64,000 nucleotides of DNA from Nitrosopumilaceae archaeon (GTDB lineage Archaea > Thermoproteota > Nitrososphaeria > Nitrososphaerales > Nitrosopumilaceae): contig CBDCCK010000002.1 of the NCBI GenBank assembly GCA_965214835.1, forward strand, positions 1,280,001 through 1,344,000, in the 5' to 3' direction. Position numbers and translations under genes: made by a program. Under the pieces are notes generated by a model. That model had not been told where the DNA came from and made no database searches. It saw only the letters and a program-made list of their open reading frames with translations. Positions 1 to 64,000 of the stretch are shown here, one piece after another; within the stretch, counting starts at the first letter, position 1; each line of letters starts with the position of its first letter.

Positions 1-434
1 ATCAGGACAACAACCCCCAGATAAAGCAGCGGGATCTTTACATCCCCGAACAGGGGAAACGCAAGGTCAGTCTCGTATGTGCCCAGGAGGATTATGGGTA
101 CTGCAGCAGCTGCCAAGGCCAGGGGCTTGAACCACCCACCCATTACCTTTTTGTCATCGATATATCCTACTATGAACGCCAGAAGGCTCGTAAACATTAT
201 GGCCAAGATCGAGACATTTTGAACAAAGCCAAAAAGAATCGCCTCTGAGACTAGGATCCCGGCAATGATGATAATCCCGCCGGGACGGGCCACCTGTGGC
301 CTGTCTCTTTTGTGGACATCGGGAACCGTGGAGTTGTGATTAGTCAGGTACCTGATCAGAGCGGGGGTCAAGCCATATACGACGGCAAATGCGGCAGCAG
401 ATGCGGCAACAGCACCAATGATGTATTCGGCCAA
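1..434 (-). CDS. MraY/AglH-family (glycosyltransferase 4) polyprenol-phosphate GlcNAc-1-P transferase; runs off the window edge
   Basis: Manual translation from TTG at 434: MAEYIIGAVAASAAAFAVVYGLTPALIRYL...DVHKRDRPQVARPGGIIII...GYIDD. Hydrophobic, with the GT4 D-x-H-K / P-G-G and G-x-x-D-D motifs. Abuts the hel308 stop. Confidence 0.8.
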   Translation of the reverse strand, partial: MAEYIIGAVAASAAAFAVVYGLTPALIRYLTNHNSTVPDVHKRDRPQVARPGGIIIIAGILVSEAILFGFVQNVSILAIMFTSLLAFIVGYIDDKKVMGGWFKPLALAAAAVPIILLGTYETDLAFPLFGDVKIPLLYLGVVVL

Positions 435-2564
435 TTATCTTACCCTACGCAGCTGAGACTTTATGTTATTTGCAAGGGTTGAGCCGATTTTATCAATTTC
501 TGCCAATTTTTTCACCGGGGTCTTTCGCAGCCCGGCGATATCTTTGATCCCGTGCCTGAACAATGTCCGTGCCCTGACCCGGCCTACACCCTTGACCCCG
601 ACAAGATCGACGAGATCCGGGCGGATCCCGTATGTCAGGCGCGTGCGCAGCACATCGAGCTCCTCTAGCAGGTCGGCGCGCTCGAACTCCTTGGCAATCT
701 CCCTAAAGCAGTAAAGCAGCCAGTCCCCGGTCTCGACCATCCTGTGCATGTCCCCGGACTCTATGCCCAGGCTGTCAGAGAGGAAGAGCTCGGTAGACTC
801 AGCTATCCACGAGTCAAGGGCCAGAAGGCTGCGGTTGCAATCGTACTCTGAAATCTGCTCCAGCAGCTCAGACGAGCCGTTCTCAATCAGCAGGCTTGCC
901 CTTTCATAGTCCTTGCTTCGCAGGCTGAACTTCGGGAAGAACTCGTTACAGGTGGAGACGAGATGCAGGAATCCAAGGGTGTGTAGCTTGCCCCCCGATG
1001 CACCGTCCAGGGACCTTCTAAAGTAGGTGGCAGTCATCGGATCAATGTAAAGCTTGGAGGTCTTTTTGCCAAAGTCAGTGGCCGCGTACCTGTCGCCCTT
1101 TTTTATGAGCATCTCCTCGGTCACAAGAAAGCGCAGTGCAAGACGGATGGCAAACTTGAGGCCGGACTTGGTGGACTGGTGCCCCCCCAGCGTCTGCAGA
1201 AAAAAGTCCAGGATCTCCCCCTCCTTTAGGCCCGGATTTGTCACTATTACACTCAGCACGTGTGTTCTCAGGGACCTGTCATCGGTTATCTTGGACTCGA
1301 TCGGCTCGGGTTCGCCGTTGACATAGTAGTCAACCAGATCGGATGCGTCAAAGCTTCCGGCGACTATAATCGACTCGCCGTGATCGTCGTACTGTGGGCG
1401 TCCGGCGCGCCCGCACAGCTGCTTGTATTCCAGGACGCTGATCGACTTGTTTGTGCCGGACTTTGCATCATACCTGCTTATACTGGAGATCACAACGCGC
1501 CGTGCGGGCAGGTTTACTCCTGCAGCCAGCGTCGGCGTCGAGGAGATCAGCCTTATGCTACCGCCTCGAAACTCGGACTCTACAATCTCGCGGCAGTTCT
1601 GGTTCAGGCCCGCATGGTGAAAGGCCACCCCGTGCCTTACCAGCTGTGCCAGCCGCTTGACAAGGTCGGTGTGCTCGCTTCTGGCAAGGATTTTTTTTGC
1701 CGTCTTTTCAAGGGCTTTTGCATCCTCCTTTGTCAGAAGCTTTGAGACGGCGTCGCAGGCCTTTGTGGCAAGCGACACAGAACGGGCGCGGGTCTCGGCA
1801 AAGAGCAGCGCCTGCCCGCCGTCCCTGACTGACTGCAGGCCCAGATCGACGGGCAGTCCCCTGATGGAGGTTTTTACCTCAAAGTTTTTGCCACCAGGCA
1901 CGATTACCTCCCCTGCATCACACACCCATTCGGAGAGGGGTACGGGCCTCCAGTCGTTTTCAACCAGGTTGCAGCCCAGCCACTCGGCGATTTCACCAGA
2001 GTTGCTGATCGTTGCGCTAAGGCCCACAACCTGCGGATCGGACTCTAGCCGCCTGAGGCGGCTCAGAACCATCTCTAGGGTCGGCCCCCTGTCGGGATCC
2101 CCGATGAGGTGTATCTCGTCTGCAATGACTAGGCCGACATCGTCAATCCATTCGGCATCGTGCCGGATGACGGAATCCATCTTCTCGTTTGTCAGGACGA
2201 GCACATCTGCAAGCCGGAGGTTTTTTTCCAGGCCGTCAAAGTCGCCCGTCGAGATTGCGACCTTGATCTTTTTCCCCAGCGCGGTCTTTTCCATCTTCTT
2301 GAGCTCGGAGTACTTTTCAAAGGCCAGGGCCCGGAGGGGGCTGAGGTAGACTACCTTGCCGGAGCTCCTTGAGAGATAACTGAGGATTGCAAGCATGGCA
2401 ATGAGGGTCTTTCCACTGGCAGTGGGTGCTGAGACCAGGACGCTTTGCCCGTCAAGCAGCCCGGCCCCGACGCTTTGCTGCTGCGGCGGGTACAGATCCC
2501 TGAACCCCTGCGAATCCAGGTATTTGAGCGCTCTTTTGGGAAGATCAAGCTTTGAGACTTTCAT
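435..2564 (-). CDS. hel308: Ski2-like SF2 helicase Hel308/Hjm
   Basis: APTASGKT, DEIH, LSAT, FHHAGL, TPTLAAGVNLP and QLCGRAGRP motifs; C-terminal HhH (GVGRVRAR). Confidence 0.95.
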   Translation of the reverse strand: MKVSKLDLPKRALKYLDSQGFRDLYPPQQQSVGAGLLDGQSVLVSAPTASGKTLIAMLAILSYLSRSSGKVVYLSPLRALAFEKYSELKKMEKTALGKKIKVAISTGDFDGLEKNLRLADVLVLTNEKMDSVIRHDAEWIDDVGLVIADEIHLIGDPDRGPTLEMVLSRLRRLESDPQVVGLSATISNSGEIAEWLGCNLVENDWRPVPLSEWVCDAGEVIVPGGKNFEVKTSIRGLPVDLGLQSVRDGGQALLFAETRARSVSLATKACDAVSKLLTKEDAKALEKTAKKILARSEHTDLVKRLAQLVRHGVAFHHAGLNQNCREIVESEFRGGSIRLISSTPTLAAGVNLPARRVVISSISRYDAKSGTNKSISVLEYKQLCGRAGRPQYDDHGESIIVAGSFDASDLVDYYVNGEPEPIESKITDDRSLRTHVLSVIVTNPGLKEGEILDFFLQTLGGHQSTKSGLKFAIRLALRFLVTEEMLIKKGDRYAATDFGKKTSKLYIDPMTATYFRRSLDGASGGKLHTLGFLHLVSTCNEFFPKFSLRSKDYERASLLIENGSSELLEQISEYDCNRSLLALDSWIAESTELFLSDSLGIESGDMHRMVETGDWLLYCFREIAKEFERADLLEELDVLRTRLTYGIRPDLVDLVGVKGVGRVRARTLFRHGIKDIAGLRKTPVKKLAEIDKIGSTLANNIKSQLRRVR

Positions 2565-4657
2565 ACTCGGTTATAATGACCGGGTTTTGATTCATAAATA
2601 GATGCTTCGCGGAGCATCCTTCTGAGGAATTTACGTGCATCCTCCTCGGTAAACTTGCCGGTCTTTTCCAGCTCCTTGACGAATATCTTTTCCTCTACTG
2701 CGGTCTTGTTCTCTCCCTCCAGTGACTTGAGGACATCCATGAACAGCTGCATCTTGGATACCTCGCTTCTGGGCTTTCCCTGCAGGACGCCTAGATCGAC
2801 CTTGCCGGTGTTCACGTCAACGCCTGCATCCTGCAGCATGCTCTCAATCAGGAAGATGGCGCGCTCTGCATCCTCCTCCTCAACCTGGTCCTTCATAAGG
2901 AGCCTTGCGCGGGCAGTTGACAGGCGTATGATGCCTTCTAGCTGCCTGGGAGTCACGGTAATCATCTCCTCGGCCTCGACATTCCTCATCTTCAGATAGT
3001 ACTCCAGAATCTTGCTTTCTGCCTCCTTTGTCAGGTCAGGAGTGGAGCGCTTTGCATATGCAAGGTATTTCGTAAGGATGTCGATGTCAATCAGGGACCG
3101 GCTGCCTGCCCCCTGTGGGGTGTGAAGCTCGATGATGTGCCTCGCTATTTTCTCATCGCGCTCCCTTGTCGGGATGTCCCTTACCACAAAGATCAGGTCA
3201 AACCTTGTCAGTAGCGGAGTGGGCAGGTTTACATTCTCGGTTATGTTCTTAAACGGGTCATACTTGCCGTACATCGGGTTTGCAGCTGCCAGAATCGACG
3301 TTCTGGCGTTGAGCGTGGCCACGATGCCACCCTTTGCAATGCTGGCAGACTGCTGCTCCATTACCTCGTGCAGTGCGCTCCTGTCCTCGGGCTTCATCTT
3401 GTCAAACTCGTCGATGCACACTAGGCCCTGATCCCCCAGGACGACGGCGCCTGCCTCTAGCATCATTATCCCGGTCTTGTCCCTGACGACTGCAGCCGTG
3501 AGGCCGGCAGCAGTCGAGCCCCTGCCGGAGGTGTAAAGGCCCCTGGGTGCAATGCGTGCACAAAACTTTAGCATCTCGCTTTTTGCAGTACCGGGATCGC
3601 CGACTAGAAAGATGTTGATGTCCCCGCGGATCTTGCTTCCGTCAGCCAGTGCGCGCTGGGTAGAGCCTACTATCAGTAACAAGATGGCCTCCTTGATTAT
3701 TGTCTGTCCTTGTATGTGGGGCGCAAACGAGTCTATCAGTCGCTGGTAGACGTCGGAGCTTTTTGCCAGTGCCCTGATGATTTTTTCCTCCTCAGATGAG
3801 ATCTCTTCCCTCTCGGTCTTTCTCTGGCTTTTGGCGCCCCGCCCTCCAAGGAACTCTATGTTGTTTCCGTCAATGCGCAGCCGGTATACGGCACTGCTTG
3901 TCTTGCTGATGCCGGAGATCGGCTCCTGTTCAATCCTTACTACCCCTGTGAGTATGATCCTGTCGCCGGGACGTGCGTTATCCACGAGATCCTGCTTTAT
4001 TGTGACGTCGACATAGTGCGGAAGCTGTCCGGGGGGCAGGTCCTCTGGCAGTTCCTGCAGCCTGAGTATCTGAAAGTCTATGAACCGGCTGGAATCAGGC
4101 TTGAGTTCAAGCTCCCTGTGGGTACACTTTGGATCAGAGCACTTGGCGGGGGTGTTGACGCTCATGCCCTTTTGCAGGTAAATCTGGGTGACGTGACCGT
4201 CCGGGCACGTGTAGATTATCTCCCGGGCAAGTGGCTTGACCTCTGATGCGCGAACCACCATGCCGGAGACGCTGGTCACTTTGCTGATGACCTCGGCGTT
4301 GATCTGCCGCAGGCTTCGCTGCACCGGATAGTTTACAATCCTGACCCTGGTCTCATCCTTGATTTTTTCGGCATACTTTGGGAACCTTTCCTGAAGGATT
4401 TCATTGATTGCGCGCGAGAATGCATCAAGTATCTCGTCTGGTTGCTCGTTGAAGATGGATTCGATTTGGGGTTCTGTCACCAGGTCATTATAGTCAACGA
4501 CGATGAACTTTGCGCGCTTTGGCATCATCTGATCTATCTCCTCCACATAGGAATAGAAGCCACCCTTGCTCCTGAACTGGGTAAGGAACTCCTTTACCTT
4601 GTCAGACAGTCCAGACTGTGAGAATGTCGTAGTCTCGGTGCTACTCGTTTTTATCAC
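2561..4657 (-). CDS. mcm: Replicative helicase MCM (start uncertain: GTG 4657 or ACG 4648)
   Basis: GDPGTAKS Walker A, IDEFDKM, AAANP, TRFD arginine finger, Zn-finger region. Confidence 0.96.
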   Translation of the reverse strand: MIKTSSTETTTFSQSGLSDKVKEFLTQFRSKGGFYSYVEEIDQMMPKRAKFIVVDYNDLVTEPQIESIFNEQPDEILDAFSRAINEILQERFPKYAEKIKDETRVRIVNYPVQRSLRQINAEVISKVTSVSGMVVRASEVKPLAREIIYTCPDGHVTQIYLQKGMSVNTPAKCSDPKCTHRELELKPDSSRFIDFQILRLQELPEDLPPGQLPHYVDVTIKQDLVDNARPGDRIILTGVVRIEQEPISGISKTSSAVYRLRIDGNNIEFLGGRGAKSQRKTEREEISSEEEKIIRALAKSSDVYQRLIDSFAPHIQGQTIIKEAILLLIVGSTQRALADGSKIRGDINIFLVGDPGTAKSEMLKFCARIAPRGLYTSGRGSTAAGLTAAVVRDKTGIMMLEAGAVVLGDQGLVCIDEFDKMKPEDRSALHEVMEQQSASIAKGGIVATLNARTSILAAANPMYGKYDPFKNITENVNLPTPLLTRFDLIFVVRDIPTRERDEKIARHIIELHTPQGAGSRSLIDIDILTKYLAYAKRSTPDLTKEAESKILEYYLKMRNVEAEEMITVTPRQLEGIIRLSTARARLLMKDQVEEEDAERAIFLIESMLQDAGVDVNTGKVDLGVLQGKPRSEVSKMQLFMDVLKSLEGENKTAVEEKIFVKELEKTGKFTEEDARKFLRRMLREASIYESKPGHYNRV

Positions 4658-5162
4658 CCAGTATTTTCTCCTTGAAACTCTTGCTGTTTTCATAGATTGT
4701 GTTGTAGAATGCATGCTCCTCAACGGTCAGTTTTTGTGCAATTTCTGCGGTAAGCTTTGAGGAATCGGCCAGCCGGATAATCTTTCCCTGCCTCTTTCGG
4801 ACCAAGGAGTTTAGCATGCTTCCGACCTTGTCGTTGTCTGACTCGGATAACCGCCTCATGTGTGCCCTGAGTCGGATGTAAAAATGGGAGTCTAGCGTTG
4901 CCAGCTCAAACTCCCCCTGGACGTTTTCCTTGACAATTGCCTGCTTTAGCTCCACGACCATGTCCTTGTCCTGAATCTCTGCATGGTTTTCAGACTCTAG
5001 GACATCGGCCACCCACCTAGGCAGATTGAGTATCTCCCCCTGCTTTCCCTCAACATGCACGTCTGAGACATCAAGCTTGACGTCATGGTTAAAGGAGACC
5101 TTGACGTCCTCGAGGTTAAATCCCACGGTGCTTGCTCTTACTATGTTGTCTATATCGGACAT
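4641..5162 (-). CDS. GINS complex subunit
   Basis: Directly upstream of and overlapping mcm; N-terminal beta domain with LPRWVA followed by a helical domain, typical of archaeal GINS. Confidence 0.8.
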   Translation of the reverse strand: MSDIDNIVRASTVGFNLEDVKVSFNHDVKLDVSDVHVEGKQGEILNLPRWVADVLESENHAEIQDKDMVVELKQAIVKENVQGEFELATLDSHFYIRLRAHMRRLSESDNDKVGSMLNSLVRKRQGKIIRLADSSKLTAEIAQKLTVEEHAFYNTIYENSKSFKEKILGDKNE

Positions 5163-5441
5163 TGTAGGGATCATTACCCTCCTGAAATCAGTTGATGTAT
5201 TGGATCGATCAATTCTGTTAACACTTTGGTGAGATCAATTGATCCTACTGCCTCCTCACGCATGAACAATAAATGGGAATCCCTTGCTTTTTTGATGCTG
5301 GTCATTAGGCGATTACCCAGAGTATATAGCCTAGGCTGACAGGACGGCCCCCGACATGTGACGGGCAGTATCATGGACGCACCGGCAGGAAGCATCTGCC
5401 GGAGAGGCGATTCACAACAAGTTTTGATCATGGGTATACGG

Positions 5442-5552
5442 GTAACAGCTCGGGCTCTGGAAGTGATTTATGATTTTAGGCACAAATTACATCTGCGAAG
5501 ATCCCTTTGGCGATAAAATTCATGCCTGAACTTCCAGAGCCCGAGCTGTTAC
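5442..5552. mobile_element. MITE family A (111 bp), IS66-like ends
   Basis: Perfect 23-bp TIR GTAACAGCTCGGGCTCTGGAAGT; 8-bp TSD GTATACGG at 5434-5441 and 5553-5560. Confidence 0.9.
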
Positions 5553-5741
5553 GTATACGGATATGCGCCAAACGGATCAAAATGATCGCAAAAATCACAT
5601 CACTTGCCAGATTGCTTAACAAATTTGATAGAAAAACCCGGGATGTGCACACGGTTGTTAATTATGAATCACTTTCCGGGCCATTCGGCTACCCCGAGTT
5701 TGTGATGCCATTTATTAGTGGAGTTTTGGCAATACTTCACC

Positions 5742-6692
5742 ATGGCATCAGACTTTATGTGGGTTGAAAAGTACAGGCCGCAAAGGCTACCTGAAATCGT
5801 AAACCAGAAGGATGTCGTGGGCAGCATTGAGGCCCTGATAAAAAACGCATCAGAGATGCCACACATGCTGTTTTCAGGATCTGCAGGTGTCGGAAAGACT
5901 ACGGCTGCACTGTGCATTGCAAGGGAGGTGCTGGGAGATGTTTGGAGGGAATACACGCTGGAGCTGAATGCGTCTGACGAGAGGGGAATAAACATGGTAC
6001 GCGAAAAAATCAAAAAGTTCTCCAGGTTTGCAGGTATTGATCAGATTCCGTTCAAGTTCATCATACTGGATGAGGCAGACGAGATGACGTCAGATGCCCA
6101 GACGGCGTTGAGGAGAATAATCGAGGATACTGCGAAATTTTGCAGGTTCATCATCATAGCAAACAACATCTCAAAGATTATTGATCCAATCCAAAGCAGA
6201 TGCGCGATTTTCAAGTTTACAGCAATCCCGGAGGAGGAAGTAATTGACCACCTGGCCGCGGTTGCAAAAAAAGAAAAAGTAAAATCAGACAAGAAGGGGC
6301 TAAAGGCAATCTATGACTATACCGAGGGAGACCTTCGCCATGCGATCAACCTGCTCCAAGCAGCAGCAAGTCTAGGTGCGGTCTCGGAGGACGTGGTAAG
6401 GTCATCTGCAGGACTGACCAAGGCAAGCGATGTGGACGGCATCCTGAGGCTGGCCACGGATGGAAAGCTGTCACAGGCCAGAGACAAGATGATTGAGCTG
6501 ATCAAGGTATACGGAATGTCAGAGTCTGACTTTTTAAAGTACCTCAATTCCGCAGTGTTCAAGTCCAAAGCTGGCAATCCAAGTCGGGCCCTGGAGATAA
6601 TTGCAAAGTACGACTATAGGGTTCTAGTCGGGGCAAATCCCGAGATCCAGCTATCGGCCATGCTTGCCGAGCTTGGAGGTCTGAATGACTAG
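5742..6692 (+). CDS. rfcS: Replication factor C small subunit
   Basis: WVEKYRP, GSAGVGKTT, ELNASDERG, DEAD and SRC motifs. Confidence 0.96.
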   Translation: MASDFMWVEKYRPQRLPEIVNQKDVVGSIEALIKNASEMPHMLFSGSAGVGKTTAALCIAREVLGDVWREYTLELNASDERGINMVREKIKKFSRFAGIDQIPFKFIILDEADEMTSDAQTALRRIIEDTAKFCRFIIIANNISKIIDPIQSRCAIFKFTAIPEEEVIDHLAAVAKKEKVKSDKKGLKAIYDYTEGDLRHAINLLQAAASLGAVSEDVVRSSAGLTKASDVDGILRLATDGKLSQARDKMIELIKVYGMSESDFLKYLNSAVFKSKAGNPSRALEIIAKYDYRVLVGANPEIQLSAMLAELGGLND

Positions 6693-6743
6693 TACAAGGA
6701 GGGGCTAGAAAGTTTTTGGCAACGCAGAGGCCGTGTGAGATCC

Positions 6744-6810
6744 GGGCTGTCGCCCAATTCATCAGAATTCCTGAAAACCACGAGATGTTATGGAGACTGG
6801 ACGCGCAAGA
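6744..6810. mobile_element. Partial MITE family B copy
   Basis: GGGCTGTCGCCCAATTCATCAGAATTCCTGAAAACC matches the left ends at 19076 and 59271. Confidence 0.65.
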
Positions 6811-6832
6811 GTGTTGCCAAGAATCATAAAAG

Positions 6833-6916
6833 CGCAGAGAGGGGGATTCGAACCCCCGTGCGATTGCTCGCACAGGCTCTCAAGGCCCGCGCCCTACCAG
6901 GCTAGGCGACCTCTGC
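6833..6916 (-). tRNA. tRNA-Ser(TGA)
   Basis: Cloverleaf GCAGAGG...CTCTGCG with anticodon loop CT-TGA-GA, long variable arm and GGTTCGAATCC. Confidence 0.95.
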
Positions 6917-6997
6917 AAGCTTCAAAACGCAGCAGTGGTTAAAATTTGTTAAGGGATCGTGGGATTTTGAAAAAATAAGAAAAAAGAAGGTGTTTCT

Positions 6998-7534
6998 CTA
7001 GTCGTGCGCGTGTGGGTTCACAGAACCGCCCTGCATCTGTACATACGTACCTGCGGCCTTTTCATGATGCTCTTGGTATGACGGCTCAATGAGGATCGCC
7101 TTTTCAGGACATGCCTCTTGACAGGCCATGCACTGGGTGCAGTCATGCTCCCTGATCGGTTGTGATTTGTCAGTATAATCTAGACGTTCATCCTGCTCGG
7201 TCAGGCCGGTTCCCTCAAAGGTCTCGCCCATGCACTGTGCTGCCGGTATGTCTTTTTCGGTTCTGTACCATTGGAAGGTTTGGACGGGACACACACTCAT
7301 GCATGAGCCTTGAGCAGTACACTCGTCCCAGTCGACTGCGACCGTAGTTCCGTGGATGCCGAGCGGAACCTGTTCCTCGCCGCGTGCCTCATATGCTGCC
7401 TTGACCTCATCGTTTGAAAATGCATTACCGTCGGTTCTGCCTTTTCCCCAGATGAAGTGTTTATTCTCACCGTCAGAATGGTTTGTCTGGCCAACAACTT
7501 CTAGATTGTCAACAAATTTCTCATCTATTGGCAT
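6998..7534 (-). CDS. Dicluster ferredoxin with N-terminal extension (Zn-ferredoxin-like)
   Basis: GIHGTTVAVDWDECTAQGSCMSVCP and CTQCMACQEACP motifs. Confidence 0.9.
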   Translation of the reverse strand: MPIDEKFVDNLEVVGQTNHSDGENKHFIWGKGRTDGNAFSNDEVKAAYEARGEEQVPLGIHGTTVAVDWDECTAQGSCMSVCPVQTFQWYRTEKDIPAAQCMGETFEGTGLTEQDERLDYTDKSQPIREHDCTQCMACQEACPEKAILIEPSYQEHHEKAAGTYVQMQGGSVNPHAHD

Positions 7535-7644
7535 GAACTAATTACTTTGAGGATATTATTTAAAGCTAGACAAAATTAGTCGAGACTAAAGCCGCATCGA
7601 TCAGGGGTGAAAAAAGGTTACAAAATGAAAAATGTGGGAGGTGT

Positions 7645-8175
7645 CTAGTCGTGCGCGTGCGGGTTCTCTCCGCCCTTGAGCTCGGTATAGGTTCCAGCCG
7701 CCTTTTCATGTGCCTCCAGGTTCGATTGATCAACCTTGATGGCCTGCGGGGGGCATACGGACACGCATGCCATGCACCAAATGCAGTCATGCTCCCTGAT
7801 TGGATCCGCCTTGTCGGTATAGTCCTTTCTCTCCTCCTTTTCGGAGCTGCCGGTACCCTCAAAGGTTTGTCCCACGACATCCTTTGCGGGGATGTCCTTT
7901 TCGGTTCGGTACCACTGGAAGACCTGTACGGGGCACGCCTCAATGCAGGCGCCATCGGCAACGCAAGAGTCCCAGTCAACTGCGACCATGGTTCCGCTGA
8001 CACCCAGTGGTTCGTAGGTCTCGCCACGCGCCTTGTATGCTGCCTGAACCTCATCGTTGGTGGAGGTCTCGGCATCCGCTCTTCCGGGGCCCCACATAAA
8101 GTGGAATTGTCCGTCGGAGGTCTGGATCCTTCCTTTTGGTTCATATCCCTCCGGAAAGTTTTCTGGTATTGGCAT
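7645..8175 (-). CDS. Dicluster ferredoxin, tandem paralog
   Basis: [12 protein letters not shown] and [12 protein letters not shown] motifs; shares the C-terminal NPHAHD with its neighbour. Confidence 0.92.
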
Positions 8176-8223
8176 GAATCAAATCTTGGCAGATATTATT
8201 TAAACCTAGGCAGGCCAATTGCG

Positions 8224-8312
8224 GTAAGAGTTTACCCCCTAGGCGACACTGCGGGCAGGGCCTTGATCATCATACCTACCATGCAGCATCTTCTGGAGGG
8301 GCAAACTCTTGC
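8224..8312. mobile_element. MITE family C copy (89 bp)
   Basis: TIR GTAAGAGTTTACCCC / GGGGCAAACTCTTGC; degenerate 9-bp flanks CCAATTGCG / CCGATTGCC; homologous to 11398-11486. Confidence 0.75.
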
Positions 8313-8392
8313 CCGATTGCCGCAAACTAGGTAAGATCCGCAGCACGGATCTATTCCTTACGTTCATATCGTTTGACGTCATGACGTATCGG

Positions 8393-9058
8393 GTGGACAT
8401 AGTCAAGTATGACGTTTACAGGGGTCCGAATATCGGAGTTTACACCAGTGCGAACGATGATTTTGTTTTCATGCCAAACGGGTTTACCAGGACCAAGGCA
8501 GAGGCGCTTGCAAAACATCTAGATGTAGAGTACAAAAACATCTCAGTCGGAAATACAAGGGTTATTGGGGCACTCATGATAGTAAACAACCACGGCCTGC
8601 TTTTGCCACGAACCGCATACCCGGACGAGATTGAGTTTTTGGAAAAGACTGCAGGATTGAACGTGGAGGTCTTGGAGACAAAGCACAACGCGCTTGGAAA
8701 CATGATGGCAGTAAACGACAGGGGGGCGATCGTATCGCCGCTGATTGAAAGGGAGAGCATCAGGAAAATCGAGCAGGCGCTAGACGTGGAGGTCATCCAG
8801 AGAAGGGTCGCCGGGTACAACCAGGTGGGAGCGGTGGTTCGTGCAAATTCGGAGGGGGGGATCATACACCCGGAGACCGATGAGGAGGATGTCAAGACGT
8901 TCTCGAACGTTTTAGGCGTGAATTTGGAGCCTGCGACCATCAACGGGGGGGTGCCATTTGTCGCATCGGGAACCTTGGCCAACAACAAGACGGTCATCGT
9001 GGGCTCCTTTACAACAGGACCCGAAATCATGATGCTAACGCGCGCCTTTGTCAGCTGA
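8393..9058 (+). CDS. eif6: Translation initiation factor aIF6
   Basis: NIGVY...NDD, NNHGLLLP and GGIIHP motifs; C-terminal GSFTTGPE. Confidence 0.93.
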   Translation: MDIVKYDVYRGPNIGVYTSANDDFVFMPNGFTRTKAEALAKHLDVEYKNISVGNTRVIGALMIVNNHGLLLPRTAYPDEIEFLEKTAGLNVEVLETKHNALGNMMAVNDRGAIVSPLIERESIRKIEQALDVEVIQRRVAGYNQVGAVVRANSEGGIIHPETDEEDVKTFSNVLGVNLEPATINGGVPFVASGTLANNKTVIVGSFTTGPEIMMLTRAFVS

Positions 9059-10325
9059 GGATCGCATGTGGATCGTCTGAGATTTTTTCGAGTTCCACCC
9101 GGGTCTCTGTCCCATCCTCCATGTTGCGCAGTACTGCCATTCCAGACCCCAGCTCCTTTGGCGCAATGATGACGGCATATTTGGAATCAGAGGCCATCTC
9201 CATTTGTTTCCTGAGCGGCTTGCCGGCAAGATCAATGTCGGTTGCAATATTGCGCAGCCGCAGGCTAGACGCAACGCCCATTGCGACCCTCTGCATCTCC
9301 TCATTGACGTACAGGACTGAAACCATCTCACGTCTTGTCCTTGGCCAGGCATCCTGTTCATCCATGGTAAGAATAATCCGCTCTACGCCCCCCGCAACCC
9401 CGGTTGCGCCAAGGTCTTCTCGCCCAAATGCGCCGGTAAGCGAGTCATATCGTCCGCCGCCTGCCAGCGCACCCAGGCTGGAATTCTCATCAAAGACCTC
9501 AAAGACGACCCCGGAATAATAGTCCAGGCCTCGCACTATTCCAAAGTTTATTCGCATATTGGAGACACCGCGGCCTTGCAGCGACTCAAAAAGGGATTTC
9601 AGGTAATCCCACGACTCTAGCTCGGAGACCTCAAACTGGGACTCTATTTCATGTATCGTTCCCCTGAGCTGGGAGAACTCTAGGATTTTTTCCAGCTTTG
9701 ACTCGTCATATCCCTTGGCTTTGAACTCTTTGAGGATTTCACTCCTGGGTTTCTTCTGGGTTTTGTCTACGGCGCGCAGGATGTCCCCGACCAGCCGCTC
9801 CTCTGATGACGCAAAGACCCTGTTGATGTAGGATTCCACAAGGTTTCGATGGCTGATGTCTATTGTAATGTTTGAAAGATTCAGTGAGTCAAACAGCCTG
9901 GAGGTCAGCTCTATGATTTCGGATTCAGATTCAAGTCCGGGCTTGCCGTAGACCTCGACGTCCCACTGGTGGAAGTATCGATAGCGCCCCTTTTGCGGCT
10001 CGTCGTACCTAAAGACGCCCCCAAAGCTTGAAATTTTGGCAGGGAGTCTTGCCGACCTCTGCGATGTGATGTATCGGGTAAGGCCAACCGTAAAGTCAAA
10101 ACGCAGTGCAACCTCCCTGCCGCCCTTGTCGATAAAATGGTATATCTCGTCTCGGACTGCAGATCCGGACTTGGCCTCCAAGACAGACAGTAACTCGACG
10201 GGGGACGGATCCATGAATGAAAACCCGTACAGCGAGGACAGCCGTCTGAACTCGTCTCGGATGTGCTCGATCTTTGACTGCTCGTCTGACTCAAAGTCCC
10301 TCATACCACGTGGAAGTTCCAGCAT
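9051..10325 (-). CDS. hisS: Histidyl-tRNA synthetase
   Basis: PRGMRDF, LRFDFT, FRYDEPQKGRYR, RGLDYY and GGGRYD motifs. Confidence 0.96.
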   Translation of the reverse strand: MLELPRGMRDFESDEQSKIEHIRDEFRRLSSLYGFSFMDPSPVELLSVLEAKSGSAVRDEIYHFIDKGGREVALRFDFTVGLTRYITSQRSARLPAKISSFGGVFRYDEPQKGRYRYFHQWDVEVYGKPGLESESEIIELTSRLFDSLNLSNITIDISHRNLVESYINRVFASSEERLVGDILRAVDKTQKKPRSEILKEFKAKGYDESKLEKILEFSQLRGTIHEIESQFEVSELESWDYLKSLFESLQGRGVSNMRINFGIVRGLDYYSGVVFEVFDENSSLGALAGGGRYDSLTGAFGREDLGATGVAGGVERIILTMDEQDAWPRTRREMVSVLYVNEEMQRVAMGVASSLRLRNIATDIDLAGKPLRKQMEMASDSKYAVIIAPKELGSGMAVLRNMEDGTETRVELEKISDDPHAILS

Positions 10326-10681
10326 ACTGGCAGGTTCTAAACTAATGATTTAGAGGTTGCGTTAAACAAACTAAAGCACATATAGACGATCCGGTGCATG
10401 TGACGTGTTTGCGGCAGGAAGCCGTCGTGTGGCAACAATCAAAAGTTCTTCAACGCATATGGGCATTAACTACGCAGGAGTATGAGACGTTATATCGAAT
10501 CTTATCTGTAGCGGATGCCGTATTATCCATGTTGGGCCCAAGAGCTGAAGTAGCCTTGCCACGTATGAGGGCGTGCGTGAGACTGGCTCAGAGTAGGCGG
10601 ACAACGAAATGCCACATCTAGGGCGAATGGGAGTTTTCCGCGCAGTTGGGCACACACTTTGATCAACAAGGAGGCGATATA

Positions 10682-11045
10682 ATGATCAACATCGGAATAG
10701 ACGTTCATCAAAATATGCGCGTAACAACCATCTAGGACGATACTGCAAAGATTCTGGAGCAAGCGGAGTTTCCCAACACGGACGACGGAATAAGAAAGTT
10801 CACCGGACAGATCAACGAGGAATATACAGGACACAAGATCCGTGCAGTCTGGGGCAGCGGGGAATTACTGGATCCTGCTGCATGACATGCTTGAGGATGA
10901 GCAAATAGGCACGCTGCTGGCGCATCCTGCCAAGACCAAGGCCATAGCACATGCAAGACTAAAGGGCGATAAAGTAGACTCGGTACTGGCAGATCTGCTC
11001 AGGATGGACATGGTGTACGAGTCGTTCGTGCCTGATATGGTACAC
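10682..11045 (+). pseudogene. IS110-family transposase N-terminal remnant (stop, frameshift, truncated near a MITE)
   Basis: MINIGIDVHQ...; GNYWILLHDML...AHPAKTKAIAHARLKGDKVD, the DEDD RuvC-like domain. Confidence 0.8.
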
Positions 11046-11058
11046 ACATCAAAAATTG

Positions 11059-11151
11059 GTATGTGGTCACCTACCCATATCAATCAGGCACGAATTGACA
11101 TGCATGGTCATGATTTCCATGCCTGGTTAGCAATGGGACGTGACCGCATAC
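11059..11151. mobile_element. MITE family D copy
   Basis: Ends GTATGTGGTCAC / GTGACCGCATAC; internal CAGGCACGAATT; no TSD seen. Confidence 0.8.
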
Positions 11152-11397
11152 ACGCAAGAAGATGCTTCCTGTTGTTGAAGATCTTCTAATCAGCACCCTA
11201 GATTCTTCTCAAGCTCTTCATCACCTGAATCCATTTGCGCGGGCTTGGATTAGTGTACATGATTGAAGACCAATCACCTTCGTGTCAAAATATACACGAC
11301 ATCGCAAAATTATGATCGGTTATTTTGCATAGACACTAATTGGCAAATCATGTGACACGGTTACAAAATTGTTATAAACCTTGCCACCTAATAGGAC

Positions 11398-11486
11398 GTA
11401 AGAGTTTACCCCCCAGGCGGCACTCGATTAGAACCTTCATGATCACGCCTGCCACGCCGTATCTCAGGAGAGGGACAAACTCTTAC
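11398..11486. mobile_element. MITE family C copy (89 bp)
   Basis: TIR GTAAGAGTTT / AAACTCTTAC; perfect 9-bp TSD TAATAGGAC at 11389-11397 and 11487-11495. Confidence 0.88.
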
Positions 11487-11498
11487 TAATAGGACGAT

Positions 11499-12374
11499 AT
11501 GGACAGGTGGATTTGGCCCGTGACGCAGGAGAACTGGGACGTCGTCCGCGATTATTCCATTTGGGCCGTAGACAAGGAATTCAAAACAAAGAGCATCAAA
11601 ATCGACGACTATATCCTATTTTATGTGAAGGGAACCGGCCTTTTCCGTGGAATCTACCAAGTTGTAAGCACTTGGTACAAATCAGACAAGCTTGTATGGT
11701 CAGACGAGACCAAATCTAAAAGGAAGATCTACCCCTACCAATGTAAACTGAGGCCATTTTTGATCAAGGACGTGATCTTCAAAAACATCAGAGACAAGTT
11801 GGACTTTTCCAGCAAGTATGTTGCCAACCCCAACGTAGTTCTCATGGCTACGGGAAACGGGCCTGCAAACTTTAGCCGTCCCATACCAGAACAGGACATG
11901 AAAATCATAGCAGAACACATGACAACCATCATAAAATCAGACAAGGCCGAAGAGGGCTCCGAGCACAAGAAGATAATCGAGTTTCTGAGTGAGATTGGCG
12001 ACGCGCTAGGATTTGAAACACATACGGAACAGGAATACACGCTTGTGGCTCCCGGATCTGTAGTGGATATGATATGGGAGACTCGGATTGGCAGCATGGG
12101 CACCATAAAATACGCCTTTGAGGTTCAGTCTAAGGGATCCATCAAGTCACTGATCAACAATCTTGTGCAATCGATGAATGATCCTACAGTGAAAAAGGTG
12201 GTGGCCGTCTCTGACACAAAACAGCTTGACAAGATTCGGGATATGGTGAAAAGCACTAACGCATACACAAACATGGCACAATCGATGTTTGTATTTCTGG
12301 ATGTAAGGATGATCAGCGAGTTTATCACGTTGGTGCCGCAGCTAAACAACTTCAAGAAGATGCTGTCCGTCTAG
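11499..12374 (+). CDS. EVE domain fused to PD-(D/E)xK-like nuclease; putative modification-dependent restriction endonuclease
   Basis: N-terminal ENWDVVRDYSIW...DYILFYVKG...GIYQV (EVE/PUA fold); C-terminal H...IGDALGF...VDMIW...FEVQ nuclease-like motif. Confidence 0.72.
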   Translation: MDRWIWPVTQENWDVVRDYSIWAVDKEFKTKSIKIDDYILFYVKGTGLFRGIYQVVSTWYKSDKLVWSDETKSKRKIYPYQCKLRPFLIKDVIFKNIRDKLDFSSKYVANPNVVLMATGNGPANFSRPIPEQDMKIIAEHMTTIIKSDKAEEGSEHKKIIEFLSEIGDALGFETHTEQEYTLVAPGSVVDMIWETRIGSMGTIKYAFEVQSKGSIKSLINNLVQSMNDPTVKKVVAVSDTKQLDKIRDMVKSTNAYTNMAQSMFVFLDVRMISEFITLVPQLNNFKKMLSV

Positions 12375-12445
12375 CATATCTGCAGGATCCGCAACATGCA
12401 TGCTTGTTGAAATCATTATTTACTGGCAAGATAGACAGATTGCAG

Positions 12446-12862
12446 TTGAGTTACAGATTCTTGGAGCACACAACTGATGCCATCATCGAGGTAGAGGCCC
12501 CCACGCTCGAAGAGGCGTTCCAGGTTGCAGGGGATGCAGTCATAGACACCACTCTTAATCCGGATGCGGTCGACGAGACAGAAACAAGGGAGTTTTCTGC
12601 AGAGGGAAAGGACTTGAGATATCTGTTGTTCAGCTGGCTTGAGGAGGTGATTTACCTGCTGATAACAGACGGATTTGCGATTAAAAAACTAGAGCCAAAG
12701 ATTTCCCGGTCTGAAAACATGAAGATTGCCTGCAGGGCCACAGGAGAGCCGATTGATCTGTCAAAGCACGGATTCAGGGTGGAGATCAAGGCACCGACAT
12801 TTCACGACATGGAAATAAAACAAAATGGCGGCGTCTACATGAGATTCTTGCTGGATCTGTAA
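12446..12862 (+). CDS. Archease
   Basis: YRFLEHTTD...EIKAPTFH...LLDL signature. Confidence 0.92.
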   Translation: MSYRFLEHTTDAIIEVEAPTLEEAFQVAGDAVIDTTLNPDAVDETETREFSAEGKDLRYLLFSWLEEVIYLLITDGFAIKKLEPKISRSENMKIACRATGEPIDLSKHGFRVEIKAPTFHDMEIKQNGGVYMRFLLDL

Positions 12863-12894
12863 GGTAATTATAGGCTGCAGTGAGGTTGGGCGAC

Positions 12895-13293
12895 ATGGAA
12901 GACGAGGAGCTTAAGCGGCTAAAGGAGAGAAAACTGCAGGAGATGATGGCCGCAAGCCAGATCCCGCAAAATGTAGGAGTCGTGGATCTTGACGGCTCAA
13001 ACTTTGATCAGGTTACTGCAAGGGATGGTCTGACTCTAGTTGATTTTTGGGCAGAGTGGTGCGGGCCCTGCAAGCTTATGCACCCCGTTTTTGAGAGAAT
13101 GTCAAAAAAATACAGGCAGGTGACCTTTGCAAGGGTCAATGTGGATCAAAACCAGCCAATCGCCATGAGGTTCGGAGTACAGGCAATTCCCACGTTTATT
13201 ATGTTCAAAGGCGGCATGGAGGTTGACAAGATGATGGGTGCCGTAGGAGAGCCAGGCATACACATGATCATCAGAAAGCACTCCAAGGAATAG
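12895..13293 (+). CDS. trxA: Thioredoxin
   Basis: DFWAEWCGPCK active site; AIPT cis-Pro loop. Confidence 0.93.
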   Translation: MEDEELKRLKERKLQEMMAASQIPQNVGVVDLDGSNFDQVTARDGLTLVDFWAEWCGPCKLMHPVFERMSKKYRQVTFARVNVDQNQPIAMRFGVQAIPTFIMFKGGMEVDKMMGAVGEPGIHMIIRKHSKE

Positions 13294-13371
13294 TTTGTAA
13301 ATTATTATTGCTTGTCTACAGGAACAAATTACACGTCGTTTTTAATAAAAAATTTTCAGGACGAACCACTG

Positions 13372-14532
13372 ATGAGGCCTGAGATGCTGTCGGTGGCGAT
13401 ACTTGCCGCATTCATGCTAGCTTTACCTGTCCACGGGGACGTATTGACGCTTGAGACCGACAAGCCATCCTATGACAGGGGAGACAAAATAGTTTTTTCA
13501 GGGATCGAGGAGGACGGCAAAAAACTGGTGACGCTGATCATCAGGGATCCGTCTGGAACCAAGGTTGATCTCAGGGGAGATCCCTCCTCGGACAATGACG
13601 GGAGCTTTGAGATATCACCCATAAGCGTCAGGGATGCATTTTACACCCCTGGAATCTACAAGATACAGGCGTTTACCGATACGCAATCGGTGGCAGATTC
13701 AACTGACATTCACATGGAGTATGACGGAAAGACTGTAAAAACGGTCAAGGTTTACGATTTGGAGCTGCAGCACATCGGAGACAGGGTGATAGACGAAAAC
13801 GAGGAGTTTTCATTTGTTGCAGGCATTACGGATTCGTCAATCGTAGATGAGGAGTACAGCCTTGGAGGTAGTGCCCCGGTCGGGACGGCCATTGAGCCAA
13901 AGTCAGGCAGGTTCACCTGGACTCCAGCCGAATCACAGGGACCTGGAGCATACGTGATGGATGTCATAGTACGGGCAGGGGTTTCTGAGGACAGCGAGAC
14001 CATAACCATAACAGTGAACGAGGTTGTAGAGCCCGTGATGGAGAATCCAGCCCCTAGTCCGATGGAGAAACCAGCCTCCAGCCCAGCCACGCCTTCTGAT
14101 CCAGATAGGGCACATGTAGAGCCGCCGCTGGGAATGGCATCATTTGTGGATCCCCAAAGGGATCCGCAGCACTATGTTGACAGGTACAACAATGAAGGGA
14201 TATACAGGGACTGGTTTGACGAGAGGTTCCCGCAGTACTCGTCGATTTACCAGGCAGTGGGGCTGGAGGAACCGCTGGGAATGGCATCATTTGTGGATCC
14301 CCAAAGGGATCCGCAGCACTATGTTGACAGGTACAACAATGAAGGGATATACAGGGACTGGTTTGACGAGAGGTTCCCGCAGTACTCGTCGATTTACCAG
14401 GCAGTGGGGCTGGAGGAGCCCAAGACAGGAATATGCGGGGAGGGAACCGCCCTGGTTGGCGGGGTCTGTACCGTCATGGAGAGTCACGGGCAGGCGCAGG
14501 ATCAGATGTGCTTTTTGTTCTGGTGCTGGTAG
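13372..14532 (+). CDS. Secreted/surface protein: Ig/cadherin-like domain, Pro-rich linker, two identical 49-aa repeats, Cys-rich tail
   Basis: Signal peptide; TDKPSY..GD; G...I...SGRFTWTP (putative Ig); tandem repeat; ends CFLFWCW. Confidence 0.8.
   Translation: MRPEMLSVAILAAFMLALPVHGDVLTLETDKPSYDRGDKIVFSGIEEDGKKLVTLIIRDPSGTKVDLRGDPSSDNDGSFEISPISVRDAFYTPGIYKIQAFTDTQSVADSTDIHMEYDGKTVKTVKVYDLELQHIGDRVIDENEEFSFVAGITDSSIVDEEYSLGGSAPVGTAIEPKSGRFTWTPAESQGPGAYVMDVIVRAGVSEDSETITITVNEVVEPVMENPAPSPMEKPASSPATPSDPDRAHVEPPLGMASFVDPQRDPQHYVDRYNNEGIYRDWFDERFPQYSSIYQAVGLEEPLGMASFVDPQRDPQHYVDRYNNEGIYRDWFDERFPQYSSIYQAVGLEEPKTGICGEGTALVGGVCTVMESHGQAQDQMCFLFWCW
14125..14417 (+). repeat. Intragenic tandem duplication, period 147 bp
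   Basis: 14125-14270 is identical to 14272-14417. Confidence 0.95.
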
Positions 14533-14543
14533 CCGGCGCCCGT

Positions 14544-16325
14544 TCAGTAGCCGTAGGATGGGTCATTCCTGCGCTGGACATCGACGACAAAGTTCAGGAT
14601 CTCCACCTGTTCGGCAGTTAGCTTGTGTATGAACCTGTTCAGGAGTTTTTTTGCCTCCTGCGGATGAGGCAGTGTATAGAACTCGTCCTCCTCGCTGATC
14701 TGTCTTCCAATCGTGACCCCCTGTACGGAGCATGCGACCTCCTGTCCGGATCTTGTCTCGTCCAGGGACTTTTTGTCGTCTTGCAATTGATGGACTATCC
14801 CTATGCGCCTGCCATTCTTGTTCATAAACTGCACCTTTTGCTTTAGTACGCCGGCATCGACCCTGATTCCAAACACCGCAGGATCGCTGTTTCTAAAAAC
14901 ATATCCCTTAAGGAAGGTAAACTTTGCAATGGGGGTTATTTCAGAGAATACGGCGTCCTCCTCATGCGCAGTATCATCTGCCACCCACTGGCGATAGGTA
15001 TCAATCAGGTTGTAGATTACCCGGTCTTCAAAGAGCCGTACATGGCCGGCACTAGATTCCTCCCTGGCATCAGGCAGGATCCTTACGTTGAATGCAAGGA
15101 CTACCCCGAGGTGTCGATCATTTTCCTTGATTGTCCTTGCCTCCACGACGTCGCGTCGCGTAACGGGGCCGACATCGGCCTTTGCGACGGGTACCCGCTC
15201 CCTTCTTAGCATCTCGGTTATGGCCTCAAGGGAGCCTATCGTGTCACACTTTAGAATTATGCCGTTGGACTCGGTATCTATGAAAACGGATCTCATCTCC
15301 TCCTCGATCTGATTTTTGAGCCGCTCAATCTCGTCAGGCCTTGAGGAGACATAAAGGGTACTCCCGGGCAGGACGCCTTCGAGGTCGGGTGAGGCGATTT
15401 TGATCCCTGCGGCGGCGACTATCTCATCGACGGGCTTGAACTTGTCACGGGGATCCCGCATCTCATCGAGGGGCTTGGGAAGTAAGATGGCCTTGGGCTT
15501 GGTTGCAATCACCGAGTCGCGCCTTGCCACGACCACCGAGTCGCTCTTACTCATGCTTCCGTCTATGAGAATGACGTTGGCAGTCTGGCCCAGCCCCGCC
15601 TCATCGTTGACCTCAAGTACGATGCCGCGGCTTGCCTTTTCCTCCTGGCTGAGTTTTTTGTTTAGGTATTGCTGGGTAAGGCCGACTAGCACGGTAAGCA
15701 GTTCGGGTATTCCAACGCCGGTCCTGGCAGAGACGGGAACTATCGCAATCTCCTTTTTAAAGTCCTGAATGCGGTAAAATGCCTCGGATTGGTATCCCAG
15801 AATCGAAAGCGAGCCCACCACGTCGTAAATTTTTTGATCCAAGTCGTCCCGAATGGAGGCATCCTGTTCCTTGATTACTTGGGAGATGAATCTGCTCTCA
15901 GATGCCCGCCATCCGGAGATCTGATCACACTTGTTCAGTGCCACAACAAAGGGAACCTTTCTGTCTTCTAGAATTTGCAGGCTTTCGCGTGTTTGGGGCT
16001 GAAATCCCCTGTTGACGTCAACGACTAGGATTGCAATGTCGGCAGCCGAGCCGCCCCTTGCCCTGAGGTTTGTAAAGACTTCGTGTCCCGGGGTGTCGAT
16101 GACTAGGAGTCCGGGAATCTGCGTTTCGGCGGACTCTAGTTTTTTGTATAACGAACCGCAGGTCTCCTTGACCGTGTAGGTGGGAAGAAAGCTTGCCCCA
16201 ATATGCTGGGTGATTCCTCCTGCCTCACGGCCCTGGACTCCCGTGCCGCGGATCTGGTCTAGCAGTGAGGTCTTGCCTGAATCAACATGACCTAAAACTG
16301 CCACGATTGGCTGACGGATCTTCAA
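14544..16325 (-). CDS. infB: Translation initiation factor aIF5B (IF-2)
   Basis: GHVDSGKT, GGITQHIGA, DTPGH and NKCD motifs. Confidence 0.96.
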   Translation of the reverse strand: MKIRQPIVAVLGHVDSGKTSLLDQIRGTGVQGREAGGITQHIGASFLPTYTVKETCGSLYKKLESAETQIPGLLVIDTPGHEVFTNLRARGGSAADIAILVVDVNRGFQPQTRESLQILEDRKVPFVVALNKCDQISGWRASESRFISQVIKEQDASIRDDLDQKIYDVVGSLSILGYQSEAFYRIQDFKKEIAIVPVSARTGVGIPELLTVLVGLTQQYLNKKLSQEEKASRGIVLEVNDEAGLGQTANVILIDGSMSKSDSVVVARRDSVIATKPKAILLPKPLDEMRDPRDKFKPVDEIVAAAGIKIASPDLEGVLPGSTLYVSSRPDEIERLKNQIEEEMRSVFIDTESNGIILKCDTIGSLEAITEMLRRERVPVAKADVGPVTRRDVVEARTIKENDRHLGVVLAFNVRILPDAREESSAGHVRLFEDRVIYNLIDTYRQWVADDTAHEEDAVFSEITPIAKFTFLKGYVFRNSDPAVFGIRVDAGVLKQKVQFMNKNGRRIGIVHQLQDDKKSLDETRSGQEVACSVQGVTIGRQISEEDEFYTLPHPQEAKKLLNRFIHKLTAEQVEILNFVVDVQRRNDPSYGY

Positions 16326-16331
16326 CCCAGA

Positions 16332-16733
16332 TCACGAAAACGCTACCTTCGATTCGTGATCAAAACTTGCCTGAGAGTCTGATGCGTGGATGATATTTTC
16401 GCTAAAGCCAAGGCCAAAGTCCCCCCTGACAGAGCCGGGTGCTGCCTCAAAGGACTTTGTCGCGCCGATCATGGTTCTGGTGGCGGCAATCGCACTATTG
16501 CCCTCAATAATGGCGGCAACCACCGGGCCGGATGTGATAAACGATGTCAGTTCCCCAAAGAACGGCTTGTCCTTGTGCACATCATAGAACCGCTCTGCCT
16601 GCTCTTGTGTAAATTGGAACATTTTGAGCTTGAGTACTGCAAACCCCTTTCTTTCAAAACGCGCGATGATCTCACCTACGAGTTTCCGCCTTACTGCGTC
16701 AGGCTTTACTATGAATAATGTCTGTTCGGCCAA
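16332..16733 (-). CDS. ndk: Nucleoside diphosphate kinase
   Basis: VKPDA, PGSVRGDF and NIIHASDS motifs. Confidence 0.95.
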   Translation of the reverse strand: MAEQTLFIVKPDAVRRKLVGEIIARFERKGFAVLKLKMFQFTQEQAERFYDVHKDKPFFGELTSFITSGPVVAAIIEGNSAIAATRTMIGATKSFEAAPGSVRGDFGLGFSENIIHASDSQASFDHESKVAFS

Positions 16734-16735
16734 AT

Positions 16736-16939
16736 CTACCTCTTTTGCCTGATTCCGCCCTTGACGTATTTTTTGGTCCACTTCAGCTTTCTGGGATCAC
16801 GTTTTAGCTCCAGCATGTTCTTTTTGCACTTTGAGGAACAAAACCAGAGTACGGTGCCGTCATTTTTTATCAGCATGGTGCCAGAACCCTTTGCCACCGG
16901 CCTGTCACAGAAACTACATGGCTTTACTAGAAGACTCAT
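16736..16939 (-). CDS. rpl24e: Ribosomal protein L24e
   Basis: CSFC...G.G...DG...FCSSKC...PRKLKWT. Confidence 0.94.
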   Translation of the reverse strand: MSLLVKPCSFCDRPVAKGSGTMLIKNDGTVLWFCSSKCKKNMLELKRDPRKLKWTKKYVKGGIRQKR

Positions 16940-16951
16940 TTCCAACTTTTC

Positions 16952-17164
16952 CTATTTGATCTTCTTTGCTTCCCTTTCGGTTTCCCTCAGCATCAGGATA
17001 TCGCCCATTCTGACGGAGCCCTTTACGTTTCTGGTAAGAATCCTGCCCCTGTCCTTGCCTGACATTATCTTCACCCTAACTTGGATGACCTCGCCTGCAA
17101 TCCCGGTTCTTCCGACAATCTGAATGATTTCAGCTTGGGTCACTTCTTCGGTTTCTGTGCTCAT
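16952..17164 (-). CDS. rps28e: Ribosomal protein S28e
   Basis: [12 protein letters not shown]...RNVKG...LRETEREA. Confidence 0.95.
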
Positions 17165-17547
17165 TGATCAGTCTTGCCACCTTTAGTTTTAGCAATTGAT
17201 GAAATGACTTGATCAATGATGTGTTGGGCGTCGCCGGAATCTAGGATAGCTGCTGCCGCAGACGTAATATCGATTCCAAGAGCCTTGCCTAGATCCTGCT
17301 TGCTTGGAACAAACACATACGCTGCGTTTTGCTCCTCGCACAGGATTGGCAGGTGTGCTACGACCTCTGGGGGCTCTACGTCCTCTGCTATAACTATCAA
17401 CTTGCTTGAGCCCCTCTCGATTGCCTTTGTTGCCTCATTGGTGCCTTTTTTGACCTTACCGCTCTGAGTGGCAACGCGAAGCGCCTCATAAATCGGATTT
17501 ACAAGGTCTTGGGGGGTCTCAAATTTTACATAGTAAGCCTTACCCAT
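17161..17547 (-). CDS. rpl7ae: Ribosomal protein L7Ae
   Basis: [14 protein letters not shown]...[16 protein letters not shown]. Confidence 0.96.
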
Positions 17548-17620
17548 AATACATCACCCTAAGGGATCATCTCCATTCCACATCTGGACGCAATTGGTTT
17601 TAAAAGTGTTATTCGGCGAT

Positions 17621-18904
17621 CAGTCATCCCAGAAGTAACCCAAAATAGCCCGTTTTGACCGAAACAGATCAATTAGGGGCCGTCCCAGAAGGTACTCATG
17701 CACCACCAAAAGAACCAACTGAGACGTGATGCTCTTAACAACCCGCGCATATATCAAGCTATACTGGAGACCGTAGGCGACGGCATGGCCTCGTGCATCG
17801 GGGTCAGACAAGCACAATGCCATCTATACGGCAGACGACTTGGGTGCCTGACGCGAGCGGCCGCATCCAACGGGCAGGTGGCCAACTGCACGACATATGC
17901 ACGGGAGGTGCCGACGATCCCGGGGCTGTTCCGCAACCCCACAGACGAGTGGATCCGTGGCGTCGCCGTAAGATCCGAGCCCGGCCAGATCCTAGACTGT
18001 CTTGCAGGTACCGTGTGCCGGCAGCTGGAACAATCGAGGGAGATGAAACTGATCAAGGAGGGCCAAAAGCTGGACATGGCAATAGACATGCACCTCATAC
18101 CGCGCTACGACAAGAAACACGGTAAGGAGCTGGTCCACTCGAAGAAGAAAAACGGGACGCACGTCTTTGAGCGGTACATCACTATGCAGTGTATCGTGGC
18201 GCACTGCCGCCTCGTACTGCCTGTACTGTACATGCCGGCCCTTGAGGATACGGCCGATTTCGTGCGTAAAATCATCGATTCTGCACACCTTGCAGGAACC
18301 GAGCCCGCAGTCGTGATGCTGGATCGCGAGTTCTTTTCAGCATCCGTCATCTGAGCTGGATGCGACAGGAGTCATACACATTATACCGTGCAAGAATACG
18401 GATACGGTCGTTGCCACGCTCAAGGAAAACGATGACGGAAAAAGAAGAGAGGTCGAGTCGGTCACATCCTAGACGTCCGGATCCGCACGGTACACGATGG
18501 TCATCACAAAGAGAAAGAAAAAGCGGTCAGACAGGATCAAGGAGGAGGAGCTGCTGGCACACGAGCGACTCATCGGATTTGCAACCAACGTGCTAGGAAT
18601 AGATCCGGACGAGTACAGCCGCAGGTGGGGAATAGAGACAGGATACCGGACGATAGAGAACGCAAGGGTTAGGACCCACTGCAAGAGCCCGGTCGCAAGG
18701 ATGCCGTACTTTACTCGGCGGCAGTCTTCAACGCGTGGGTCATGGCAAACGCGATGATGAGGGACATAACGGGGATCATTACCGAGGATCCCCTGATCAA
18801 CCAGCAGTGCCTCAATGACGTGATCAAGTGCCGTACATCAGACTATAGGATGCTGCTCAAGCACCCTCCACCGGTGCCTCCCTGAGTTACTTCTGGGAAG
18901 ACTG
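17621..18904 (+). mobile_element. ISH3-family element with a frameshifted/stopped transposase
   Basis: TIR CAGTCATCCCAGAAGTAAC / GTTACTTCTGGGAAGACTG; fragments AIDMHLIPRYD, LDREFF and YSRRWGIETGYR. Confidence 0.85.
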
Positions 18905-19075
18905 ACGTGGTAGGTACGGTTGAAAACTGAGCTTTTTTATCGAAATGGGCATAATGTGCCAAAATTATGATCCATTTTTTTGATGTGCGCATTGCGGTGC
19001 AGATGATCACATGCGGGTATACAGGCAGCCAGACGTGGCGTTTTGATTGGAGTCGTTTTATGGGGGTCGTTTTAT

Positions 19076-19205
19076 GGGTGTTGTTTCCTAATTCGCCAGA
19101 ATTCCTGAAAACCGTTGAGATGCCACGTGGATCAGTCGTGCAAAAGGGCAAAAATTCAGAAAAACATACAGATCGAGTCAGGCAGGTGGAATTAAGAAAC
19201 AACCC
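19076..19205. mobile_element. MITE family B copy (about 130 bp)
   Basis: Imperfect TIR GGGTGTTGTTTCCTAATTC / GAATTAAGAAACAACCC; colinear with 59271-59499. Confidence 0.75.
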
Positions 19206-19210
19206 TCGTT

Positions 19211-20578
19211 TTATGTGGTGCCTCTGGGAAGGCCAGAGATCAGGGACTTGGCTTTAGATACATAGTTTCTCATCAGATCGTCCAGCTTTTCCTGGGAACC
19301 TGCCTCGGCATATACCCGAACAATGGGCTCGGTGCCGCTGGGTCTGATCATCACCCATTCCCTTGGGCCAGACGAGATCTTTATTCCGTCGGTGGTGTCA
19401 GAGCCGGGAAACTCGGAGCTGAGGCAATCAACAAGCCGCGCTGCCTGCTCCGGCGTGCACTGGATCTTGTCCTTGGTTGTGTATGAGGGTGGCAGGGTGC
19501 CCATCAGATCGGCAACAGTCATCCCAGATGAGGCCAGTAGATCAAGCATTAGTCCCAGTGCCATCACGCCATCGCGGACTTGGTTGTGCTTTCCGTACAT
19601 GAACCCCCCGTTTTCCTCAAAACCCAAAACTGCGCCAGTCACAACCATCTTACGGGAGATCTCCACACTGCCAACCTTTGTTCGAATCACAGAGGAATCG
19701 AATTGTCTTGCGATGGCCTCAATGGCGGTGCCTGAATTCAGGCAGGTTACAACCTTGGAGCCGGGGCTGTTTTGCAAGATATGACGTGCAAGCAACAGTG
19801 CGGATCGGTCTCCGGTCATGACTTCCCCCTTGTTATCGCAGAAAATACTCCTGTCGCCGTCGCCGTCAAAGGCGATTCCCAAGTCCGCGCTATTCTCCCT
19901 GACGGATTCGGATAGTTCGGACAGGTTTTGCGGCGTGGGCTCAGAACCCCTACCCGGAAAGCTGCCGTCGATGTTCCCGTTTATTGCAACGATGTTGCAG
20001 TCCAAAAGGCGGCAAAACTCGGGTGCGGCCACTGCCTGTGCACCGTTTCCCAGATCCAAAACAACTGTAAACTGCTTTGATTTGATTTTTTGAGAGCTTA
20101 TTTGTGAGACGATGTTTTTCAGATAGACGGGGATGGCACCAGGCTCCTCTGAGGTTTTTCCAAGGGCATCAGAGTACGGACTCCAATTTCTTTTAAGGTA
20201 AAGATCCTCGATGATCTTTTCATCATCCCGGGAGATCTCTACGCCGTCAGACGCACAGGGCTTGATTCCGTTGTACTCGGGAGGGTTGTGAGATGCAGTT
20301 ACCATGATCCCACCTGCGTACCCAAGTTTTTTTGTGGCAAACTCCAAGCACGGGGTAGGAACGAGACCTGCGTTGCTACAGTCCAGACCATGGGCGTTCA
20401 GAGTGGCACATACGGTTCTGGCAATCAAGGGGCTAGATGTTCTGCCGTCATAACCGACCAGGATTGGCCCCCTTCGGACAAATGACGAAAACGAGGAGAT
20501 TAGATCGTGGATCATCTCCAGGGTGAGATCCTTGCCAAAGACCCCCCGCACCCCATTGGTTCCAAACAACTTTCCCAT
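19211..20578 (-). CDS. Phosphoglucosamine mutase / phosphomannomutase
   Basis: FGTNGVRG, TASHNP, DGDGDR and RPSGTEP motifs. Confidence 0.93.
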   Translation of the reverse strand: MGKLFGTNGVRGVFGKDLTLEMIHDLISSFSSFVRRGPILVGYDGRTSSPLIARTVCATLNAHGLDCSNAGLVPTPCLEFATKKLGYAGGIMVTASHNPPEYNGIKPCASDGVEISRDDEKIIEDLYLKRNWSPYSDALGKTSEEPGAIPVYLKNIVSQISSQKIKSKQFTVVLDLGNGAQAVAAPEFCRLLDCNIVAINGNIDGSFPGRGSEPTPQNLSELSESVRENSADLGIAFDGDGDRSIFCDNKGEVMTGDRSALLLARHILQNSPGSKVVTCLNSGTAIEAIARQFDSSVIRTKVGSVEISRKMVVTGAVLGFEENGGFMYGKHNQVRDGVMALGLMLDLLASSGMTVADLMGTLPPSYTTKDKIQCTPEQAARLVDCLSSEFPGSDTTDGIKISSGPREWVMIRPSGTEPIVRVYAEAGSQEKLDDLMRNYVSKAKSLISGLPRGTT

Positions 20579-20624
20579 GTATCGTCTCAACAATAGATAA
20601 ATTTGTCTTTATTGGCGTCTCCAT

Positions 20625-20709
20625 GCGGGAGTTGCCAAGCCTGGTCAAAGGCGCAGGGCTTAGGACCCTGTCTTTCAGGAGTTCGTGGGTTCGAATCCCA
20701 CCTCCCGCA
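20625..20709 (+). tRNA. tRNA-Leu(TAG)
   Basis: GCGGGAG...CTCCCGCA; anticodon loop CT-TAG-GA; variable arm. Confidence 0.95.
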
Positions 20710-20993
20710 TACATCAAACCCCAGTGGTTGAAAATGTACGCTTTATGTGCCACCTGTATGGTGGTACTTACATCCATCCGCGGCTCTGCACGTATGGAAT
20801 TCTGCATGCCAAGGCCCCATGAGACGGAGGCCACAAGGAACAGCAGTACACTTCATCCATGGTAAAAACCCCCGCCGGTAACACGGTGATGTTCCTTTCG
20901 TCTTCTGATCCGTGCCTAGGCCGGGCTGTGCTTTATAGCTAACGCTAGCAACACGCACGTACCATTGTGCGGGTGGTGGGGCAGGATGTGATC

Positions 20994-22211
20994 CTACGCC
21001 GTCCCTGCCAGCTCGGTTATCCTCTTGATCTTCTTTTTGTACAGGGCGTCGCTGCGCGACGAGGACAGAGTCTTTGTCGTCAGCATGGGCCAGATTATCC
21101 TGAGCATCTTGTTTGCAACATGCGTTATCGCTATGACGTGGATGTTGCCGTTCCTTTTGCGAACCCTCTCGTAGAACTCCTTCATCCTGTCGTCGTACTG
21201 TACGGCGACGTTGGCTATCTGGATCATCAGCCAGTTGATCCTGCGATTTGCATCCTTTTTCATGTGGCCGTGGTACTCGCGGTCACCCGACTGGTACACC
21301 CTTGGACACAGGCCGGCCCAGGACACAAGATGGTTCGGTGATGGAAACCGAGTTATGTCGCGAATTGCACAGAAGGCCTTTTTGTCGCCGTAGGACACAA
21401 GATGGTTCGGTGATGGAAACCGGGTTATGTCCCCGATCTCTGCTAGCAGCAGCATTGCAGCAAACGAGTCTATCCCCGTCATGCTCAGCAGTATCCTGGC
21501 ATATTCGCTGAGTCCTGCCTGTCTTCCTATGTCCTCCCCTGCCTGGTCTATCTCCGCAAGCCATGCCTCGTACATCCTCAACACATCATCGATGTCTTCC
21601 TATGTCCTCCCCTACTTGGTCTATCTCTGCTGTGACAGATGCAATACTCCTGGTGCAGCTTGCCAGTATTCTGTTGTCGTTTGGCATGTCCAGTTTTGTC
21701 TCGGAAAGCTTTCGTATGGCCTTCCTGGAGTACATCGTGGATGCGTCTATGGCTATGTCGTACTTGTCAAGCCAAGCTGTGCAGCCCGTTTACGACTGAG
21801 GTCCTGTCCTGTACAAGCCGTATCCTGTACCTCATCAGCTCCCTGACATCCCTCATGTCTGGAGGGGACACGTAGCAGCGCGGCATGATTCCGGCCCTGA
21901 GCGTTTCGGCTATCTTCCTTGCGTCTATGGGATCAGTCTTTACACTGGTCTCCGATATTATCTTCATCTTGAGGGTGTTTGCCAGCAGTATGGGGATGTG
22001 CTGCTCCTCGAATGCCCTGAATGTCTTTAGCCACATGTTACCCGTTGACTCGCATGCGGCCTGGCACTTTTTGTACTCTTTTTTCAGCCTTGCTGCAAGC
22101 TTTGCCTCCTTGTACGTGTTGTCATACGAGCCCTCCTCTAGCACGTGTCCTTTGGAATCCACAACGCACACCGCATTTTCTCTTTCCAATGTCTATTCCT
22201 ATGCTTTTCAA
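20994..22211 (-). pseudogene. IS110-family transposase, full length but frameshifted
   Basis: IGIDIGK, CESTG, KTDPIDA, GIDSFAA..LAEIGDITRF and SWAGLCP..YQSG motifs across several frames. Confidence 0.88.
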
Positions 22212-22249
22212 TCCTTTTCTCTCAACCTCCTTCCGGATATGGTTTGATA

Positions 22250-22399
22250 GATCAGAAGCTGCAGTCATCCATCAGTGCGCGTAGCACAGGAACACAACAG
22301 CGCGGATATCCCCATTCAACTGAGTGCACAAAGCACATGAAAATGAAGGGGTTGATCCATCACCCGGACTACGGCGGGGGTGTTTTTATCATGTGTTCA
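22250..22399 (-). ncRNA. Candidate IS110 bridge RNA (5' non-coding end)
   Basis: Upstream of the IS110 transposase; alignable to 34943-35098 with compensatory stem changes. Confidence 0.6.
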
Positions 22400-22452
22400 A
22401 CTACTAAACCTGGTTGAAGAATTAATAAGGCAATTTTGCAAACCATACCACG

Positions 22453-23292
22453 TTGAAAACGACGGTGGGAATTACGGTGGTTGGAAAAGACAGGGAGGGG
22501 ATAGTCGCCGCATTTACGAACTTTGTGTTTGGGCAGCAAGGCAATGTAGAGAAGGTCAGCCAGAATGTTGTCAAGGGCCTGTTTGGAATGTACCTAGAGG
22601 CGTCATTTGGTAAAAAAATCAATGTCAAAAGTTTTGATCAGGAGCTGCAAAGACTTGCCAAGACGGAAAGAATGGAGGTCAGCACCCACCACGAATCAGA
22701 ATCGCAGAAAAACATTGCAGTCTTTGTGACCAAGGAACCCCACTGCTTGGAGTTACTGCTAAAAAACCAGTCCAAGCTAAGGGGCAAGATTGCAGTCATA
22801 GTGGGAACCGAAAAAACGCTAGAGTCGATGACCAAAAAGGCAGGGGTACCGTTCATCTGCGTAGAGGAGCGCACGCAGGCCAAGGCAGAATCAAGGCTGA
22901 TTGACATTTGTAAAAAATACGAGGTGGGCCTGATACTGCTGGCAAGATACATGAGGATTCTTACGCCAAATTTTGTGTGGCGGTATCCAAACAGGATCAT
23001 CAACATTCATCCGTCGTTGCTGCCGGCATTTCCCGGTGCAATTGCATACGAGCAGGCGTTTGAAAGGGGGACGAAAATTATCGGGGTGACATCACACTAT
23101 GTTACAGAGAACTTGGATCAGGGACCCATAATCTTCCAGGACGCGTTTGATGTTGGCTCCAGTGACACACTGGAAACAATAAAGAAAAACGGACAAAGGC
23201 TGGAGGCTACCACGCTTTTCAGAGCGGCCAAACTACACCTAGAAAACAAGTTAGAAGTGAATTGGAGAAAGGTCCACGTCAAGTTCAAGTGA
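22453..23292 (+). CDS. purU: Formyltetrahydrofolate deformylase
   Basis: ACT domain (DREGIVA), LARYMRIL, INIHPSLLPAF and DQGPII motifs. Confidence 0.93.
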   Translation: MKTTVGITVVGKDREGIVAAFTNFVFGQQGNVEKVSQNVVKGLFGMYLEASFGKKINVKSFDQELQRLAKTERMEVSTHHESESQKNIAVFVTKEPHCLELLLKNQSKLRGKIAVIVGTEKTLESMTKKAGVPFICVEERTQAKAESRLIDICKKYEVGLILLARYMRILTPNFVWRYPNRIINIHPSLLPAFPGAIAYEQAFERGTKIIGVTSHYVTENLDQGPIIFQDAFDVGSSDTLETIKKNGQRLEATTLFRAAKLHLENKLEVNWRKVHVKFK

Positions 23293-23296
23293 TTCA

Positions 23297-24022
23297 ATGA
23301 GGGGTATTTCTGCACAGTTTGATCCCGAGCTGAGGGGAGTGATAAAACAAAAAAAACTGACTGCAATCATTCCGGTGGGCTCCATTGAGCAGCACGGCCC
23401 GCACCTGCCGATCTCCACGGACTCGGAAATTGTCACCGAAATCGCAAGCAGGATAGGCTCCAAAATCAATGCGCTGGTACTTCCCACCATAACATACGGT
23501 GTATCGTTTGAGCACGCACCATTCTTTCATGCAAGCGTAAAAAAGCCAACACTGCAAAAACAGATCACAGAAATCTGCGAATCGCTAGGAGACGCCGGGA
23601 TAAGGAATATTTTTATCATAAATGGACACCATGGGAACCAAAAGGCTGTTTACCAGCTGGGCAAGAAAATATCAAGCAGAAGACTCAGGGTGTTTGAATT
23701 CTCATACTGGCATTTCATGGAGAGGTGCTTTGATCATGCAGGCTTTGTCGAAACGTCATTGATGCTGGCCATTTCAAAAAACGTCAAAATGGGGCTGGCC
23801 GAGAAGGGCCTCGATGAGAGGCAGTTCAGCGGGGCGGAGCTGGAAAGGATCGGCAGGCTGGCCTCAAAATCGTTTCCAAAGGCGACTAAAAACGGCATCT
23901 GGGGGGATCCAAGAGGCGCCACAAAAAGGGACGGACGGCAGATACTGTCAGAAATCGTCAGAAACCTGGAAAAAAAGTGTCAAACATGCCTAACAGGGCA
24001 AACGACCAAGTTACACCAATGA
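23297..24022 (+). CDS. Creatininase-family amidohydrolase (ArfB-like)
   Basis: PVGSIEQHGPHLP..TD, NGHHGN, DHAG..ETS and G.WGDP motifs. Confidence 0.9.
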   Translation: MRGISAQFDPELRGVIKQKKLTAIIPVGSIEQHGPHLPISTDSEIVTEIASRIGSKINALVLPTITYGVSFEHAPFFHASVKKPTLQKQITEICESLGDAGIRNIFIINGHHGNQKAVYQLGKKISSRRLRVFEFSYWHFMERCFDHAGFVETSLMLAISKNVKMGLAEKGLDERQFSGAELERIGRLASKSFPKATKNGIWGDPRGATKRDGRQILSEIVRNLEKKCQTCLTGQTTKLHQ

Positions 24023-24067
24023 AATTTTAATATAATCCCTGTCTATGAACGTCAATAAGTGAAATAA

Positions 24068-24301
24068 ATGTCCGTAGATATGGCAGTAAAAGTACTAGAT
24101 GAGAGTATCAGCAAGATAGTCTTGATCAAGCTCAAGGGCGGCAAGACCATCCGCGGCAGCTTACTCGGATTTGACCAGCACATGAATCTGCTACTCGACC
24201 AGTCAGAAGAGATCCCTTCTGAGGGCGACGCAAAGAGCCTGGGAACCATAGTTGTCAGAGGAGACAACGTGGTAATGATCTCCCCACCTCCATCATCATA
24301 G
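24068..24301 (+). CDS. Sm-like archaeal protein (Lsm)
   Basis: [10 protein letters not shown] and VRGDNV motifs; upstream of L37e. Confidence 0.94.
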
Positions 24302-24312
24302 GGTGGATAACC

Positions 24313-24480
24313 ATGGTCAAAGGCACAACCTCAATGGGCGGCTTTACCAAGAAAAAGGTTCACATCAGGTGCAGGCGGTGTGGCAAGAACTCGTTCCATA
24401 AAAGGCACCACAGGTGCGCCAGTTGTGGCTTTCCAGAGGCAAAAATCCGTAAATACTCTTGGATCAAGTGGTACACATAG
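24313..24480 (+). CDS. rpl37e: Ribosomal protein L37e (absent from the ORF track)
   Basis: Manual translation: [55 protein letters not shown]. Confidence 0.95.
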
Positions 24481-25350
24481 ATGCAGGAATTAGCAATCCT
24501 ACTCAGTTCTATAGCGGGAGCAGCATCAGCGGTCGCTGTAAGGAAATTTCCAAGGAATGCGACCAAGCTGCAAAGTATCGGGGCCGGCGCTCACATCAAA
24601 AATCAACAAAGTTCGCTAAAAATTGAAAAGGACATACTGAACAAGACCATTGCAAGGCTGTACGAGGACGACTCGGGTTTGTCAAAGATTCAAAGAGACA
24701 GGCTGCTACTAAAGTACCAGCACCAGCTCGGGATAATTTTGGCAAGGCTGGAAAAACTAGAGGCTGCAGGAAAGCATCCGGATCTGGGCCCCGTCGGCGA
24801 CGGTCTGATTACCCTGATGGATCAAAAGCTGTCGCAGTTAGACAGCAGGCTGTACGAGCTATCATCAAAGATTGCAGTCTCAAACCGGCAGGCAGCAGAG
24901 GAAAAAAAGGCGGCTGTCGGGGACGCCGAGAAACCAAGCCCGGTCAAAAAAATGCAAGAGGCGCTCAAGTTTGGCGAAGGGGGAAAGACCCATGCAATTG
25001 AAATTCCAAAGATGCGGAGGCCGATGGAGATTACAACACTGACGACGATACCTAAAAGCGCTCCAAAATACCCATTTGAGGAAAAGCCGCAGGCAGGACA
25101 GATCATAGAACCGCAAGAAATTCAAGCAAAGCCAAAGGCAGCCGGCCAGAAAGAAAAGATCCTTCAAGCTGGAGCAGGGATGTCAAAGCCCGAACACAGG
25201 CTGCCGGAACCAAGGGCACTGCCGGAACTAGGGCAGGAGGATGCCTCAAAAACTGCCGGCGGCGCAGAGGATGACGAGGACGACCTGGAAAAGATCAAGG
25301 GGGATATCTTGAAGACGCTGTCCAAGCTTGAGCAAGCCGAGGTGGAATAG
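24481..25350 (+). CDS. Hypothetical protein: N-terminal membrane anchor, coiled coil, low-complexity tail
   Basis: 289-aa ORF tightly packed between L37e and rpiA. Confidence 0.75.
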   Translation: MQELAILLSSIAGAASAVAVRKFPRNATKLQSIGAGAHIKNQQSSLKIEKDILNKTIARLYEDDSGLSKIQRDRLLLKYQHQLGIILARLEKLEAAGKHPDLGPVGDGLITLMDQKLSQLDSRLYELSSKIAVSNRQAAEEKKAAVGDAEKPSPVKKMQEALKFGEGGKTHAIEIPKMRRPMEITTLTTIPKSAPKYPFEEKPQAGQIIEPQEIQAKPKAAGQKEKILQAGAGMSKPEHRLPEPRALPELGQEDASKTAGGAEDDEDDLEKIKGDILKTLSKLEQAEVE

Positions 25351-26025
25351 TTGTCATATGATGATGCAGTCAATGCATTATCAAAGGACGCGCTGAGATT
25401 TGTCAGAGACGGCCAGGTTCTAGGGCTGGGAAGCGGCCGGGCCGCAACTGCCTTTGTAAGGGCGCTGGGAAGGCGCATCAAAAGTGAAAATCTGAATGTT
25501 AAGGGGATCCCGACATCGCTGCAGATCAGGATCACCGCAGAGGAAAACGGCGTTCCGCTAATCGAGGCCAATCAGGCCAGTGGCATCGACATAGTCTTTG
25601 ACGGCGCAGATCAGATCGATGCCAAAGGGTTCCTAGTCAAGGGAGGGGGCGGGGCCCTGCTGCGGGAAAATATCCTGATCAGCTCGGCAAAAAAGGTAGT
25701 CATCATGGCAGACAGGACAAAATTTGTAAAAAAGATCAGCATGGCGATTCCCGTAGAGGTCCACCCAAGTGCAAGAAGGACGGCGGCAGCGGCAATCCAG
25801 GGGATCGGCGGCAAGCCCAATCTTAGGACACTGGACAGGGGATATCCGTTCTTTACGGAAAACGGAAACATAATCTTGGATTGTAACTTTGGAGTCGTGC
25901 AAGACCCAAGGCGGCTGTCACAGCGGATCATCGGCATTGCAGGAGTCATGGAGGCAGGCATATTTGCCAGGAGGCCTGACGTAGTCTACAGGGCCAAGGC
26001 AAACGGAAAGTTCGACATCATGTAG
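25351..26025 (+). CDS. rpiA: Ribose-5-phosphate isomerase A
   Basis: GLGSG, DGADQ, KGGGGALLRE and TENGN..LD motifs. Confidence 0.94.
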   Translation: MSYDDAVNALSKDALRFVRDGQVLGLGSGRAATAFVRALGRRIKSENLNVKGIPTSLQIRITAEENGVPLIEANQASGIDIVFDGADQIDAKGFLVKGGGGALLRENILISSAKKVVIMADRTKFVKKISMAIPVEVHPSARRTAAAAIQGIGGKPNLRTLDRGYPFFTENGNIILDCNFGVVQDPRRLSQRIIGIAGVMEAGIFARRPDVVYRAKANGKFDIM

Positions 26026-27412
26026 AGGCCGGGCGCCTCACCAGCCTCCCGTGACCCTTTTTGCCGGTTACCTCAAAGTCCTCTGCCACGATTTCGCCCC
26101 TGACTAGAGTCTTTACCGGCCAGCCCCTAAGCTGCCAGCCGTCATACACGGCATAGTCAGAGAACCCCCCAAACATCGCGCCATCTACCTTTTTCTCCAG
26201 TTTCAGGTCAATGATTGCCACGTCTGCATCAAACCCCCTCTCAAGGGAGCCTTTTTGGGGATGCATTCCGAAGATACGGGAGGCGTTATAGCTGGTCAGG
26301 CCGACAAGACGCTCCAGTGAGATCCTGCCTCTGTTGACACCCTCGCTTAGCAGGATCGGCAGCACGGTGCCAATCCCGGGAAAGCCGGCAAGGGCCCCCC
26401 AAACGTCCTTTCCGCCGAGCTTTAGATTCAATCGGTTTGCAACATGATCGGTGCCAATACAGTCAACCTCGCTTGAGGATACCGCATCCCACATGGCAGA
26501 GACATCGGATTTTGAGCGTATCGGGGGCATTACCTTTGCAAGATATCCCTGCTGCTGCTCATAGGAGAGCGTAAGATAGTGGGGGCACGACTCTACGAAA
26601 ACCCTGGTTCCGTTTTGCTTTTCCTTTCTTATTTGCTCCAGTGCAGCCCGGGAGCCGACATGGACGAAATAGACGGTGCATCCAAACTCCCTGGCGTGTC
26701 TTGAGACCGTGGCAATGGCCTTTGCCTCAAACTCTGGGGAGCGACTCTCAGACCATGCAGACAGGCCGTCCCGGTTTTTTTCCCTTGCGGTCTTGATTCC
26801 GCATGCACATGACTCGTAATCCTCGGCATGGACGAGGACCGGGCATTTCAGCTCTGCTGCCCTCTTGACTGTACTGCGCACGACCTCATCGGTAACGTTG
26901 ACATGCGCGTCATAAAGTCGGCCCGAGCCCGGATCCATGTCCATGTAGACATGCCCGATATCATCGCCAAGGTTCATGTACAGCTTGAACGAGGTGATCC
27001 CGTTGTCGGTACAATGCTTCATCTCGCCGATTTGGTTTTGGTTGAAGATGGAGGCGTGGATTGTATAATCGACATAATGGGACTGTGCGCTTGCGGCAAG
27101 CTGTGCAGAAAGATCCCTTTCGTAAGAGCCCCCAAGGCGGAGCATGCGCATCATTGTTGTAATCCCGCCTATTGCCGCAGCGTGTGACTCGGTGGCAGCT
27201 GCCTTTTCTATCGGGGAATAGACACCGTAATGGACGTGGGTGTCAATCGGTCCGGGAATGGAGACTAGGCCCTTGGCGTTGATTTTTTTGTCACATGCAG
27301 GCACGTCACTAGTCAGGGCGGCCACCCTACCGCCATCGATTACAATGTTCCTGTCGATCACGCCGGAGGGCAACACGACGTGCGAATCCACGATTACAGA
27401 GTCAGCCGTCAT
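26018..27412 (-). CDS. Cyclic amidohydrolase (dihydroorotase/hydantoinase/allantoinase family)
   Basis: PG.IDTHVH, GGITT, SFKLYM, HAE, PPIR and GTDH motifs. Confidence 0.88.
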   Translation of the reverse strand: MTADSVIVDSHVVLPSGVIDRNIVIDGGRVAALTSDVPACDKKINAKGLVSIPGPIDTHVHYGVYSPIEKAAATESHAAAIGGITTMMRMLRLGGSYERDLSAQLAASAQSHYVDYTIHASIFNQNQIGEMKHCTDNGITSFKLYMNLGDDIGHVYMDMDPGSGRLYDAHVNVTDEVVRSTVKRAAELKCPVLVHAEDYESCACGIKTAREKNRDGLSAWSESRSPEFEAKAIATVSRHAREFGCTVYFVHVGSRAALEQIRKEKQNGTRVFVESCPHYLTLSYEQQQGYLAKVMPPIRSKSDVSAMWDAVSSSEVDCIGTDHVANRLNLKLGGKDVWGALAGFPGIGTVLPILLSEGVNRGRISLERLVGLTSYNASRIFGMHPQKGSLERGFDADVAIIDLKLEKKVDGAMFGGFSDYAVYDGWQLRGWPVKTLVRGEIVAEDFEVTGKKGHGRLVRRPAST

Positions 27413-27487
27413 CTTGACTCTTGTGGGATTTTATGGGTATTATGCGTTGAGTAAATGAATAAAGCACGGGGCGTGGGCAGACATTCG

Positions 27488-27559
27488 GGGCCGGTGGTTT
27501 AGGAGTATAACGCCGCGTTCGCAACGCGGAAGTCGGGGGTGCGAATCCCTCCCGGTCCA
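27488..27559 (+). tRNA. tRNA-Ala(CGC)
   Basis: GGGCCGG...CCGGTCCA; anticodon arm CCGCG-TTCGCAA-CGCGG. Confidence 0.92.
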
Positions 27560-27593
27560 TCAAAATATTGTACCTTTTATGCGTTCCAGGAAC

Positions 27594-27707
27594 ATGGAGA
27601 TCAAGATGAAGCTTACGATGGAGGAATTCGAGAGGGTGGGGCAGGCCGCCCCGCTTGACCTTTTCAACCAGGGGATCAAGGCGGAGATGACGCGCGAAAA
27701 ATACTGA
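27594..27707 (+). pseudogene. Possible N-terminal remnant of a tRNA-adjacent tyrosine integrase
   Basis: MEIKMKLTMEEFERVGQAAPLDLFNQGIKAEMTREKY* immediately after the tRNA. Resembles the starts of thaumarchaeal integrases (from recollection). Confidence 0.4.
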
Positions 27708-28095
27708 TCTGGACCCCGTATTTTCGAACCACTTTTTGGGCGTTTTTGCGTAGTTCTGGCATCATCTGCCTGCCTCCCTTTGGTGCCGTACGATGAACTC
27801 CATCGGAGTGAGATATCCAAGCGAGGAGTGTATTCTATCATGGTTGTAGTCCCTAAAGGCCTCCTTTATGACGTCTGAGGCGTCCTAGGAGCCAAATTCA
27901 TGAGGCCACAGGTACTCCCTCTTGATGCTTCCGTGAAACGACTCTATGTGGCCGTTTTGTTCTGGCGTCCTGTATGCTATGAGCTCGTGCCTTATTCCCA
28001 GCCGTTTCAGGGACTCCCTGAACATGCGCGACGTATACTGAGAACCGTTGTCTGTCCGCAGGGTCAGCATGCTGCAGTCCGGATCTGCTGCCGTA

Positions 28096-29514
28096 GTCAA
28101 TTCATAAAAAAACGAACAATTTTGACAACTGCTTTTGATCCAAACATTAAGATCAGGCAAACCATCGCACATGCATGGGAAAACAGGCAGAATTTGTGGC
28201 ATCTAGGGACAAATTCCTGGGCAAGCAAAGCACTCACGCCTTTGCAAGGCGTACTAGACCCGACAGTATGGAACACGACAGTTGTTGCTGCTGCAGTTAA
28301 TTCGTGCATGTGGAGTTTGACATACTGCCACACAAGACCCGACAGTATGGAACACGACAGTTGTTGCTGCTGCAGTAGTCAGCCCATCAAATATCGGAAC
28401 ATCTTTACCGGTAGGATCTCTCCGCTGGTAAACAGATTCCGCACGGACTGCTCCATCTCATCAAGCGTATCAAACACCTTGGCAGACAGCCTCCGCTTTA
28501 TCTCCCTCCACTGTATCTCTACAGGATTGAGCTCCGGCGTGGACGGCGGCAGGTACTCCAGTATTATCTCGCCCTTGTACTTTTCCAGCGTCTCCCTTAC
28601 GCCGACAGACTTGTGGTATGACGCATTATCCAGGAATATCAACACCTTTCCGTACTTTTCGTGCACATTTTCCAAAAAGTCGCAAAAGCTGTCGGTGTTG
28701 GTCTTGTCATAGAACATATAGTAGAATATGTTAACTGCCAGCACGCCGAACATGTACCGGCGCTGCCGTGACAGCGTCAAGGGCGCCGTGACGCTCATGC
28801 CGCGCCTGATCCACCCGTGTTTGGGGCTGTTTGAGGTCTTTTGTATGGATGACTCGTCTTCTGCCAGTACCGTATACCCTTGCGCCTCCTTTTCCCGTAT
28901 CAGCTCCTAGGATGCCTCCTTGAACTCGTTCTGCTTTTGTTTTGAGACGGCCTTTGGGTTCTTGGGCCTCGGCTTCCTCCATGAGAACCCAAGCTCGCGT
29001 GCCAGCAGCCGCGTGCCGCTCTTGCTGTATTCTATGCCGAACTTCTTTTTGATGTGCCGTCTCATCAGGCCCGAGTCCCACAGGCTGCTCTCAAAACCGC
29101 ACTCCTCGGATCCTGACTTGAGATCCGCCGCAAGCTGTTTCAGCTGCGACTCACTCAGCTTGTGCTTGCGTCCCCTGCCTGGCCGCTCGTGCCTTGCACG
29201 TATTCCCTCGTCCTGTGCGCGGATGAGCCACTTGGATATGGTGGAATGTGCCCGGTCGAGGTTCTTTGCTATCTGTTCCACACCGAGGTCGTCCTTGCGC
29301 TGCATGTATGCAAGCAGCCTGTCGCGCTTTCTCTTGTCTGTCTCCTTTTTGTATGCCTTGTGCAGGTAGGAGCGTGACGTATTTGGCAGGAATTTGCTCC
29401 CTGATGCTACGAATTCCTTTCTCTGTCTGTCCATGCATATGCGCATTCCTTGCCTGATCTTAATGTTTGGATCAAAAATAGTTGTCAAAATTGTTCTTTT
29501 TTTTATATATTGAC
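28096..29514 (-). mobile_element. IS630-family element with long TIRs; transposase 29434-28379 has one in-frame TAG
   Basis: TA flanks at 28094-28095 and 29515-29516; GFSWRKPRP, DES, DNASYH and PELNPVE.W motifs. Confidence 0.9.
28256..28376. repeat. Two identical 42-bp direct repeats separated by 37 bp
   Basis: AGACCCGACAGTATGGAACACGACAGTTGTTGCTGCTGCAGT at 28256-28297 and 28335-28376. Confidence 0.92.
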
Positions 29515-30265
29515 TACGATACCGCATCGAGTACGGCCTGAACCGCATTCTCCTTTTGCGCCGTGGTGTCAAAGGAGTATGCAAACCACCTGCGCGAAAA
29601 GGCATCAAGTACGTTGAAGCAGTAGCACCAGCCGTCCCCGTCGCAATCCACATATGTAATGTCTGCCTGCCACAGCCGGTTGGGGGCGTCGGGCCTTGTC
29701 GGCCTGCGCGAGGCCCGCATTATGTCGTTTTTGGTCTTTTTGGGCTCGATCCAGCCCATCTGGCGGTAGATTCGCCGTACCTTTTTGCGGTTTATGCGCA
29801 CGCCAGTCTCGCGCAATATCTGGTTTGCCATCCTCCGGGTTCCGTACGTCGGCCTTTTCTTGCCTATGGCACGTATGATTGAGACCGTCCCAGAGTCGGC
29901 TTTTCTGGTCCGCCTATCGGCGTACTTCCTGGCGTAATACCAGGTGCCCTTAGACGCCGCAGTATTTCAGGGCCGTGTTGAGGCTCATCGTCTGGTGGCA
30001 GATCTGTACGGCATTCATCCTTTGCTCAGCCCCATTGTTTTTTTTAAAGCGTCACAGGCCACTGCATACTCGCCTATGATGCGTTTGAGATCCTGGTTCT
30101 CCTTTTGCAGTGCAGTCACTGCCTTGTCATTCCGGCCCAGGATGGATGCCTTGCCGCCCTCGACGAACCTGTCCATCCACCTGCCAAACGTGGTGGGCGC
30201 GATGTTGTGCTTGCGGCACAGCTCGGCAGTGCTGATGTTGGTCTTGATGGACTCCATCACTATGT

Positions 30266-31681
30266 CAGTACTTCCTAGATGTACTTTTGCAGACCCGACA
30301 CGGCACCTCCGCTACTTTCCGCGATCGTTTACAAACGAGTCGGCCGCATCGACAATGCACGCGACAAACAGCATCATGGTAAACCCCTTCCCTCCTGCAA
30401 ATCCGTCCCACTTGGATTCCACGTCTATGAACACGGCAGTCCTCCACAGGTTGTACAGTATGACAGACATATAGAACAGCAGCAGCCTGACGACCGGGGA
30501 ATTGCTGCACGTCTTGCCCATTATCCCCTTGATCACCCTGAACCCGGTCTCGATTCCCCACCGACTGCGGTACTCCTCCGGTATCTGCTCAATGACTGCC
30601 TCTGCACTTTTAGCAGACATGTTGGTGGCAAAGACCAGATACCTGTCGGCTATGGTCTCTTCTGCCTTGTCCTTCTTTGCTGCTGCCGTGCCGTCCTTTT
30701 CTACCTCGTCCTTTTCCACAATGACTAGCCTGAATGTGGCGCTCTTGCCGTCCTTGTTGGTCATTGTATATTTTGATACCGCACCGCGTTCTCCGCGGTC
30801 ATGCTCCTCTATTGCCGCCACTATCCTCCTGTTCTTGACGGCAGGCATGATGTAGCTGCCCGTGCTTGTTTCTGCAGCCCTCATGCAGTCCACGTTAAAG
30901 AACCCGCGGTCATACAGGAACGTCTTGATCCTCATCCCTGATCTGGACGCCTTGCGGATCATTTTAGGCACGAAATCGGCCAGTTTTGCCTCTTTTGGAA
31001 GCTGCAGCGAGGAAAGCACGAGGTCAGACCCGTCATCTGATCCTATTCCGTGCATGGTAATGTGCGAGAGAAACGTCGACGTGCCGTTCTTGGGCTTTGA
31101 CTTTCTGGCGATATCCTCCAGGCCCTTGCCATAGTATTCCACGTCGGTAACGTCCACTGCCACGACGTCCGTGTTGTGCAGCATGCCTGACCTGCGGGCG
31201 CACCTTACCGTATGCTGCAGCATGGAGCTGCACCACTTTTGCGCATCATCCAGGCTGACGCCCCGGATCGCCTTTAGGATCCAGTCCGGACTAGGCGTAC
31301 GGCAACTATACGCGCCGCCCTTGGAGGCAGCCCCGTCGTCATGCTGCTGCCTGCTGCATTTTGAGGCCCGCCTGCGAAGGTGCGTCACGGCAGATTCTGC
31401 AAACATCCTCCTCTCAGACATGAAATATAGAACGCGCAGTGCGTCGATGTGGTCATACACTGCGTTGCGACTCTTTGAGACGGCCAGCCCGAGCTTGGGA
31501 AACCGCCGTCGCAATGTTTTAAACTGTCTCGATGTTATGTCAAACTGGTGTGCAAACACGTCGTTTTGTGTTACTGACATGATGATGGTTGGCACACCGC
31601 CTGATCTATAGTATGATGGTCAAAAAATCTCGGCAAATTGCGTAATTATCGTGCCTGCAAAAGTACATCGAGGAACTACTG
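30266..31681 (-). mobile_element. ISH3-family element, apparently intact
   Basis: 27-bp TIR CAGTACTTCCTAGATGTACTTTTGCAG / CAGTAGTTCCTCGATGTACTTTTGCAG; 4-bp TSD ATGT. Confidence 0.92.
30312..31595 (-). CDS. ISH3-family DDE transposase
   Basis: AVDVT, YDRGFF and YRSRWGIETGFR motifs; uninterrupted 427 aa. Confidence 0.9.
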   Translation of the reverse strand: MPTIIMSVTQNDVFAHQFDITSRQFKTLRRRFPKLGLAVSKSRNAVYDHIDALRVLYFMSERRMFAESAVTHLRRRASKCSRQQHDDGAASKGGAYSCRTPSPDWILKAIRGVSLDDAQKWCSSMLQHTVRCARRSGMLHNTDVVAVDVTDVEYYGKGLEDIARKSKPKNGTSTFLSHITMHGIGSDDGSDLVLSSLQLPKEAKLADFVPKMIRKASRSGMRIKTFLYDRGFFNVDCMRAAETSTGSYIMPAVKNRRIVAAIEEHDRGERGAVSKYTMTNKDGKSATFRLVIVEKDEVEKDGTAAAKKDKAEETIADRYLVFATNMSAKSAEAVIEQIPEEYRSRWGIETGFRVIKGIMGKTCSNSPVVRLLLFYMSVILYNLWRTAVFIDVESKWDGFAGGKGFTMMLFVACIVDAADSFVNDRGK

Positions 31682-31931
31682 ATGTCTGTCTTTTCGGCCA
31701 ATGTGAACTTTTGTTTTTTCATGCCCCGTATGCCCTCCTGTCATATACAAATTCTACGCATTTGGGTGGTTCGAATTTTATGGGGTCCTCACTACGCCTT
31801 TCCGAGCTGTGCAAAAAGCCCGACAGACTCAGGATGCATAAAGTGGGAGGAGGTTCTGCTGGAGTAATGATGCGTGATCGGCAATACGCCAGAGATGATC
31901 TGATGGGGGAGCCTTGCGCAGCTTGCCGTGG

Positions 31932-32159
31932 TTAAAGGAACAACCTCTTGGAGCAGATTTTGTAAATCAAAACTGTCAGTAATGCCATGCTGACTGCAAG
32001 CAGAGCCAGCGCGGCTGGATTCTGTAAAATGTATGACGGGCCAAAGGACAAGGAGTCTAGATGGATTTGATGCGCCAGAGACAGCGAGCCTGCTCCGGCC
32101 AATACCAGCCCGCAAAAACCAAGTATCAGCCGGGGATAAAAAAAAGAACGTGTCAGCAT
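31932..32159 (-). CDS. Small two-TM membrane protein
   Basis: ATG 3 bp after the upstream stop; two hydrophobic segments. Confidence 0.55.
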   Translation of the reverse strand: MLTRSFFYPRLILGFCGLVLAGAGSLSLAHQIHLDSLSFGPSYILQNPAALALLAVSMALLTVLIYKICSKRLFL

Positions 32160-32162
32160 GTG

Positions 32163-32939
32163 TTACCACACACCGTATTCGAAATCCATCTCGACACTAT
32201 ACCAGATTGTGCCCCCGTGAGGATTGTCAAACGCATGGTTGCCTCTTCTGTCTCCATGGCCGTTCAAAAACACGGTTTCGGTCACGTGTCTAACCTCGCC
32301 CTGTTGGAACTCATGAGGGATAAAGCACCAATGCATGTAAAACGGGCTTGCTTCCCACGTCACATCAACTGTGTCTGGTCTGATAGGTGCCTGAAATAAA
32401 GCATGGTTAAGCGTCGCACATCCGGAATATATATCGTGTAGTGTCAGGGTGGGCGGCGTGCCATGCTCTCTGTCATACAGATCAATTCTTGCACTGCTAG
32501 GTGTAGAGGATCCAGAACCTGCACCTGCCGCTTCACTGGGAATGTCGGTGAAAACCTGGCGTATGCCAAGACCGTTGTTTACCAGTTTGTAGGTCGAGTT
32601 ATCAATTGCAGTTATCCTGAATTTTTCAGATGATATTTTTTCGCCGTCGATCCGGGTTGTGGGCTTTACTGCATATTTATCATCGGTAATTTCACGCACT
32701 ATTGTTGTGACAGAGTATGTTTGGTTTGCAATAGGACGTTCGGCTACCGTTTTTCCCGGATCAGCGGTTAGCTCCTTCATGTATTGAATCATGACTGGAT
32801 CATAGATGGGTTCTGTTTGACTTGGTTCATGAACGGAATCGTCTTGTCTTGGTGCATGTGCGAATGCGCTATTCATCCCCACAGGAGCCAACAAGGTTAG
32901 TGCCAAGAGAGATGTTGTGTATTTTGTTTTGCTGTTCAT
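32163..32939 (-). CDS. Secreted protein of unknown function
   Basis: Signal peptide MNSKTKYTTSLLALTLLAPVGMNSAFA; Gly/Ser linker; distinct C-terminal domain with two Cys. Confidence 0.75.
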   Translation of the reverse strand: MNSKTKYTTSLLALTLLAPVGMNSAFAHAPRQDDSVHEPSQTEPIYDPVMIQYMKELTADPGKTVAERPIANQTYSVTTIVREITDDKYAVKPTTRIDGEKISSEKFRITAIDNSTYKLVNNGLGIRQVFTDIPSEAAGAGSGSSTPSSARIDLYDREHGTPPTLTLHDIYSGCATLNHALFQAPIRPDTVDVTWEASPFYMHWCFIPHEFQQGEVRHVTETVFLNGHGDRRGNHAFDNPHGGTIWYSVEMDFEYGVW

Positions 32940-32949
32940 GCTCTCACCA

Positions 32950-33321
32950 GTCACTATACGCCTTTGTTATATAGCAATTGATATCAGCTTACGGTATGCC
33001 TTTTGCGCACGAAACGAGCAAGGATCCGGGATCTGCCCACGCAGGACAAAGCAAAGAAGCCTTACTTCCCAGAACGTGTTACGAAACGGGATGGAGCTGG
33101 TACGCAAGATTGCAGCCGTGGTCTTTCTCCAGGTCACCCTGTGGAAGATGATCAGGAGACATGCAAAATAGCGCAAAACAGATCCGCCGGCGGAGACCGC
33201 TGTTTCACGGGCGATCCTTCCGACACCCCTTGACGAGTACGGGATCCTACTGCTCGTTTCGTGCGCAAAAGGCATACCGCAAACCGATATCAATTGCTAT
33301 ATAACAAAGGCGCATGGTGAC
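32950..33321. promoter_or_regulatory. Inverted-duplicated promoter arms (32950-33027 and 33242-33321)
   Basis: About 80-bp near-identical inverted repeat; each arm holds a TATATAA box about 30 bp upstream of a divergent gene. Confidence 0.8.
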
Positions 33322-33331
33322 CTGTAAGAAC

Positions 33332-34305
33332 ATGGGAGAGAAAACAAAACGCATAATATCGCTTCTTGCACTGGCACTTCTGATTCCGATCGGATTGGCA
33401 AGCGCGCAGGAGGTATCGGGCGGAGAACAGGAGCCGGCAGGCCCTGTCGGAACCGTGGATGAGAACAGTCCTGAACAGGACAATGTAATATTGAGGCAGA
33501 TAGAACCGCAAGAGTTTGTGGGCCAGCACACGACCGACGTAAGACCCATCTGCAGCTACCTGTATGTCAAGTACACGTATTCCAGCGACGGGTTGGAGCA
33601 CATGGGGATAGACCACGTCTTTCGTGAGGAAGTCCTTCCGATCCCGGACACGGTATCCAACGAGGATGTTTCGCGATTCGGCGACGATCCAGTTACAAGC
33701 CAAAACTATACGCTGAACCTGATCCATGGAGACGATATTTCCGCGTTTGACAGGATCCTAGTTGACGGCGCGGAAGTATCCACGCATATGTTCCAGCAGT
33801 GGGAGATCGTAAAGACCGAAAGGGATGACACACAGCCAACCAACATGAGCTATCGGCAGGTATCGCACACCGAGGACTGGGCATCAACATAGATGGAACT
33901 TGGACAGTGCAGGACGAACACTATATCGACTACCTAGGAGGAATTTGCAACCAGTACCACATCAGGGCATGGGAGATCAGCAACAGTTCTATGATAGGGT
34001 CTGCGCACAAGGAAGTCACGAATATCAAGTTTCCATGGGACAGCATCGACATTCAGCACATCTACAGCTCCGGGCCCAACTATACGGAATATGACATCGA
34101 TACTATTTTAGGCTTGTATCATTCCCTGAGTGGATTTGATAGTGCAGAAGATGAGGCCGCAGGTGAGTTCTCCGGCAGCTGCTGGAGCACGGCACAGGAC
34201 TCGCATCATCTTGGAAACCAGTACCCTAGGAATACGATAAAGAACGACACTGTGGAGAACACCGCCCATAACGACGGATACGCAACAGTCATAAGCTGTT
34301 CATGA
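33332..34305 (+). pseudogene. Secreted protein paralog, frameshifted near 33860-33890
   Basis: Signal peptide MGEKTKRIISLLALALLIPIGLASA; ORF 33314-33892 continues in another frame (GINIDGTWTVQDEHY...) to 34305. Confidence 0.65.
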
Positions 34306-34590
34306 CCCATTTTTTTTGAATTGCTGAGCAAGCGGGGCTTTCTGACATGCAGTCTGGTGGCTACACTACCATTCATCACGACCTTTCTCATAATCGCTCC
34401 GCTTAAACCGTGGGTAGCGCTTTTTCTCTTGCCGTATACGCTGATAGTCTCGTTCTTTGGCATTTCTGTTGCGGCGGTATCGCTTCTGAACAAATCGGAT
34501 CGTTTCACGCTGACATGCTCTTTTGGGATATCGGTTGCATGCTCAGGTTCAGTATATGCCTACGAGGTAACCTCGATTCATTATTTTTAG
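34302..34590 (+). CDS. Small three-TM membrane protein (T8 tract frameshift after ATG 34302, or TTG start at 34321)
   Basis: ATGA overlap with the upstream stop; three hydrophobic segments. Confidence 0.55.
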
Positions 34591-34619
34591 TCAGCTTTTG
34601 TCTTTTTTCATACTCAGGT

Positions 34620-34916
34620 TCAGTATATGCCTACTCGGTACTTTCGTCCGATGCACTCTATTAGGTTTGCTAGTGCACGATTCATGCCGCCTGCAGACTC
34701 GAATGCCTCGCAGGTTCTGGGCCACATACTGCCCGTGGACTCGCAGACGGCCTGGCAGTTCTTTCCGCCGTAATTGAGCTCTGCCTTCCTGGCAAACAGG
34801 CATGCCTCCTTGGAGGTGTTATCATATGCCGTCTCTTCCAGGATCCTCTTTTTGCCGTCCATAATGCACGCTACGCATCTTCTCTTTCCGATGCCTGTTC
34901 CTATGCTGTACTGCAT
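34620..34916 (-). pseudogene. IS110-family transposase N-terminal remnant
   Basis: MQYSIGTGIGKRRCVACIMD...YDNT.KEA...CESTG; homologous to 21767-22211. Confidence 0.82.
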
Positions 34917-34942
34917 CTTTTCTCGCTTTCCTCTTTTTGGTG

Positions 34943-35098
34943 GATCAGATGCTGCACATGTCCATCGGCACGCCGTGGTGCATGAACACTGCAGCTCGGA
35001 ATTACCGCATTCAGAAGTCAGCGCGCAGGGCGCATGGGAAGACAGCGGTTGATCCACACCACCACCGCTACGGGCCCGGGCGTTTTAACCCGTGTTCA
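34943..35098 (-). ncRNA. Candidate IS110 bridge RNA, second variant
   Basis: Colinear with 22250-22399; covarying hairpins. Confidence 0.6.
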
Positions 35099-35274
35099 GA
35101 AGTATCACGTCAAATTATCCCAGGCTTGAAACAATTCAAACGGGGCTGGCTGCAGATCCGCATGTCGTCTCCTGCACCATCACGAGTCTGTTGCTTCTGG
35201 GAAGGCTGATCCGGCCACTTTGATTTATATGTGATTCGGAAACCGCTTTTTTACTAGAGAGGCTATGATGTGAC

Positions 35275-35559
35275 ATGAGCAATCCGGGCCAATTATTAAT
35301 CACGTATTCAGATACCAGAAAACAGTCAATGCGTGATTATGACAAAGACAATTGTGCAGCCTTGAACCACCTGATCAAACTAATCATGATAAAAAACAAC
35401 ATTGCTTTGGAAAAAATATCCAAGCCAGAAGACAACATTGCCGATCTTGTGATTAGTTTCTCTTCCAAGGATCAAAAAAGCTTGGATGCCTTGCATCAGG
35501 CAACCAAAGAATTGGTAAAAAAGAAGGTTGGCGCAAAGACAATTGAGATTGCATCCTAA
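35275..35559 (+). CDS. Hypothetical protein (94 aa)
   Basis: AT-rich ORF with ATG start and an upstream TTTATAT box. Confidence 0.55.
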   Translation: MSNPGQLLITYSDTRKQSMRDYDKDNCAALNHLIKLIMIKNNIALEKISKPEDNIADLVISFSSKDQKSLDALHQATKELVKKKVGAKTIEIAS

Positions 35560-35595
35560 GCCCCCCGTCTGACTAATGCTAATTGGGGAATCAGA

Positions 35596-35823
35596 TTGGA
35601 AAGGTGGCTGTATAGAATCAAAAATTACGAGAAAAAAGACAATGAAATAATAATTGACAATCTAAAAGACAGCAAATACATAATTGAAAAAGTACGTTAT
35701 CGCGACATAGAAGAGGATCCTGGAAAAATTAACTCTGTAGAGTTTAACATCGAATTTGAAGATGACGAGCATAAAAACACTGCTTGTGAACTGATGTCTT
35801 TTTTTTTCGCCAAAAGAGATTGA
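35596..35823 (+). CDS. Hypothetical acidic protein (75 aa)
   Basis: AT-rich ORF, co-oriented with its neighbours. Confidence 0.5.
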   Translation: MERWLYRIKNYEKKDNEIIIDNLKDSKYIIEKVRYRDIEEDPGKINSVEFNIEFEDDEHKNTACELMSFFFAKRD

Positions 35824-35827
35824 ACAT

Positions 35828-36088
35828 GTGCACAAAAAACCCCTGAGACTTAGATCCAAGCTACGACGCTATGCCAAGCGACGAATCATCGAGGTTCTTG
35901 CAATATATCTTGGCACTGTCGGAGCATTGCAATCACAGGCTGTAACTCTGGTTCAGATTGAGAATAAACTGGAATTTTCACTACAGGACGGATTTTGGCT
36001 GAATTTTGTATGGGCCGGACTACCGGCTGTGGCGTATTTTGTTGTGGGCTTGCGAAATCTTGAGAAACGTTATCTTGTAGATGATTGA
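35828..36088 (+). CDS. Small two-TM membrane protein (86 aa)
   Basis: Basic N-terminus followed by two hydrophobic segments; 4 bp from the previous stop. Confidence 0.55.
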   Translation: MHKKPLRLRSKLRRYAKRRIIEVLAIYLGTVGALQSQAVTLVQIENKLEFSLQDGFWLNFVWAGLPAVAYFVVGLRNLEKRYLVDD

Positions 36089-36724
36089 TTCGTTGGAGTG
36101 TATAGCATCATTCAGAATAGACTTTATGCGTAATCGGTGTAGATCTTGGATTATTACGAACAAATCCGTCTCATTCAGGTCGATTACGCATAAAGTCTAT
36201 TTCAGTCCGGCGAAGATCCAGGTTTCATGTCCCGAAGATTGCACAGAACCCATCTGCAGCATGTTCATATATGCGCGGGTTGTTGTCAAGATCGCGGCAC
36301 TGTCTGGATTTTTGTTTTCCCAACGAAAACCACGGGGCCGCACCGTAATTGATCTGTTTGCATTTGCCAGTGTTGTCAGGACGGTCTGAATTCCTTGATT
36401 TTCTGCCTGACTGGGGTACTTTTCACTTAGCTGGAGTCCGGCAAAGGTAATCACGTGACAACTCCCCTATTACAACGAGTTCGTCGAGTTCTGCAGCGAG
36501 CACAGAATGCATTACTCGCTGGCTATTGAGACGCCGAGGCGCCCATGATTGCGTTGAACTAGGAGGCTCCAAAAACGATCAGGAAAAATGGCCCAAAATG
36601 GGTGAAGAGGGACATCAATGACTGGCGAACATGATTTTCACATAACACATTGTCTGGCCAGCAATGGAGCATGACCTCACACATCACGCGACAGTCTTTT
36701 TAGTAACATGTCCATAGTCCTACC

Positions 36725-37669
36725 ATGATCAGATGCCTTGCTACAGCAGGGTTTTTCCTCGTTCTGGCTGCGGCCTTTACTGCCGTAGCACATGCGGAGG
36801 TACCGCCCCCGCTAAAGCAGCTTGCAGCCGGCGTCTCTGCTGAGGACATCCAGTGCAACCATGACAGGATCCTTGTGATGCGCGACGGTGGCTCCCCTGC
36901 GTGCGTGTATGCTGAAACCGCGCAAAAAAAGGGCTGGCACATGGTAAATGTAGCAAGCACGGCACCGTCGGTTACCGACTACGGTGAAGTCCACGAGGCC
37001 GTCATAAATTCGATTCTGATGGGAGATGTAGGAGAGCCGCTAACACTCAACGTGACCATGATCAACCACACCCCGGAAGGCTCGTGGTCTCCCTCCCTTG
37101 GACAATTTGTCGACAAGAACTTTTCGCTGAGGATAAGAGCGCCGGACTCTTTTGAGGTGGACGAGCACCAGGAATACTTTAGAGGCATAACGGGAGCAAA
37201 TTCATGGCCACCTGACTATTCGGTATATTTCGGGATCGATGAGAGTGCCGACAGGCTTGACATGGAAAGCCTGACATTCACCCCCACCGAGGCCGGCATA
37301 TACTCAATGAACATACAAAACAAGACTGCGACGGAGAGAGTCGGGCATTACTACATCTGGTTTGTAATCGGCGAGTCGGACTCGTATTGGTCCTACGACG
37401 AGCCCCCAAGGCCGGCGGCCCCGCATGAACCCCAGACACGCAGAGCCAATCCCGACGTGACCATGACTGCCGTGCAGCTTACCGACCCCGAGGTAAGGGA
37501 GTTTTTGCAGAAGCTGTCTGCAAGGCACGGTACTGAGGTCACACTTGACAACGTACCGCAGTACATCTCCGAGGACGACGATGTCTACCTCATGAAGAGC
37601 GCCGAGAATGTAGACGACAGGTGGGAGGAGATACTACTGCTTTTCAGGGACGTACCATACCATGGATAG
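36725..37669 (+). CDS. Secreted protein with the thaumarchaeal PLKQ...C...SPACV...GW module
   Basis: Signal peptide followed by PPLKQLAAGVSAEDIQC...GSPACV...KKGW. Confidence 0.8.
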   Translation: MIRCLATAGFFLVLAAAFTAVAHAEVPPPLKQLAAGVSAEDIQCNHDRILVMRDGGSPACVYAETAQKKGWHMVNVASTAPSVTDYGEVHEAVINSILMGDVGEPLTLNVTMINHTPEGSWSPSLGQFVDKNFSLRIRAPDSFEVDEHQEYFRGITGANSWPPDYSVYFGIDESADRLDMESLTFTPTEAGIYSMNIQNKTATERVGHYYIWFVIGESDSYWSYDEPPRPAAPHEPQTRRANPDVTMTAVQLTDPEVREFLQKLSARHGTEVTLDNVPQYISEDDDVYLMKSAENVDDRWEEILLLFRDVPYHG

Positions 37670-37949
37670 ATGGTTGGGTTTTTTTGCTATCCTGCTGGCA
37701 GTGCCTCTTAGCGACCACGCCCTTGCAACCGACATGTTTGGCACAATGGGACTTGTGAACATAGAAGATGTCAGAGGGGACGGCTATTTACAGTAGTTGA
37801 AAATGTAACCCCCTTTTTAAGTGTCTGATTGTTTTGAACAAATTGATATGATTTTTTGTAATAGGTTAGCCCCTGCCTAGAGTTAAAGTCACACCCACCG
37901 TCTTTTCAGGCATGAAAATCACAACTGCAGGCAGATTAGTGCAGGATTG

Positions 37950-39581
37950 CTAGGGGCAGACGACCACGTACCCGGGGTTTCTGACCAGCGCGTCCCTGAT
38001 CATGTCCGTAACGTTGCACCCCCGGAGGCGCCATGTCTCGATGCACGTCAATATGTTACCGAACATCTTCTGTCCGTCTTTTGTCCGCAGTCCGAACCGT
38101 ATCTTGCGCGCGATCACGCCGGGCCTCAGCGTGCGCTCTGCCAGGTTGTTGGTGGGATCCATCCCAGGACGCGTCGTAAACGTGTAGAGAAACTCCGAGG
38201 CGTTGTCAATCTTTGTGGCACAGCTGTCACATCCTTCCTTCCTGTATGTGGCGGCAATCTCGCGTGTTTCTGCCACCCGACTGTCGTGCTGCCTGGCAGC
38301 CTCCTCCGGCGGCCCCGGCCCCTTGGCGCAATGCATCTGCCACTTGAGGCGCTCGCCTGCGGCGCGAACCTCCGGGGAGTCCGTTTTCTCGCTTTGGGCA
38401 TCTGCCTCCCGGATTATGTGGGCCCAGCACCGCTGCCTGTTCCTGCCAAAGAACTTGTCGTATCCGGGGTATCCGTCAGTCACCCCGACTCTGGGCACGT
38501 ATGAAAAGTGCTCATCCAGTACGGATGCCCTCCTGCTGTCAGTTGCCACCATGTGCGCGCCGACGGCATTGCCGTCCTTGACGCCCACTGCCACCCACAT
38601 GTAGCCGCTCTTGCCGTCGTATGGCATCCCCGTCTCGTCCATGTGGACGTGGTCGCATCCTGCAATGTCTTTTTTGATGTCCTCCACGCACGGATCAAGC
38701 TTCTTTGTAACGGTCTTGAGGCAGTTCTGTATCATCGCCTTGCTTACATCAATTTTAAAGATCTCCTTTACGATGCGCCTGATCGTGCCGACGGATGCCG
38801 GCATGGTGTACAGGGTGCCGATATAGGAGGCAATGTTGGGTCCAAACTCGGTGCCCGGAACGACCAGCCCGCCCCCGTTTGTCGTGGTGGTGGCGCCGCA
38901 CTTGCGGCACTTGCGGCGGGTAAAGTAGTGCTGGGTCGTGACCGGCTCTGGGATCTCTGGAATGTCAGTAGCCATCCTAGTTCCGGCGGGAACCGGATCT
39001 GTCAGGTCGCGCCCGTTGCACGCGCCGCACATGTCAGGCACGTGGTTCATTTCCCGGGTCGGTGTTCTCCTGTGTGATATGCCCTCGTGTCCGGGCCTGC
39101 GGCCCGGCCTTGCCGGTGCCCTTCCAGATGCCCCTGCCGCGGCTGCTGCCTTTTTCTGCCTGGTCGGAATCGAGTTCTGCGAGGAGGGGCTGTGCGGGTT
39201 CTCATAATATGTGATGCGTTGTTTGAACTGCTTGATTTGTGCTGTCTGCGTCGCGATTTGCGCGGCAGAGACGGCATTGTCAGATTTGCGTCCCGCCTTC
39301 TCAGCGGCAAGCTCCTCCCGTGTCCTCTGATGTTCCTTCTGCTCCTTCTGAAGCTTGCCTTGCGTCCTCTGATGTTCCTTCTGCTCCTTCTGAAGCTTGC
39401 CTTGCGTCCTCTGATGTTCCTTCTGCTCCTTCTGAAGCTTGCCTTGCGTCCTCTGATGTTCCTTCTGCTCCTTCTGAAGCTTGCCTTGCGTCCTCTGATG
39501 TTCCTTCTGCTCCTTCTGAAGTTCCGCTTTTTCGCGGGCAAGCTCATTGCATAGTTCCTTGAATTCCGAGGCTGTAGGCAT
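37950..39581 (-). CDS. IS66 TnpC transposase with a repeat-expanded coiled coil
   Basis: Zn finger (CGAC...CRKC), HMDETG, TDGY, QRCWAH and TNNLAERTLR motifs. Confidence 0.92.
   Translation of the reverse strand: MPTASEFKELCNELAREKAELQKEQKEHQRTQGKLQKEQKEHQRTQGKLQKEQKEHQRTQGKLQKEQKEHQRTQGKLQKEQKEHQRTREELAAEKAGRKSDNAVSAAQIATQTAQIKQFKQRITYYENPHSPSSQNSIPTRQKKAAAAAGASGRAPARPGRRPGHEGISHRRTPTREMNHVPDMCGACNGRDLTDPVPAGTRMATDIPEIPEPVTTQHYFTRRKCRKCGATTTTNGGGLVVPGTEFGPNIASYIGTLYTMPASVGTIRRIVKEIFKIDVSKAMIQNCLKTVTKKLDPCVEDIKKDIAGCDHVHMDETGMPYDGKSGYMWVAVGVKDGNAVGAHMVATDSRRASVLDEHFSYVPRVGVTDGYPGYDKFFGRNRQRCWAHIIREADAQSEKTDSPEVRAAGERLKWQMHCAKGPGPPEEAARQHDSRVAETREIAATYRKEGCDSCATKIDNASEFLYTFTTRPGMDPTNNLAERTLRPGVIARKIRFGLRTKDGQKMFGNILTCIETWRLRGCNVTDMIRDALVRNPGYVVVCP
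39322..39521 (-). repeat. 42-bp tandem repeat, about 4.75 copies (LQKEQKEHQRTQGK)
   Basis: Directly visible in both DNA and protein. Confidence 0.95.
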
Positions 39582-39829
39582 GTATTTCCCGGGTAATGAT
39601 AGTTTATAGATCAGGTGGTCAGAAAAAATCAACTAGGCAGGGGCTAACCTATTACGATTTTTTGTCCAGTCGATCTATAAACAACGCCGTTCCAGTCTAC
39701 CCTGATGGGCAAGCAGGGCAGACCGAAACACCGGACAAGCTACGGCCAGAGCAAATTCAAGCTGCTGGTTGCCGCAATGGGTCTGCTGCAGATCAAGTTC
39801 TCCTCAAGGCACAACGCCATGTGGGGCTT

Positions 39830-40485
39830 GGCCGACGCCGCCCAAGACCTTCTTCAGCATGGGAGCAACCATGCATTCTGTTATTGAAAACCTTGCAAAA
39901 ATGCAAAAAGACGGAATCAAACCCACAGAAAAACTGGCTCTGGAAATATTGGAAAAACGATGGGATTCCTCCCCTTATAGAAGTCAAAGAACCAAGGAAG
40001 ATCAAGACAAGGAAACCTCCAAGGATATGATCAAGACGTATCTTGAATGGGAGGAAAATAATCCAAACACGCCAGTGGATGTCGAGCCTAAATTCAAAAT
40101 CAATCTAAATGACGTTACAATTTCGGGTAAAATCGACAGAGTAGAGAAAACGCCGGAGGGCGAATACGAGGTAATTGATTTTAAAACTGGAAGCGCCCGC
40201 AAAAGCAAGAACACAATCAAGGATGACATTCAAATGAATGTCTATGCCTTGGGAACTGAGAAACTATGTGGAAAGCTTCCAAAGAAAACATCCCTGTTTT
40301 ACATAAAGCACAACAAGGTTGTCCCCCACATCATTGAAAGGGAAAAACTGGATGGATTCAAGAAAAAACTTGGAATTACAATCGATGACATATTTGACGA
40401 GAAATTTCCTGCAAGTCCAAACACTTTCAAATGTTCAAGATGTGATTATGCACCAATTTGCGATGAAAAAGATGCCGGAAATTAA
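39830..40485 (+). pseudogene. PD-(D/E)xK nuclease (AddB/Cas4-like, PDDEXK_1), probably 5'-truncated
   Basis: G..MH..IE, GKIDRV...IDFKTG, QM..Y and C..C.Y...C motifs; no good start. Confidence 0.75.
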
Positions 40486-41318
40486 GAATTCTCGGCAACA
40501 ATTCTATTGGCCGTTCCCTCTACCATGTCATCTAACATTATTCTTAGCGTGCTGCCCTTTTTGTAATTTGGCTCGTATGGGCCTACTGTTGATCTTCTTT
40601 CTTTTGCAAGCTTGAAGCCCTTTGCAACATTATTTTTTGTCAATATTCCAATTCCAACACCATTGAAATGTGTCACTGCAGAAAAACAGGGGACATCACC
40701 CGTACTGTCACCCAAGTAAATCACATTCTCAAATGGAATTCTTCTAGAGTCCTTCTTCACCCTGTCATTAACTAAGAATGGGTTTGAACGTAGCTGTTTG
40801 TCTGTAATCCCTTTGTTTATGGCATAAAGAAATTTGGTTTTCTCTGTGAACGAGACAATTGATTTTACGCCATTAATTTTCTTTGTTGATTTGTCAGTGG
40901 AAAATTTGCTTCCAAAAACACCTTTGAATTCTTGTGCAAACTTTGTACCTCGAATTAAATCCTCGATCCCTGATGAGATGATATATGCCTCTAATTTGAT
41001 ATTAAAATTTGCATATTGTTTCTTTTTTAATTTTGACTGTAACTGAGAAATGAAGCATGGCACTCCGTCATATGGTTTAATCTTCTTGCCCAATTTTACC
41101 AATTCCTGACAGGTATCGTGTTTGATTGCTCCCTCATTCATTAATTCCACAATTCTTGTCATCCAGGCCAATGGGGGATCCCATCCATCTTTGATGAGCT
41201 TGTCAATTTCTTTCCAGAAAATCTTGGTTTTGATACCATTTGCCTCTAAAAGAAAATTTGTTGTATCCGGCGCCAAAGTCTCATCACAATCACAAATTAT
41301 TGCAATGGTGTTCTGCAT
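40482..41318 (-). CDS. HAD-superfamily hydrolase
   Basis: DCDETL motif I, ISSG motif II, K motif III, GDSTGD motif IV; low GC. Confidence 0.85.
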   Translation of the reverse strand: MQNTIAIICDCDETLAPDTTNFLLEANGIKTKIFWKEIDKLIKDGWDPPLAWMTRIVELMNEGAIKHDTCQELVKLGKKIKPYDGVPCFISQLQSKLKKKQYANFNIKLEAYIISSGIEDLIRGTKFAQEFKGVFGSKFSTDKSTKKINGVKSIVSFTEKTKFLYAINKGITDKQLRSNPFLVNDRVKKDSRRIPFENVIYLGDSTGDVPCFSAVTHFNGVGIGILTKNNVAKGFKLAKERRSTVGPYEPNYKKGSTLRIMLDDMVEGTANRIVAENS

Positions 41319-41517
41319 ATATTCACACTTGGTAGTTTGGATAAAAACAATGTGTTTCCAAATTAGAAAAAAAGACTAATTTTGACTAATAGACCTTTAT
41401 GCGCATTTGCCAAAGATGACGTAAAAGCTGCCTGATTTTTTGATCTGTACCGATTACGCATGAAGTCTACTGATTAATGAATAGTTAATTTACTGCTAGT
41501 CGTAAACCGATACAGGC

Positions 41518-42693
41518 ATGGTGTTTAAAAAAGACATTTCCGATCTGACATTTTCAGACATCGAGTCGCTGCAGACCGACAAAATAGCAGAAAGCCACAT
41601 GCTTGACTACAAGCAGGAACTCATTGATGACAAAGATCTGCTAAGGCACGTTGCGGCTTTTGCAAACACGGGGGGAGGGTACATTGTATTTGGAGTAAAA
41701 GAGTCCGGCATGGGAGGCCATCCCGAGTCAATCCCGGGCATTGATGCGTCTGCGATCAACAAGGAAAGAATGGAGCAGATCATACTTGGAAATATCCTGC
41801 CGCGGATACACGTAAGAATGAACACGATAGAGCATAGAGAGGGCGGAAAGCAGGTATTGGTTATGCAAATACCTGACAGCCAATACAAGCCACACTACAG
41901 CAGCAAAACTAACAAGTTTTACAAGAGGTTTGAGTTTGAGGCGGCCTGCATGACGGAGCAGGAGGTATCTGACGCATACAAGAGCCGGTTTCACGCAACG
42001 GAGGAAGTCGAGGGATATCTGGACAGCATAGAAGACATCCTTGGTGACGAGACGAACATACTTGGCGAGATTATCGTAATCCCGTCTTCAATTGACAGGA
42101 GGATGATCGATACGGATGATTACGAGAGATTCGAATGGCTCCGCCCCCGGACCGTCAATCCGGAACCCTCTGGTTGGAACTATGCGGCATCGCATAGTTT
42201 TGTGCCCGGATTACCCGAACCGTTATCTGATGGCATAGAATGTCGTCGCGAAACAGATGGGACTGGGCTTAAACTACACAGGAATGGCTGCATACATTAT
42301 TCCGTGGATTGTGGACAAGAATACGCCGATGAGATTTGGCTGCATGATCGCTTGCTTGCTGTCAGAATACTGCACACACTGAAATTTGCAGTATTGACGT
42401 TATTAAGATACAACTACTTTGGCGATGTAAGGATAAGGGTCAGGCTGAGATCCCGCCATAAACATGTCGAGATTTGGCGTAACTCTGAACCTTCCCCTGG
42501 CGCGTTGGGAAAATTCAAGCAAGATAGAGGCATCCAGGTCGACCGGGAGCTTTCCACGGGGTATCTGGAGTCAAACCCCTGCAGGATCACCGCGTCAATC
42601 ATGAATGAGGTTTTCAACAGCTTTGGCATATGGCGATGTCCGCTATTTGATGAGAACGGAGACATCAAGATGGATGAGTTTTTGATCATATGA
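41518..42693 (+). CDS. Schlafen/AlbA_2 domain protein
   Basis: ES..LDYK, VAAFANTGGG.IVFGV.E, PH and FYKR motifs, plus an uncharacterised C-terminal domain. Confidence 0.85.
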   Translation: MVFKKDISDLTFSDIESLQTDKIAESHMLDYKQELIDDKDLLRHVAAFANTGGGYIVFGVKESGMGGHPESIPGIDASAINKERMEQIILGNILPRIHVRMNTIEHREGGKQVLVMQIPDSQYKPHYSSKTNKFYKRFEFEAACMTEQEVSDAYKSRFHATEEVEGYLDSIEDILGDETNILGEIIVIPSSIDRRMIDTDDYERFEWLRPRTVNPEPSGWNYAASHSFVPGLPEPLSDGIECRRETDGTGLKLHRNGCIHYSVDCGQEYADEIWLHDRLLAVRILHTLKFAVLTLLRYNYFGDVRIRVRLRSRHKHVEIWRNSEPSPGALGKFKQDRGIQVDRELSTGYLESNPCRITASIMNEVFNSFGIWRCPLFDENGDIKMDEFLII

Positions 42694-42695
42694 TG

Positions 42696-42787
42696 GTACG
42701 AGGTCACCTACCCCCATCAGTCAGGCACGAATTAGATGCATGGTTGTGATTTTCGTGCCTAGCTAACAAGGGGACGTGACCACATAC
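42696..42787. mobile_element. MITE family D copy (92 bp)
   Basis: TIR GTACGAGGTCAC / GTGACCACATAC; 8-bp TSD ATATGATG. Confidence 0.9.
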
Positions 42788-42847
42788 ATATGATGTATAC
42801 CACAGTGGATATCATTGCCGGGGGGCCTGACTCCTAGTGGAAACGGA

Positions 42848-43600
42848 ATGGCATCCAAGCTTGTAGATGACAGTGCCCAGTATGCCGATCTGATAATGAG
42901 CGTCGGCGTGCAGGGAAACCCAGTCAAGGGAGACCGGCCCCTGACCCCGATCGAGGTCGCACGGCAGATTGAAAGAATGATCAAGGAGAACAACGAGCCC
43001 CTGCACGAGACGGCGCGGCGGCTCGGCTTGGGCAGGGGCAAGACCGGCGATGCCTACCGGAGGGAGGATACTACACAACTCAGGTGCTTTCTGAACCTCC
43101 TGAGGCTTTCCCCGCGCAGCAGCATGGCACTGGGATTTGGCAGGTCGGATCCGGGACGAATCGCCTTTTCCACTGCAGCAGAGATAGCAAAGCTGGAAAG
43201 CCACCACGAGCAGGACATGGTAATCCAGTCCTCCATGGATCACGGCATAACAAAGGAGGAGGCACAGAAGATAGTCCGGCTGAGAAGGGAGCACAGGGAC
43301 ATCCCCATAGGGGAGTGCATAGAGCGGATCCTCAAGATCAGGCCGGTAAAAACGGTGGTCAACGTGGCATGCTGCACGCTGGATCAGGGGCTCTACGATC
43401 CCGTGGCCTCCGATACGGACGGGATTGCAAAGGGGCTGTCAGGCCTGCTCGGCGGAAAGATCCACGGGATAAGGGTCAGGGGCCGGATAATCATGATACG
43501 CATGGACGACGATTCGTTTGCAGCACTGAACCGCGAGACGAAGAGGCATCAGGTGACGCTCTCCCAATACGTGAACTCTCTCATAGCGAAGCTGGCATAA
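42848..43600 (+). CDS. ParB/Spo0J-like HTH protein lacking the N-terminal ParBc domain
   Basis: LTPIEVA...ETARRLGL...LNLLRL...IAFSTAAEIAKL pattern. Confidence 0.6.
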   Translation: MASKLVDDSAQYADLIMSVGVQGNPVKGDRPLTPIEVARQIERMIKENNEPLHETARRLGLGRGKTGDAYRREDTTQLRCFLNLLRLSPRSSMALGFGRSDPGRIAFSTAAEIAKLESHHEQDMVIQSSMDHGITKEEAQKIVRLRREHRDIPIGECIERILKIRPVKTVVNVACCTLDQGLYDPVASDTDGIAKGLSGLLGGKIHGIRVRGRIIMIRMDDDSFAALNRETKRHQVTLSQYVNSLIAKLA

Positions 43601-43620
43601 GACGAGTGGCCGGTGCAGGT

Positions 43621-44240
43621 ATGTCAGCATGCCAAACAGGCGCAACCGTGACTGTCTTATCCTGCTTGACTGCAGTCCATCACGCAAAGGATGTGCGAGA
43701 CGATCATCGAAAAGACAGGTGATTCCAAATCCGTAGTTGTAAGGTCAAGTCGCGGCACCCTGCAGGAGATAATCTGGGAGATGGAGTCGCGGCACAGAAG
43801 GGTACACGACGATGTAGTGTTTGTGGCAGACAAAGGGGGAGATCGACGTCCTTGCCGCCATATACGATACAGGCGCAGAAGGCGGCATCCGCAGGATATT
43901 CAGGCGCAACTCTGTCGAGGCGTATGAGGTGATGTCCGGGGACGCGACATGCGTCATGTTTGCGTCCAGCCTGCAATATGACGCCAATGCAGACGGCTGG
44001 TTTGCCGTATATGTTGGTAGGTGCAGGTTCAGCCATGAGACGCCGGGGATAATCGACACGGGCAACGGCATACGGTGCAGCCTGTCGGCGCATGCAAGCT
44101 ATCCAGACATAATCCGGTTCATACGCGACGTGGATCCGTAGCTTGTCCTTGTGGACTCGTCAGGGAGCAGGTGTGCCGCAACCCTGGCCGAGCGGATACG
44201 GGAGGAACTAGGGATAAACGGAGGCGTCCTGAGGCTGTAC
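43621..44240 (+). pseudogene. Degraded MBL/beta-CASP nuclease C-terminal part
   Basis: SAHASYPDIIRFIRDVDP*LVLVDSS...LAERIREELGI, resembling the RMMBL motif; frameshifts and a stop. Confidence 0.45.
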
Positions 44241-44653
44241 TATATACGAGACGGCATACCCAAATACCAGTGCTGGAGAAAGAGAAGATGACCACGCGTA
44301 ATTCCTCCAACCAAAAGACGTTCAAGAACACGTTTGCGCCCCACATAAGAAATGAGACGCTGGATGTTCAGGCCATAGTGGCAGGGCTGCGGACAACACT
44401 CATCCACTCCGAGGATCTGCCCGAAGAGGTACAGGATGCAGTAGAGGCCGAGCTAGAAAGGCTTGCAAAGACCAAGCAGAGCAGGGTATGATCCACAGTC
44501 TACAGATGTAGATGTTCATGGCAACCGCCGGTAACGGCCTTGGTTCTGCCGGTGTGCCGTCTCACAATGCAGCCGCGTTTCAAATTTTTCGATGAGAATA
44601 CCATGCGGTACAGCATAAAGCCGGTTTCGTTCCCACATTGTGTGGTGGCTACG

Positions 44654-45119
44654 ATGATTATAATGGCAGGCATCCCGGGCTCGGGCAAGACCACGCTTGC
44701 AAAGGCGCAATACCCCGGATTCGAGAGGGTCTCCCTTGATGACATATGGCTACTGCCCGCAGGGGAGAGGCGCAGGCTACTGGAGGCATCGCGCTCCCAT
44801 GCCGACATTGTGCCCGACACGAGCAGAGGGCGGCGCATGGAGCATGTCCTGATAGGGCATGTACTGGAGAAAGGCAGGGACATCGTGGTCAACGACACCA
44901 ACACGACGGCGGAGATACGCTCAGCCCACATAGCACACGCCTAAGTACGGCTACGACATACACGACGTCTCCTTTTACAACTTTGATGCTGCCGTAGACA
45001 GGAACCGACAGCGGAGTGGAAGGGAGCGCGTTCCCGATGCGGCAGTCGCGGCCAAGCGCAGCGAGTTTGAGCCGCCCAAAATCGAGGAGGGTTTTGAGTC
45101 TGTCCGCGTCATATTCTAG
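44654..45119 (+). pseudogene. AAA_33 / polynucleotide-kinase-like P-loop protein, frameshifted near 44940
   Basis: GIPGSGKTT, SLDDI and VVNDTN motifs; another frame continues RNRQR...RVPDAAV...FEPP..EEGF. Confidence 0.75.
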
Positions 45120-45263
45120 ATGAAAAAACGCCGCATCTCCCAGAATCCGTCCCAGGCGGCACAAGCCCGCCGGCAGACCCGCACAATCTCAATCCCCGCA
45201 AAACTCGATATACGGGCTCAAAATTAAGATTTAACGCTTGAAGAGCGCCTGCATTTTAATCGC

Positions 45264-45640
45264 ATGCCTCCTGGCTTGAGGGGGAGGGAGCACCGCAGGC
45301 TCTTCCGTACATACGAGAAAAAATTTGACAGGTACGACCTTTACCTCAGGGTGCCGGTATACAACGTGGGCAAGGTCTACGTTATAATGGACGCCTCCCC
45401 GGTACACACGGCTGGGGTGATCCGTGATTACATCAGAGAAGAGGATCGCCTGAGGGTCACGCATGTACCGACTGCAACGCTGGGGGTCAGCGCCATGGAA
45501 AATTACTGGAACAAGTTAAAGAGGGATGTGTTGGTCTCCGAGTATTATTCTGCGTTTGAGGATGTGAGGCGTGCGCTGCCAGAATATCTGAGGACGTCTC
45601 GTACTCAGCTTGACGTCAGAAGATTCATCGGTGGGGGTTT
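45264..45640 (+). pseudogene. IS630 transposase C-terminal remnant
   Basis: MDASPVH...ENYWNKLKR. Confidence 0.65.
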
Positions 45641-45813
45641 GATACTGTTCAAGAGCTTGCATGATCTGCAGTATGTCTGCCGGGGGAGTGGGAGTGCTAC
45701 CACGTACGAGCTGGCAGTCAAAGCAATCAAGCAAACACATCAAATGAAGGCGAGCAGTCTGAAAGTCCAAACATGGGAGGCATTCATCCCCTGAGGGTGG
45801 CAGAAACCTCCGG

Positions 45814-46356
45814 TCAACCATTCTTTTGTTCTGCCATGGCTGCCAGCTTTCTCAGTTCATCGTCATCCCACCTTGACAAACTCTCCAGCTCCTGCTTTGT
45901 AATGCCGTAGCCTATATCCATCGCAGCCTTTAGCGCTGATTTTCTTACCTCCGCATCGTCGTCTGCAAAGCAGTCACGGATTTCTTTCTCGGCCCCTGCC
46001 GCCTTTAGATGTCCCAGCGCGCCCAGCGCGCAGGATCTTACCGCAGCACTCTGATCCTTGGTCAGTCTCCTTAGCGGCTCAGCTGCACCTGCAGACTTTC
46101 TGTTTCCCAAGATTAACGACGTAAAGGCCCGTACGTTCTTCTCATCATCATTTAGCGAGTCAATCAGCACCCTGGAAATGTCGTTTTTGTTCAGTACAAG
46201 CGCGCTGAATGCCTCCCCCCTGACCTCGATATCCGGATCATTTAGCAGGGAGATTGTTTTTTTGATCACCGGTATTTCCGCTGTCTGGGACACTGACTCT
46301 AAAATGTCGATTTTTTCCTGTTTTGGGACCTCGTGGATTTCTTCAATACTGCGCAT
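45814..46356 (-). CDS. HEAT-repeat protein
   Basis: Repeated L.D.D..VR..A..AL units. Confidence 0.88.
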   Translation of the reverse strand: MRSIEEIHEVPKQEKIDILESVSQTAEIPVIKKTISLLNDPDIEVRGEAFSALVLNKNDISRVLIDSLNDDEKNVRAFTSLILGNRKSAGAAEPLRRLTKDQSAAVRSCALGALGHLKAAGAEKEIRDCFADDDAEVRKSALKAAMDIGYGITKQELESLSRWDDDELRKLAAMAEQKNG

Positions 46357-46399
46357 TCCTTATGGCCTTATGGGGCCCGCTATTTTTCATAAAACTTTC

Positions 46400-46492
46400 G
46401 TATGAGGTCACGTCCCCTTGCTAGCTAGGCACGAAAATCATAATTGTACCTGCCAATTCATGCCTGATTGATAGGGGTAGGTGACCTCGTAC
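46400..46492. mobile_element. MITE family D copy (93 bp, reverse orientation)
   Basis: TIR GTATGAGGTCAC / GTGACCTCGTAC; 8-bp TSD AAACTTTC. Confidence 0.92.
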
Positions 46493-46550
46493 AAACTTTC
46501 CTTTTGCGCAAAAAACCCATTTTAACTTTAAATTATCCTCAAACGCTAGT

Positions 46551-46844
46551 ATGCCTATGTCAAACGAAGCAAGAGACACCATATTCATAGGCAAAAAGCC
46601 GTTGATGGCATATGTCACATCGACATTGATTCAACTGGCAAACCTGCCTGCCGTGAACATCAAGGCTAGGGGTCTCAGCATTGGCCGTGCTGTAGACGTA
46701 GCTCAGATCATCTCACGAAAGACGGAAAATGCCGGATACTCTATTGGCAACATCAGCATCGGTTCTGAAACCCTAGAGTCCAAGGACGGCAAGTCAAGAA
46801 ACGTTTCCACAATCGAAATTGAAGTGAAGAGAAACGCAGTGTAA
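46551..46844 (+). CDS. albA: DNA/RNA-binding protein Alba
   Basis: IGKKP.M.YV, KARG..I.RAVDVA and VSTIEI motifs. Confidence 0.94.
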   Translation: MPMSNEARDTIFIGKKPLMAYVTSTLIQLANLPAVNIKARGLSIGRAVDVAQIISRKTENAGYSIGNISIGSETLESKDGKSRNVSTIEIEVKRNAV

Positions 46845-46865
46845 TTGCGTACACTTGAATTTTTT

Positions 46866-47729
46866 TTATCTTTTTGACCCTCCGTACCTGTCCTCTAATT
46901 CCCTGAACTTGCCCAATCCGACGATGTCATTGAACTGATCAAAGCTCACAACCCGCCTGCCTGCCTTTGCCGTCGTGCCGGTTTTTTTCAGCTCGGCTAG
47001 AATCTCCACCGTCGCGTATGTGTTTGCGTACAGTACCGACAGCGGATACAGCACAACATTGAATCCCATCCTGTAAAGCTTTTCTGCGGGACTAATCGGG
47101 GTTGCCCCTCCCTCTATCATGTTGGCAACAAGCGGCGCGCTAATCGACCTTCCGATTTTTTTCATTTCGTCCACGCTTCTGGGGGCCTCGACAAAGATCG
47201 CATCTGCCCCGGTTTTTTTATTCTGCAGCCCCCTCTCAATGGCAGCATCAAGCCCCTCAGTCGCCCTGGCATCGGTTCTTGCGACAATGACAAAGTCCTT
47301 TCCCTCCCTTGCATCTAGCGCGGCCCCGAGCTTTTCGGTGTACTCCTCCTGTGACGTGACCTCCTTTCCCTGCATGTGGCCACAGCGCTTTGGCCACCTC
47401 TGATCCTCTAAGAACATTCCAGATGCACCTGCAGCCTCCAGCTCCTTTACCAGCCTCCACACGCTTAGCGCATTGCCGTAACCTGTATCTGCGTCTACGA
47501 TTACCGGGACAGAGGAGGCCCTGCATATCCGTCTTGCATTCTCGATTGTTTCTGCCGCTCCTATGAACCCATAGTCGGGCATGCCAAGCAGCGCAGCTGA
47601 CGTCCCGTATCCCGTCTGAAACATGGCAGAAAACCCGATCCTGTCTGCAATCTTTGCACTCATTGCGTCAAAGACCCCCGGAATCACAAGCGGCTTTTTC
47701 TGCCTGAGCATCAAGCGAAGCGACTTCAC
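46866..47729 (-). CDS. Methylisocitrate lyase / PEP mutase family
   Basis: DADTGYG, EDQ..PKRCGH, ARTDA and ANMIEGG motifs. Confidence 0.9.
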   Translation of the reverse strand: MKSLRLMLRQKKPLVIPGVFDAMSAKIADRIGFSAMFQTGYGTSAALLGMPDYGFIGAAETIENARRICRASSVPVIVDADTGYGNALSVWRLVKELEAAGASGMFLEDQRWPKRCGHMQGKEVTSQEEYTEKLGAALDAREGKDFVIVARTDARATEGLDAAIERGLQNKKTGADAIFVEAPRSVDEMKKIGRSISAPLVANMIEGGATPISPAEKLYRMGFNVVLYPLSVLYANTYATVEILAELKKTGTTAKAGRRVVSFDQFNDIVGLGKFRELEDRYGGSKR

Positions 47730-47974
47730 ACTGTCTGGTACGGATTGAGTTATTTATCGCTTTAAAACCAGCCTTGCCCCCTGCCCTGCAAGCACCACCT
47801 AAAATCCGACATAGGCCGTAGTCGTCTTTGCGTGCCAAATCCCTGGACGCCCCGCCGGAAGACCCATAGCTCATTGACAGGAACAGCCTCCATGTTGTGT
47901 GATGTGTGTTGGGCGAGCCGAGCACCTTGCACTGCTTGATGACAAACTTCCAGCCGTGCATTCCTGCCCGGAAA

Positions 47975-48484
47975 TCAGTCTATTTTGATCTCCCTGCCCT
48001 TCCTCTTTGTAGCCTTTTCCTCTAGCTTGCCAAGCTCGGTCTTTAGGAATTTCCTGTACTTTCTGGTTTCCTCCTCGGTCATGTTTGCAACATTGGAGCT
48101 TAGCATTGATCCCATGGTGGAGATCTTCTCTAGCAGATCCATTGCAACAAACCTTCCTACGTTGCCTATTCTGAACAGAACGTCGGTATGCTTTTTGACA
48201 ATGTCGTTGATTTTATCCACATCCTCTGCAGTGGCCCTCCCCTTCCTGGTCAGCTGGCACTTTCCCTCCTTTGTCTCCTCGATCAGTCCCTCGTCTAGCA
48301 GGCGGCCTAGCAGCGGATAAATCAGGCCGGGAGATGGCTTCCAGATTCCACTGCTTTGCTCTACCGCATGGTCTATGATCTCTTTTCCTGTATGCGGCTT
48401 TTCTTTTAACAGCTCTAGGATAAAATACCTAGAGAATCCCCTTGGCACCGAAGAGCCTACCCTTTGAAACCAGTCTCCAACCAT
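47975..48484 (-). CDS. PadR-family transcriptional regulator
   Basis: IL.LL...P..G...WKPSPGLIYP.L..L. Confidence 0.88.
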   Translation of the reverse strand: MVGDWFQRVGSSVPRGFSRYFILELLKEKPHTGKEIIDHAVEQSSGIWKPSPGLIYPLLGRLLDEGLIEETKEGKCQLTRKGRATAEDVDKINDIVKKHTDVLFRIGNVGRFVAMDLLEKISTMGSMLSSNVANMTEEETRKYRKFLKTELGKLEEKATKRKGREIKID

Positions 48485-48681
48485 CACTAGTGATATCACT
48501 AGCGATAATATTAACCATTCGCCGGGTTTTCAGGATCTTGCCGCCCGGACGGCACTTGCCGGCTAGGGCCCTGACCATCATATGACCACCGCGCCATATA
48601 ACGGGGCAGGGGCAAGCTCTTGCGGCATTTAGGCACGAAATATTACATATTTAACTCTGCGATGTCAAGACTGACTCAATC

Positions 48682-50394
48682 ATGGTCGACTTTATCGAAT
48701 ATGACTTGATTATCTGCGGCTCCGGCCTTGCCGGGCTGCGTGCTGCAATCTCTGCTGCAAAAAAGGCACCGCACCTGAAAATCGCAGTCGTATCAAAGGT
48801 GCAGGTAATGCGCTCCCACTCCGTCTCTGCAGAGGGCGGCACTGCGGCAGTATTGTTCGAAGACGAGGGGGATACCATCGAGTCGCACATTTATGATACC
48901 GTAAAGGGAAGCGACTTTTTGGCCGATCAGGACGTGGCCGAACGGCTCTGCAAGGAGATGCCAAGGGAGGTATACCAGCTGGACCGGTGGGGAATGCCCT
49001 GGTCGCGGCGAAAAAACGGCAGGATTGACCAGCGCGCCTTTGGCGGGTACAGCTTTCCCAGGGCGACCTATGCGTCTGACAAGGTCGGGTTCTTTGAGAT
49101 GCAGACCCTGTACGACACGTGCCAGAGGTTTGAGAACATAGAATACCTCAACGAGTGGTTTGTGACCTCCATCGTACACAACGGCAAAAAGTTCCAGGGG
49201 GTAACTGCCATCGAGATGTCGTCTGGAACGTTTTATGCAATCAAGGGCAGGGCGCTAATCATTGCAACCGGCGGCGCCGGCAGGCTTTACAGCTTTTCAA
49301 CCTATGCGCTGTCCTCGACCCCCGACGGCCTGGACATGGCGTTCCGGGCCGGTCTTGCGCTCAAGGACATGGAGTTTGTCCAGTTCCACCCTACCGGAAT
49401 CCTGCCCTCCGGAATTTTGATTACCGAGGGCGCCAGGGGGGAGGGCGGCCACCTGATAAACAGCGAGGGCGAGCGATTCATGAAAAAATACGCGGCCGGA
49501 AAGATGGAGCTGGCCCCGAGGGATATCGTCTCCCGATCCGTCATCACCGAAATCAACGAGGGCCGCGGATTCAAGCACGAGACCGGGGTCGACTGCATGA
49601 AGCTGGATCTCAGGCACGTCGGAGACGAGGTGATCAGGGAAAAACTCGGGGGCATCAGGGAGATCTCAATCAAGTTTTCGGGAATTGACCCTGCCGAGGA
49701 GATGCTGGATATCCGGCCCGTATGCCACTATATGATGGGCGGAATCCACTCGGATATTGACGGGGCAACCGAGCTCCGGGGCGTGTGGACCGCAGGAGAG
49801 GCTGCCTGCAACAGCACCCACGGCTCCAACAGGCTGGGCGCAAACTCCACTTCCGAGTGCATAGTGTGGGGAAGGATCACAGGCGAGCTTGCAGCCGAGT
49901 ACGCATCCGGCCAGAGCTCCGGCGACGAATGGCCGCACCACCTCGTTGCAGCAGAGGAGAAGAGAATCTATGACGGGATCTTCCGCGGCCACGGTGATGC
50001 CAACCCGTACGAGGTAAGGCAGGAGCTGACCGACATCCTAAACGAAAAGGCGTACGTCTACAGGGACGAGGCCGGCCTCCTGGATGGCCTGAGGCGGCTC
50101 CGCCATCTGCGTGATATGACGTGGAAGCACGTCGATGACGGGGCAAAAGAGTACAACACTAACTTTACTAATGTCATGGAGCTAGACTCTATGTTTAGGG
50201 TGGCTGAGGTTGTCTTGGTAGGCGCAATCAACAGAAAAGAGTCCCGCGGAGGTCATGCCAGAACCGACTATCCAAAGCGGGACGATGCAAACTTTTTGCA
50301 CCACACCCTTGCATACCATGACACCGCAGAGCCCATAATGAAGACGTTTCCGGTGACCATTACAAACTACCAGCCTGTGGAGAGAAGGTACTGA
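48682..50394 (+). CDS. sdhA: Succinate dehydrogenase flavoprotein subunit
   Basis: GSGLAG, RSHSVSAEGG, QFHPTG, HYMMGG, HGSNRLG and ESRGGH motifs. Confidence 0.96.
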   Translation: MVDFIEYDLIICGSGLAGLRAAISAAKKAPHLKIAVVSKVQVMRSHSVSAEGGTAAVLFEDEGDTIESHIYDTVKGSDFLADQDVAERLCKEMPREVYQLDRWGMPWSRRKNGRIDQRAFGGYSFPRATYASDKVGFFEMQTLYDTCQRFENIEYLNEWFVTSIVHNGKKFQGVTAIEMSSGTFYAIKGRALIIATGGAGRLYSFSTYALSSTPDGLDMAFRAGLALKDMEFVQFHPTGILPSGILITEGARGEGGHLINSEGERFMKKYAAGKMELAPRDIVSRSVITEINEGRGFKHETGVDCMKLDLRHVGDEVIREKLGGIREISIKFSGIDPAEEMLDIRPVCHYMMGGIHSDIDGATELRGVWTAGEAACNSTHGSNRLGANSTSECIVWGRITGELAAEYASGQSSGDEWPHHLVAAEEKRIYDGIFRGHGDANPYEVRQELTDILNEKAYVYRDEAGLLDGLRRLRHLRDMTWKHVDDGAKEYNTNFTNVMELDSMFRVAEVVLVGAINRKESRGGHARTDYPKRDDANFLHHTLAYHDTAEPIMKTFPVTITNYQPVERRY

Positions 50395-50837
50395 TGGCAG
50401 ACAACGACAGGAGAAAGGAGGGAATCCGGGGGATGGCCAACCCCGGCCGCTTTGGGATAGAGCGCGTTGCCTACTGGCTGATGCGCCTGACCGGCCTGGG
50501 CCTGCTGGGATACTTTATAGCGCACATTTATGAGACAAGCAACATTCTGCAGGGAAAGATGGGATGGCAGGAGTTTCTGGACATGACACAGACGACGGAG
50601 GGACACGTCTTTATGACACTGGTAATCGGAATGTGCGTCTTTCACACGGTCAACGGGATACGCATAATGCTGGGCCACGGCGGCGTAGGCGTTGGAAGGC
50701 CGGCAAGGCCCGACTATCCGTACGAGCCCGCATCCCAAAACTACAGGCACAAGATAGGCATCTATTCTGCCATAGTCCTTGCCGCAGTTGCCATGATGTA
50801 CGGCATGGCAGTAATGTTTGGTGAGCCGCATGCGTGA
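50394..50837 (+). CDS. sdhC: Succinate dehydrogenase membrane subunit C
   Basis: RLTG and H..NGIR motifs; three TM segments; operon context. Confidence 0.88.
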   Translation: MADNDRRKEGIRGMANPGRFGIERVAYWLMRLTGLGLLGYFIAHIYETSNILQGKMGWQEFLDMTQTTEGHVFMTLVIGMCVFHTVNGIRIMLGHGGVGVGRPARPDYPYEPASQNYRHKIGIYSAIVLAAVAMMYGMAVMFGEPHA

Positions 50838-51177
50838 GAGCATAATAATGAAAGTCCACTACGGCACCGCCCTGGCAGCCGTGGCATTCGTCGCAGTCCA
50901 CATCCTGATGAGGCTCACGCAGGGCGGATACGCCGAATCCCTCGAGTACGAGAGCGTGATTGCAAACTATCAGTTCATCCCGTATGCCGGCATGCTTGAG
51001 ATAATCTTGGTGCTGCTCTCAATACACGGCTTTAACGGCCTGCGCGTGATCCTGCTGGAGCTAAGACAGGGCAGGGTTTATGAAAAGGCAGTCTCGTATG
51101 GGTGTGTGGCCGGCATGGTGGCATTAATAGCATACGGTTCTAGGACAATCATTATGACCAGCATGGGGATGGTATGA
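50830..51177 (+). CDS. sdhD: Succinate dehydrogenase membrane subunit D
   Basis: HGFNGLR motif; three TM segments; operon context. Confidence 0.86.
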   Translation: MRESIIMKVHYGTALAAVAFVAVHILMRLTQGGYAESLEYESVIANYQFIPYAGMLEIILVLLSIHGFNGLRVILLELRQGRVYEKAVSYGCVAGMVALIAYGSRTIIMTSMGMV

Positions 51178-51950
51178 GCATGGCACAGGCATCTGGCATC
51201 GCAGAGGAGCAGGCAGACTCTCATGTCTCCCCGTCGCAGAACGTCACGCTTCGGATAGCGCGGTACAACCCCGAGGTCGATGACGAGTCCCGGTTCATGG
51301 AGTTTAGCGTTCCGTACGAGAGGTGGACCACCGTGCTTGAGGCAATCCTAGAGGTCAAAAAGCACCTTGATCACTCCGTTGCGGTCCGCTATTCGTGCAG
51401 GCAGGCAACATGCGGCTCCTGCGGAATGATAATCAACGGCAAGCCGAGACTTGCGTGCTTTACCAAGATAAGCGAGCTGGAATCCGACGTCGTGACCGTA
51501 GAGCCGATGAATAACTTTCCCATAGTCCGTGATCTGGCCGTAAGGTTTGAGAGGATGTTTGACTCCCACCACAGGATCAAGCCGTACCTGATCCGCGACG
51601 GCGATGACGAGGCAGACTACGGCACCCGGGAGCTTTTGCAGACCCCGGAGGAGCACGAGCGGTACATCCAGTTTGCAAACTGCATAAAGTGCGGCCTGTG
51701 CAACTCGGCATGCCCGACGATGGCCACCGACTCGTCGTTTGTCGGCCCGCAGGCCCTTGCCCAGGCGTACCGGTATGCCGCAGACAGCAGGGACAAGGGA
51801 AAAGACGAGCGACTCAGGGTAATCGACGAGTCCCATGGAATCTGGAGATGCCACTTTGCGGGCTCTTGCAGCCAGGTCTGCCCCAAGGGGGTCGATCCCG
51901 CAATGGGAATCCAGCTGCTCAGGGGATACATGCTGGGATTCGGGGGATAG
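51174..51950 (+). CDS. sdhB: Succinate dehydrogenase iron-sulfur subunit
   Basis: SCRQATCGSC, CIKCGLC...CP and CHFAGSC..VCP motifs. Confidence 0.95.
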   Translation: MSMAQASGIAEEQADSHVSPSQNVTLRIARYNPEVDDESRFMEFSVPYERWTTVLEAILEVKKHLDHSVAVRYSCRQATCGSCGMIINGKPRLACFTKISELESDVVTVEPMNNFPIVRDLAVRFERMFDSHHRIKPYLIRDGDDEADYGTRELLQTPEEHERYIQFANCIKCGLCNSACPTMATDSSFVGPQALAQAYRYAADSRDKGKDERLRVIDESHGIWRCHFAGSCSQVCPKGVDPAMGIQLLRGYMLGFGG

Positions 51951-51952
51951 TC

Positions 51953-52273
51953 TTAGGCCTTTTTTGGGTTGGGGCTGTTGTTTACCTGGTTGTTGATCTG
52001 CTCTGCCATAAAGTGGTTTGAGACGTTTACCTTTACGTCATCGACGCCGTCTATCCTTAGAAGGTTGTCGTGAATGTCCTGACAGATCTTGAATCCGAAC
52101 ACCGCAGGACAAAACGGGCTTGTCAGGTGCAGATCCACCCTGACATTGGACTGATCAATGTCTACCTCGTCAATTAGTTCCAGCTCTGTGATTGTGGTGT
52201 TGATTTCCGGATCAACTATCTGGGAGAGCTCGTCGAAAATCTTTACCCTCAGCTGCTTGATGTCTTGGGACAT
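51953..52273 (-). CDS. DUF59 / SufT-like Fe-S assembly protein
   Basis: DPE...I.EL.L...LTSPFCP. Confidence 0.88.
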   Translation of the reverse strand: MSQDIKQLRVKIFDELSQIVDPEINTTITELELIDEVDIDQSNVRVDLHLTSPFCPAVFGFKICQDIHDNLLRIDGVDDVKVNVSNHFMAEQINNQVNNSPNPKKA

Positions 52274-52316
52274 AACGGCCAAATCGTCTATGCTATATAT
52301 AACCATTCTAGAACGT

Positions 52317-53783
52317 ATGGTGATGTATCGTTCCCGTCTTGGCGGCGACCTGGGTGATATAACCCTGGATTACGTCTCCTCTGTATCAGACGATGCCGAG
52401 ATTGCAGGCTATGACATCATCGGAAGCCAGGCCCATGTCATCATGCTGCATGACTGCGGCATCATATCGGGGCCAGAGGCAAAGAAAATCCTCGCGGCAC
52501 TAGAGGAGCTAAAGGGGGAGAAATTCGATAGGGGGCACGGCTCTGAGGATATCCACGAGCTGATCGAGGCACTGGTCATCAAAAAGGCGGGGCCTGCAAG
52601 CGGCGGCAAGATGCATACCGCACGATCCCGGAACGACCAGGTGGCACTTGACATCCGCATGAAGATCCGCGACGACATCAATGTCCTGTGTGGCTGCCTG
52701 CTTGATGCTGCAGAGGCGCTGGTATCGGTGGCGCAAAAGCACCAGAAAACCGTCATGCCGCTGTACACCCACCTGCAGCAGGCCCAGGCAGGCACGTTTT
52801 CCCACTATCTGCTTGCACACGCCGACGCGCTGCTCCGCGACCTTGGAAGGTTCTCTGACAGCTATGCCCGCCTCAACCAGAGTCCACTTGGGGCGGGGCC
52901 CGTGGGAGGCACCAGCATTCCCATTGACAGGGACAGCACGTCCCGGATGCTGGGCTTTGACGGCATAGTCGAGAACTCCATTGATGCCACTAGCACCAGG
53001 GACTTTGTCGCCGAGTACGTGGCAAACGCGGCAATCATGATGACCAACCTCAGCAGGCTGGCAGAGGACTTTGTCATCTGGTCTTCTGCGGAGTTCTCCT
53101 TTGTCGAGCTGTCCGACGAGTTTGCCTCCCCCTCCAGCGTCATGCCGCACAAGAAAAACCCAGACATTTTGGAGCTGACGCGTGGAAAGGCTGCGGGCGT
53201 CATTGGCAGCCTAGTGGGCGTTCTGTCTGCCGTCAAGGGGCTGGCCACCGGCTACGGGCGTGACCTGCAGCAGATAAAGCCGTCAATCTGGTCCACGTCA
53301 AAGACCTCGGTTGCGGCCCTGCTTGTAGTCAGGTCGATGCTCCTTACGCTGTCCGTCAACGAAAGGAGGATGAAAAAGGCAGCAGATGGCAGCTATCTGA
53401 TCTCCCTAGATGTTGCAGAAAGGCTGGTCCAGAACCGGGTTCCCTTCAGAACCGCGCACAGGATAGCAGGACAGCTCGTTCAAAAGGCGCATCTTGGAGG
53501 CAAGCAGCTGTCAAGGCTCGCGCCGGGGGAGATCAGAGCCTGTGTCAGGGATACTGGCGTAAAATCAAAGCTGGTATCTGAAATAGTCCGGTCTACCACC
53601 ACATCCTCGTCACTGCGCGGGCGCGTATCCCGCGGTTCGTCTGGATACGCAGAGCAAAGGCGCATGATTGCACAGCGCGTAAAAAAAATCGACCAATGCC
53701 GGGCACAGACTGCCAAGCGAGACGACGACGTCGGTGCTGCCATCAAGCGGCTGCAGCAGAGAGTCTCAGAGCTTGTCAAATAG
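52317..53783 (+). CDS. argH: Argininosuccinate lyase
   Basis: EDIH, RSRNDQ, YTHLQQAQ and SSVMPHKKNPD motifs. Confidence 0.95.
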   Translation: MVMYRSRLGGDLGDITLDYVSSVSDDAEIAGYDIIGSQAHVIMLHDCGIISGPEAKKILAALEELKGEKFDRGHGSEDIHELIEALVIKKAGPASGGKMHTARSRNDQVALDIRMKIRDDINVLCGCLLDAAEALVSVAQKHQKTVMPLYTHLQQAQAGTFSHYLLAHADALLRDLGRFSDSYARLNQSPLGAGPVGGTSIPIDRDSTSRMLGFDGIVENSIDATSTRDFVAEYVANAAIMMTNLSRLAEDFVIWSSAEFSFVELSDEFASPSSVMPHKKNPDILELTRGKAAGVIGSLVGVLSAVKGLATGYGRDLQQIKPSIWSTSKTSVAALLVVRSMLLTLSVNERRMKKAADGSYLISLDVAERLVQNRVPFRTAHRIAGQLVQKAHLGGKQLSRLAPGEIRACVRDTGVKSKLVSEIVRSTTTSSSLRGRVSRGSSGYAEQRRMIAQRVKKIDQCRAQTAKRDDDVGAAIKRLQQRVSELVK

Positions 53784-54417
53784 GATCGCCAAAAAGACCG
53801 ATGATAACAAGCGGCCGGCATGACCCGTGCGAGCCGGCGCCGAGCCCGCCCGTTTCTGAACCATGTCTTCCTGCCTGGGACGGGGGGGGGGGGATCATGG
53901 CCCGTCACCACGGGCTATGGCAGGGGGATCTTGAGGAAATATCCGGGATTTCTCCGATAGTTGGGGCCATCAGTAAGCATGACAAAAGTCCGATCAGGAT
54001 ATTTTGTTCGGAGATTTCGCTTACGATCAGCGAAATGCTTGACAAGTTCATTAAATGCCAATACCGGACATTGCCTGTGAGCATAACATGGCAACAGCTG
54101 GCGATACTGGACTGTTGTGTTTGTTTATACACGGAGGCGGGGATCATCAGGTTAGGGGAGGAGCCAACCTGCAAAAGATGGCGTATTTTTGCCGGTGCCT
54201 GAACCGGGACATCAGCTACTGCCGACTCTTGTCACGGGCCGCTCTCCGTTGTGCTCACAGGAAGACGGCAGAATCTGCCGGGCTGGCTGAGCAAGACGGC
54301 TGCACCTGGCATACCTTTGGTCTCGCCGGACAGGGAACCGTGTTTTAGGGAAACTTGAAAAAACGCATGCGACAGGGCAGGCATCATCGCGTCAGGCCGC
54401 CGGCCGGATCCGCAATC

Positions 54418-55740
54418 CTAGAACCTTACCAGCTTCTCCAAGTTCTCCTTTGATCCTATGTCTCGCCTGTACTCCAAGTCGCCTGTTGTGTAGTTGTCTA
54501 TTGCAAAATTGACTGCCTCAGAGGCAGACTCGATTGTATCTGAAACGGCCCCAAAGGCTGCAACGCGTGAGTTTTTCACCGTCATGAAGCGATTGTGCCC
54601 CGTCTTGACGCACGAGGCGTAAAGCACGCGAACGCCACTCTTTGATACCTCACTCTCATCAATGCTAAAAGGGCGGGGCGTGGTATCGGGGCCGGGATAA
54701 GACGGCGTGACCAGGTATTTGACCACACTTGCCTTTTCAATGAACCTTGTGCCGGATTCTGACAGCGTCTTGTCCCAGATGTGTATGAGCAGCTCAGAAA
54801 ACGAGCCCTGGAGAACACTTAGAACGTTGATCCCCTCCGGATCGCCGAATCTCCCATTGAACTCCATGAATCTTATCCCGTGCTTGGTCTTGAAAAATCC
54901 GCCATTGAGGACTCCGTTGAACTTGAGTCCCATGCTCCGGATCTCGTCGATTATCCTCTGCATTATGTGCCGGCAGTCATCCAGGTCGTCGTCGGTCATG
55001 AATGGGAGCTTTTTTTCCGAGTTCGTAAAACAGCCCATGCCGCCGGTTCCGGCCCCCCGGTCACCCTCAAGCCTGAACGGATAGTCATAGCTTGCAGGAG
55101 CGAGCACGAGTTTTTCCCCGTCGGTTATGCCCATTATTGTAAACTCTATCCCATGGAGCTTTTCCACCAACAGAACCTGCTGGCCGTCGTGCAGTAGTGA
55201 TCCGGCATAATCAATGCAGTCCTGATAGGACTGCAGGTGCTCGGGCATGACCTTCACGCCTTTTCCTCCCGTCAGTCCCTGTGGCTTGACTGCCATCTCC
55301 AGGTTCTGCGACGCAAACGAGTCAACTGCGTCCCTTAGTTCGACTGCATCTGAAACCACAATAAAAAACGGCGTAAACTTGGGGCATGTTTTCTTCACCA
55401 TCTCGATTGAATACACCTTGTCCCATTCTATTCTAGACGCCTCCCTTGTTCCGCCGATGACCTTGATGTTGTTTTCCAACAGCATGTCAACGACGCCGTT
55501 TGCCAGAGGCTCATCGGCACTGACAAAAACATAATCAACCTCATGCGCCCTGGCAAAGTCCAGAACCGTCTCGGGATTGCTTGCATCCCCAATGGCGTAG
55601 CTGCCACCTGACGTTTTGACATAATGCACGATGGACGGGTTTTCATGGGACATCACCGCATAGACGCCCACATCCTTGGCCAGCTGTTCGGCAAAGGCGC
55701 TCTCACGTCCGCCACTGCCTACAATGAGAAATTTTTTCAT
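54418..55740 (-). CDS. purD: Phosphoribosylamine-glycine ligase (ATP-grasp), divergent
   Basis: GSGGRE, KPQGLTGGKGV, GTGGMG, EFNGRFGDPE and YRRDIG motifs. Confidence 0.85.
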   Translation of the reverse strand: MKKFLIVGSGGRESAFAEQLAKDVGVYAVMSHENPSIVHYVKTSGGSYAIGDASNPETVLDFARAHEVDYVFVSADEPLANGVVDMLLENNIKVIGGTREASRIEWDKVYSIEMVKKTCPKFTPFFIVVSDAVELRDAVDSFASQNLEMAVKPQGLTGGKGVKVMPEHLQSYQDCIDYAGSLLHDGQQVLLVEKLHGIEFTIMGITDGEKLVLAPASYDYPFRLEGDRGAGTGGMGCFTNSEKKLPFMTDDDLDDCRHIMQRIIDEIRSMGLKFNGVLNGGFFKTKHGIRFMEFNGRFGDPEGINVLSVLQGSFSELLIHIWDKTLSESGTRFIEKASVVKYLVTPSYPGPDTTPRPFSIDESEVSKSGVRVLYASCVKTGHNRFMTVKNSRVAAFGAVSDTIESASEAVNFAIDNYTTGDLEYRRDIGSKENLEKLVRF

Positions 55741-55919
55741 CCTCTGTACCGTTTTGGGATCCGGGGGTATTTTTTTGTGTCGCATTTGACGATGTGAGAA
55801 AACGGGCGTGAAAACCCCCATTGCCGGACTATGATTTGCTTGCTGATTTTTTGTGAGGGAACCAGGACAACTTTACGGGAGGCCACGTCCCCATAGTACG
55901 TACGGTTGAAACAAACATT

Positions 55920-56011
55920 GTACGAGGTCACCTACCCCTACAAATCAGGCACGAATTGGCATGTACGGCCGTGGCTTTCGTGCATGCCGGCGGGGGGACG
56001 TGACCTCGTAC
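55920..56011. mobile_element. MITE family D copy
   Basis: Perfect TIR GTACGAGGTCAC / GTGACCTCGTAC; no TSD; abuts a truncated transposase. Confidence 0.85.
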
Positions 56012-56506
56012 AGAAGAAGGACTTTGCGCGCAACACCCCAGGTGATTGCCGACAAGAAGGGACTGGCGATGTATGCAAGCAAGTCGGCGCCCGGAAGCAC
56101 GCACGACCTCACCATGATAAAGAACAACCCACCGGATCTGGGAATCCTGACTGCCAGGATGCGCAGCAACAGAAAGCACCCCGAGGACGAGAAGGCAAAG
56201 CTGTTCTCTGACCTAGGATACGTGGGAATCAAGAATCTGTGCCCAGGGGCCACATCCGTGCAGCCCGACAAGAAGCCAAGGAAAGGCAAGCTTACAAAGA
56301 AACAGAAAGCGCAGAACAGGAGGATAAGCAGCAAGAGGGTGACAGTAGAGCACGCCATAGGACGGATAAAGCAGTACAAGCGGATGCGTGATCCGTACGA
56401 CGGGACCGCCGAGGAGTTCGACAGGGAGTTCCAGGTGACGGCCGGGCTTGCCAACTTTAGGCTGCTGTGGGACAAGCGGAACAAGAAGCTCATGCATGGG
56501 TTCTGA
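56012..56506 (+). pseudogene. IS5/ISL2-like (DDE_Tnp_4) transposase C-terminal remnant
   Basis: PGSTHD, SDLGY.G, P.KKP and N...S..RV.VEHAIGRIK motifs. Confidence 0.8.
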
Positions 56507-57598
56507 TACCACGATACGGAGCGCATTGCGGCGCCACACGATGCCGCACTATACTGTAGTTTTTACCAGCTGTAATGGCTCGTAGCTGCACTATATACGG
56601 ACTCTGCCGCCCTCATACACGTCATGTGATGCCGTCAGCCTTGCATGTATGGCCGGCCACCGTCGGAATATTTCGATCCGGTCGATTACGCATAAGGTCT
56701 AGTTCTTTCCAGATGGAATTGTGGAAAAGCTTGAAGGCGAGGTGGAAGATGGATTAACAAGATTGCAAGATGAGGAGCTGCCTGCAATGGATCAAATGAT
56801 AGCAGATCTGAGAAAGTCATTACAAAAAGTACTATAGACTTTGCGTCATCGGTGCAGATCAAAAAAATCAGGCGGTTTTTACGCCATTTTTGGAAAATAC
56901 GCACAAGGTTCAACGAGCCTGATTACAATCACTGTTTTTCTAGATTTCACGGAGGGTTTTTTTTGCAAGCTCGAAAACTATGCAGAATTGTGAATTCATA
57001 GCTGCTTGTTTTTTCTGCCTGAGAGATGATCCGAAATTAGAAGCCGTAAATGCCCGGATTTTTCCGTACGTTTTCCAAGTGGTTTTACATGCAGATAACC
57101 TGCACTTGTAAGCATTTTAGCCGATTTAATGTAGTTTGTTTATGCATGATTCAAATTTTGCTAATTTCGGATCACTTCTATGAGAACAATGCTTACACGC
57201 TGGTAGATATCATCGCGTGGACAAGCAACAGGGGAATAGAACCAAAAAACGTAATCCAGATCGATGTCGCCAATACGATTGAAAATATCCTAAGAAACGA
57301 CTTTTCTAGGCAATGAGAGGAGCGCCCATGTCCACATCAACCCTGATCCCTAGCAACCCTGCTAGTATCAGGGATTCAGGCATGGACAGATCCTACAATT
57401 TACTACAAAATAGTAGAATAAAAAACAATAGGATGCGCCTTGAACAAATGATGTGCCAAGCACTCAAACAGTCAAATTGCACAACAACACGATTGTGAAT
57501 ATTGCAAAGGCGATTCCTCGGACCGTCATATCCAACACTCGATGTCATCTACTCTTTTCCCGCCTATTTCATTCTTGGTAAAAACCCATAGTGGAAGG

Positions 57599-57673
57599 CG
57601 GGTCTAGTGGGATTCGAACCCACGACAGCTGGCTTAAAAGGCCAGTGCGCTAGCCTGGCTGCGCTATAGACCC
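57599..57673 (-). tRNA. tRNA-Lys(TTT)
   Basis: GGGTCTA...TAGACCCG; anticodon loop CT-TTT-AA. Confidence 0.94.
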
Positions 57674-57903
57674 CGTAAACAACCACCCCCTTATGCGTAT
57701 AATTAGTCTTTTACAGAAATACGATCGGCGCCGCCTGTGCCACCTCGCCAGACGTGCACCTATACTATGATCACTCCGCCGGCGACCGGCCACTGCAGGG
57801 CCCCTCGCGCATACAGCCCCTGTCTTTGCGTTCAGGCGTGGCCATGTAATATATCAACCCCTTAGGAAACTTTTAAACACTCGACCCTAGTTTTAGGTTT
57901 CGT

Positions 57904-57978
57904 GCCCTTGTAGTATAGCCCGGTCTAGAATTCGGCCCTGTCACGGCTGAGACGCGTGTTCAAATCCCGCCGAGGGCG
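57904..57978 (+). tRNA. tRNA-Asp(GTC)
   Basis: GCCCTTG...CGAGGGCG, followed by CCA; anticodon loop CT-GTC-AC; upstream TTTTAAA box. Confidence 0.93.
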
Positions 57979-58356
57979 CCATTCCTCTTTATTCAAATCC
58001 CTGCAAGGGATCTCCTCATGTCCGTCCCCGCTGGTCATTGTCTCCTAGGGCAGCCTCAAGATCCCCGGTTATCACGTACGAGCCTTCCATAGATCTTGCT
58101 CTGAGGACTCGTCTGGATCCTGAGATTGATTTGACGACTTTGACGACTTTGACGCCTGAGAGTTGATTCGAAATTAGCAGATCCTGATTATTTGTGAACG
58201 AATCTGCATAAAACGGTTCAAAATACCAACAAAATGCAAACTATCTGTGAAATTACTTGAAAAATTCATACGGCTTCTAATTTCGGATCATCTCCCAGGA
58301 GGGAAAAAACCAAGAAAAGGATCCGCACCTTTGCCGATTACATAAAGCCAGAAAAC

Positions 58357-59169
58357 TTGGAAATTCTGGGAATCGTCTCATACAAGCCATCATACACGCT
58401 AAATAACGAGGCACCATTCGAAGACCAAATGGCCAGATACCTGATGAAAAAGTGGAAAGTCATACAGGAAGGCGGCTATGAGGGAGCGGTTTTCCTGTTA
58501 GACGAGTTTCATACGATCAAGAATGTAAAACAGAACAACTGGCACATGCTTACCGATTTTACCGGGGCGATAAACGACGTACAAACCAGGGGTTGCCGAT
58601 ATTCGCTTGTTTTATGCGGACTTCCAATTCTGCCAGAAAACGTCAAGATAGCACGCTCTTATTCGGAGAGGATGTTTGCATCTGTGCCAATAACCAGTCT
58701 AGATACTGCAAGTGCCAGGAAGGTCATCTCAGGGCCACTCATCGATACCGACTGGAAATTCTCTGATGAACTAGTGGACTCGATCGTACGAGACACGGAC
58801 GGATACCCGTATTTTATCCAGTTCTTCTGTAGCGAGATTATAAATCGCATAAACAGGGAAGAGATTGATGTTGGCTACGAGCAGGTTTAAAATTCAATAA
58901 AAGACAGTCTGTGGCTTGATTTTTTTGATTATCGTATGAAAGCGTTAAGCAGTGGACAGAGGCAAATTTTATACTCAATGGCTTCCATACCGAAGGGAAA
59001 AATTACCTTCTCATCTATCTACAACCTGGTGAATATGAGCAAGGGAACATTCTCAAAACATCTAAAACGCCTTGAGGAAAAGGGCCTCATCTATCGGCCC
59101 GAACGTGGAATATACCAACTCCTGCTGCCGATGCTACGAGAGTGCCTTCTGAGACGAGACCCAAATTAA
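58357..59169 (+). pseudogene. Archaeal AAA/STAND-like ATPase with C-terminal wHTH; 5'-truncated, in-frame stop at 58888
   Basis: FLLDEFH Walker B; TDGYPYFIQ; LS..QR.IL...L.RLEEKGLIY; both ORFs are in the same frame. Confidence 0.75.
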
Positions 59170-59270
59170 ATATCCGAATTCATAAAAGTAACCTAGAAGC
59201 AACTCAAATCGGCAAAGTCGGCAAAGCGTGGTTTCAGATACTTAAACATGATCTCAAAGATTCTTAGACC

Positions 59271-59499
59271 GGGATTGTCGCCTAATTCATCAGAATTTCT
59301 GAAAACCATCGAGTTGCCATATGGATCAGGCGTGCAAAAGGGCGGAAATTCAGAAAAACGTGCAGATTGAGCCAAACAAGTGGAATTGGGCGGGTACGAG
59401 GTCACCTACCCCCACCAGTCAGGCACGAATTAGCATGAATGATTGTGATCTTCACGCCTAGCTAGCAAGGGACGTGACCACATACTTGGGCGGCATCCC
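59271..59499. mobile_element. MITE family B copy with a family D MITE nested in its right TIR
   Basis: Left end GGGATTGTCGCCTAATTC; right end GAATTGGGCGG|CATCCC is restored when the insert is removed. Confidence 0.8.
59394..59485. mobile_element. MITE family D copy (92 bp)
   Basis: TIR as in the other copies; 8-bp TSD TTGGGCGG. Confidence 0.92.
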
Positions 59500-59601
59500 A
59501 CCCCTTTGATACCGTGCGCTTGCCATATATCAGAACGTCCATAATCATGGATGTTATAATATATATTAAAATAGGATAAAAAGTGAATATTATAATACAA
59601 A

Positions 59602-60258
59602 TTGAAATCCACCACGCTGTTTCAAAAACTGCAAATAGACAAAAAGGAGCTCGTCACGTCCGCGGAGCTAAAACAATACTGCAAAAAGGGGGGCTTTGAC
59701 TATGATCTGGCGATTAAAAGCCTGGTGAGGGGCAGGCGCCTAGTGAGGGTTTTTCGCGGAATATACTATGTAAGGGCGCCAGACGAGATTGTTTTGGGAA
59801 AAAGCAGGTACAGTCATCTTGAGCTGGTGGCAAGGGGACTGGATCTGAAGAATGTGGAAAACTGGTATTATGGCCTTTATACTGCGCTCAAGCTCAACAA
59901 TATGACACACGAGACATTTGTAGTCAGCGACGTCATAAACGACTCGATATTCCGGCAGAACCCCATGAAAATAGGCGATCACAGGTTCAAATTCACAAAA
60001 ATTTCAAAAAAACTAACAGGTTTTGGAATAAGAAGGGGAGGGGGAGGAAAAATCAGGTATTCGGATCCGGAGAAAACAATCCTTGACTTTATCTATCTGT
60101 GGCGGCAGAACGGAAGATCAAGCAAAAGAATAGTGTCCGACGTGATTGACTGGAGTCAAAAAATCTCAGAAAAAAGAATGAAAAAATACTTGAAAAATTA
60201 CCCGAAAACAACGAAGGAAACAGCATGTGAGGTACTGCATGAGAGAGAATCTGATTGA
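59602..60258 (+). CDS. AbiEi-like type IV TA antitoxin
   Basis: N-terminal wHTH (LVR..RGIY), YYGLYTAL and SDPEKTILD motifs; overlaps the toxin gene. Confidence 0.82.
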   Translation: MKSTTLFQKLQIDKKELVTSAELKQYCKKGGFDYDLAIKSLVRGRRLVRVFRGIYYVRAPDEIVLGKSRYSHLELVARGLDLKNVENWYYGLYTALKLNNMTHETFVVSDVINDSIFRQNPMKIGDHRFKFTKISKKLTGFGIRRGGGGKIRYSDPEKTILDFIYLWRQNGRSSKRIVSDVIDWSQKISEKRMKKYLKNYPKTTKETACEVLHERESD

Positions 60259-61171
60259 CGCGGTAGCCGACAGGCTTGGCGTTCCTCAAAAGGAGCTGCT
60301 AGAAAAGGACATGATCCTGCATGAAATTTTGTACAGACTTTGTGATGACGAGTATTTTCTGGAAAACTATGTCTTCAAGGGCGGAACGTGCCTTGTAAAG
60401 TCATACATTGGATACCACAGGTTTTCTGAGGATCTAGACTTTACGTGGAGGGATCAGCCCGCATTTGAGGGAAAATCCCGCAAAGAAATTTACAATAGGG
60501 CGTCTTCTGAGGCCGGCAAACTGGGTGGGATGCTTGAAAAAATCGCGGATGAGTTCGACTTGGAATTCAAAAACGACCAAAAGGACACCGGTTACTTTCA
60601 GTTCGGAGGGGGAGGAAAAATGCTCACGGTTTTTGTGTGGTATCGGTCAGAAATTGAGAGCAGGCGCTCCATGATTAAAATCCAGGTAAATTTTCTAGAA
60701 AAAATCCATTATGGCACTGAGAGGCGAAAATTATCCGGCATGATAAGCGGAGACGAGAGCCTGAAACTTGTCTTTGGCAACCACCCGTATCTTGAGGAGA
60801 TACAGTGCTTGGCATACAGACCGGAGGAGATACTGTGTGAGAAAATCCGGGCTATAATGACCAGACGTGGAATAAAGGCGAGGGATTTTCTTGACATCTT
60901 CCTAATCTGTGAGAAGATTGGAATAAGATTACCCGATGTTGCAGAAAATGCGGTTTCCAAGATAAACTACTCTGCAAAGATGAACAAGAAGCATCGCAAC
61001 AACTTGGAAGGTAAAGCAGAGTCACTGAAATCCGGCGAATTGTTTGCGTGGGAGGATGAAGAAAACCGCCTACTGCTTGCAGATATTGACAAGGAAGGAT
61101 TCATGGCGTTCAAGGGTGAGTTGGAGGCGTTTTTACAGGAATCAATCGTGCCTAATTTGAAAAGAGACTGA
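60239..61171 (+). CDS. AbiEii-like nucleotidyltransferase toxin
   Basis: EKD, FKGGT, RFSEDLDF and EK.RA...R...RDFLDI motifs. Confidence 0.9.
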   Translation: MRENLIDAVADRLGVPQKELLEKDMILHEILYRLCDDEYFLENYVFKGGTCLVKSYIGYHRFSEDLDFTWRDQPAFEGKSRKEIYNRASSEAGKLGGMLEKIADEFDLEFKNDQKDTGYFQFGGGGKMLTVFVWYRSEIESRRSMIKIQVNFLEKIHYGTERRKLSGMISGDESLKLVFGNHPYLEEIQCLAYRPEEILCEKIRAIMTRRGIKARDFLDIFLICEKIGIRLPDVAENAVSKINYSAKMNKKHRNNLEGKAESLKSGELFAWEDEENRLLLADIDKEGFMAFKGELEAFLQESIVPNLKRD

Positions 61172-61219
61172 ATGTCGATTGCGCAGGACATGCGGTTGGC
61201 AGACGCCGAGTACAGCGTG

Positions 61220-61305
61220 GTTATGAACTCCTATCAATCAGGCATGAATTGGCATGTATGGTTATGATTTTCACGCCTGGCCAACAGGGGGACGTGACCA
61301 CATAC
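61220..61305. mobile_element. MITE family D copy, left end degenerate
   Basis: CAATCAGGCATGAATTGGC...GGGGACGTGACCACATAC. Confidence 0.75.
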
Positions 61306-61720
61306 ACGTTTTGCACCCTGCGGCGCGACAGGCCGTGCCGGCACATCAGTCTTCGGACATGTTCTGTGCCGTATTCTATCCCGGTGGCATCCCTTATGTC
61401 GTCGCGCACCGTCGTGACATCGATCCGCTGCGTGTAGTGGACAGGTTCATTATGGCGGCAATCCTTTTTCCGTCCGCCTCGCCTGCATCCGGAACGGAGG
61501 ATCCCGGAGGCCGTTCATGCCGTCCTCTAAAAACCTCGCCGGCCGGTTGCGCACGGAATTCTCACTGCACCGGACCACCTTCTTGCAGCCTCGGGCACGC
61601 CTGCATCGTCCTCTGGTACAAACATCAACGCCATGATCTTTTTGTAGACTTGGCATCCTTTTCTTTGCGCATGGCCTCTGACAGGCCGTCTGTTTCTCTT
61701 GCCATGCCCACTATCCCGGT
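61306..61720 (-). pseudogene. IS630-like transposase HTH remnant
   Basis: RDDIRDATGIEYGTEHVRRLMCRHGLSRRR; SVRN...RF.EDG..GLRD. Confidence 0.6.
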
Positions 61721-61933
61721 TACGTGATCATCATACCTTTCGAATGAACCCTGTTTTGACTCGAAGACTTCTGCTCGTTGCTATATGTCATATGTTCAAC
61801 AGACTAAACGCAACAGAATGCTTAACTTTAATAAATGTGATTTTTTTCATAACTCATGCCTGCTTGTGCCAGAACTGTTTTCGCAATGAATTTTCTTTGT
61901 GATAATCTAACAGAGCCATTCAGAAAAGACCAA

Positions 61934-63412
61934 ATGCATTTTACCTTGTTGATTGTCCCATTAGCTGTTCTTAGTATTATTGGAATTCATGAATCTTTTG
62001 CACTAGAAAAAGATGTGTTATTTGAAGACACATTTGATGATACTGCAGATTGGTCATTTTGGTATCGAAATAGCGGTGATATTTCTGGCTCTAATAACAA
62101 CTATTCATTTGTAATTCAGCAAGATGCTTCTAATTCATACGCTATGATTAGTGGAGATGGATATGCAACAGACTCGGGAATACAAAAAACCATCAATCTA
62201 ACGCCAGATCCCACTAAATCGCTAGTACTAACATTTGATTTTCTAGCCAGCTCTGCCATTCAATACGCAACTACCAACTCAGCAATATCAATTTATGATG
62301 CTGTTACAAACGAACTACTGTATAACGAATTTACAGGACCGCCAATACTAAACACAAACTGGCAACACTATTCAAAGGATATCACCAAAATTGTACGTGA
62401 AGCAAAAGAAATTACCATCATTTTACATCTTAGTGACAATTGGTCTGCAAATCACCGTCAAGTAAATCTATATGATAATGTAAAACTCGAATACAAATTA
62501 GAGCTCCCTGACAAAACTAATGGATATCAAGACATTTTTCCAACAAAACCAAGGCCGGGTTTAGTTGAATTTACAAGCAATAAAAAAATAAACGATGGCG
62601 ATTTTCATCATATAGCCCTTGTAATTGATAGAGAATCAAATCAAACAAAATTGTTCATAGATGGCAGTTTAGATTCAACACACGGCATATCTAATGTAGG
62701 CCATATTGGTCAGCCAGCAATTGGACTTGACATAGGAAACACTGGTTGGCCTAACCAACCTGCCTCAATGTTTGATGGAATAATGGATCAAATCAGAATA
62801 TTTGATCATGCGTTGTCGCAAACACAAGTAAATTATCTCCTCACAGAAGTAACCATCCAACGCGAGAATTTGCTTTTGGAATTGTTATTTGAAGGCGACA
62901 ATATAGCAGACACCAGCAAAAAAGGAATATCTGTCAGTCCCAGCAATCTAAAATTTGTTAATGGCAAGTTTGGTAAGGCTGTGCTGTTTAATGGAAATAA
63001 CGACATAATACGAGTGGCAAATGACGGATTCCTGCATTTTGATTTGAGCAGCTTTAGCATTTCTGCCTGGGTAAAGATTGAACCCGAACAAAAGGGAGGA
63101 CTTTTGTTGTATGACAAACGAAATAACGATGGTACGTATAGGGGATGGCATATCAAAGCAGATGAGCATGTGTCTGTAAGCATCAATGATGGACGGCCAG
63201 TCCAAATTACTATACCTCCAGATCTATCTGAACCTCCTCTATCTATTCCACCTGATAGGGACATTCTCAAAGAGAACAAACAACTACGACTAGAAAATGA
63301 AAAACTCAGAAATGAAACACGTTTGCTGTATGAGAGAATTACCGAACTTCAAGATACAATTTTGGAGCAAATTAAAGCAATGCTTGAAATACTTAGGATG
63401 AAGTATGAATAG
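61934..63412 (+). CDS. Secreted LamG/concanavalin A-like lectin-domain protein with C-terminal coiled coil
   Basis: Signal peptide; DG.FHHIA.V...LFIDG...FDG.MDQIRIFD.ALS; GK.G.A..FNG...FSISAWVK; low GC. Confidence 0.85.
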   Translation: MHFTLLIVPLAVLSIIGIHESFALEKDVLFEDTFDDTADWSFWYRNSGDISGSNNNYSFVIQQDASNSYAMISGDGYATDSGIQKTINLTPDPTKSLVLTFDFLASSAIQYATTNSAISIYDAVTNELLYNEFTGPPILNTNWQHYSKDITKIVREAKEITIILHLSDNWSANHRQVNLYDNVKLEYKLELPDKTNGYQDIFPTKPRPGLVEFTSNKKINDGDFHHIALVIDRESNQTKLFIDGSLDSTHGISNVGHIGQPAIGLDIGNTGWPNQPASMFDGIMDQIRIFDHALSQTQVNYLLTEVTIQRENLLLELLFEGDNIADTSKKGISVSPSNLKFVNGKFGKAVLFNGNNDIIRVANDGFLHFDLSSFSISAWVKIEPEQKGGLLLYDKRNNDGTYRGWHIKADEHVSVSINDGRPVQITIPPDLSEPPLSIPPDRDILKENKQLRLENEKLRNETRLLYERITELQDTILEQIKAMLEILRMKYE

Positions 63413-63428
63413 TAAAATCTCTACAATC

Positions 63429-63538
63429 GTAACAGCTCGGGCTTCGGAAGTGATTTATAATTTTAGGCACAAATTCTGTTTGATCGGCTTCTTTGATGGC
63501 AAAATTCGCGCCTGAACTTCCAGAGCCCTACCTGTTAC
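63429..63538. mobile_element. MITE family A copy (110 bp), diverged
   Basis: Colinear with 5442-5552; ends GTAACAGCTCGGGC / CCTGTTAC; no TSD. Confidence 0.85.
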
Positions 63539-64000
63539 CTGTTTTGTCTATTTTGCAGACTTTGCAGACTTTGACGACTTTTGGCGCCTGAAGGCCATGT
63601 TTTGTCTGAAGATTTGACAAGCCATCTATCCATTCACATGATTTTTAATTATGGACACTCCTCTGGCCGGCAGGCACGTAACCTCACACGTCAGTCTGAA
63701 GTACACGATTCATGGTGGTGGAGACAGCTACATGCGGATCTGTAATGTGCACACCAAAAAACGGATCATGGTTTTGACATATCGTGCCTATTCCAACAGA
63801 AAAATATTCGATTTTCAACTGTACGTACTATGAAGGCAGCTTGGCTTGAGATACTTCATGGTTTGGAGCCGTTTTTTGGGTTACTTTTGGGAAGGCTGCC
63901 CGTTCTGGATCCCGCTCCAACTATTAATAGCCAGAACAGGACATATGCAATAGGAGAAGCGGAGAAATCATTATGAAATCCGAATATGAATACATCATGT

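What the first reader, a model, noticed from the sequence alone, without database searches (positions are those of the whole stretch)
22250..35098. Two homologous IS110 leaders with compensatory stems: archaeal bridge-RNA pair
Seen: 22250-22399 and 34943-35098 align end to end (GATCAGAnGCTGCA...TCCATC...GAACAC..CAGC.CGGA...CATTCA...CATG...GGTTGATCCA...CTACGG...GTGTTCA). Two stems covary: GTGC/GCAC versus GCAC/GTGC, and GTGC/GCAC versus GCGC/GCGC, while short intervening segments differ. Both lie directly 5' of related IS110 transposases. Established: IS110 bridge RNAs have a 5' hairpin plus two stem-loops whose internal loops specify target and donor DNA. Inference: naturally reprogrammed variants of an RNA-guided recombinase family in Nitrosopumilaceae. 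Both local transposases are broken, so any RNA made here could only act in trans.
Basis: partly seen in the sequence, partly recalled or inferred. Interest (0 to 1): 0.75.

Follow-up and report, generated by a model that had tools for sequence, protein, structure and literature searches.

The report
Decayed archaeal bridge-RNA insertion sequences
Two worn-out copies of a jumping gene in an ammonia-oxidising archaeon still carry the folded guide RNA that tells its enzyme where to insert, and the many relatives show that this RNA is naturally retargeted, mostly to the ends of other jumping genes.

Summary
Both stretches are the left ends of IS110-family insertion sequences on the minus strand. 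A covariance model built here finds them at window 22241-22361 and 34934-35058 (120.5 and 111.8 bits).

The RNA has five helices. Across 81 distinct sequences, 96.1% of cells pair and 22 of 26 pairs show compensatory changes.

It has two internal loops with four guide segments. These track the left target flank, the right target flank, the right-end tip and the left-end tip of each element.

Unoccupied target sites in the same genome match the guides and share a TG core. All three targets are terminal repeats of other mobile elements.

This is a bridge/seek RNA system, shown in silico only. Its geometry is IS1111-like: long subterminal repeats, 7/3-bp tips, and the top-strand guide first. Yet the RNA lies upstream of the transposase.

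Both window copies are relics. I call it a new member of a known kind.

Two side leads:
- A conserved outward TATA-like box in the right end, followed by a segment complementary to the RNA's tail.
- A possible programmed +1 frameshift.

The parts
22398..22399 (-). Copy A: left-end core dinucleotide TG (first bases of the element)
   Evidence: Homology among 11 copies starts here. Assembly contigs branch at the same point of a sister copy. Coordinates.
22376..22392 (-). Copy A: left subterminal inverted repeat (ATGATAAAAACACCCCC), 5 nt inside the core
   Evidence: Its reverse complement lies at the right end, window 20854-20870.
22241..22361 (-). Copy A: bridge-RNA core with helices P1-P5, a target loop and a donor loop
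   Evidence: cmsearch 120.5 bits, E 8e-33; structure counts.
22337..22347 (-). Copy A: target loop, 5' guide (pairs with the top strand of core plus right target flank; expects TG-AAAATG)
   Evidence: The same guide in the intact sister copy matches its right junction and 23 empty sites.
22314..22323 (-). Copy A: target loop, 3' guide (same sense as left flank plus TG plus AA). It carries a 2-nt deletion compared with sister copies.
   Evidence: CACT--CAGTTGAA against CACTCGTAGTTGAA. Coordinates.
22288..22296 (-). Copy A: donor loop, 5' guide (reverse complement of the left-end tip AACACA)
22263..22274 (-). Copy A: donor loop, 3' guide (same sense as the right-end tip ATGGA plus TG)
21000..22211 (-). 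Copy A: broken IS110-family transposase. It has a 2-nt deletion near codon 13, the family-wide extra base at codon 148, a later frame change and internal duplications.
   Evidence: Four tblastn pieces in different frames; six-frame reading; ORF list.
20854..20870 (-). Copy A: right subterminal repeat plus GGA plus right core TG (20854-20855)
20902..20939 (-). Copy A right end: TATA-like box GCTATAAAGCAC (20928-20939) and, downstream of it, the segment ACGGATCAGAAG (20902-20913), which is complementary to the RNA tail at 22246-22262
35097..35098 (-). Copy B: left-end core TG
   Evidence: Homology to the flanking repeat stops exactly here. Coordinates.
34934..35058 (-). Copy B: bridge-RNA core. 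Guides: 35034-35044 (expects TG-GGAAGAC), 35009-35020 (ACTTC-TG-AA), 34982-34990 (tip AACAC), 34956-34967 (right-end guide, which departs from sister copies).
   Evidence: cmsearch 111.8 bits.
34695..34916 (-). Copy B: transposase stump. Only residues 3-71 are recognisable, and the first catalytic Asp motif reads GTGIGK instead of GIDIGK.
35099..35165 (-). Left half of copy B's target: the end of a dispersed repeat of about 60 nt (terminal repeat ...GGTACTTCTG|GGAAGACTG of another mobile element)
   Evidence: 24 blast matches in the genome.
37791..37805 (+). Unoccupied target of the copy-A subfamily (CAGTAGT-TG-AAAATG), the terminal repeat of a ~1.35-kb element

Best explanation
Both stretches are the left ends of two related IS110-family insertion sequences on the minus strand. 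Each left end encodes, in the sense of the transposase, a bridge (seek) RNA of about 125-160 nt.

Structure: a closing helix P1 encloses two stem-loop modules, and each module has an internal loop.
- First (target) loop. The 5' side is complementary to the top strand of core TG plus about 5-6 nt of the right target flank. The 3' side has the sense of about 5 nt of the left target flank plus TG.
- Second (donor) loop. It does the same for the element's own tips: the 5' side for the left-end tip, the 3' side for the right-end tip plus TG.

Inferred by analogy with IS621 and the IS1111-type seekRNAs: the DEDD/Ser transposase binds this RNA. It then recombines the circle junction (right end-TG-left end) with a target holding TG between the two guided flanks.

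Shown from sequence:
- Subfamilies are naturally reprogrammed.
- In this genome each one aims at the terminal inverted repeat of another mobile element.

The two window copies are relics.
- Copy A has a transposase broken several times and a 2-nt deletion in its left-target guide.
- Copy B keeps an intact target loop. It has lost all but about 70 codons of its gene, its right end and the fit of its right-end guide. No intact transposase of its subfamily was found in the genome.
For: Protein:
- The one intact sister copy (P0001, 359 aa) hits Pfam PF01548 and PF02371.
- It hits NCBIfam NF033542 'IS110 family RNA-guided transposase' at 234 bits against a cut-off of 140.
- D7, E56, D95, D98 and S261 are invariant in 11 relatives.
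- Its model (pLDDT 89.6) matches IS621 and ISCro4 synaptic-complex chains at E about 1e-13 to 1e-14, TM 0.62-0.75.

RNA:
- RNAalifold predicts 25 pairs, 16 of them compensatory.
- On 20 sequences, 96.3% of cells pair against 82.9% shuffled, and 17 of 26 pairs are compensatory.
- On 81 distinct sequences, 96.1% pair against 79.4%, and 22 of 26 pairs are compensatory. No shuffle of 500 reaches either value.
- The model gives 24 matches in the own genome.
- 75 of 80 related loci have a match, and all 76 matches lie on the gene's strand.

Guides, cognate against non-cognate:
- Left flank positions -1 to -5: 63-84% identical against 22-31%, and background from -6 on. At least 4 of 5 match in 56 of 77 against 15 of 4,864.
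- Right flank positions +1 to +6: 43-83% against 21-31%. At least 5 of 6 match in 15 of 30 against 0 of 778.
- The right-end triplet equals the guide triplet in 29 of 30.
- Left-end tip: at least 5 of 6 match in 25 of 51 against 52 of 1,338.

Empty sites:
- Subfamily B: 16 exact and 4 one-mismatch of 23 repeat copies.
- Subfamily A2: 23 exact sites.
- Subfamily A1: 51 sites within 2 mismatches.
- TG occurs once in empty sites and at both ends of filled ones.

Element ends are confirmed by contig branch points.
Against: Nothing here shows that the RNA is made, binds the protein or is needed. All support is comparative.

Many copies fit their flanks imperfectly:
- 21 of 77 have fewer than 4 of 5 left-flank matches.
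- 15 of 30 have fewer than 5 of 6 right-flank matches.
- Some of this comes from my anchoring rule, some from decayed copies.

Other points:
- The anchoring dropped rows. 13 of 97 were dropped on the left. On the right, the right end was located for 52 of 89 rows and 32 passed the filter.
- The guide order within each loop is the reverse of IS621, so IS621 structural details cannot simply be carried over.
- The larger alignment was fitted to the model and leans towards it.
- Kin are not independent, so the shuffle counts overstate.
- No Rfam family matches. That is neutral, not support.
Confidence: 0.85

Rival explanations
1. The leader is a cis-acting DNA or 5'-UTR element (transposase binding sites, translational control of the transposase) and does not guide target choice. 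The flank matches would be side-effects of site-specific insertion recognised by the protein.
For: The leader ends 20-30 nt before a conserved GGAGGTGA and the start codon, so some role in translation is possible. Subterminal inverted repeats could be protein sites.
Against: Protein recognition does not explain why four short segments inside the leader change together with the flanks and tips in subfamilies whose proteins are near-identical. Examples are A1 against A2, or the two G014 elements L034 and L051, which share the same 5' guide but have different 3' guides and left flanks. Helices covary as RNA, with G.U 121 against A.C 30.
Confidence: 0.05
2. The RNAs of the two window copies still act in trans with an intact paralogous transposase, such as the one at G000:C2:513383-514459.
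For: Both leaders keep all five helices and score 120.5 and 111.8 bits. Copy B's target guides are identical to those of sister copies and match 20 of 23 repeat copies. Bridge RNA supplied in trans works for IS621 (Durrant 2024, passage seen).
Against: Copy A's left-target guide has a 2-nt deletion. Copy B's right-end guide reads CGATGGACATGT, where a sister copy (C2:2665847) reads TGATAGATGTGT and the right end is ATAGA-TG. The two long subfamily-B genes elsewhere in the genome are frameshifted. The only intact relative is about 50-55% identical to subfamily B. No promoter for integrated copies was identified.
Confidence: 0.12
3. The functional RNA is read from the + strand, in the orientation in which the reader wrote the motifs.
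For: Helices are symmetric in DNA, so most pairs also form on the other strand.
Against: G.U cells number 121 against 30 A.C cells in the transposase sense. All 76 matches in related loci are on the gene's strand just upstream of it. On the other strand the guide/strand relations fit neither known type. That is my own reasoning, using the definitions seen.
Confidence: 0.03

Closest known systems
IS621 bridge RNA and recombinase (IS110 group; Durrant et al. 2024 PMC11208160; Hiraizumi et al. 2024 PMC11208158; passages seen)
   Same: - DEDD plus Ser recombinase of the same fold.
- RNA encoded in the left end upstream of the gene.
- Two pseudo-symmetric stem-loops whose internal loops each hold one guide for the bottom strand left of the core and one for the top strand right of it.
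- A 2-nt core shared by target and donor.
- The bottom-strand target guide runs on past the core into AA, the first two bases of the left-end tip. This recalls handshake guides, but the AA is constant, so no covariation supports it.
   Different: - The order of the two guides in each loop is reversed (top-strand guide on the 5' side).
- The core is TG, not CT.
- A helix P1 closes both modules, instead of a separate 5' stem-loop.
- Subterminal repeats are 12 or more bp, not 2-3 bp.
- The right end is also long (about 190 nt).
- The host is an archaeon, so no sigma-70 junction promoter can apply.
seekRNAs of IS1111-family elements ISEc11, ISPa11 and ISKpn4 (Siddiquee et al. 2024 PMC11187229; passages seen)
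   Same: [quoted passage not shown]
- Subterminal inverted repeats are of 11-13 bp class.
- Terminal extensions are 7 bp on the left (TGAACAC) and 3 bp on the right (GGA).
- Relatives are naturally reprogrammed.
   Different: The RNA lies upstream of the transposase, not downstream. Both non-coding ends are long. That paper notes a few such exceptions: ISMtsp17 with an upstream NCR, and ISHvo10 and ISAcp5 with long NCRs at both ends. In the passages I saw it does not locate their RNA.
[quoted passage not shown]
   Same: Insertion at a fixed position inside the terminal inverted repeat of another transposable element. All three subfamilies in this genome do this.
   Different: The hosts and target elements differ. 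Here one genome holds three differently programmed subfamilies, each aimed at a different element's repeat.
Haloarchaeal IS110-family elements, such as ISHvo10 of Haloferax volcanii pHV4
   Same: These are the best matches among plasmid records, at 30-35% identity over 91-93% of the protein. A Haloarcula copy has a weak model match just upstream of its gene, 13.8 bits, E 0.005.
   Different: ISHvo10 itself gave no credible match to the model (best 9.9 bits, on the wrong side and strand). Homology of the RNA beyond the window's own phylum is not shown.

Membership tests
IS110-family RNA-guided insertion sequences (bridge/seek RNA systems) | Transposase with a RuvC-like DEDD domain plus a Tnp (Transposase_20) domain | tested here: met
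   PF01548 at E 8e-30 and PF02371 at E 2.5e-24. NF033542 at 234 bits against a cut-off of 140. Fold match to IS621 (8wt6) and ISCro4 (9t56) at E about 1e-13 to 1e-14. Tested on the intact sister copy P0001, not on the broken window genes.
IS110-family RNA-guided insertion sequences (bridge/seek RNA systems) | Catalytic D-E-D-D and Ser residues | tested here: met
   D7, E56, D95, D98 and S261 are invariant in 11 relatives. They align with the GIDxSK, E, KTDxxDA and xSG motifs of ISCro4. The IS621 residues D11, E60, D102, D105 and S241 were read. In window copy B the first motif reads GTGIGK, so that copy fails this feature.
IS110-family RNA-guided insertion sequences (bridge/seek RNA systems) | Structured non-coding RNA encoded in a long non-coding end, on the transposase strand | tested here: met
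   Covariation. 75 of 80 related loci have it, and all 76 matches are on the gene's strand. Expression was not tested.
IS110-family RNA-guided insertion sequences (bridge/seek RNA systems) | Internal loops whose segments are complementary to both strands of the target and of the donor junction | tested here: met
   Cognate against non-cognate tests for the left flank, right flank, right-end tip and left-end tip. Empty sites.
IS110-family RNA-guided insertion sequences (bridge/seek RNA systems) | Core dinucleotide present once in the target and at both element ends | tested here: met
   TG. Empty site ACTTC-TG-GGAAGAC, left junction ACTTC-TG-AACAC, right junction ATAGA-TG-GGAAGAC.
IS110-family RNA-guided insertion sequences (bridge/seek RNA systems) | Circular intermediate whose junction drives expression | not testable with these tools
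   Only assembled contigs of DNA-like runs were on hand. A conserved outward TATA-like box in the right end is a lead.
IS110-family RNA-guided insertion sequences (bridge/seek RNA systems) | The RNA binds the transposase and is required for transposition | not testable with these tools
   Needs biochemistry or genetics.
IS1111 subgroup | Subterminal inverted repeats of about 11-13 bp, with 7-bp left and 3-bp right terminal extensions (definition read) | tested here: met
   Left end: TGAACAC + ATGATAAAAAC... Right end...GTTTTACCAT + GGA (+TG).
IS1111 subgroup | Top-strand complement 5' of the bottom-strand match in the RNA | tested here: met
IS1111 subgroup | Guide RNA in the non-coding region downstream of the transposase | tested here: not met
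   The RNA is upstream in all 76 matches. The downstream end is long but gave no model match (one search lists none there).
IS110 subgroup (IS621-like) | Left guide on the 5' side and right guide on the 3' side of each loop | tested here: not met
   The order is reversed in both loops.
IS110 subgroup (IS621-like) | Long left end, short right end, and only 2-3-bp subterminal repeats | tested here: not met
   The left end is about 190 nt, but the right end is also about 190 nt, and the repeats are 12 or more bp.
Any Rfam 15 family | Match at or near the gathering score | tested here: not met
   Only tRNAs in the window at gathering threshold. Best hit on the leader is 11.6 bits at E 7.7, to an unrelated lncRNA model.

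The most novel reading that the evidence does not exclude
The working RNA is completed only when the element circularises.

Evidence that does not exclude this reading:
- A conserved outward-facing TATA-like box sits in the right end: AGCGTTAGCTATAAA, or GCTTAAGA in distant relatives.
- About 24-26 nt downstream of it lies a segment (..GGATCAGAAG) that covaries with, and is complementary to, the 3' tail of the left-end RNA.

The proposal: a transcript started there would run over the right tip, the TG core and the left tip. The two subterminal repeats would fold into a hairpin that presents the donor core in its loop. The RNA's own 5' end would pair with its tail, replacing helix P1 and closing the whole bridge RNA. 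The same transcript would carry on into the transposase gene. Guide RNA and enzyme would then be made together, and only from the excised circle. This would be an archaeal counterpart of the bacterial junction promoter, in which part of the RNA itself is split across the two ends.
Probability: 0.3. Interest if true: 0.7.

Novelty: new member of a known kind. Interest (0 to 1): 0.5.

Why it matters
- Reach. Bridge/seek RNA-guided recombination has been worked out in bacterial elements. This gives a sequence-level case for it in ammonia-oxidising archaea (Nitrosopumilaceae and some Nitrososphaerales MAGs). The case rests on 57 distinct left-target guides and on matching empty sites in one genome.
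- Classification. IS1111-type ends and guide order can go with an upstream RNA. This helps to sort the 'exceptions' noted in print and bears on how the RNA moved between element ends.
- Ecology of mobile elements. The three subfamilies in this genome each insert into the terminal repeat of another mobile element. That is a safe-haven habit, which also disables the host element's end.
- Tools. A compact scaffold of about 123 nt with a TG core, native to archaea, could be a starting point for genetic tools in organisms that have few.
- Origins. It adds material to the proposed link between IS110 recombinases and archaeal Nop5 (Vaysset et al. 2024, passages seen).

Tried and rejected
Rfam: nothing but tRNAs at gathering threshold. 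A chance-level lncRNA hit on the leader at E 7.7.

Expression: no RNA holder listed among 18 runs, so nothing can be said on transcription.

Circle junction: four runs were laid. All are assembled contigs and none showed a joint. They could not have shown a rare circle. They served only to confirm the element ends through loose ends at L004:1503 and 2950-2960.

Sigma-70 promoter and terminator scan: at shuffle level, and not relevant to an archaeon.

First guide test without an anchor: a 9-mer slid over the flank gave a diluted signal (mean 6.8 against 5.2 matches), because only 5 flank positions are guided. I replaced it with the anchored tests.

Column-wise pairing of the right-end segment with the tail from a MAFFT alignment returned empty tails, because the reference row was badly chosen. 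I replaced it with a window search using a non-cognate control.

An alternative helix (GGAT with ATCC, extending P2): reading alignment A3 by eye, it does not hold in several relatives, so I dropped it in favour of P1.

My early idea that the A1 copies spread as passengers of a MITE: the short duplications flank the MITE itself, and the DNA beyond the MITE differs among the 8 copies. Separate insertions into resident MITE ends explain the pattern more simply.

Haloarchaeal relatives: ISHvo10 gave no credible model match. A Haloarcula copy gave only 13.8 bits.

Supplementary files of the papers are closed. Durrant's supplementary tables of predicted bridge RNAs and Siddiquee's supplementary trees may already list archaeal or upstream-RNA IS1111-type elements. 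I could not check.

Searches behind 'not in print':
- 'bridge RNA' + IS110 + archaea: 22 papers, of which I read the 15 listed titles and abstract starts.
- IS110 + Nitrosopumil: 3 papers.
- 'IS110 family' + 'programmed frameshift': 0 papers.

Papers, and what I saw of each:
- PMC11208160, PMC11208158, PMC11187229, bioRxiv 10.1101/2024.06.21.599552 and PMC13343696: passages only.
- PMC13626964: abstract and outline.

Full report
WHAT IS AT THE COORDINATES

Both stretches sit immediately upstream of IS110-family transposase remains that run on the minus strand. They align end to end.

Homology among 11 full-length sister copies of copy A starts at TG|AACACATG. Homology of copy B's flank to a dispersed repeat stops at the same TG.

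The window is G000:C2:1280001-1344000, in a genome of 3.22 Mb and 52.6% G+C. The genome holds about 11 full-length and about 15 partial copies of copy A's family. Copy B's family has three long and two partial copies.

A REAL, CONSERVED RNA FOLD

Twenty leaders were aligned with MAFFT: the two of the window, sister copies, and relatives from other genomes of the same family.
- RNAalifold predicts 25 pairs, 16 with compensatory changes.
- I wrote the fold as five helices. P1 closes the whole. P2 and P3 form the first stem-loop. P4 and P5 form the second.
- On this alignment 96.3% of cells pair, against 82.9% in shuffles (0 of 500 reach it) and 29-51% with slid partners. 17 of 26 pairs change on both sides.

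A covariance model (R1) gave these results:
- 24 matches in the own genome.
- Matches in 6 of 151 genomes sampled across the phylum: 4 of 19 in the same family plus the own genome, and 1 of 3 in one other family.
- 97 matches over 100 sources.
- 75 of 80 loci fetched by transposase similarity have a match. The five without lack the upstream DNA or the N-terminal part of the gene.
- All 76 matches in those loci are on the gene's strand.

On the 81 distinct matched sequences, 96.1% of cells pair against 79.4%, and 22 of 26 pairs are compensatory. That alignment is fitted to the model and leans towards it.

G.U cells outnumber A.C cells 121 to 30, so the RNA is in the transposase sense. No Rfam family matches.

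THE VARIABLE SEGMENTS ARE GUIDES

Sister subfamilies gave the first clue.
- A1 copies have the left junction TAGCCTGT-TG-AACAC, and the 3' side of the first loop reads ACCTGT-TG-AA.
- A2 copies have CAGTAGT-TG-AACAC and CGTAGT-TG-AA.
- The 5' side of the same loop is the reverse complement of TG plus the right flank: CATAAC in A1, AAAATG in A2.
- Copy B's family reads GACTTC-TG-AA and, as a complement, A-TG-GGAAGAC.

Across all matched elements I compared each guide with its own flank and with the flanks of elements that have different guides.
- Left flank. Positions -1 to -5 are 84, 77, 84, 78 and 63% identical (n=81), against 22-31%. Positions -6 and -7 are at background, 24%. At least 4 of 5 match in 56 of 77 against 15 of 4,864. 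13 of 97 rows were dropped because my rule for locating the left end failed or the flank was too short.
- Right flank. The right end was located through the reverse complement of the left subterminal repeat in 52 of 89 rows. 32 of these passed a filter (repeat ending in AT, then 3 nt, then TG or CG), giving 30 distinct cases. Positions +1 to +6 are 83, 77, 77, 57, 67 and 43% identical, against 21-31%. At least 5 of 6 match in 15 of 30 against 0 of 778.
- Donor loop. The three bases before the right core equal the guide triplet in 29 of 30 (AGG, AGA, GAG, GGA, GGG). The left tip matches the complement of the 5' guide at 5 or more of 6 positions in 25 of 51 against 52 of 1,338. Several misses there are mis-anchored rows.

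EMPTY SITES AND THE CORE

The same genome holds unoccupied targets for all three subfamilies.
- Subfamily B. Copy B's left flank is the end of a repeat of about 60 nt. Of its 23 other copies, 16 continue ...ACTTCTG|GGAAGAC exactly and 4 with one mismatch.
- Subfamily A2. There are 23 exact CAGTAGTTGAAAATG sites. Many lie in inverted pairs about 1.35 kb apart, so they are the terminal repeats of another insertion sequence. One lies in the window at 37791.
- Subfamily A1. There are 51 sites within two mismatches of TAGCCTGTTGCATAAC. These are ends of MITE-like repeats.

TG occurs once in empty sites and at both ends of occupied ones, so TG is the core. Contigs of public runs branch at the two cores of a sister copy, L004:1503 and 2950.

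THE PROTEIN

Only one family-A copy has an open 359-codon gene (P0001).
- It hits PF01548 and PF02371, and NF033542 'IS110 family RNA-guided transposase'.
- By sequence it hits ISCro4 and IS621 in the PDB.
- Its model (pLDDT 89.6) matches those synaptic-complex chains at E about 1e-13 to 1e-14.
- D7, E56, D95, D98 and S261 are invariant among 11 relatives.
- Homologues at E<=1e-40 occur in 21 of 121 sampled genomes of the family, in 9 of 27 genera.
- Named records are Nitrosopumilus, Cenarchaeum, Nitrosopumilaceae and Nitrososphaerales MAGs, plus two short contigs binned as bacteria.
- The nearest plasmid-borne relatives are haloarchaeal, at 30-35% identity.

HOW IT COMPARES WITH WHAT IS KNOWN

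In IS621 the left guide, which pairs with the bottom strand, is on the 5' side of each loop. The right guide, which pairs with the top strand, is on the 3' side. Here the order is reversed in both loops.

Siddiquee et al. report exactly this reversal for IS1111-type seekRNAs. They define that family by subterminal repeats of 11-13 bp with 7-bp left and 3-bp right extensions. The present elements have TGAACAC + repeat on the left and repeat + GGA on the right.

Yet their RNA is upstream of the gene, which is the IS110-type position, and both ends are about 190 nt long. That paper mentions a few such exceptions: ISMtsp17, ISHvo10 and ISAcp5.

So this is a member of the IS110 superfamily of RNA-guided elements, with IS1111-type ends and an upstream RNA. 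I found no paper on such RNAs in ammonia-oxidising archaea. The supplements could not be read.

THE TWO WINDOW COPIES ARE RELICS

- Copy A. The gene is in four differently framed pieces, with internal duplications. Its left-target guide has lost 2 nt. It sits in a decayed copy of its cognate target: TAGTAGT-TG ... TG-AAGTGTAC, against CAGTAGT-TG-AAAATGTAC.
- Copy B. It keeps the left end and about 70 codons, with the first catalytic motif changed to GTGIGK. Its right-end guide departs from a sister copy. Both long sister genes are frameshifted.

Action in trans is therefore possible in principle but not likely.

LEADS BEYOND THE FINDING

(a) The right end.
- It holds a conserved block, AGCG-TA-GCT(A/T)TAAA, or GCTTAAGA in distant relatives.
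- About 24-26 nt downstream comes a segment, TAGGCACGGATCAGAAG in copy A's family, about 55 nt from the right core.
- That segment is complementary to the RNA's 3' tail and changes with it. At least 9 of 10 pairs form in 17 of 23 cognate cases against 38 of 380 non-cognate (first seen).
- When right end and left end are joined in silico, the minimum-energy fold pairs this segment with the tail in 6 of 7 elements. The two subterminal repeats form a hairpin with the core in its loop.
- This fits an outward archaeal promoter that makes the RNA and the mRNA from the circle. A 5'-UTR/3'-UTR pairing in the mRNA would fit as well.

(b) A shared frameshift.
- Ten of the 11 aligned family-A copies share one extra base, giving ...AGC TTG GCT TGA C... 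where the intact copy reads AGC CTG CTT GAC.
- Two lineages that both carry it differ at dS 0.16-0.24 with dN/dS 0.27 upstream and 0.26 downstream of the site.
- That suggests the downstream part is still translated, perhaps by a +1 shift at GCU-UGA-C. Gene conversion among copies is an alternative.

VERDICT

The finding is a new member of a known kind, with unusual geometry. The local copies are dead or nearly so.

Noticed in passing
window 21767-21781 (-); the same site in 10 of 11 aligned family-A copies of the genome: A shared single-base insertion splits the transposase into two frames at AGC TTG GCT TGA C. Skipping one base after GCT restores ...HSLA-DKYD... at the length of the intact copy. 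Between two lineages that both carry it, dN/dS is 0.27 before and 0.26 after the site (dS 0.16-0.24). This suggests a programmed +1 frameshift, although gene conversion could mimic it. A search for 'IS110 family' + 'programmed frameshift' found 0 papers.
   Followed up: partly
window 20902-20939 (-) and the right ends of related loci (e.g. L104, L121, L102, L035): A conserved TATA-like box lies in the right end, about 24-26 nt upstream of a segment that is complementary to, and covaries with, the 3' tail of the left-end RNA (at least 9 of 10 pairs in 17 of 23 cognate against 38 of 380 non-cognate).
   Followed up: partly
window 37791-37813 (+); 23 sites in the genome: CAGTAGTTGAAAATGTA(C/A)CCC is the terminal inverted repeat of a ~1.35-kb element present in many copies (inverted pairs about 1.35 kb apart). 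It is the target of the A2 subfamily. The element itself was not examined.
   Followed up: no
window 35099-35165; 24 blast matches in the genome: A dispersed repeat of about 60 nt ends in ...GGTACTTCTGGGAAGACTG, and two copies sit tail to tail with its reverse complement. It is probably the terminal repeat of a MITE or insertion sequence. It is the target of subfamily B.
   Followed up: partly
L126 and L132 (search for related loci): Two short contigs (6.1 and 1.8 kb) binned as Kaiserbacteria and Gemmatimonadales carry this archaeal-type transposase at 45-49% identity. L132 also has the RNA (55.7 bits). Mis-binning seems more likely than transfer.
   Followed up: no
L098 and L099 (same places as L030, genome G006): These copies lack the first 7 nt of the left end after the core (TG|GAAAAAC instead of TG|AACACATGGAAAAAC), while their left-target guide still matches the flank (TTCATT-TG).
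   Followed up: no
G000: C1:7830-8811; C2:311789-312853, 1472973-1473953, 1548872-1547892, 1650773-1651936, 2027720-2028523, 2873136-2873939: Further IS110-family transposase paralogues at 27-31% identity to P0001. None coincides with a match to the RNA model R1, so they presumably carry other guide RNAs.
   Followed up: no
L173:549-674 (+) (Haloarcula sp. plasmid): A weak match of the RNA model (13.8 bits, E 0.005) lies directly upstream of a haloarchaeal IS110-family transposase, with P1, P3 and P5 and the UUGA and AUAGGUG motifs in place. This hints that the RNA family reaches haloarchaea.
   Followed up: partly

What the first reader, a model, noticed from the sequence alone, without database searches (positions are those of the whole stretch)
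31932..34590. Mirror-image cassettes: secreted protein plus small membrane protein (candidate polymorphic toxin-immunity system)
Seen: two divergent two-gene units. The large genes share a signal peptide (KTK...SLLAL.LL.P.G) and mid-region motifs (NQTYSV/SQNYTL, IDGEKIS/VDGAEVS). After a linker they diverge into different Cys-containing C-terminal domains. Each is followed, within 3 bp or overlapping, by an unrelated 75-95 aa multi-TM protein. Established: a conserved N-terminus, a variable C-terminus and a tightly linked small variable gene form the architecture of polymorphic toxins and bacteriocin-immunity pairs. Inference: an undescribed archaeocin-like or receptor/ligand system in AOA. 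No catalytic motif was recognised.
Basis: partly seen in the sequence, partly recalled or inferred. Interest (0 to 1): 0.72.

Follow-up and report, generated by a model that had tools for sequence, protein, structure and literature searches.

The report
Leader-sharing secreted-protein and membrane-partner gene pairs
Two back-to-back gene pairs in an ammonia-oxidising archaeon each encode an exported protein plus its own small membrane protein, but the exported proteins are unrelated families that share only a promoter and export signal, and one of them is broken, so this is not a swap-the-tip toxin system although a toxin-and-antidote role is still possible.

Summary
The two divergent units exist, but only partly as described. 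Gene A (263 aa) and its 75-aa two-helix membrane partner are intact. "Gene B" is two frames: it lacks about 48 codons and is frameshifted relative to intact 360-380 aa orthologues, and contigs of three public runs show the same junction. A and B share a 155-nt inverted repeat covering promoter and signal peptide, and nothing else. BLASTP and profile-profile comparison do not recover the mid-region motifs. Each family is conserved end to end in other Nitrosopumilaceae, so the C-termini are constant and the defining feature of polymorphic toxins is not met.

The linked small gene is real. It follows A in 5 of 5 genomes with A at 44% identity or more, follows both intact B genes in the one other genome that has them, and shows purifying selection (dN/dS 0.16-0.37).

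The same leader occurs 9 times in this genome in front of at least five kinds of secreted protein. Seven are followed by an ORF with a predicted membrane helix. Four of these sites, the A-B spacer included, adjoin a histidine-kinase/response-regulator pair or its remnant.

The best reading (about 0.4) is a co-regulated set of exported effector plus cognate membrane protection pairs, analogous to bacteriocin-immunity regulons. A docking or partner role is nearly as likely. No function is shown.

The parts
32163..32954 (-). Gene A. An exported two-domain beta-rich protein, 263 aa as an ORF. The likely true start is the ATG at 32939 (258 aa) and the likely signal-peptide cleavage is after AFA.
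   Evidence: ORF. The leader alignment puts the conserved ATG at 32939. The family is conserved end to end in 7 of 151 family genomes and 8 database proteins. No Pfam, NCBIfam or PDB relative was found. The AF2 model has pLDDT 66, with the N-domain (45-135) near 90 and the C-domain (175-258) near 75. Fold matches are generic only: an Ig/MATH-like sandwich at Z 6-8 and a small barrel or half-barrel at Z 5-7.
31932..32159 (-). A_small. A 75-aa membrane protein with two predicted helices, cognate to A. Its codons 5-8 are a T8 tract.
   Evidence: Homologues sit directly downstream of A in L032, G001, G014 and L066 (alignment A4). dN/dS is 0.18 against a paralogue and 0.16 against the G109 copy. 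It was not found in the 5.8-billion protein database, not even as itself.
32866..33020 (-). Leader of A. It comprises an upstream box, a TATA element about 34 nt before the ATG, and the signal-peptide codons. It is one arm of the inverted repeat.
32970..33171 (+). Remnant of a histidine-kinase 5' end (32970-33141) joined to the last ~12 codons of a response-regulator gene (33135-33171). About 1.6 kb has been deleted relative to the close relative L032.
   Evidence: blastn of L032 against the window gives 96.5% over 172 nt and 87.6% over 177 nt, read together with the L032 ORF map.
33251..33405 (+). Leader of B. It has the same box, TATA element and signal-peptide codons, and is the other arm of the inverted repeat.
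   Evidence: The same box also stands upstream of both intact B genes of G052.
33314..33892 (+). B, 5' fragment. It holds the signal peptide plus N-terminal domain, with the likely start at the ATG at 33332, and ends at a premature TAG.
   Evidence: It is 57-58% identical to residues 5-191 of the intact G052 genes.
33868..34305 (+). B, 3' fragment in another frame. It is the distal part of a putative LssY_C-like enzyme domain. The gene is a pseudogene.
   Evidence: The deletion removes P199, N201 and W227 (P0009 numbering), which are invariant or near-invariant in the superfamily alignment. Contigs of 1026 nt span 33286-34311 with 2 other letters and 0 gaps in runs X1, X3 and X4, from 2 studies.
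34321..34590 (+). B_small. An 89-aa membrane protein with a TTG start and at least two predicted helices, cognate to B. A T8 tract lies in the 15-nt spacer before it.
   Evidence: Homologues follow B in G052 (both copies), the own-genome paralogue B2, and L053. dN/dS is 0.36-0.37.
34535..34640 (+). Direct repeat of 35 nt (89%, spacing 71 nt) over the 3' end of B_small. The second copy encodes a tail more like that of the paralogue, so the window's last ~8 codons look rearranged.
   Evidence: Family D2. Tails compared by eye in the ORF translations; this is an inference.
34620..35057 (-). IS110-type transposase fragment flanking the B unit.
   Evidence: Pfam DEDD_Tnp_IS110, E 3.3e-4, below the curated cut-off. 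The paralogue B2 abuts a full 390-aa ORF that I read by eye as an IS110-type transposase (not scanned).
30312..31595 (-). DDE transposase (insertion sequence) flanking the A unit.
   Evidence: Pfam DDE_Tnp_1, E 2e-11.

Best explanation
SHOWN. The region holds two members of a larger set of gene pairs. Each pair encodes a Sec-exported protein followed by its own family-specific small membrane protein.
- A and B are unrelated families, each conserved end to end.
- They share a roughly 150-nt module: an upstream box, a TATA element about 34 nt before the ATG, and a signal peptide.
- This module recurs 9 times in this genome, in front of at least five kinds of exported protein. One of them looks like a zinc protease.
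- Four of these sites adjoin a histidine kinase plus stand-alone receiver pair or its remnant: the two at the 2.03 Mb cluster, the 1.72 Mb site, and the A-B spacer.
- In the window that kinase/receiver pair has been deleted down to remnants, and B is a pseudogene. A and A_small are intact.

INFERRED MECHANISM. The pairs form a co-regulated accessory regulon. The exported protein would act outside the cell on competitors or on the envelope. The downstream membrane protein would be its producer-side cognate partner, most likely a self-protection (immunity-type) protein. The conserved T-tract at the junction would act as a leaky archaeal terminator, so that less partner than effector is made. Pairs would be gained, exchanged and lost by recombination at the shared leader and by insertion-sequence activity.

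The logic is that of bacterial bacteriocin-immunity regulons controlled by a two-component system, not that of polymorphic toxins.
For: PAIRS TRAVEL TOGETHER.
- A_small follows A in 5 of 5 genomes with A at 44% identity or more: the window, L032, G001, G014 and L066.
- B_small follows B in both G052 copies, in the own-genome paralogue B2 and in L053. Outside G000, reliable B_small matches in the 151 genomes searched are only the two beside B in G052.
- Paralogous copies in the genome keep the same pairing.

SMALL ORFS ARE CODING.
- dN/dS is 0.16-0.18 for A_small and 0.36-0.37 for B_small.

SHARED LEADER.
- There are 9 copies.
- Seven of the nine are followed by an ORF with at least one predicted membrane helix.

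LINK TO THE TWO-COMPONENT SYSTEM.
- Kinase plus receiver sit beside leaders at two own-genome clusters.
- They also do so in L032, with remnants between A and B in the window.
- Full-length kinase orthologues lie beside B in G052 and beside the box in G109 and G063.

CASSETTE CONTENT DIFFERS BETWEEN CLOSE RELATIVES.
- Downstream of the receiver gene, L032 has a family-C gene where the window has B.

ACCESSORY, FAST-TURNOVER CHARACTER.
- A occurs in 7 of 151 and B in 2-3 of 151 family genomes.
- The flanks are insertion sequences.
- Several copies are decayed: A2, A3, B, B2, D2, L053 and P0014.
- An A_small without A exists in G109.

POSSIBLE ENZYME IN B.
- The superfamily has invariant His/Arg/His plus Pro/Trp.
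- Four of 22 distant relatives scanned score below threshold for PF14067 LssY_C.

T-TRACT.
- A T-run stands at every large/small junction printed: T5-T8 in 9 of the 10, a weaker T4 in G014. GC-rich G052 has T7 and T5.

ANALOGUE.
[quoted passage not shown]" (abstract starts of 10.1101/2022.05.27.493805 and PMC3171984, seen in the listing).
Against: - No toxin, pore-forming or catalytic domain was recognised in A. Pfam, NCBIfam, PDB sequence search, Foldseek and VIA-align gave nothing specific.
- A's predicted folds, a small barrel plus an Ig/MATH-like sandwich, suit binding at least as well as killing.
- The best-conserved motif of B_small appears to lie in a cytoplasmic loop (read by eye). That is not what a shield against an outside enzyme would need.
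- "Broken large gene with intact small gene" is expected by target size alone, about 4:1. With 3-4 cases it is not significant.
- A2_small has lost its ATG and A3_small has an altered end, so small genes decay too.
- A's homologues in G001, G014, L066 and G047 lack the box, so the leader is not intrinsic to family A.
- Two of the 9 leader genes (C1, C2) have no clear membrane ORF downstream.
- The receiver has no DNA-binding domain, so the regulatory link is by position only.
- No expression data exist.
Confidence: 0.4

Rival explanations
1. Docking or partner model. The small membrane protein is not protective. It holds, receives or works with its exported protein at the cell surface as an anchor, a receptor for a ligand-binding protein, or the membrane half of a split enzyme. 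The set would be a regulon of surface or host-interaction factors of symbiont-type archaea.
For: - A and B have cleavable signal peptides and no anchor of their own.
- A's domains look like binding modules: nitrobindin/lipocalin-like at Z about 5-5.6 and Ig/FN3/MATH-like at Z 6-8.
- B's domain is distantly LssY_C-like. From my recollection, not tested here, that domain is often fused to membrane domains in bacteria.
- The family-specific pairing is conserved across genera.
- The genomes that carry these genes are titled Cenarchaeum sp., Nitrosopumilus sp. or Nitrosopumilaceae MAGs, several of them large, up to 4.3 Mb.
Against: - The outer loop of A_small is only about 18 residues.
- A conserved T-tract terminator signal between the two genes would give less anchor than cargo.
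- A generic anchor would be expected to be shared, not different for each family.
- An A_small stands alone without A in G109.
Confidence: 0.3
2. This is a polymorphic toxin system in which a constant N-terminal region carries interchangeable C-terminal toxin domains, each with its own immunity gene.
For: - There is a shared N-terminal signal peptide and a co-varying downstream small gene.
- C-terminal fragments with a small gene (A3, B2, L053) superficially resemble orphan toxin-tip/immunity modules.
Against: - Only 26-30 signal-peptide residues are shared.
- Both families are constant over their whole length in all homologues.
- No known toxin or trafficking domain was found.
- The C-terminal fragments abut transposase ORFs and lie at scattered sites, not in arrays behind a full gene. 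The IS110, IS66 and insertion-sequence labels are my by-eye readings of those ORFs.
Confidence: 0.03
3. The small ORFs are not functional partners. The T-tracts end transcription after the large gene, and the downstream ORFs are silent, decaying, or independent membrane proteins that are linked only by descent.
For: - T-runs at every junction, T5-T8 in 9 of 10 and T4 in G014.
- A_small is not called as a gene in the protein database.
- A2_small lacks a start codon.
- The window-versus-L032 comparison of A_small has 5 non-synonymous changes to 1 synonymous.
Against: - dN/dS is well below 1 over longer distances.
- ORF, length and two-helix topology are kept from 93% down to 26% identity across genera.
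- In A_small the T-tract is itself coding (Ser-Phe-Phe-Tyr) and is kept in L066.
Confidence: 0.07
4. Signalling accessories. The exported protein and small membrane protein modulate the neighbouring histidine kinase, as ligand-binding proteins and small membrane regulators do for some bacterial kinases.
For: - Physical linkage to a kinase with a weak PilJ-like sensor region.
- Binding-type folds in A.
Against: - Nine pairs of at least five unrelated kinds stand against two intact kinases.
- One pair encodes a protease-like protein.
- The window pair persists after loss of its kinase.
Confidence: 0.08

Closest known systems
Bacteriocin-immunity regulons controlled by a two-component system, for example the Streptococcus pneumoniae blp locus. 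Abstract starts of 10.1101/2022.05.27.493805 and PMC3171984 were seen in the listing. Details of leaders and promoters are recalled, not read.
   Same: - Several operons, each encoding an exported product plus a small membrane protein.
- A shared leader and shared promoter elements.
- An adjacent histidine kinase and response regulator.
- Strain-to-strain variation in cassette content.
- Frequent broken producer genes.
   Different: - The products here are 25-40 kDa folded proteins with Sec signal peptides, not 50-80 aa peptides with double-glycine leaders.
- No dedicated ABC exporter or pheromone gene was seen.
- The promoter is archaeal (TATA type).
- The receiver lacks a DNA-binding domain.
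- Neither killing nor immunity has been shown.
Polymorphic toxin systems (Zhang et al. 2012, PMC3482391; abstract read).
   Same: An exported protein is followed immediately by a small cognate gene. Distribution is patchy and truncated copies keep the small gene.
   Different: There is no constant N-terminal trafficking or repeat domain and no diversity of C-terminal domains on one scaffold. No known toxin domain is present. The small protein is an integral membrane protein.
PF14067 LssY_C domain family, function unknown. This concerns B only.
   Same: Distant relatives of B's central region score E 2e-4 to 3e-3 (17.7-21.2 bits) over profile positions 7-45, the region of B's Asp-Pro-Ile-Asn-Leu motif.
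   Different: All scores are below the 25-bit cut-off. B itself, its intact orthologue and the own genome give no match. B has an extra N-terminal beta domain and four invariant cysteines.
Paralogous surface-protein families with a conserved promoter plus signal-peptide 5' end and divergent mature parts, such as Mycoplasma variable lipoproteins and the Borrelia upstream homology box genes. Recalled from memory; no paper was read.
   Same: DNA-level conservation stops at the end of the signal peptide. The family has many members and copies decay.
   Different: There is no lipobox, no repeats, no inversion or phase-variation machinery shown, and there is a cognate downstream membrane gene.
Archaeal protein antibiotics (halocins, sulfolobicins). 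Recalled from memory; no paper was read.
   Same: They are exported archaeal proteins proposed to act on competitors.
   Different: No sequence or fold relation was found, and none is reported from ammonia oxidisers in the searches I ran.

Membership tests
Polymorphic toxin system | A constant N-terminal (trafficking or repeat) region shared by proteins that differ in their C-terminal toxin domain. | tested here: not met
   A and B share only 26-30 signal-peptide residues (BLASTP; hhalign). All A homologues and all B homologues are collinear to their C-termini.
Polymorphic toxin system | A C-terminal domain that belongs to a recognised toxin family. | tested here: inconclusive
   No Pfam, NCBIfam or PDB sequence match was found. 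Fold matches for A are generic. The B model was too poor to search, at pLDDT 43.
Polymorphic toxin system | An immunity gene immediately downstream that co-varies with the toxin. | tested here: inconclusive
   A co-varying small gene is present. Protection was not tested.
Bacteriocin-immunity regulon under a two-component system | Several producer-plus-small-membrane-protein operons with a common leader or promoter, next to a histidine kinase and response regulator. | tested here: met
   Nine leader copies. Seven of the nine have a downstream ORF with a predicted membrane helix. A kinase plus receiver is adjacent in G000 (twice), L032, G052, G109 and G063.
Bacteriocin-immunity regulon under a two-component system | The exported product kills or inhibits related cells, and the small protein protects the producer. 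| not testable with these tools
   This needs a growth-inhibition and rescue experiment.
Bacteriocin-immunity regulon under a two-component system | A dedicated exporter and a signalling peptide. | not tested
   None was noticed in the loci read, but no targeted search was made. Sec signal peptides make an exporter unnecessary.
PF14067 LssY_C (B only) | A score at or above the curated cut-off of 25 bits. | tested here: not met
   The intact orthologue, the window fragments and the whole genome give no match. Four of 22 distant relatives scanned reach 17.7-21.2 bits.

The most novel reading that the evidence does not exclude
Symbiont-type ammonia-oxidising archaea carry a competition regulon controlled by a two-component system. 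It would consist of several Sec-exported protein toxins of unrelated, undescribed families. These include a His-rich LssY_C-like enzyme, a metzincin-like protease and the two-domain protein A. Each would be neutralised by its own small membrane immunity protein. All would be driven by one conserved promoter plus signal-peptide leader, which also serves as the recombination handle for exchanging whole toxin-immunity cassettes between strains. This would be an archaeal, protein-sized counterpart of the pneumococcal blp system and the first antagonism system described in ammonia oxidisers.
Probability: 0.3. Interest if true: 0.8.

Novelty: new variant of a known kind. Interest (0 to 1): 0.5.

Why it matters
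Ammonia-oxidising archaea are abundant, and little is known about how they compete or interact with hosts. I found no paper on toxin or immunity systems in them: one search returned 4 papers, none on this.

The result gives several things to work with:
- two orphan exported-protein families, each with a dedicated membrane partner;
- a conserved promoter box found in 6 of 151 Nitrosopumilaceae genomes;
- a kinase/receiver pair tied to it by position.

Together these make a concrete, testable candidate regulon for either antagonism or surface interaction.

The similarity that suggested a polymorphic toxin is a shared regulatory and export module, and one of the two large genes is dead.

Tried and rejected
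- COMPLEX PREDICTION. The job with A (residues 41-258, alignment A1) and A_small (alignment A4) returned "no answer", score 0.00. It is not evidence either way. Two earlier hand-ins met a full queue.
- B STRUCTURE. The AF2 model of the intact orthologue P0009 had pLDDT 43, too poor for a fold search.
- A STRUCTURE SEARCHES. Foldseek against PDB gave no match at E <= 0.001. VIA-align wide and the second look gave only generic beta folds, best Z 8.2 to a designed Ig dimer.
- ESM ATLAS. Nothing usable for B (best 0.90, an unnamed cluster) or for A (best 0.82).
- PDB SEQUENCE PROFILES. Best E was 0.14 for B and 0.55 for A.
- PF14067. Searched in the own genome with no match at E <= 10.
- A_SMALL IN THE PROTEIN DATABASE. 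No hit, not even itself.
- METAGENOME SCANS. The scans for B and A relatives found none.
- ALIGNMENT QUERIES.
- RNA EVIDENCE. No RNA holder is listed among 14 runs, so expression is untested. In the lay-down, parts of the stretch lacked long spanning contigs.
- SIGMA-70 AND HAIRPIN SCAN. At or below shuffle expectation, and not suited to archaea.
- LITERATURE. "LssY" returned unrelated papers. A search on Nitrosopumilus promoters found nothing relevant. "WING-49" returned 0 papers.
- EARLIER FINDINGS OF THIS SCAN. Nothing on this locus or sequence.
- REJECTED IDEA: B READ BY PROGRAMMED FRAMESHIFT. The break coincides with a deletion of about 48 codons that includes invariant residues.
- REJECTED IDEA: HOLIN-TYPE RELEASE PROTEINS. 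The large proteins have Sec signal peptides and the small gene lies downstream. This is an inference.
- REJECTED ARGUMENT: BROKEN LARGE GENES BESIDE INTACT SMALL GENES AS PROOF OF IMMUNITY. It is not significant given the 4:1 size ratio.
Full report
WHAT IS AT THE COORDINATES

On the minus strand, gene A (32163-32954, 263 aa) is followed 3 nt after its stop by A_small (31932-32159, 75 aa). On the plus strand there is no single large gene. An ORF of 192 aa (33314-33892) ends at a TAG. A second frame, open from 33868, carries the rest up to 34305. B_small (34321-34590, 89 aa, TTG start) follows 15 nt later. Hydropathy gives two membrane segments in A_small and at least two in B_small.

The units are flanked by insertion-sequence genes: DDE_Tnp_1 at 30312-31595 and a weak IS110-type match at 34620-35057. 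The window is G000:C2:1280001-1344000 of a 3.22 Mb, 52.6% GC genome.

WHAT A AND B SHARE

The two units are joined by a 155-nt inverted repeat, 75% complementary, with arms at 32866-33020 and 33251-33405. blastn gives 132 nt at 82.6%, E 7e-30. The repeat covers about 90 nt of upstream DNA plus the signal-peptide codons.

At protein level only the first 30 residues align (E 0.010). A profile-profile comparison of the two family alignments aligns 26 signal-peptide columns and nothing else, at probability 55%. The "mid-region motifs" are therefore not supported.

B IS BROKEN

In genome G052, titled "MAG: uncultured Cenarchaeum sp.", B is one ORF of about 380 aa. It is present twice in tandem, each copy followed by a B_small homologue. 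Five database proteins of 325-378 aa are collinear with it.

Against these, the window copy lacks about 48 residues, P0009 roughly 189-236, and changes frame at the junction. The missing stretch holds P199, N201 and W227, which are invariant or near-invariant in a 25-sequence superfamily alignment.

The junction is not an assembly slip. Contigs of 1026 nt span 33286-34311 with 2 differing letters and no gaps in runs X1, X3 and X4, from two studies. One of these may be the source sample.

The second B copy in the genome (C2:311210-311707) is cut at its 5' end beside a 390-aa ORF that I read as an IS110-type transposase, and it keeps its small gene.

BOTH FAMILIES ARE CONSTANT, NOT POLYMORPHIC

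A has homologues in 7 of 151 genomes of its family, G000 included. It has 8 proteins among 5.8 billion. They align over the whole length, with two invariant cysteines. B aligns over its whole length with four invariant cysteines.

Neither family matches Pfam, NCBIfam or PDB sequences. [quoted passage not shown] That trait is absent.

THE SMALL GENES ARE REAL, COGNATE PARTNERS

A_small homologues lie directly behind A in L032, G001, G014 and L066. With the window, that is 5 of 5 genomes having A at 44% identity or more. The six sequences align with conserved Arg, Gly and Asp positions and the same two-helix layout.

More distant A relatives differ:
- Those at 23-25% identity (L013, L014) are followed by a 200-aa membrane protein.
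- One at 29% identity (L011) has no such gene.

B_small follows B in G052 (both copies), in B2 and in L053. In a search of 151 genomes, reliable matches outside G000 lie only beside B in G052. The five weaker matches are marginal, and four of them carry internal stops.

dN/dS values:

| Comparison | dN/dS |
|---|---|
| A_small, window vs paralogue | 0.18 |
| A_small, window vs G109 | 0.16 |
| B_small, window vs B2 and vs G052 | 0.36-0.37 |
| A_small, window vs L032 (1 synonymous, 5 non-synonymous) | too few changes to interpret |

An A_small stands alone next to a 285-aa ORF that I read as lysX in G109. A fragment sits next to an ORF that I read as hisI in the own genome.

Every large/small junction printed carries a T-run: T5-T8 in 9 of the 10, T4 in G014. 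GC-rich G052 has T7 and T5. In A_small the run is coding. Oligo-T tracts are archaeal termination signals (established knowledge), so I infer a leaky stop that lowers expression of the partner.

THE WIDER SET

The leader occurs 9 times in the genome. An alignment shows an invariant core running from the box through the TATA element to an ATG 34 nt downstream.

| Copy | Product behind the leader |
|---|---|
| A | Intact, in the window |
| B | Pseudogene, in the window |
| A2 | Second A, split by an insertion that carries a 546-aa ORF I read as an IS66-type transposase |
| C1, C2 | Two 291-292 aa proteins |
| D1, D2 | Two ~292 aa proteins; D2 is frameshifted in an A-run of its signal peptide |
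| E | 255-aa protein whose C-terminus resembles C by eye |
| F | 241-aa protein with a metzincin-type zinc motif; Reprolysin_5 at 21.7 bits, below the cut-off |

Seven of the nine are followed by an ORF with 1-3 predicted membrane segments. C1 has none at the threshold used, and C2 has none.

A histidine kinase (HisKA plus HATPase_c, with a weak PilJ-like sensor region) and a receiver-only response regulator sit beside leaders in two clusters.

In the close relative L032 the order is C, receiver, kinase, a 339-aa ORF I read as an IS630-type transposase, then A and A_small. Window 32970-33141 is 96.5% identical to the kinase 5' end, and 33135-33307 is 87.6% identical to the receiver 3' end plus the next leader. 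The spacer between A and B is therefore what is left after about 1.6 kb of kinase and receiver was deleted. Behind the receiver the two relatives carry different cassettes, C in one and B in the other.

Full-length kinase orthologues (42-49% identity) lie beside B in G052 and beside the box in G109 and G063. The box core is found in 6 of 151 genomes in 4 genera, in front of unrelated signal-peptide proteins. It stands upstream of both G052 B genes. It is missing upstream of A in G001, G014, L066 and G047, so the leader is a module that is not tied to one protein family.

WHAT THE PROTEINS LOOK LIKE

The AF2 model of A has mean pLDDT 66. It shows a well-predicted N-domain (a helix plus a seven-strand meander, residues 45-135) and a beta-sandwich C-domain. 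Foldseek finds nothing at E <= 0.001.

VIA-align gives only middling, generic matches:
- C-domain: a designed Ig dimer (Z 8.2, rmsd 2.7 A, 96 residues aligned) and MATH/TRAF domains (Z 6-7, rmsd 4-5 A).
- N-domain: barrel segments and nitrobindin-like proteins (Z 5-7).

No catalytic site is evident.

B could not be modelled (pLDDT 43). A profile search of 1.84 billion representatives found 34 relatives. Distant ones match only the central region. Four of 22 scanned reach sub-threshold scores for PF14067 LssY_C. The superfamily keeps His264, Arg266 and His280 invariant and His318 nearly so. That suggests an enzyme; this is an inference.

HOW IT MOST LIKELY WORKS

Shown:
- Cognate exported-protein plus membrane-protein pairs.
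- A shared promoter and signal-peptide module.
- Linkage by position to a two-component system.
- An accessory distribution with fast decay.

Inferred: the pairs form one regulon, and the membrane protein is the producer-side partner of its exported protein. I commit, at about 0.4, to a self-protection role. The reasons are that each unrelated exported family has its own partner, that content varies between close relatives, and that the layout mirrors bacteriocin-immunity regulons under two-component control (abstract starts seen).

A docking or partner role (about 0.3) is favoured by A's binding-type folds and by the conserved, probably cytoplasmic, loop of B_small. The remaining readings are silent ORFs, kinase accessories and a true polymorphic toxin. 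They are less likely, for the reasons given with each.

LIMITS

- There are no expression data: no RNA run is listed.
- No binding evidence was obtained.
- B contexts are few. Beyond the window there are four: two in G052, B2 and L053.
- Genomes searched were a sample of 150 from the family.
- The decay pattern has no statistical weight.
- The comparisons to Mycoplasma and Borrelia families, to halocins and to LssY_C domain architectures are recalled, not tested.
- Insertion-sequence family names other than the two Pfam-scanned window ORFs, and the lysX and hisI labels, are my readings of ORF translations, not tool results.

Noticed in passing
window 33268-33310 and 32962-33003; also G000 C2 at 2462444, 2036159, 2033188, 2030490, 2001856, 1725231, 1722535; loci L038-L051: A conserved promoter box sits about 34 nt before the ATG of signal-peptide genes. 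It runs from a core reading AAAAGGCATACCGCAA, through ATATCAATTG, to a TATA element. It was found in 6 of 151 family genomes in 4 genera, often divergent from a histidine kinase or from a ~270-296 aa protein with no Pfam match. That protein could be its regulator.
   Followed up: partly
window 36725-37669 (+): A 314-aa secreted protein carries an NCBIfam WING-49 domain (E 2.9e-13) at residues 29-68. Its first ~70-80 residues match about 15 other places in the genome at 27-62% identity while the rest does not. No paper mentions WING-49.
   Followed up: no
G000 C2:1725298-1726166 (locus L036): Leader gene D2 has a frameshift in a run of A's inside its signal peptide: A7 against A8 in its intact paralogue D1. 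This could be decay or slipped-strand on/off switching.
   Followed up: no
loci L016 and L020 (G052): The two tandem B genes are 97% identical, with differences clustered by eye in one loop (about residues 310-325). Their small genes are only 83% identical. dN/dS is about 0.9 for both. This hints at local diversification of a pair, but on few changes.
   Followed up: partly
window 31932-32159 (-): A_small is absent from the 5.8-billion protein collection, even as itself. Gene callers apparently miss it.
   Followed up: partly
window 35275-36088 (+) and L032:5585-6397: A 94-aa gene and a 163-aa gene lie on the other side of the A unit in the close relative. In the window the 163-aa gene is split into ORFs of 75 and 86 aa. 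The neighbourhood has been rearranged around the insertion sequences.
   Followed up: no
P0007 and P0014 (database proteins): P0007 and P0014 look like decayed genes called as proteins. P0007 fuses an insertion-sequence HTH region (PF13276) to scrambled A fragments. P0014 is a B with an internal deletion run into B_small.
   Followed up: no
window 28907-29831 (-): IS630-like helix-turn-helix ORF (HTH_33, E 1.7e-13) with overlapping fragments. The window around the finding is rich in insertion-sequence remains.
   Followed up: no
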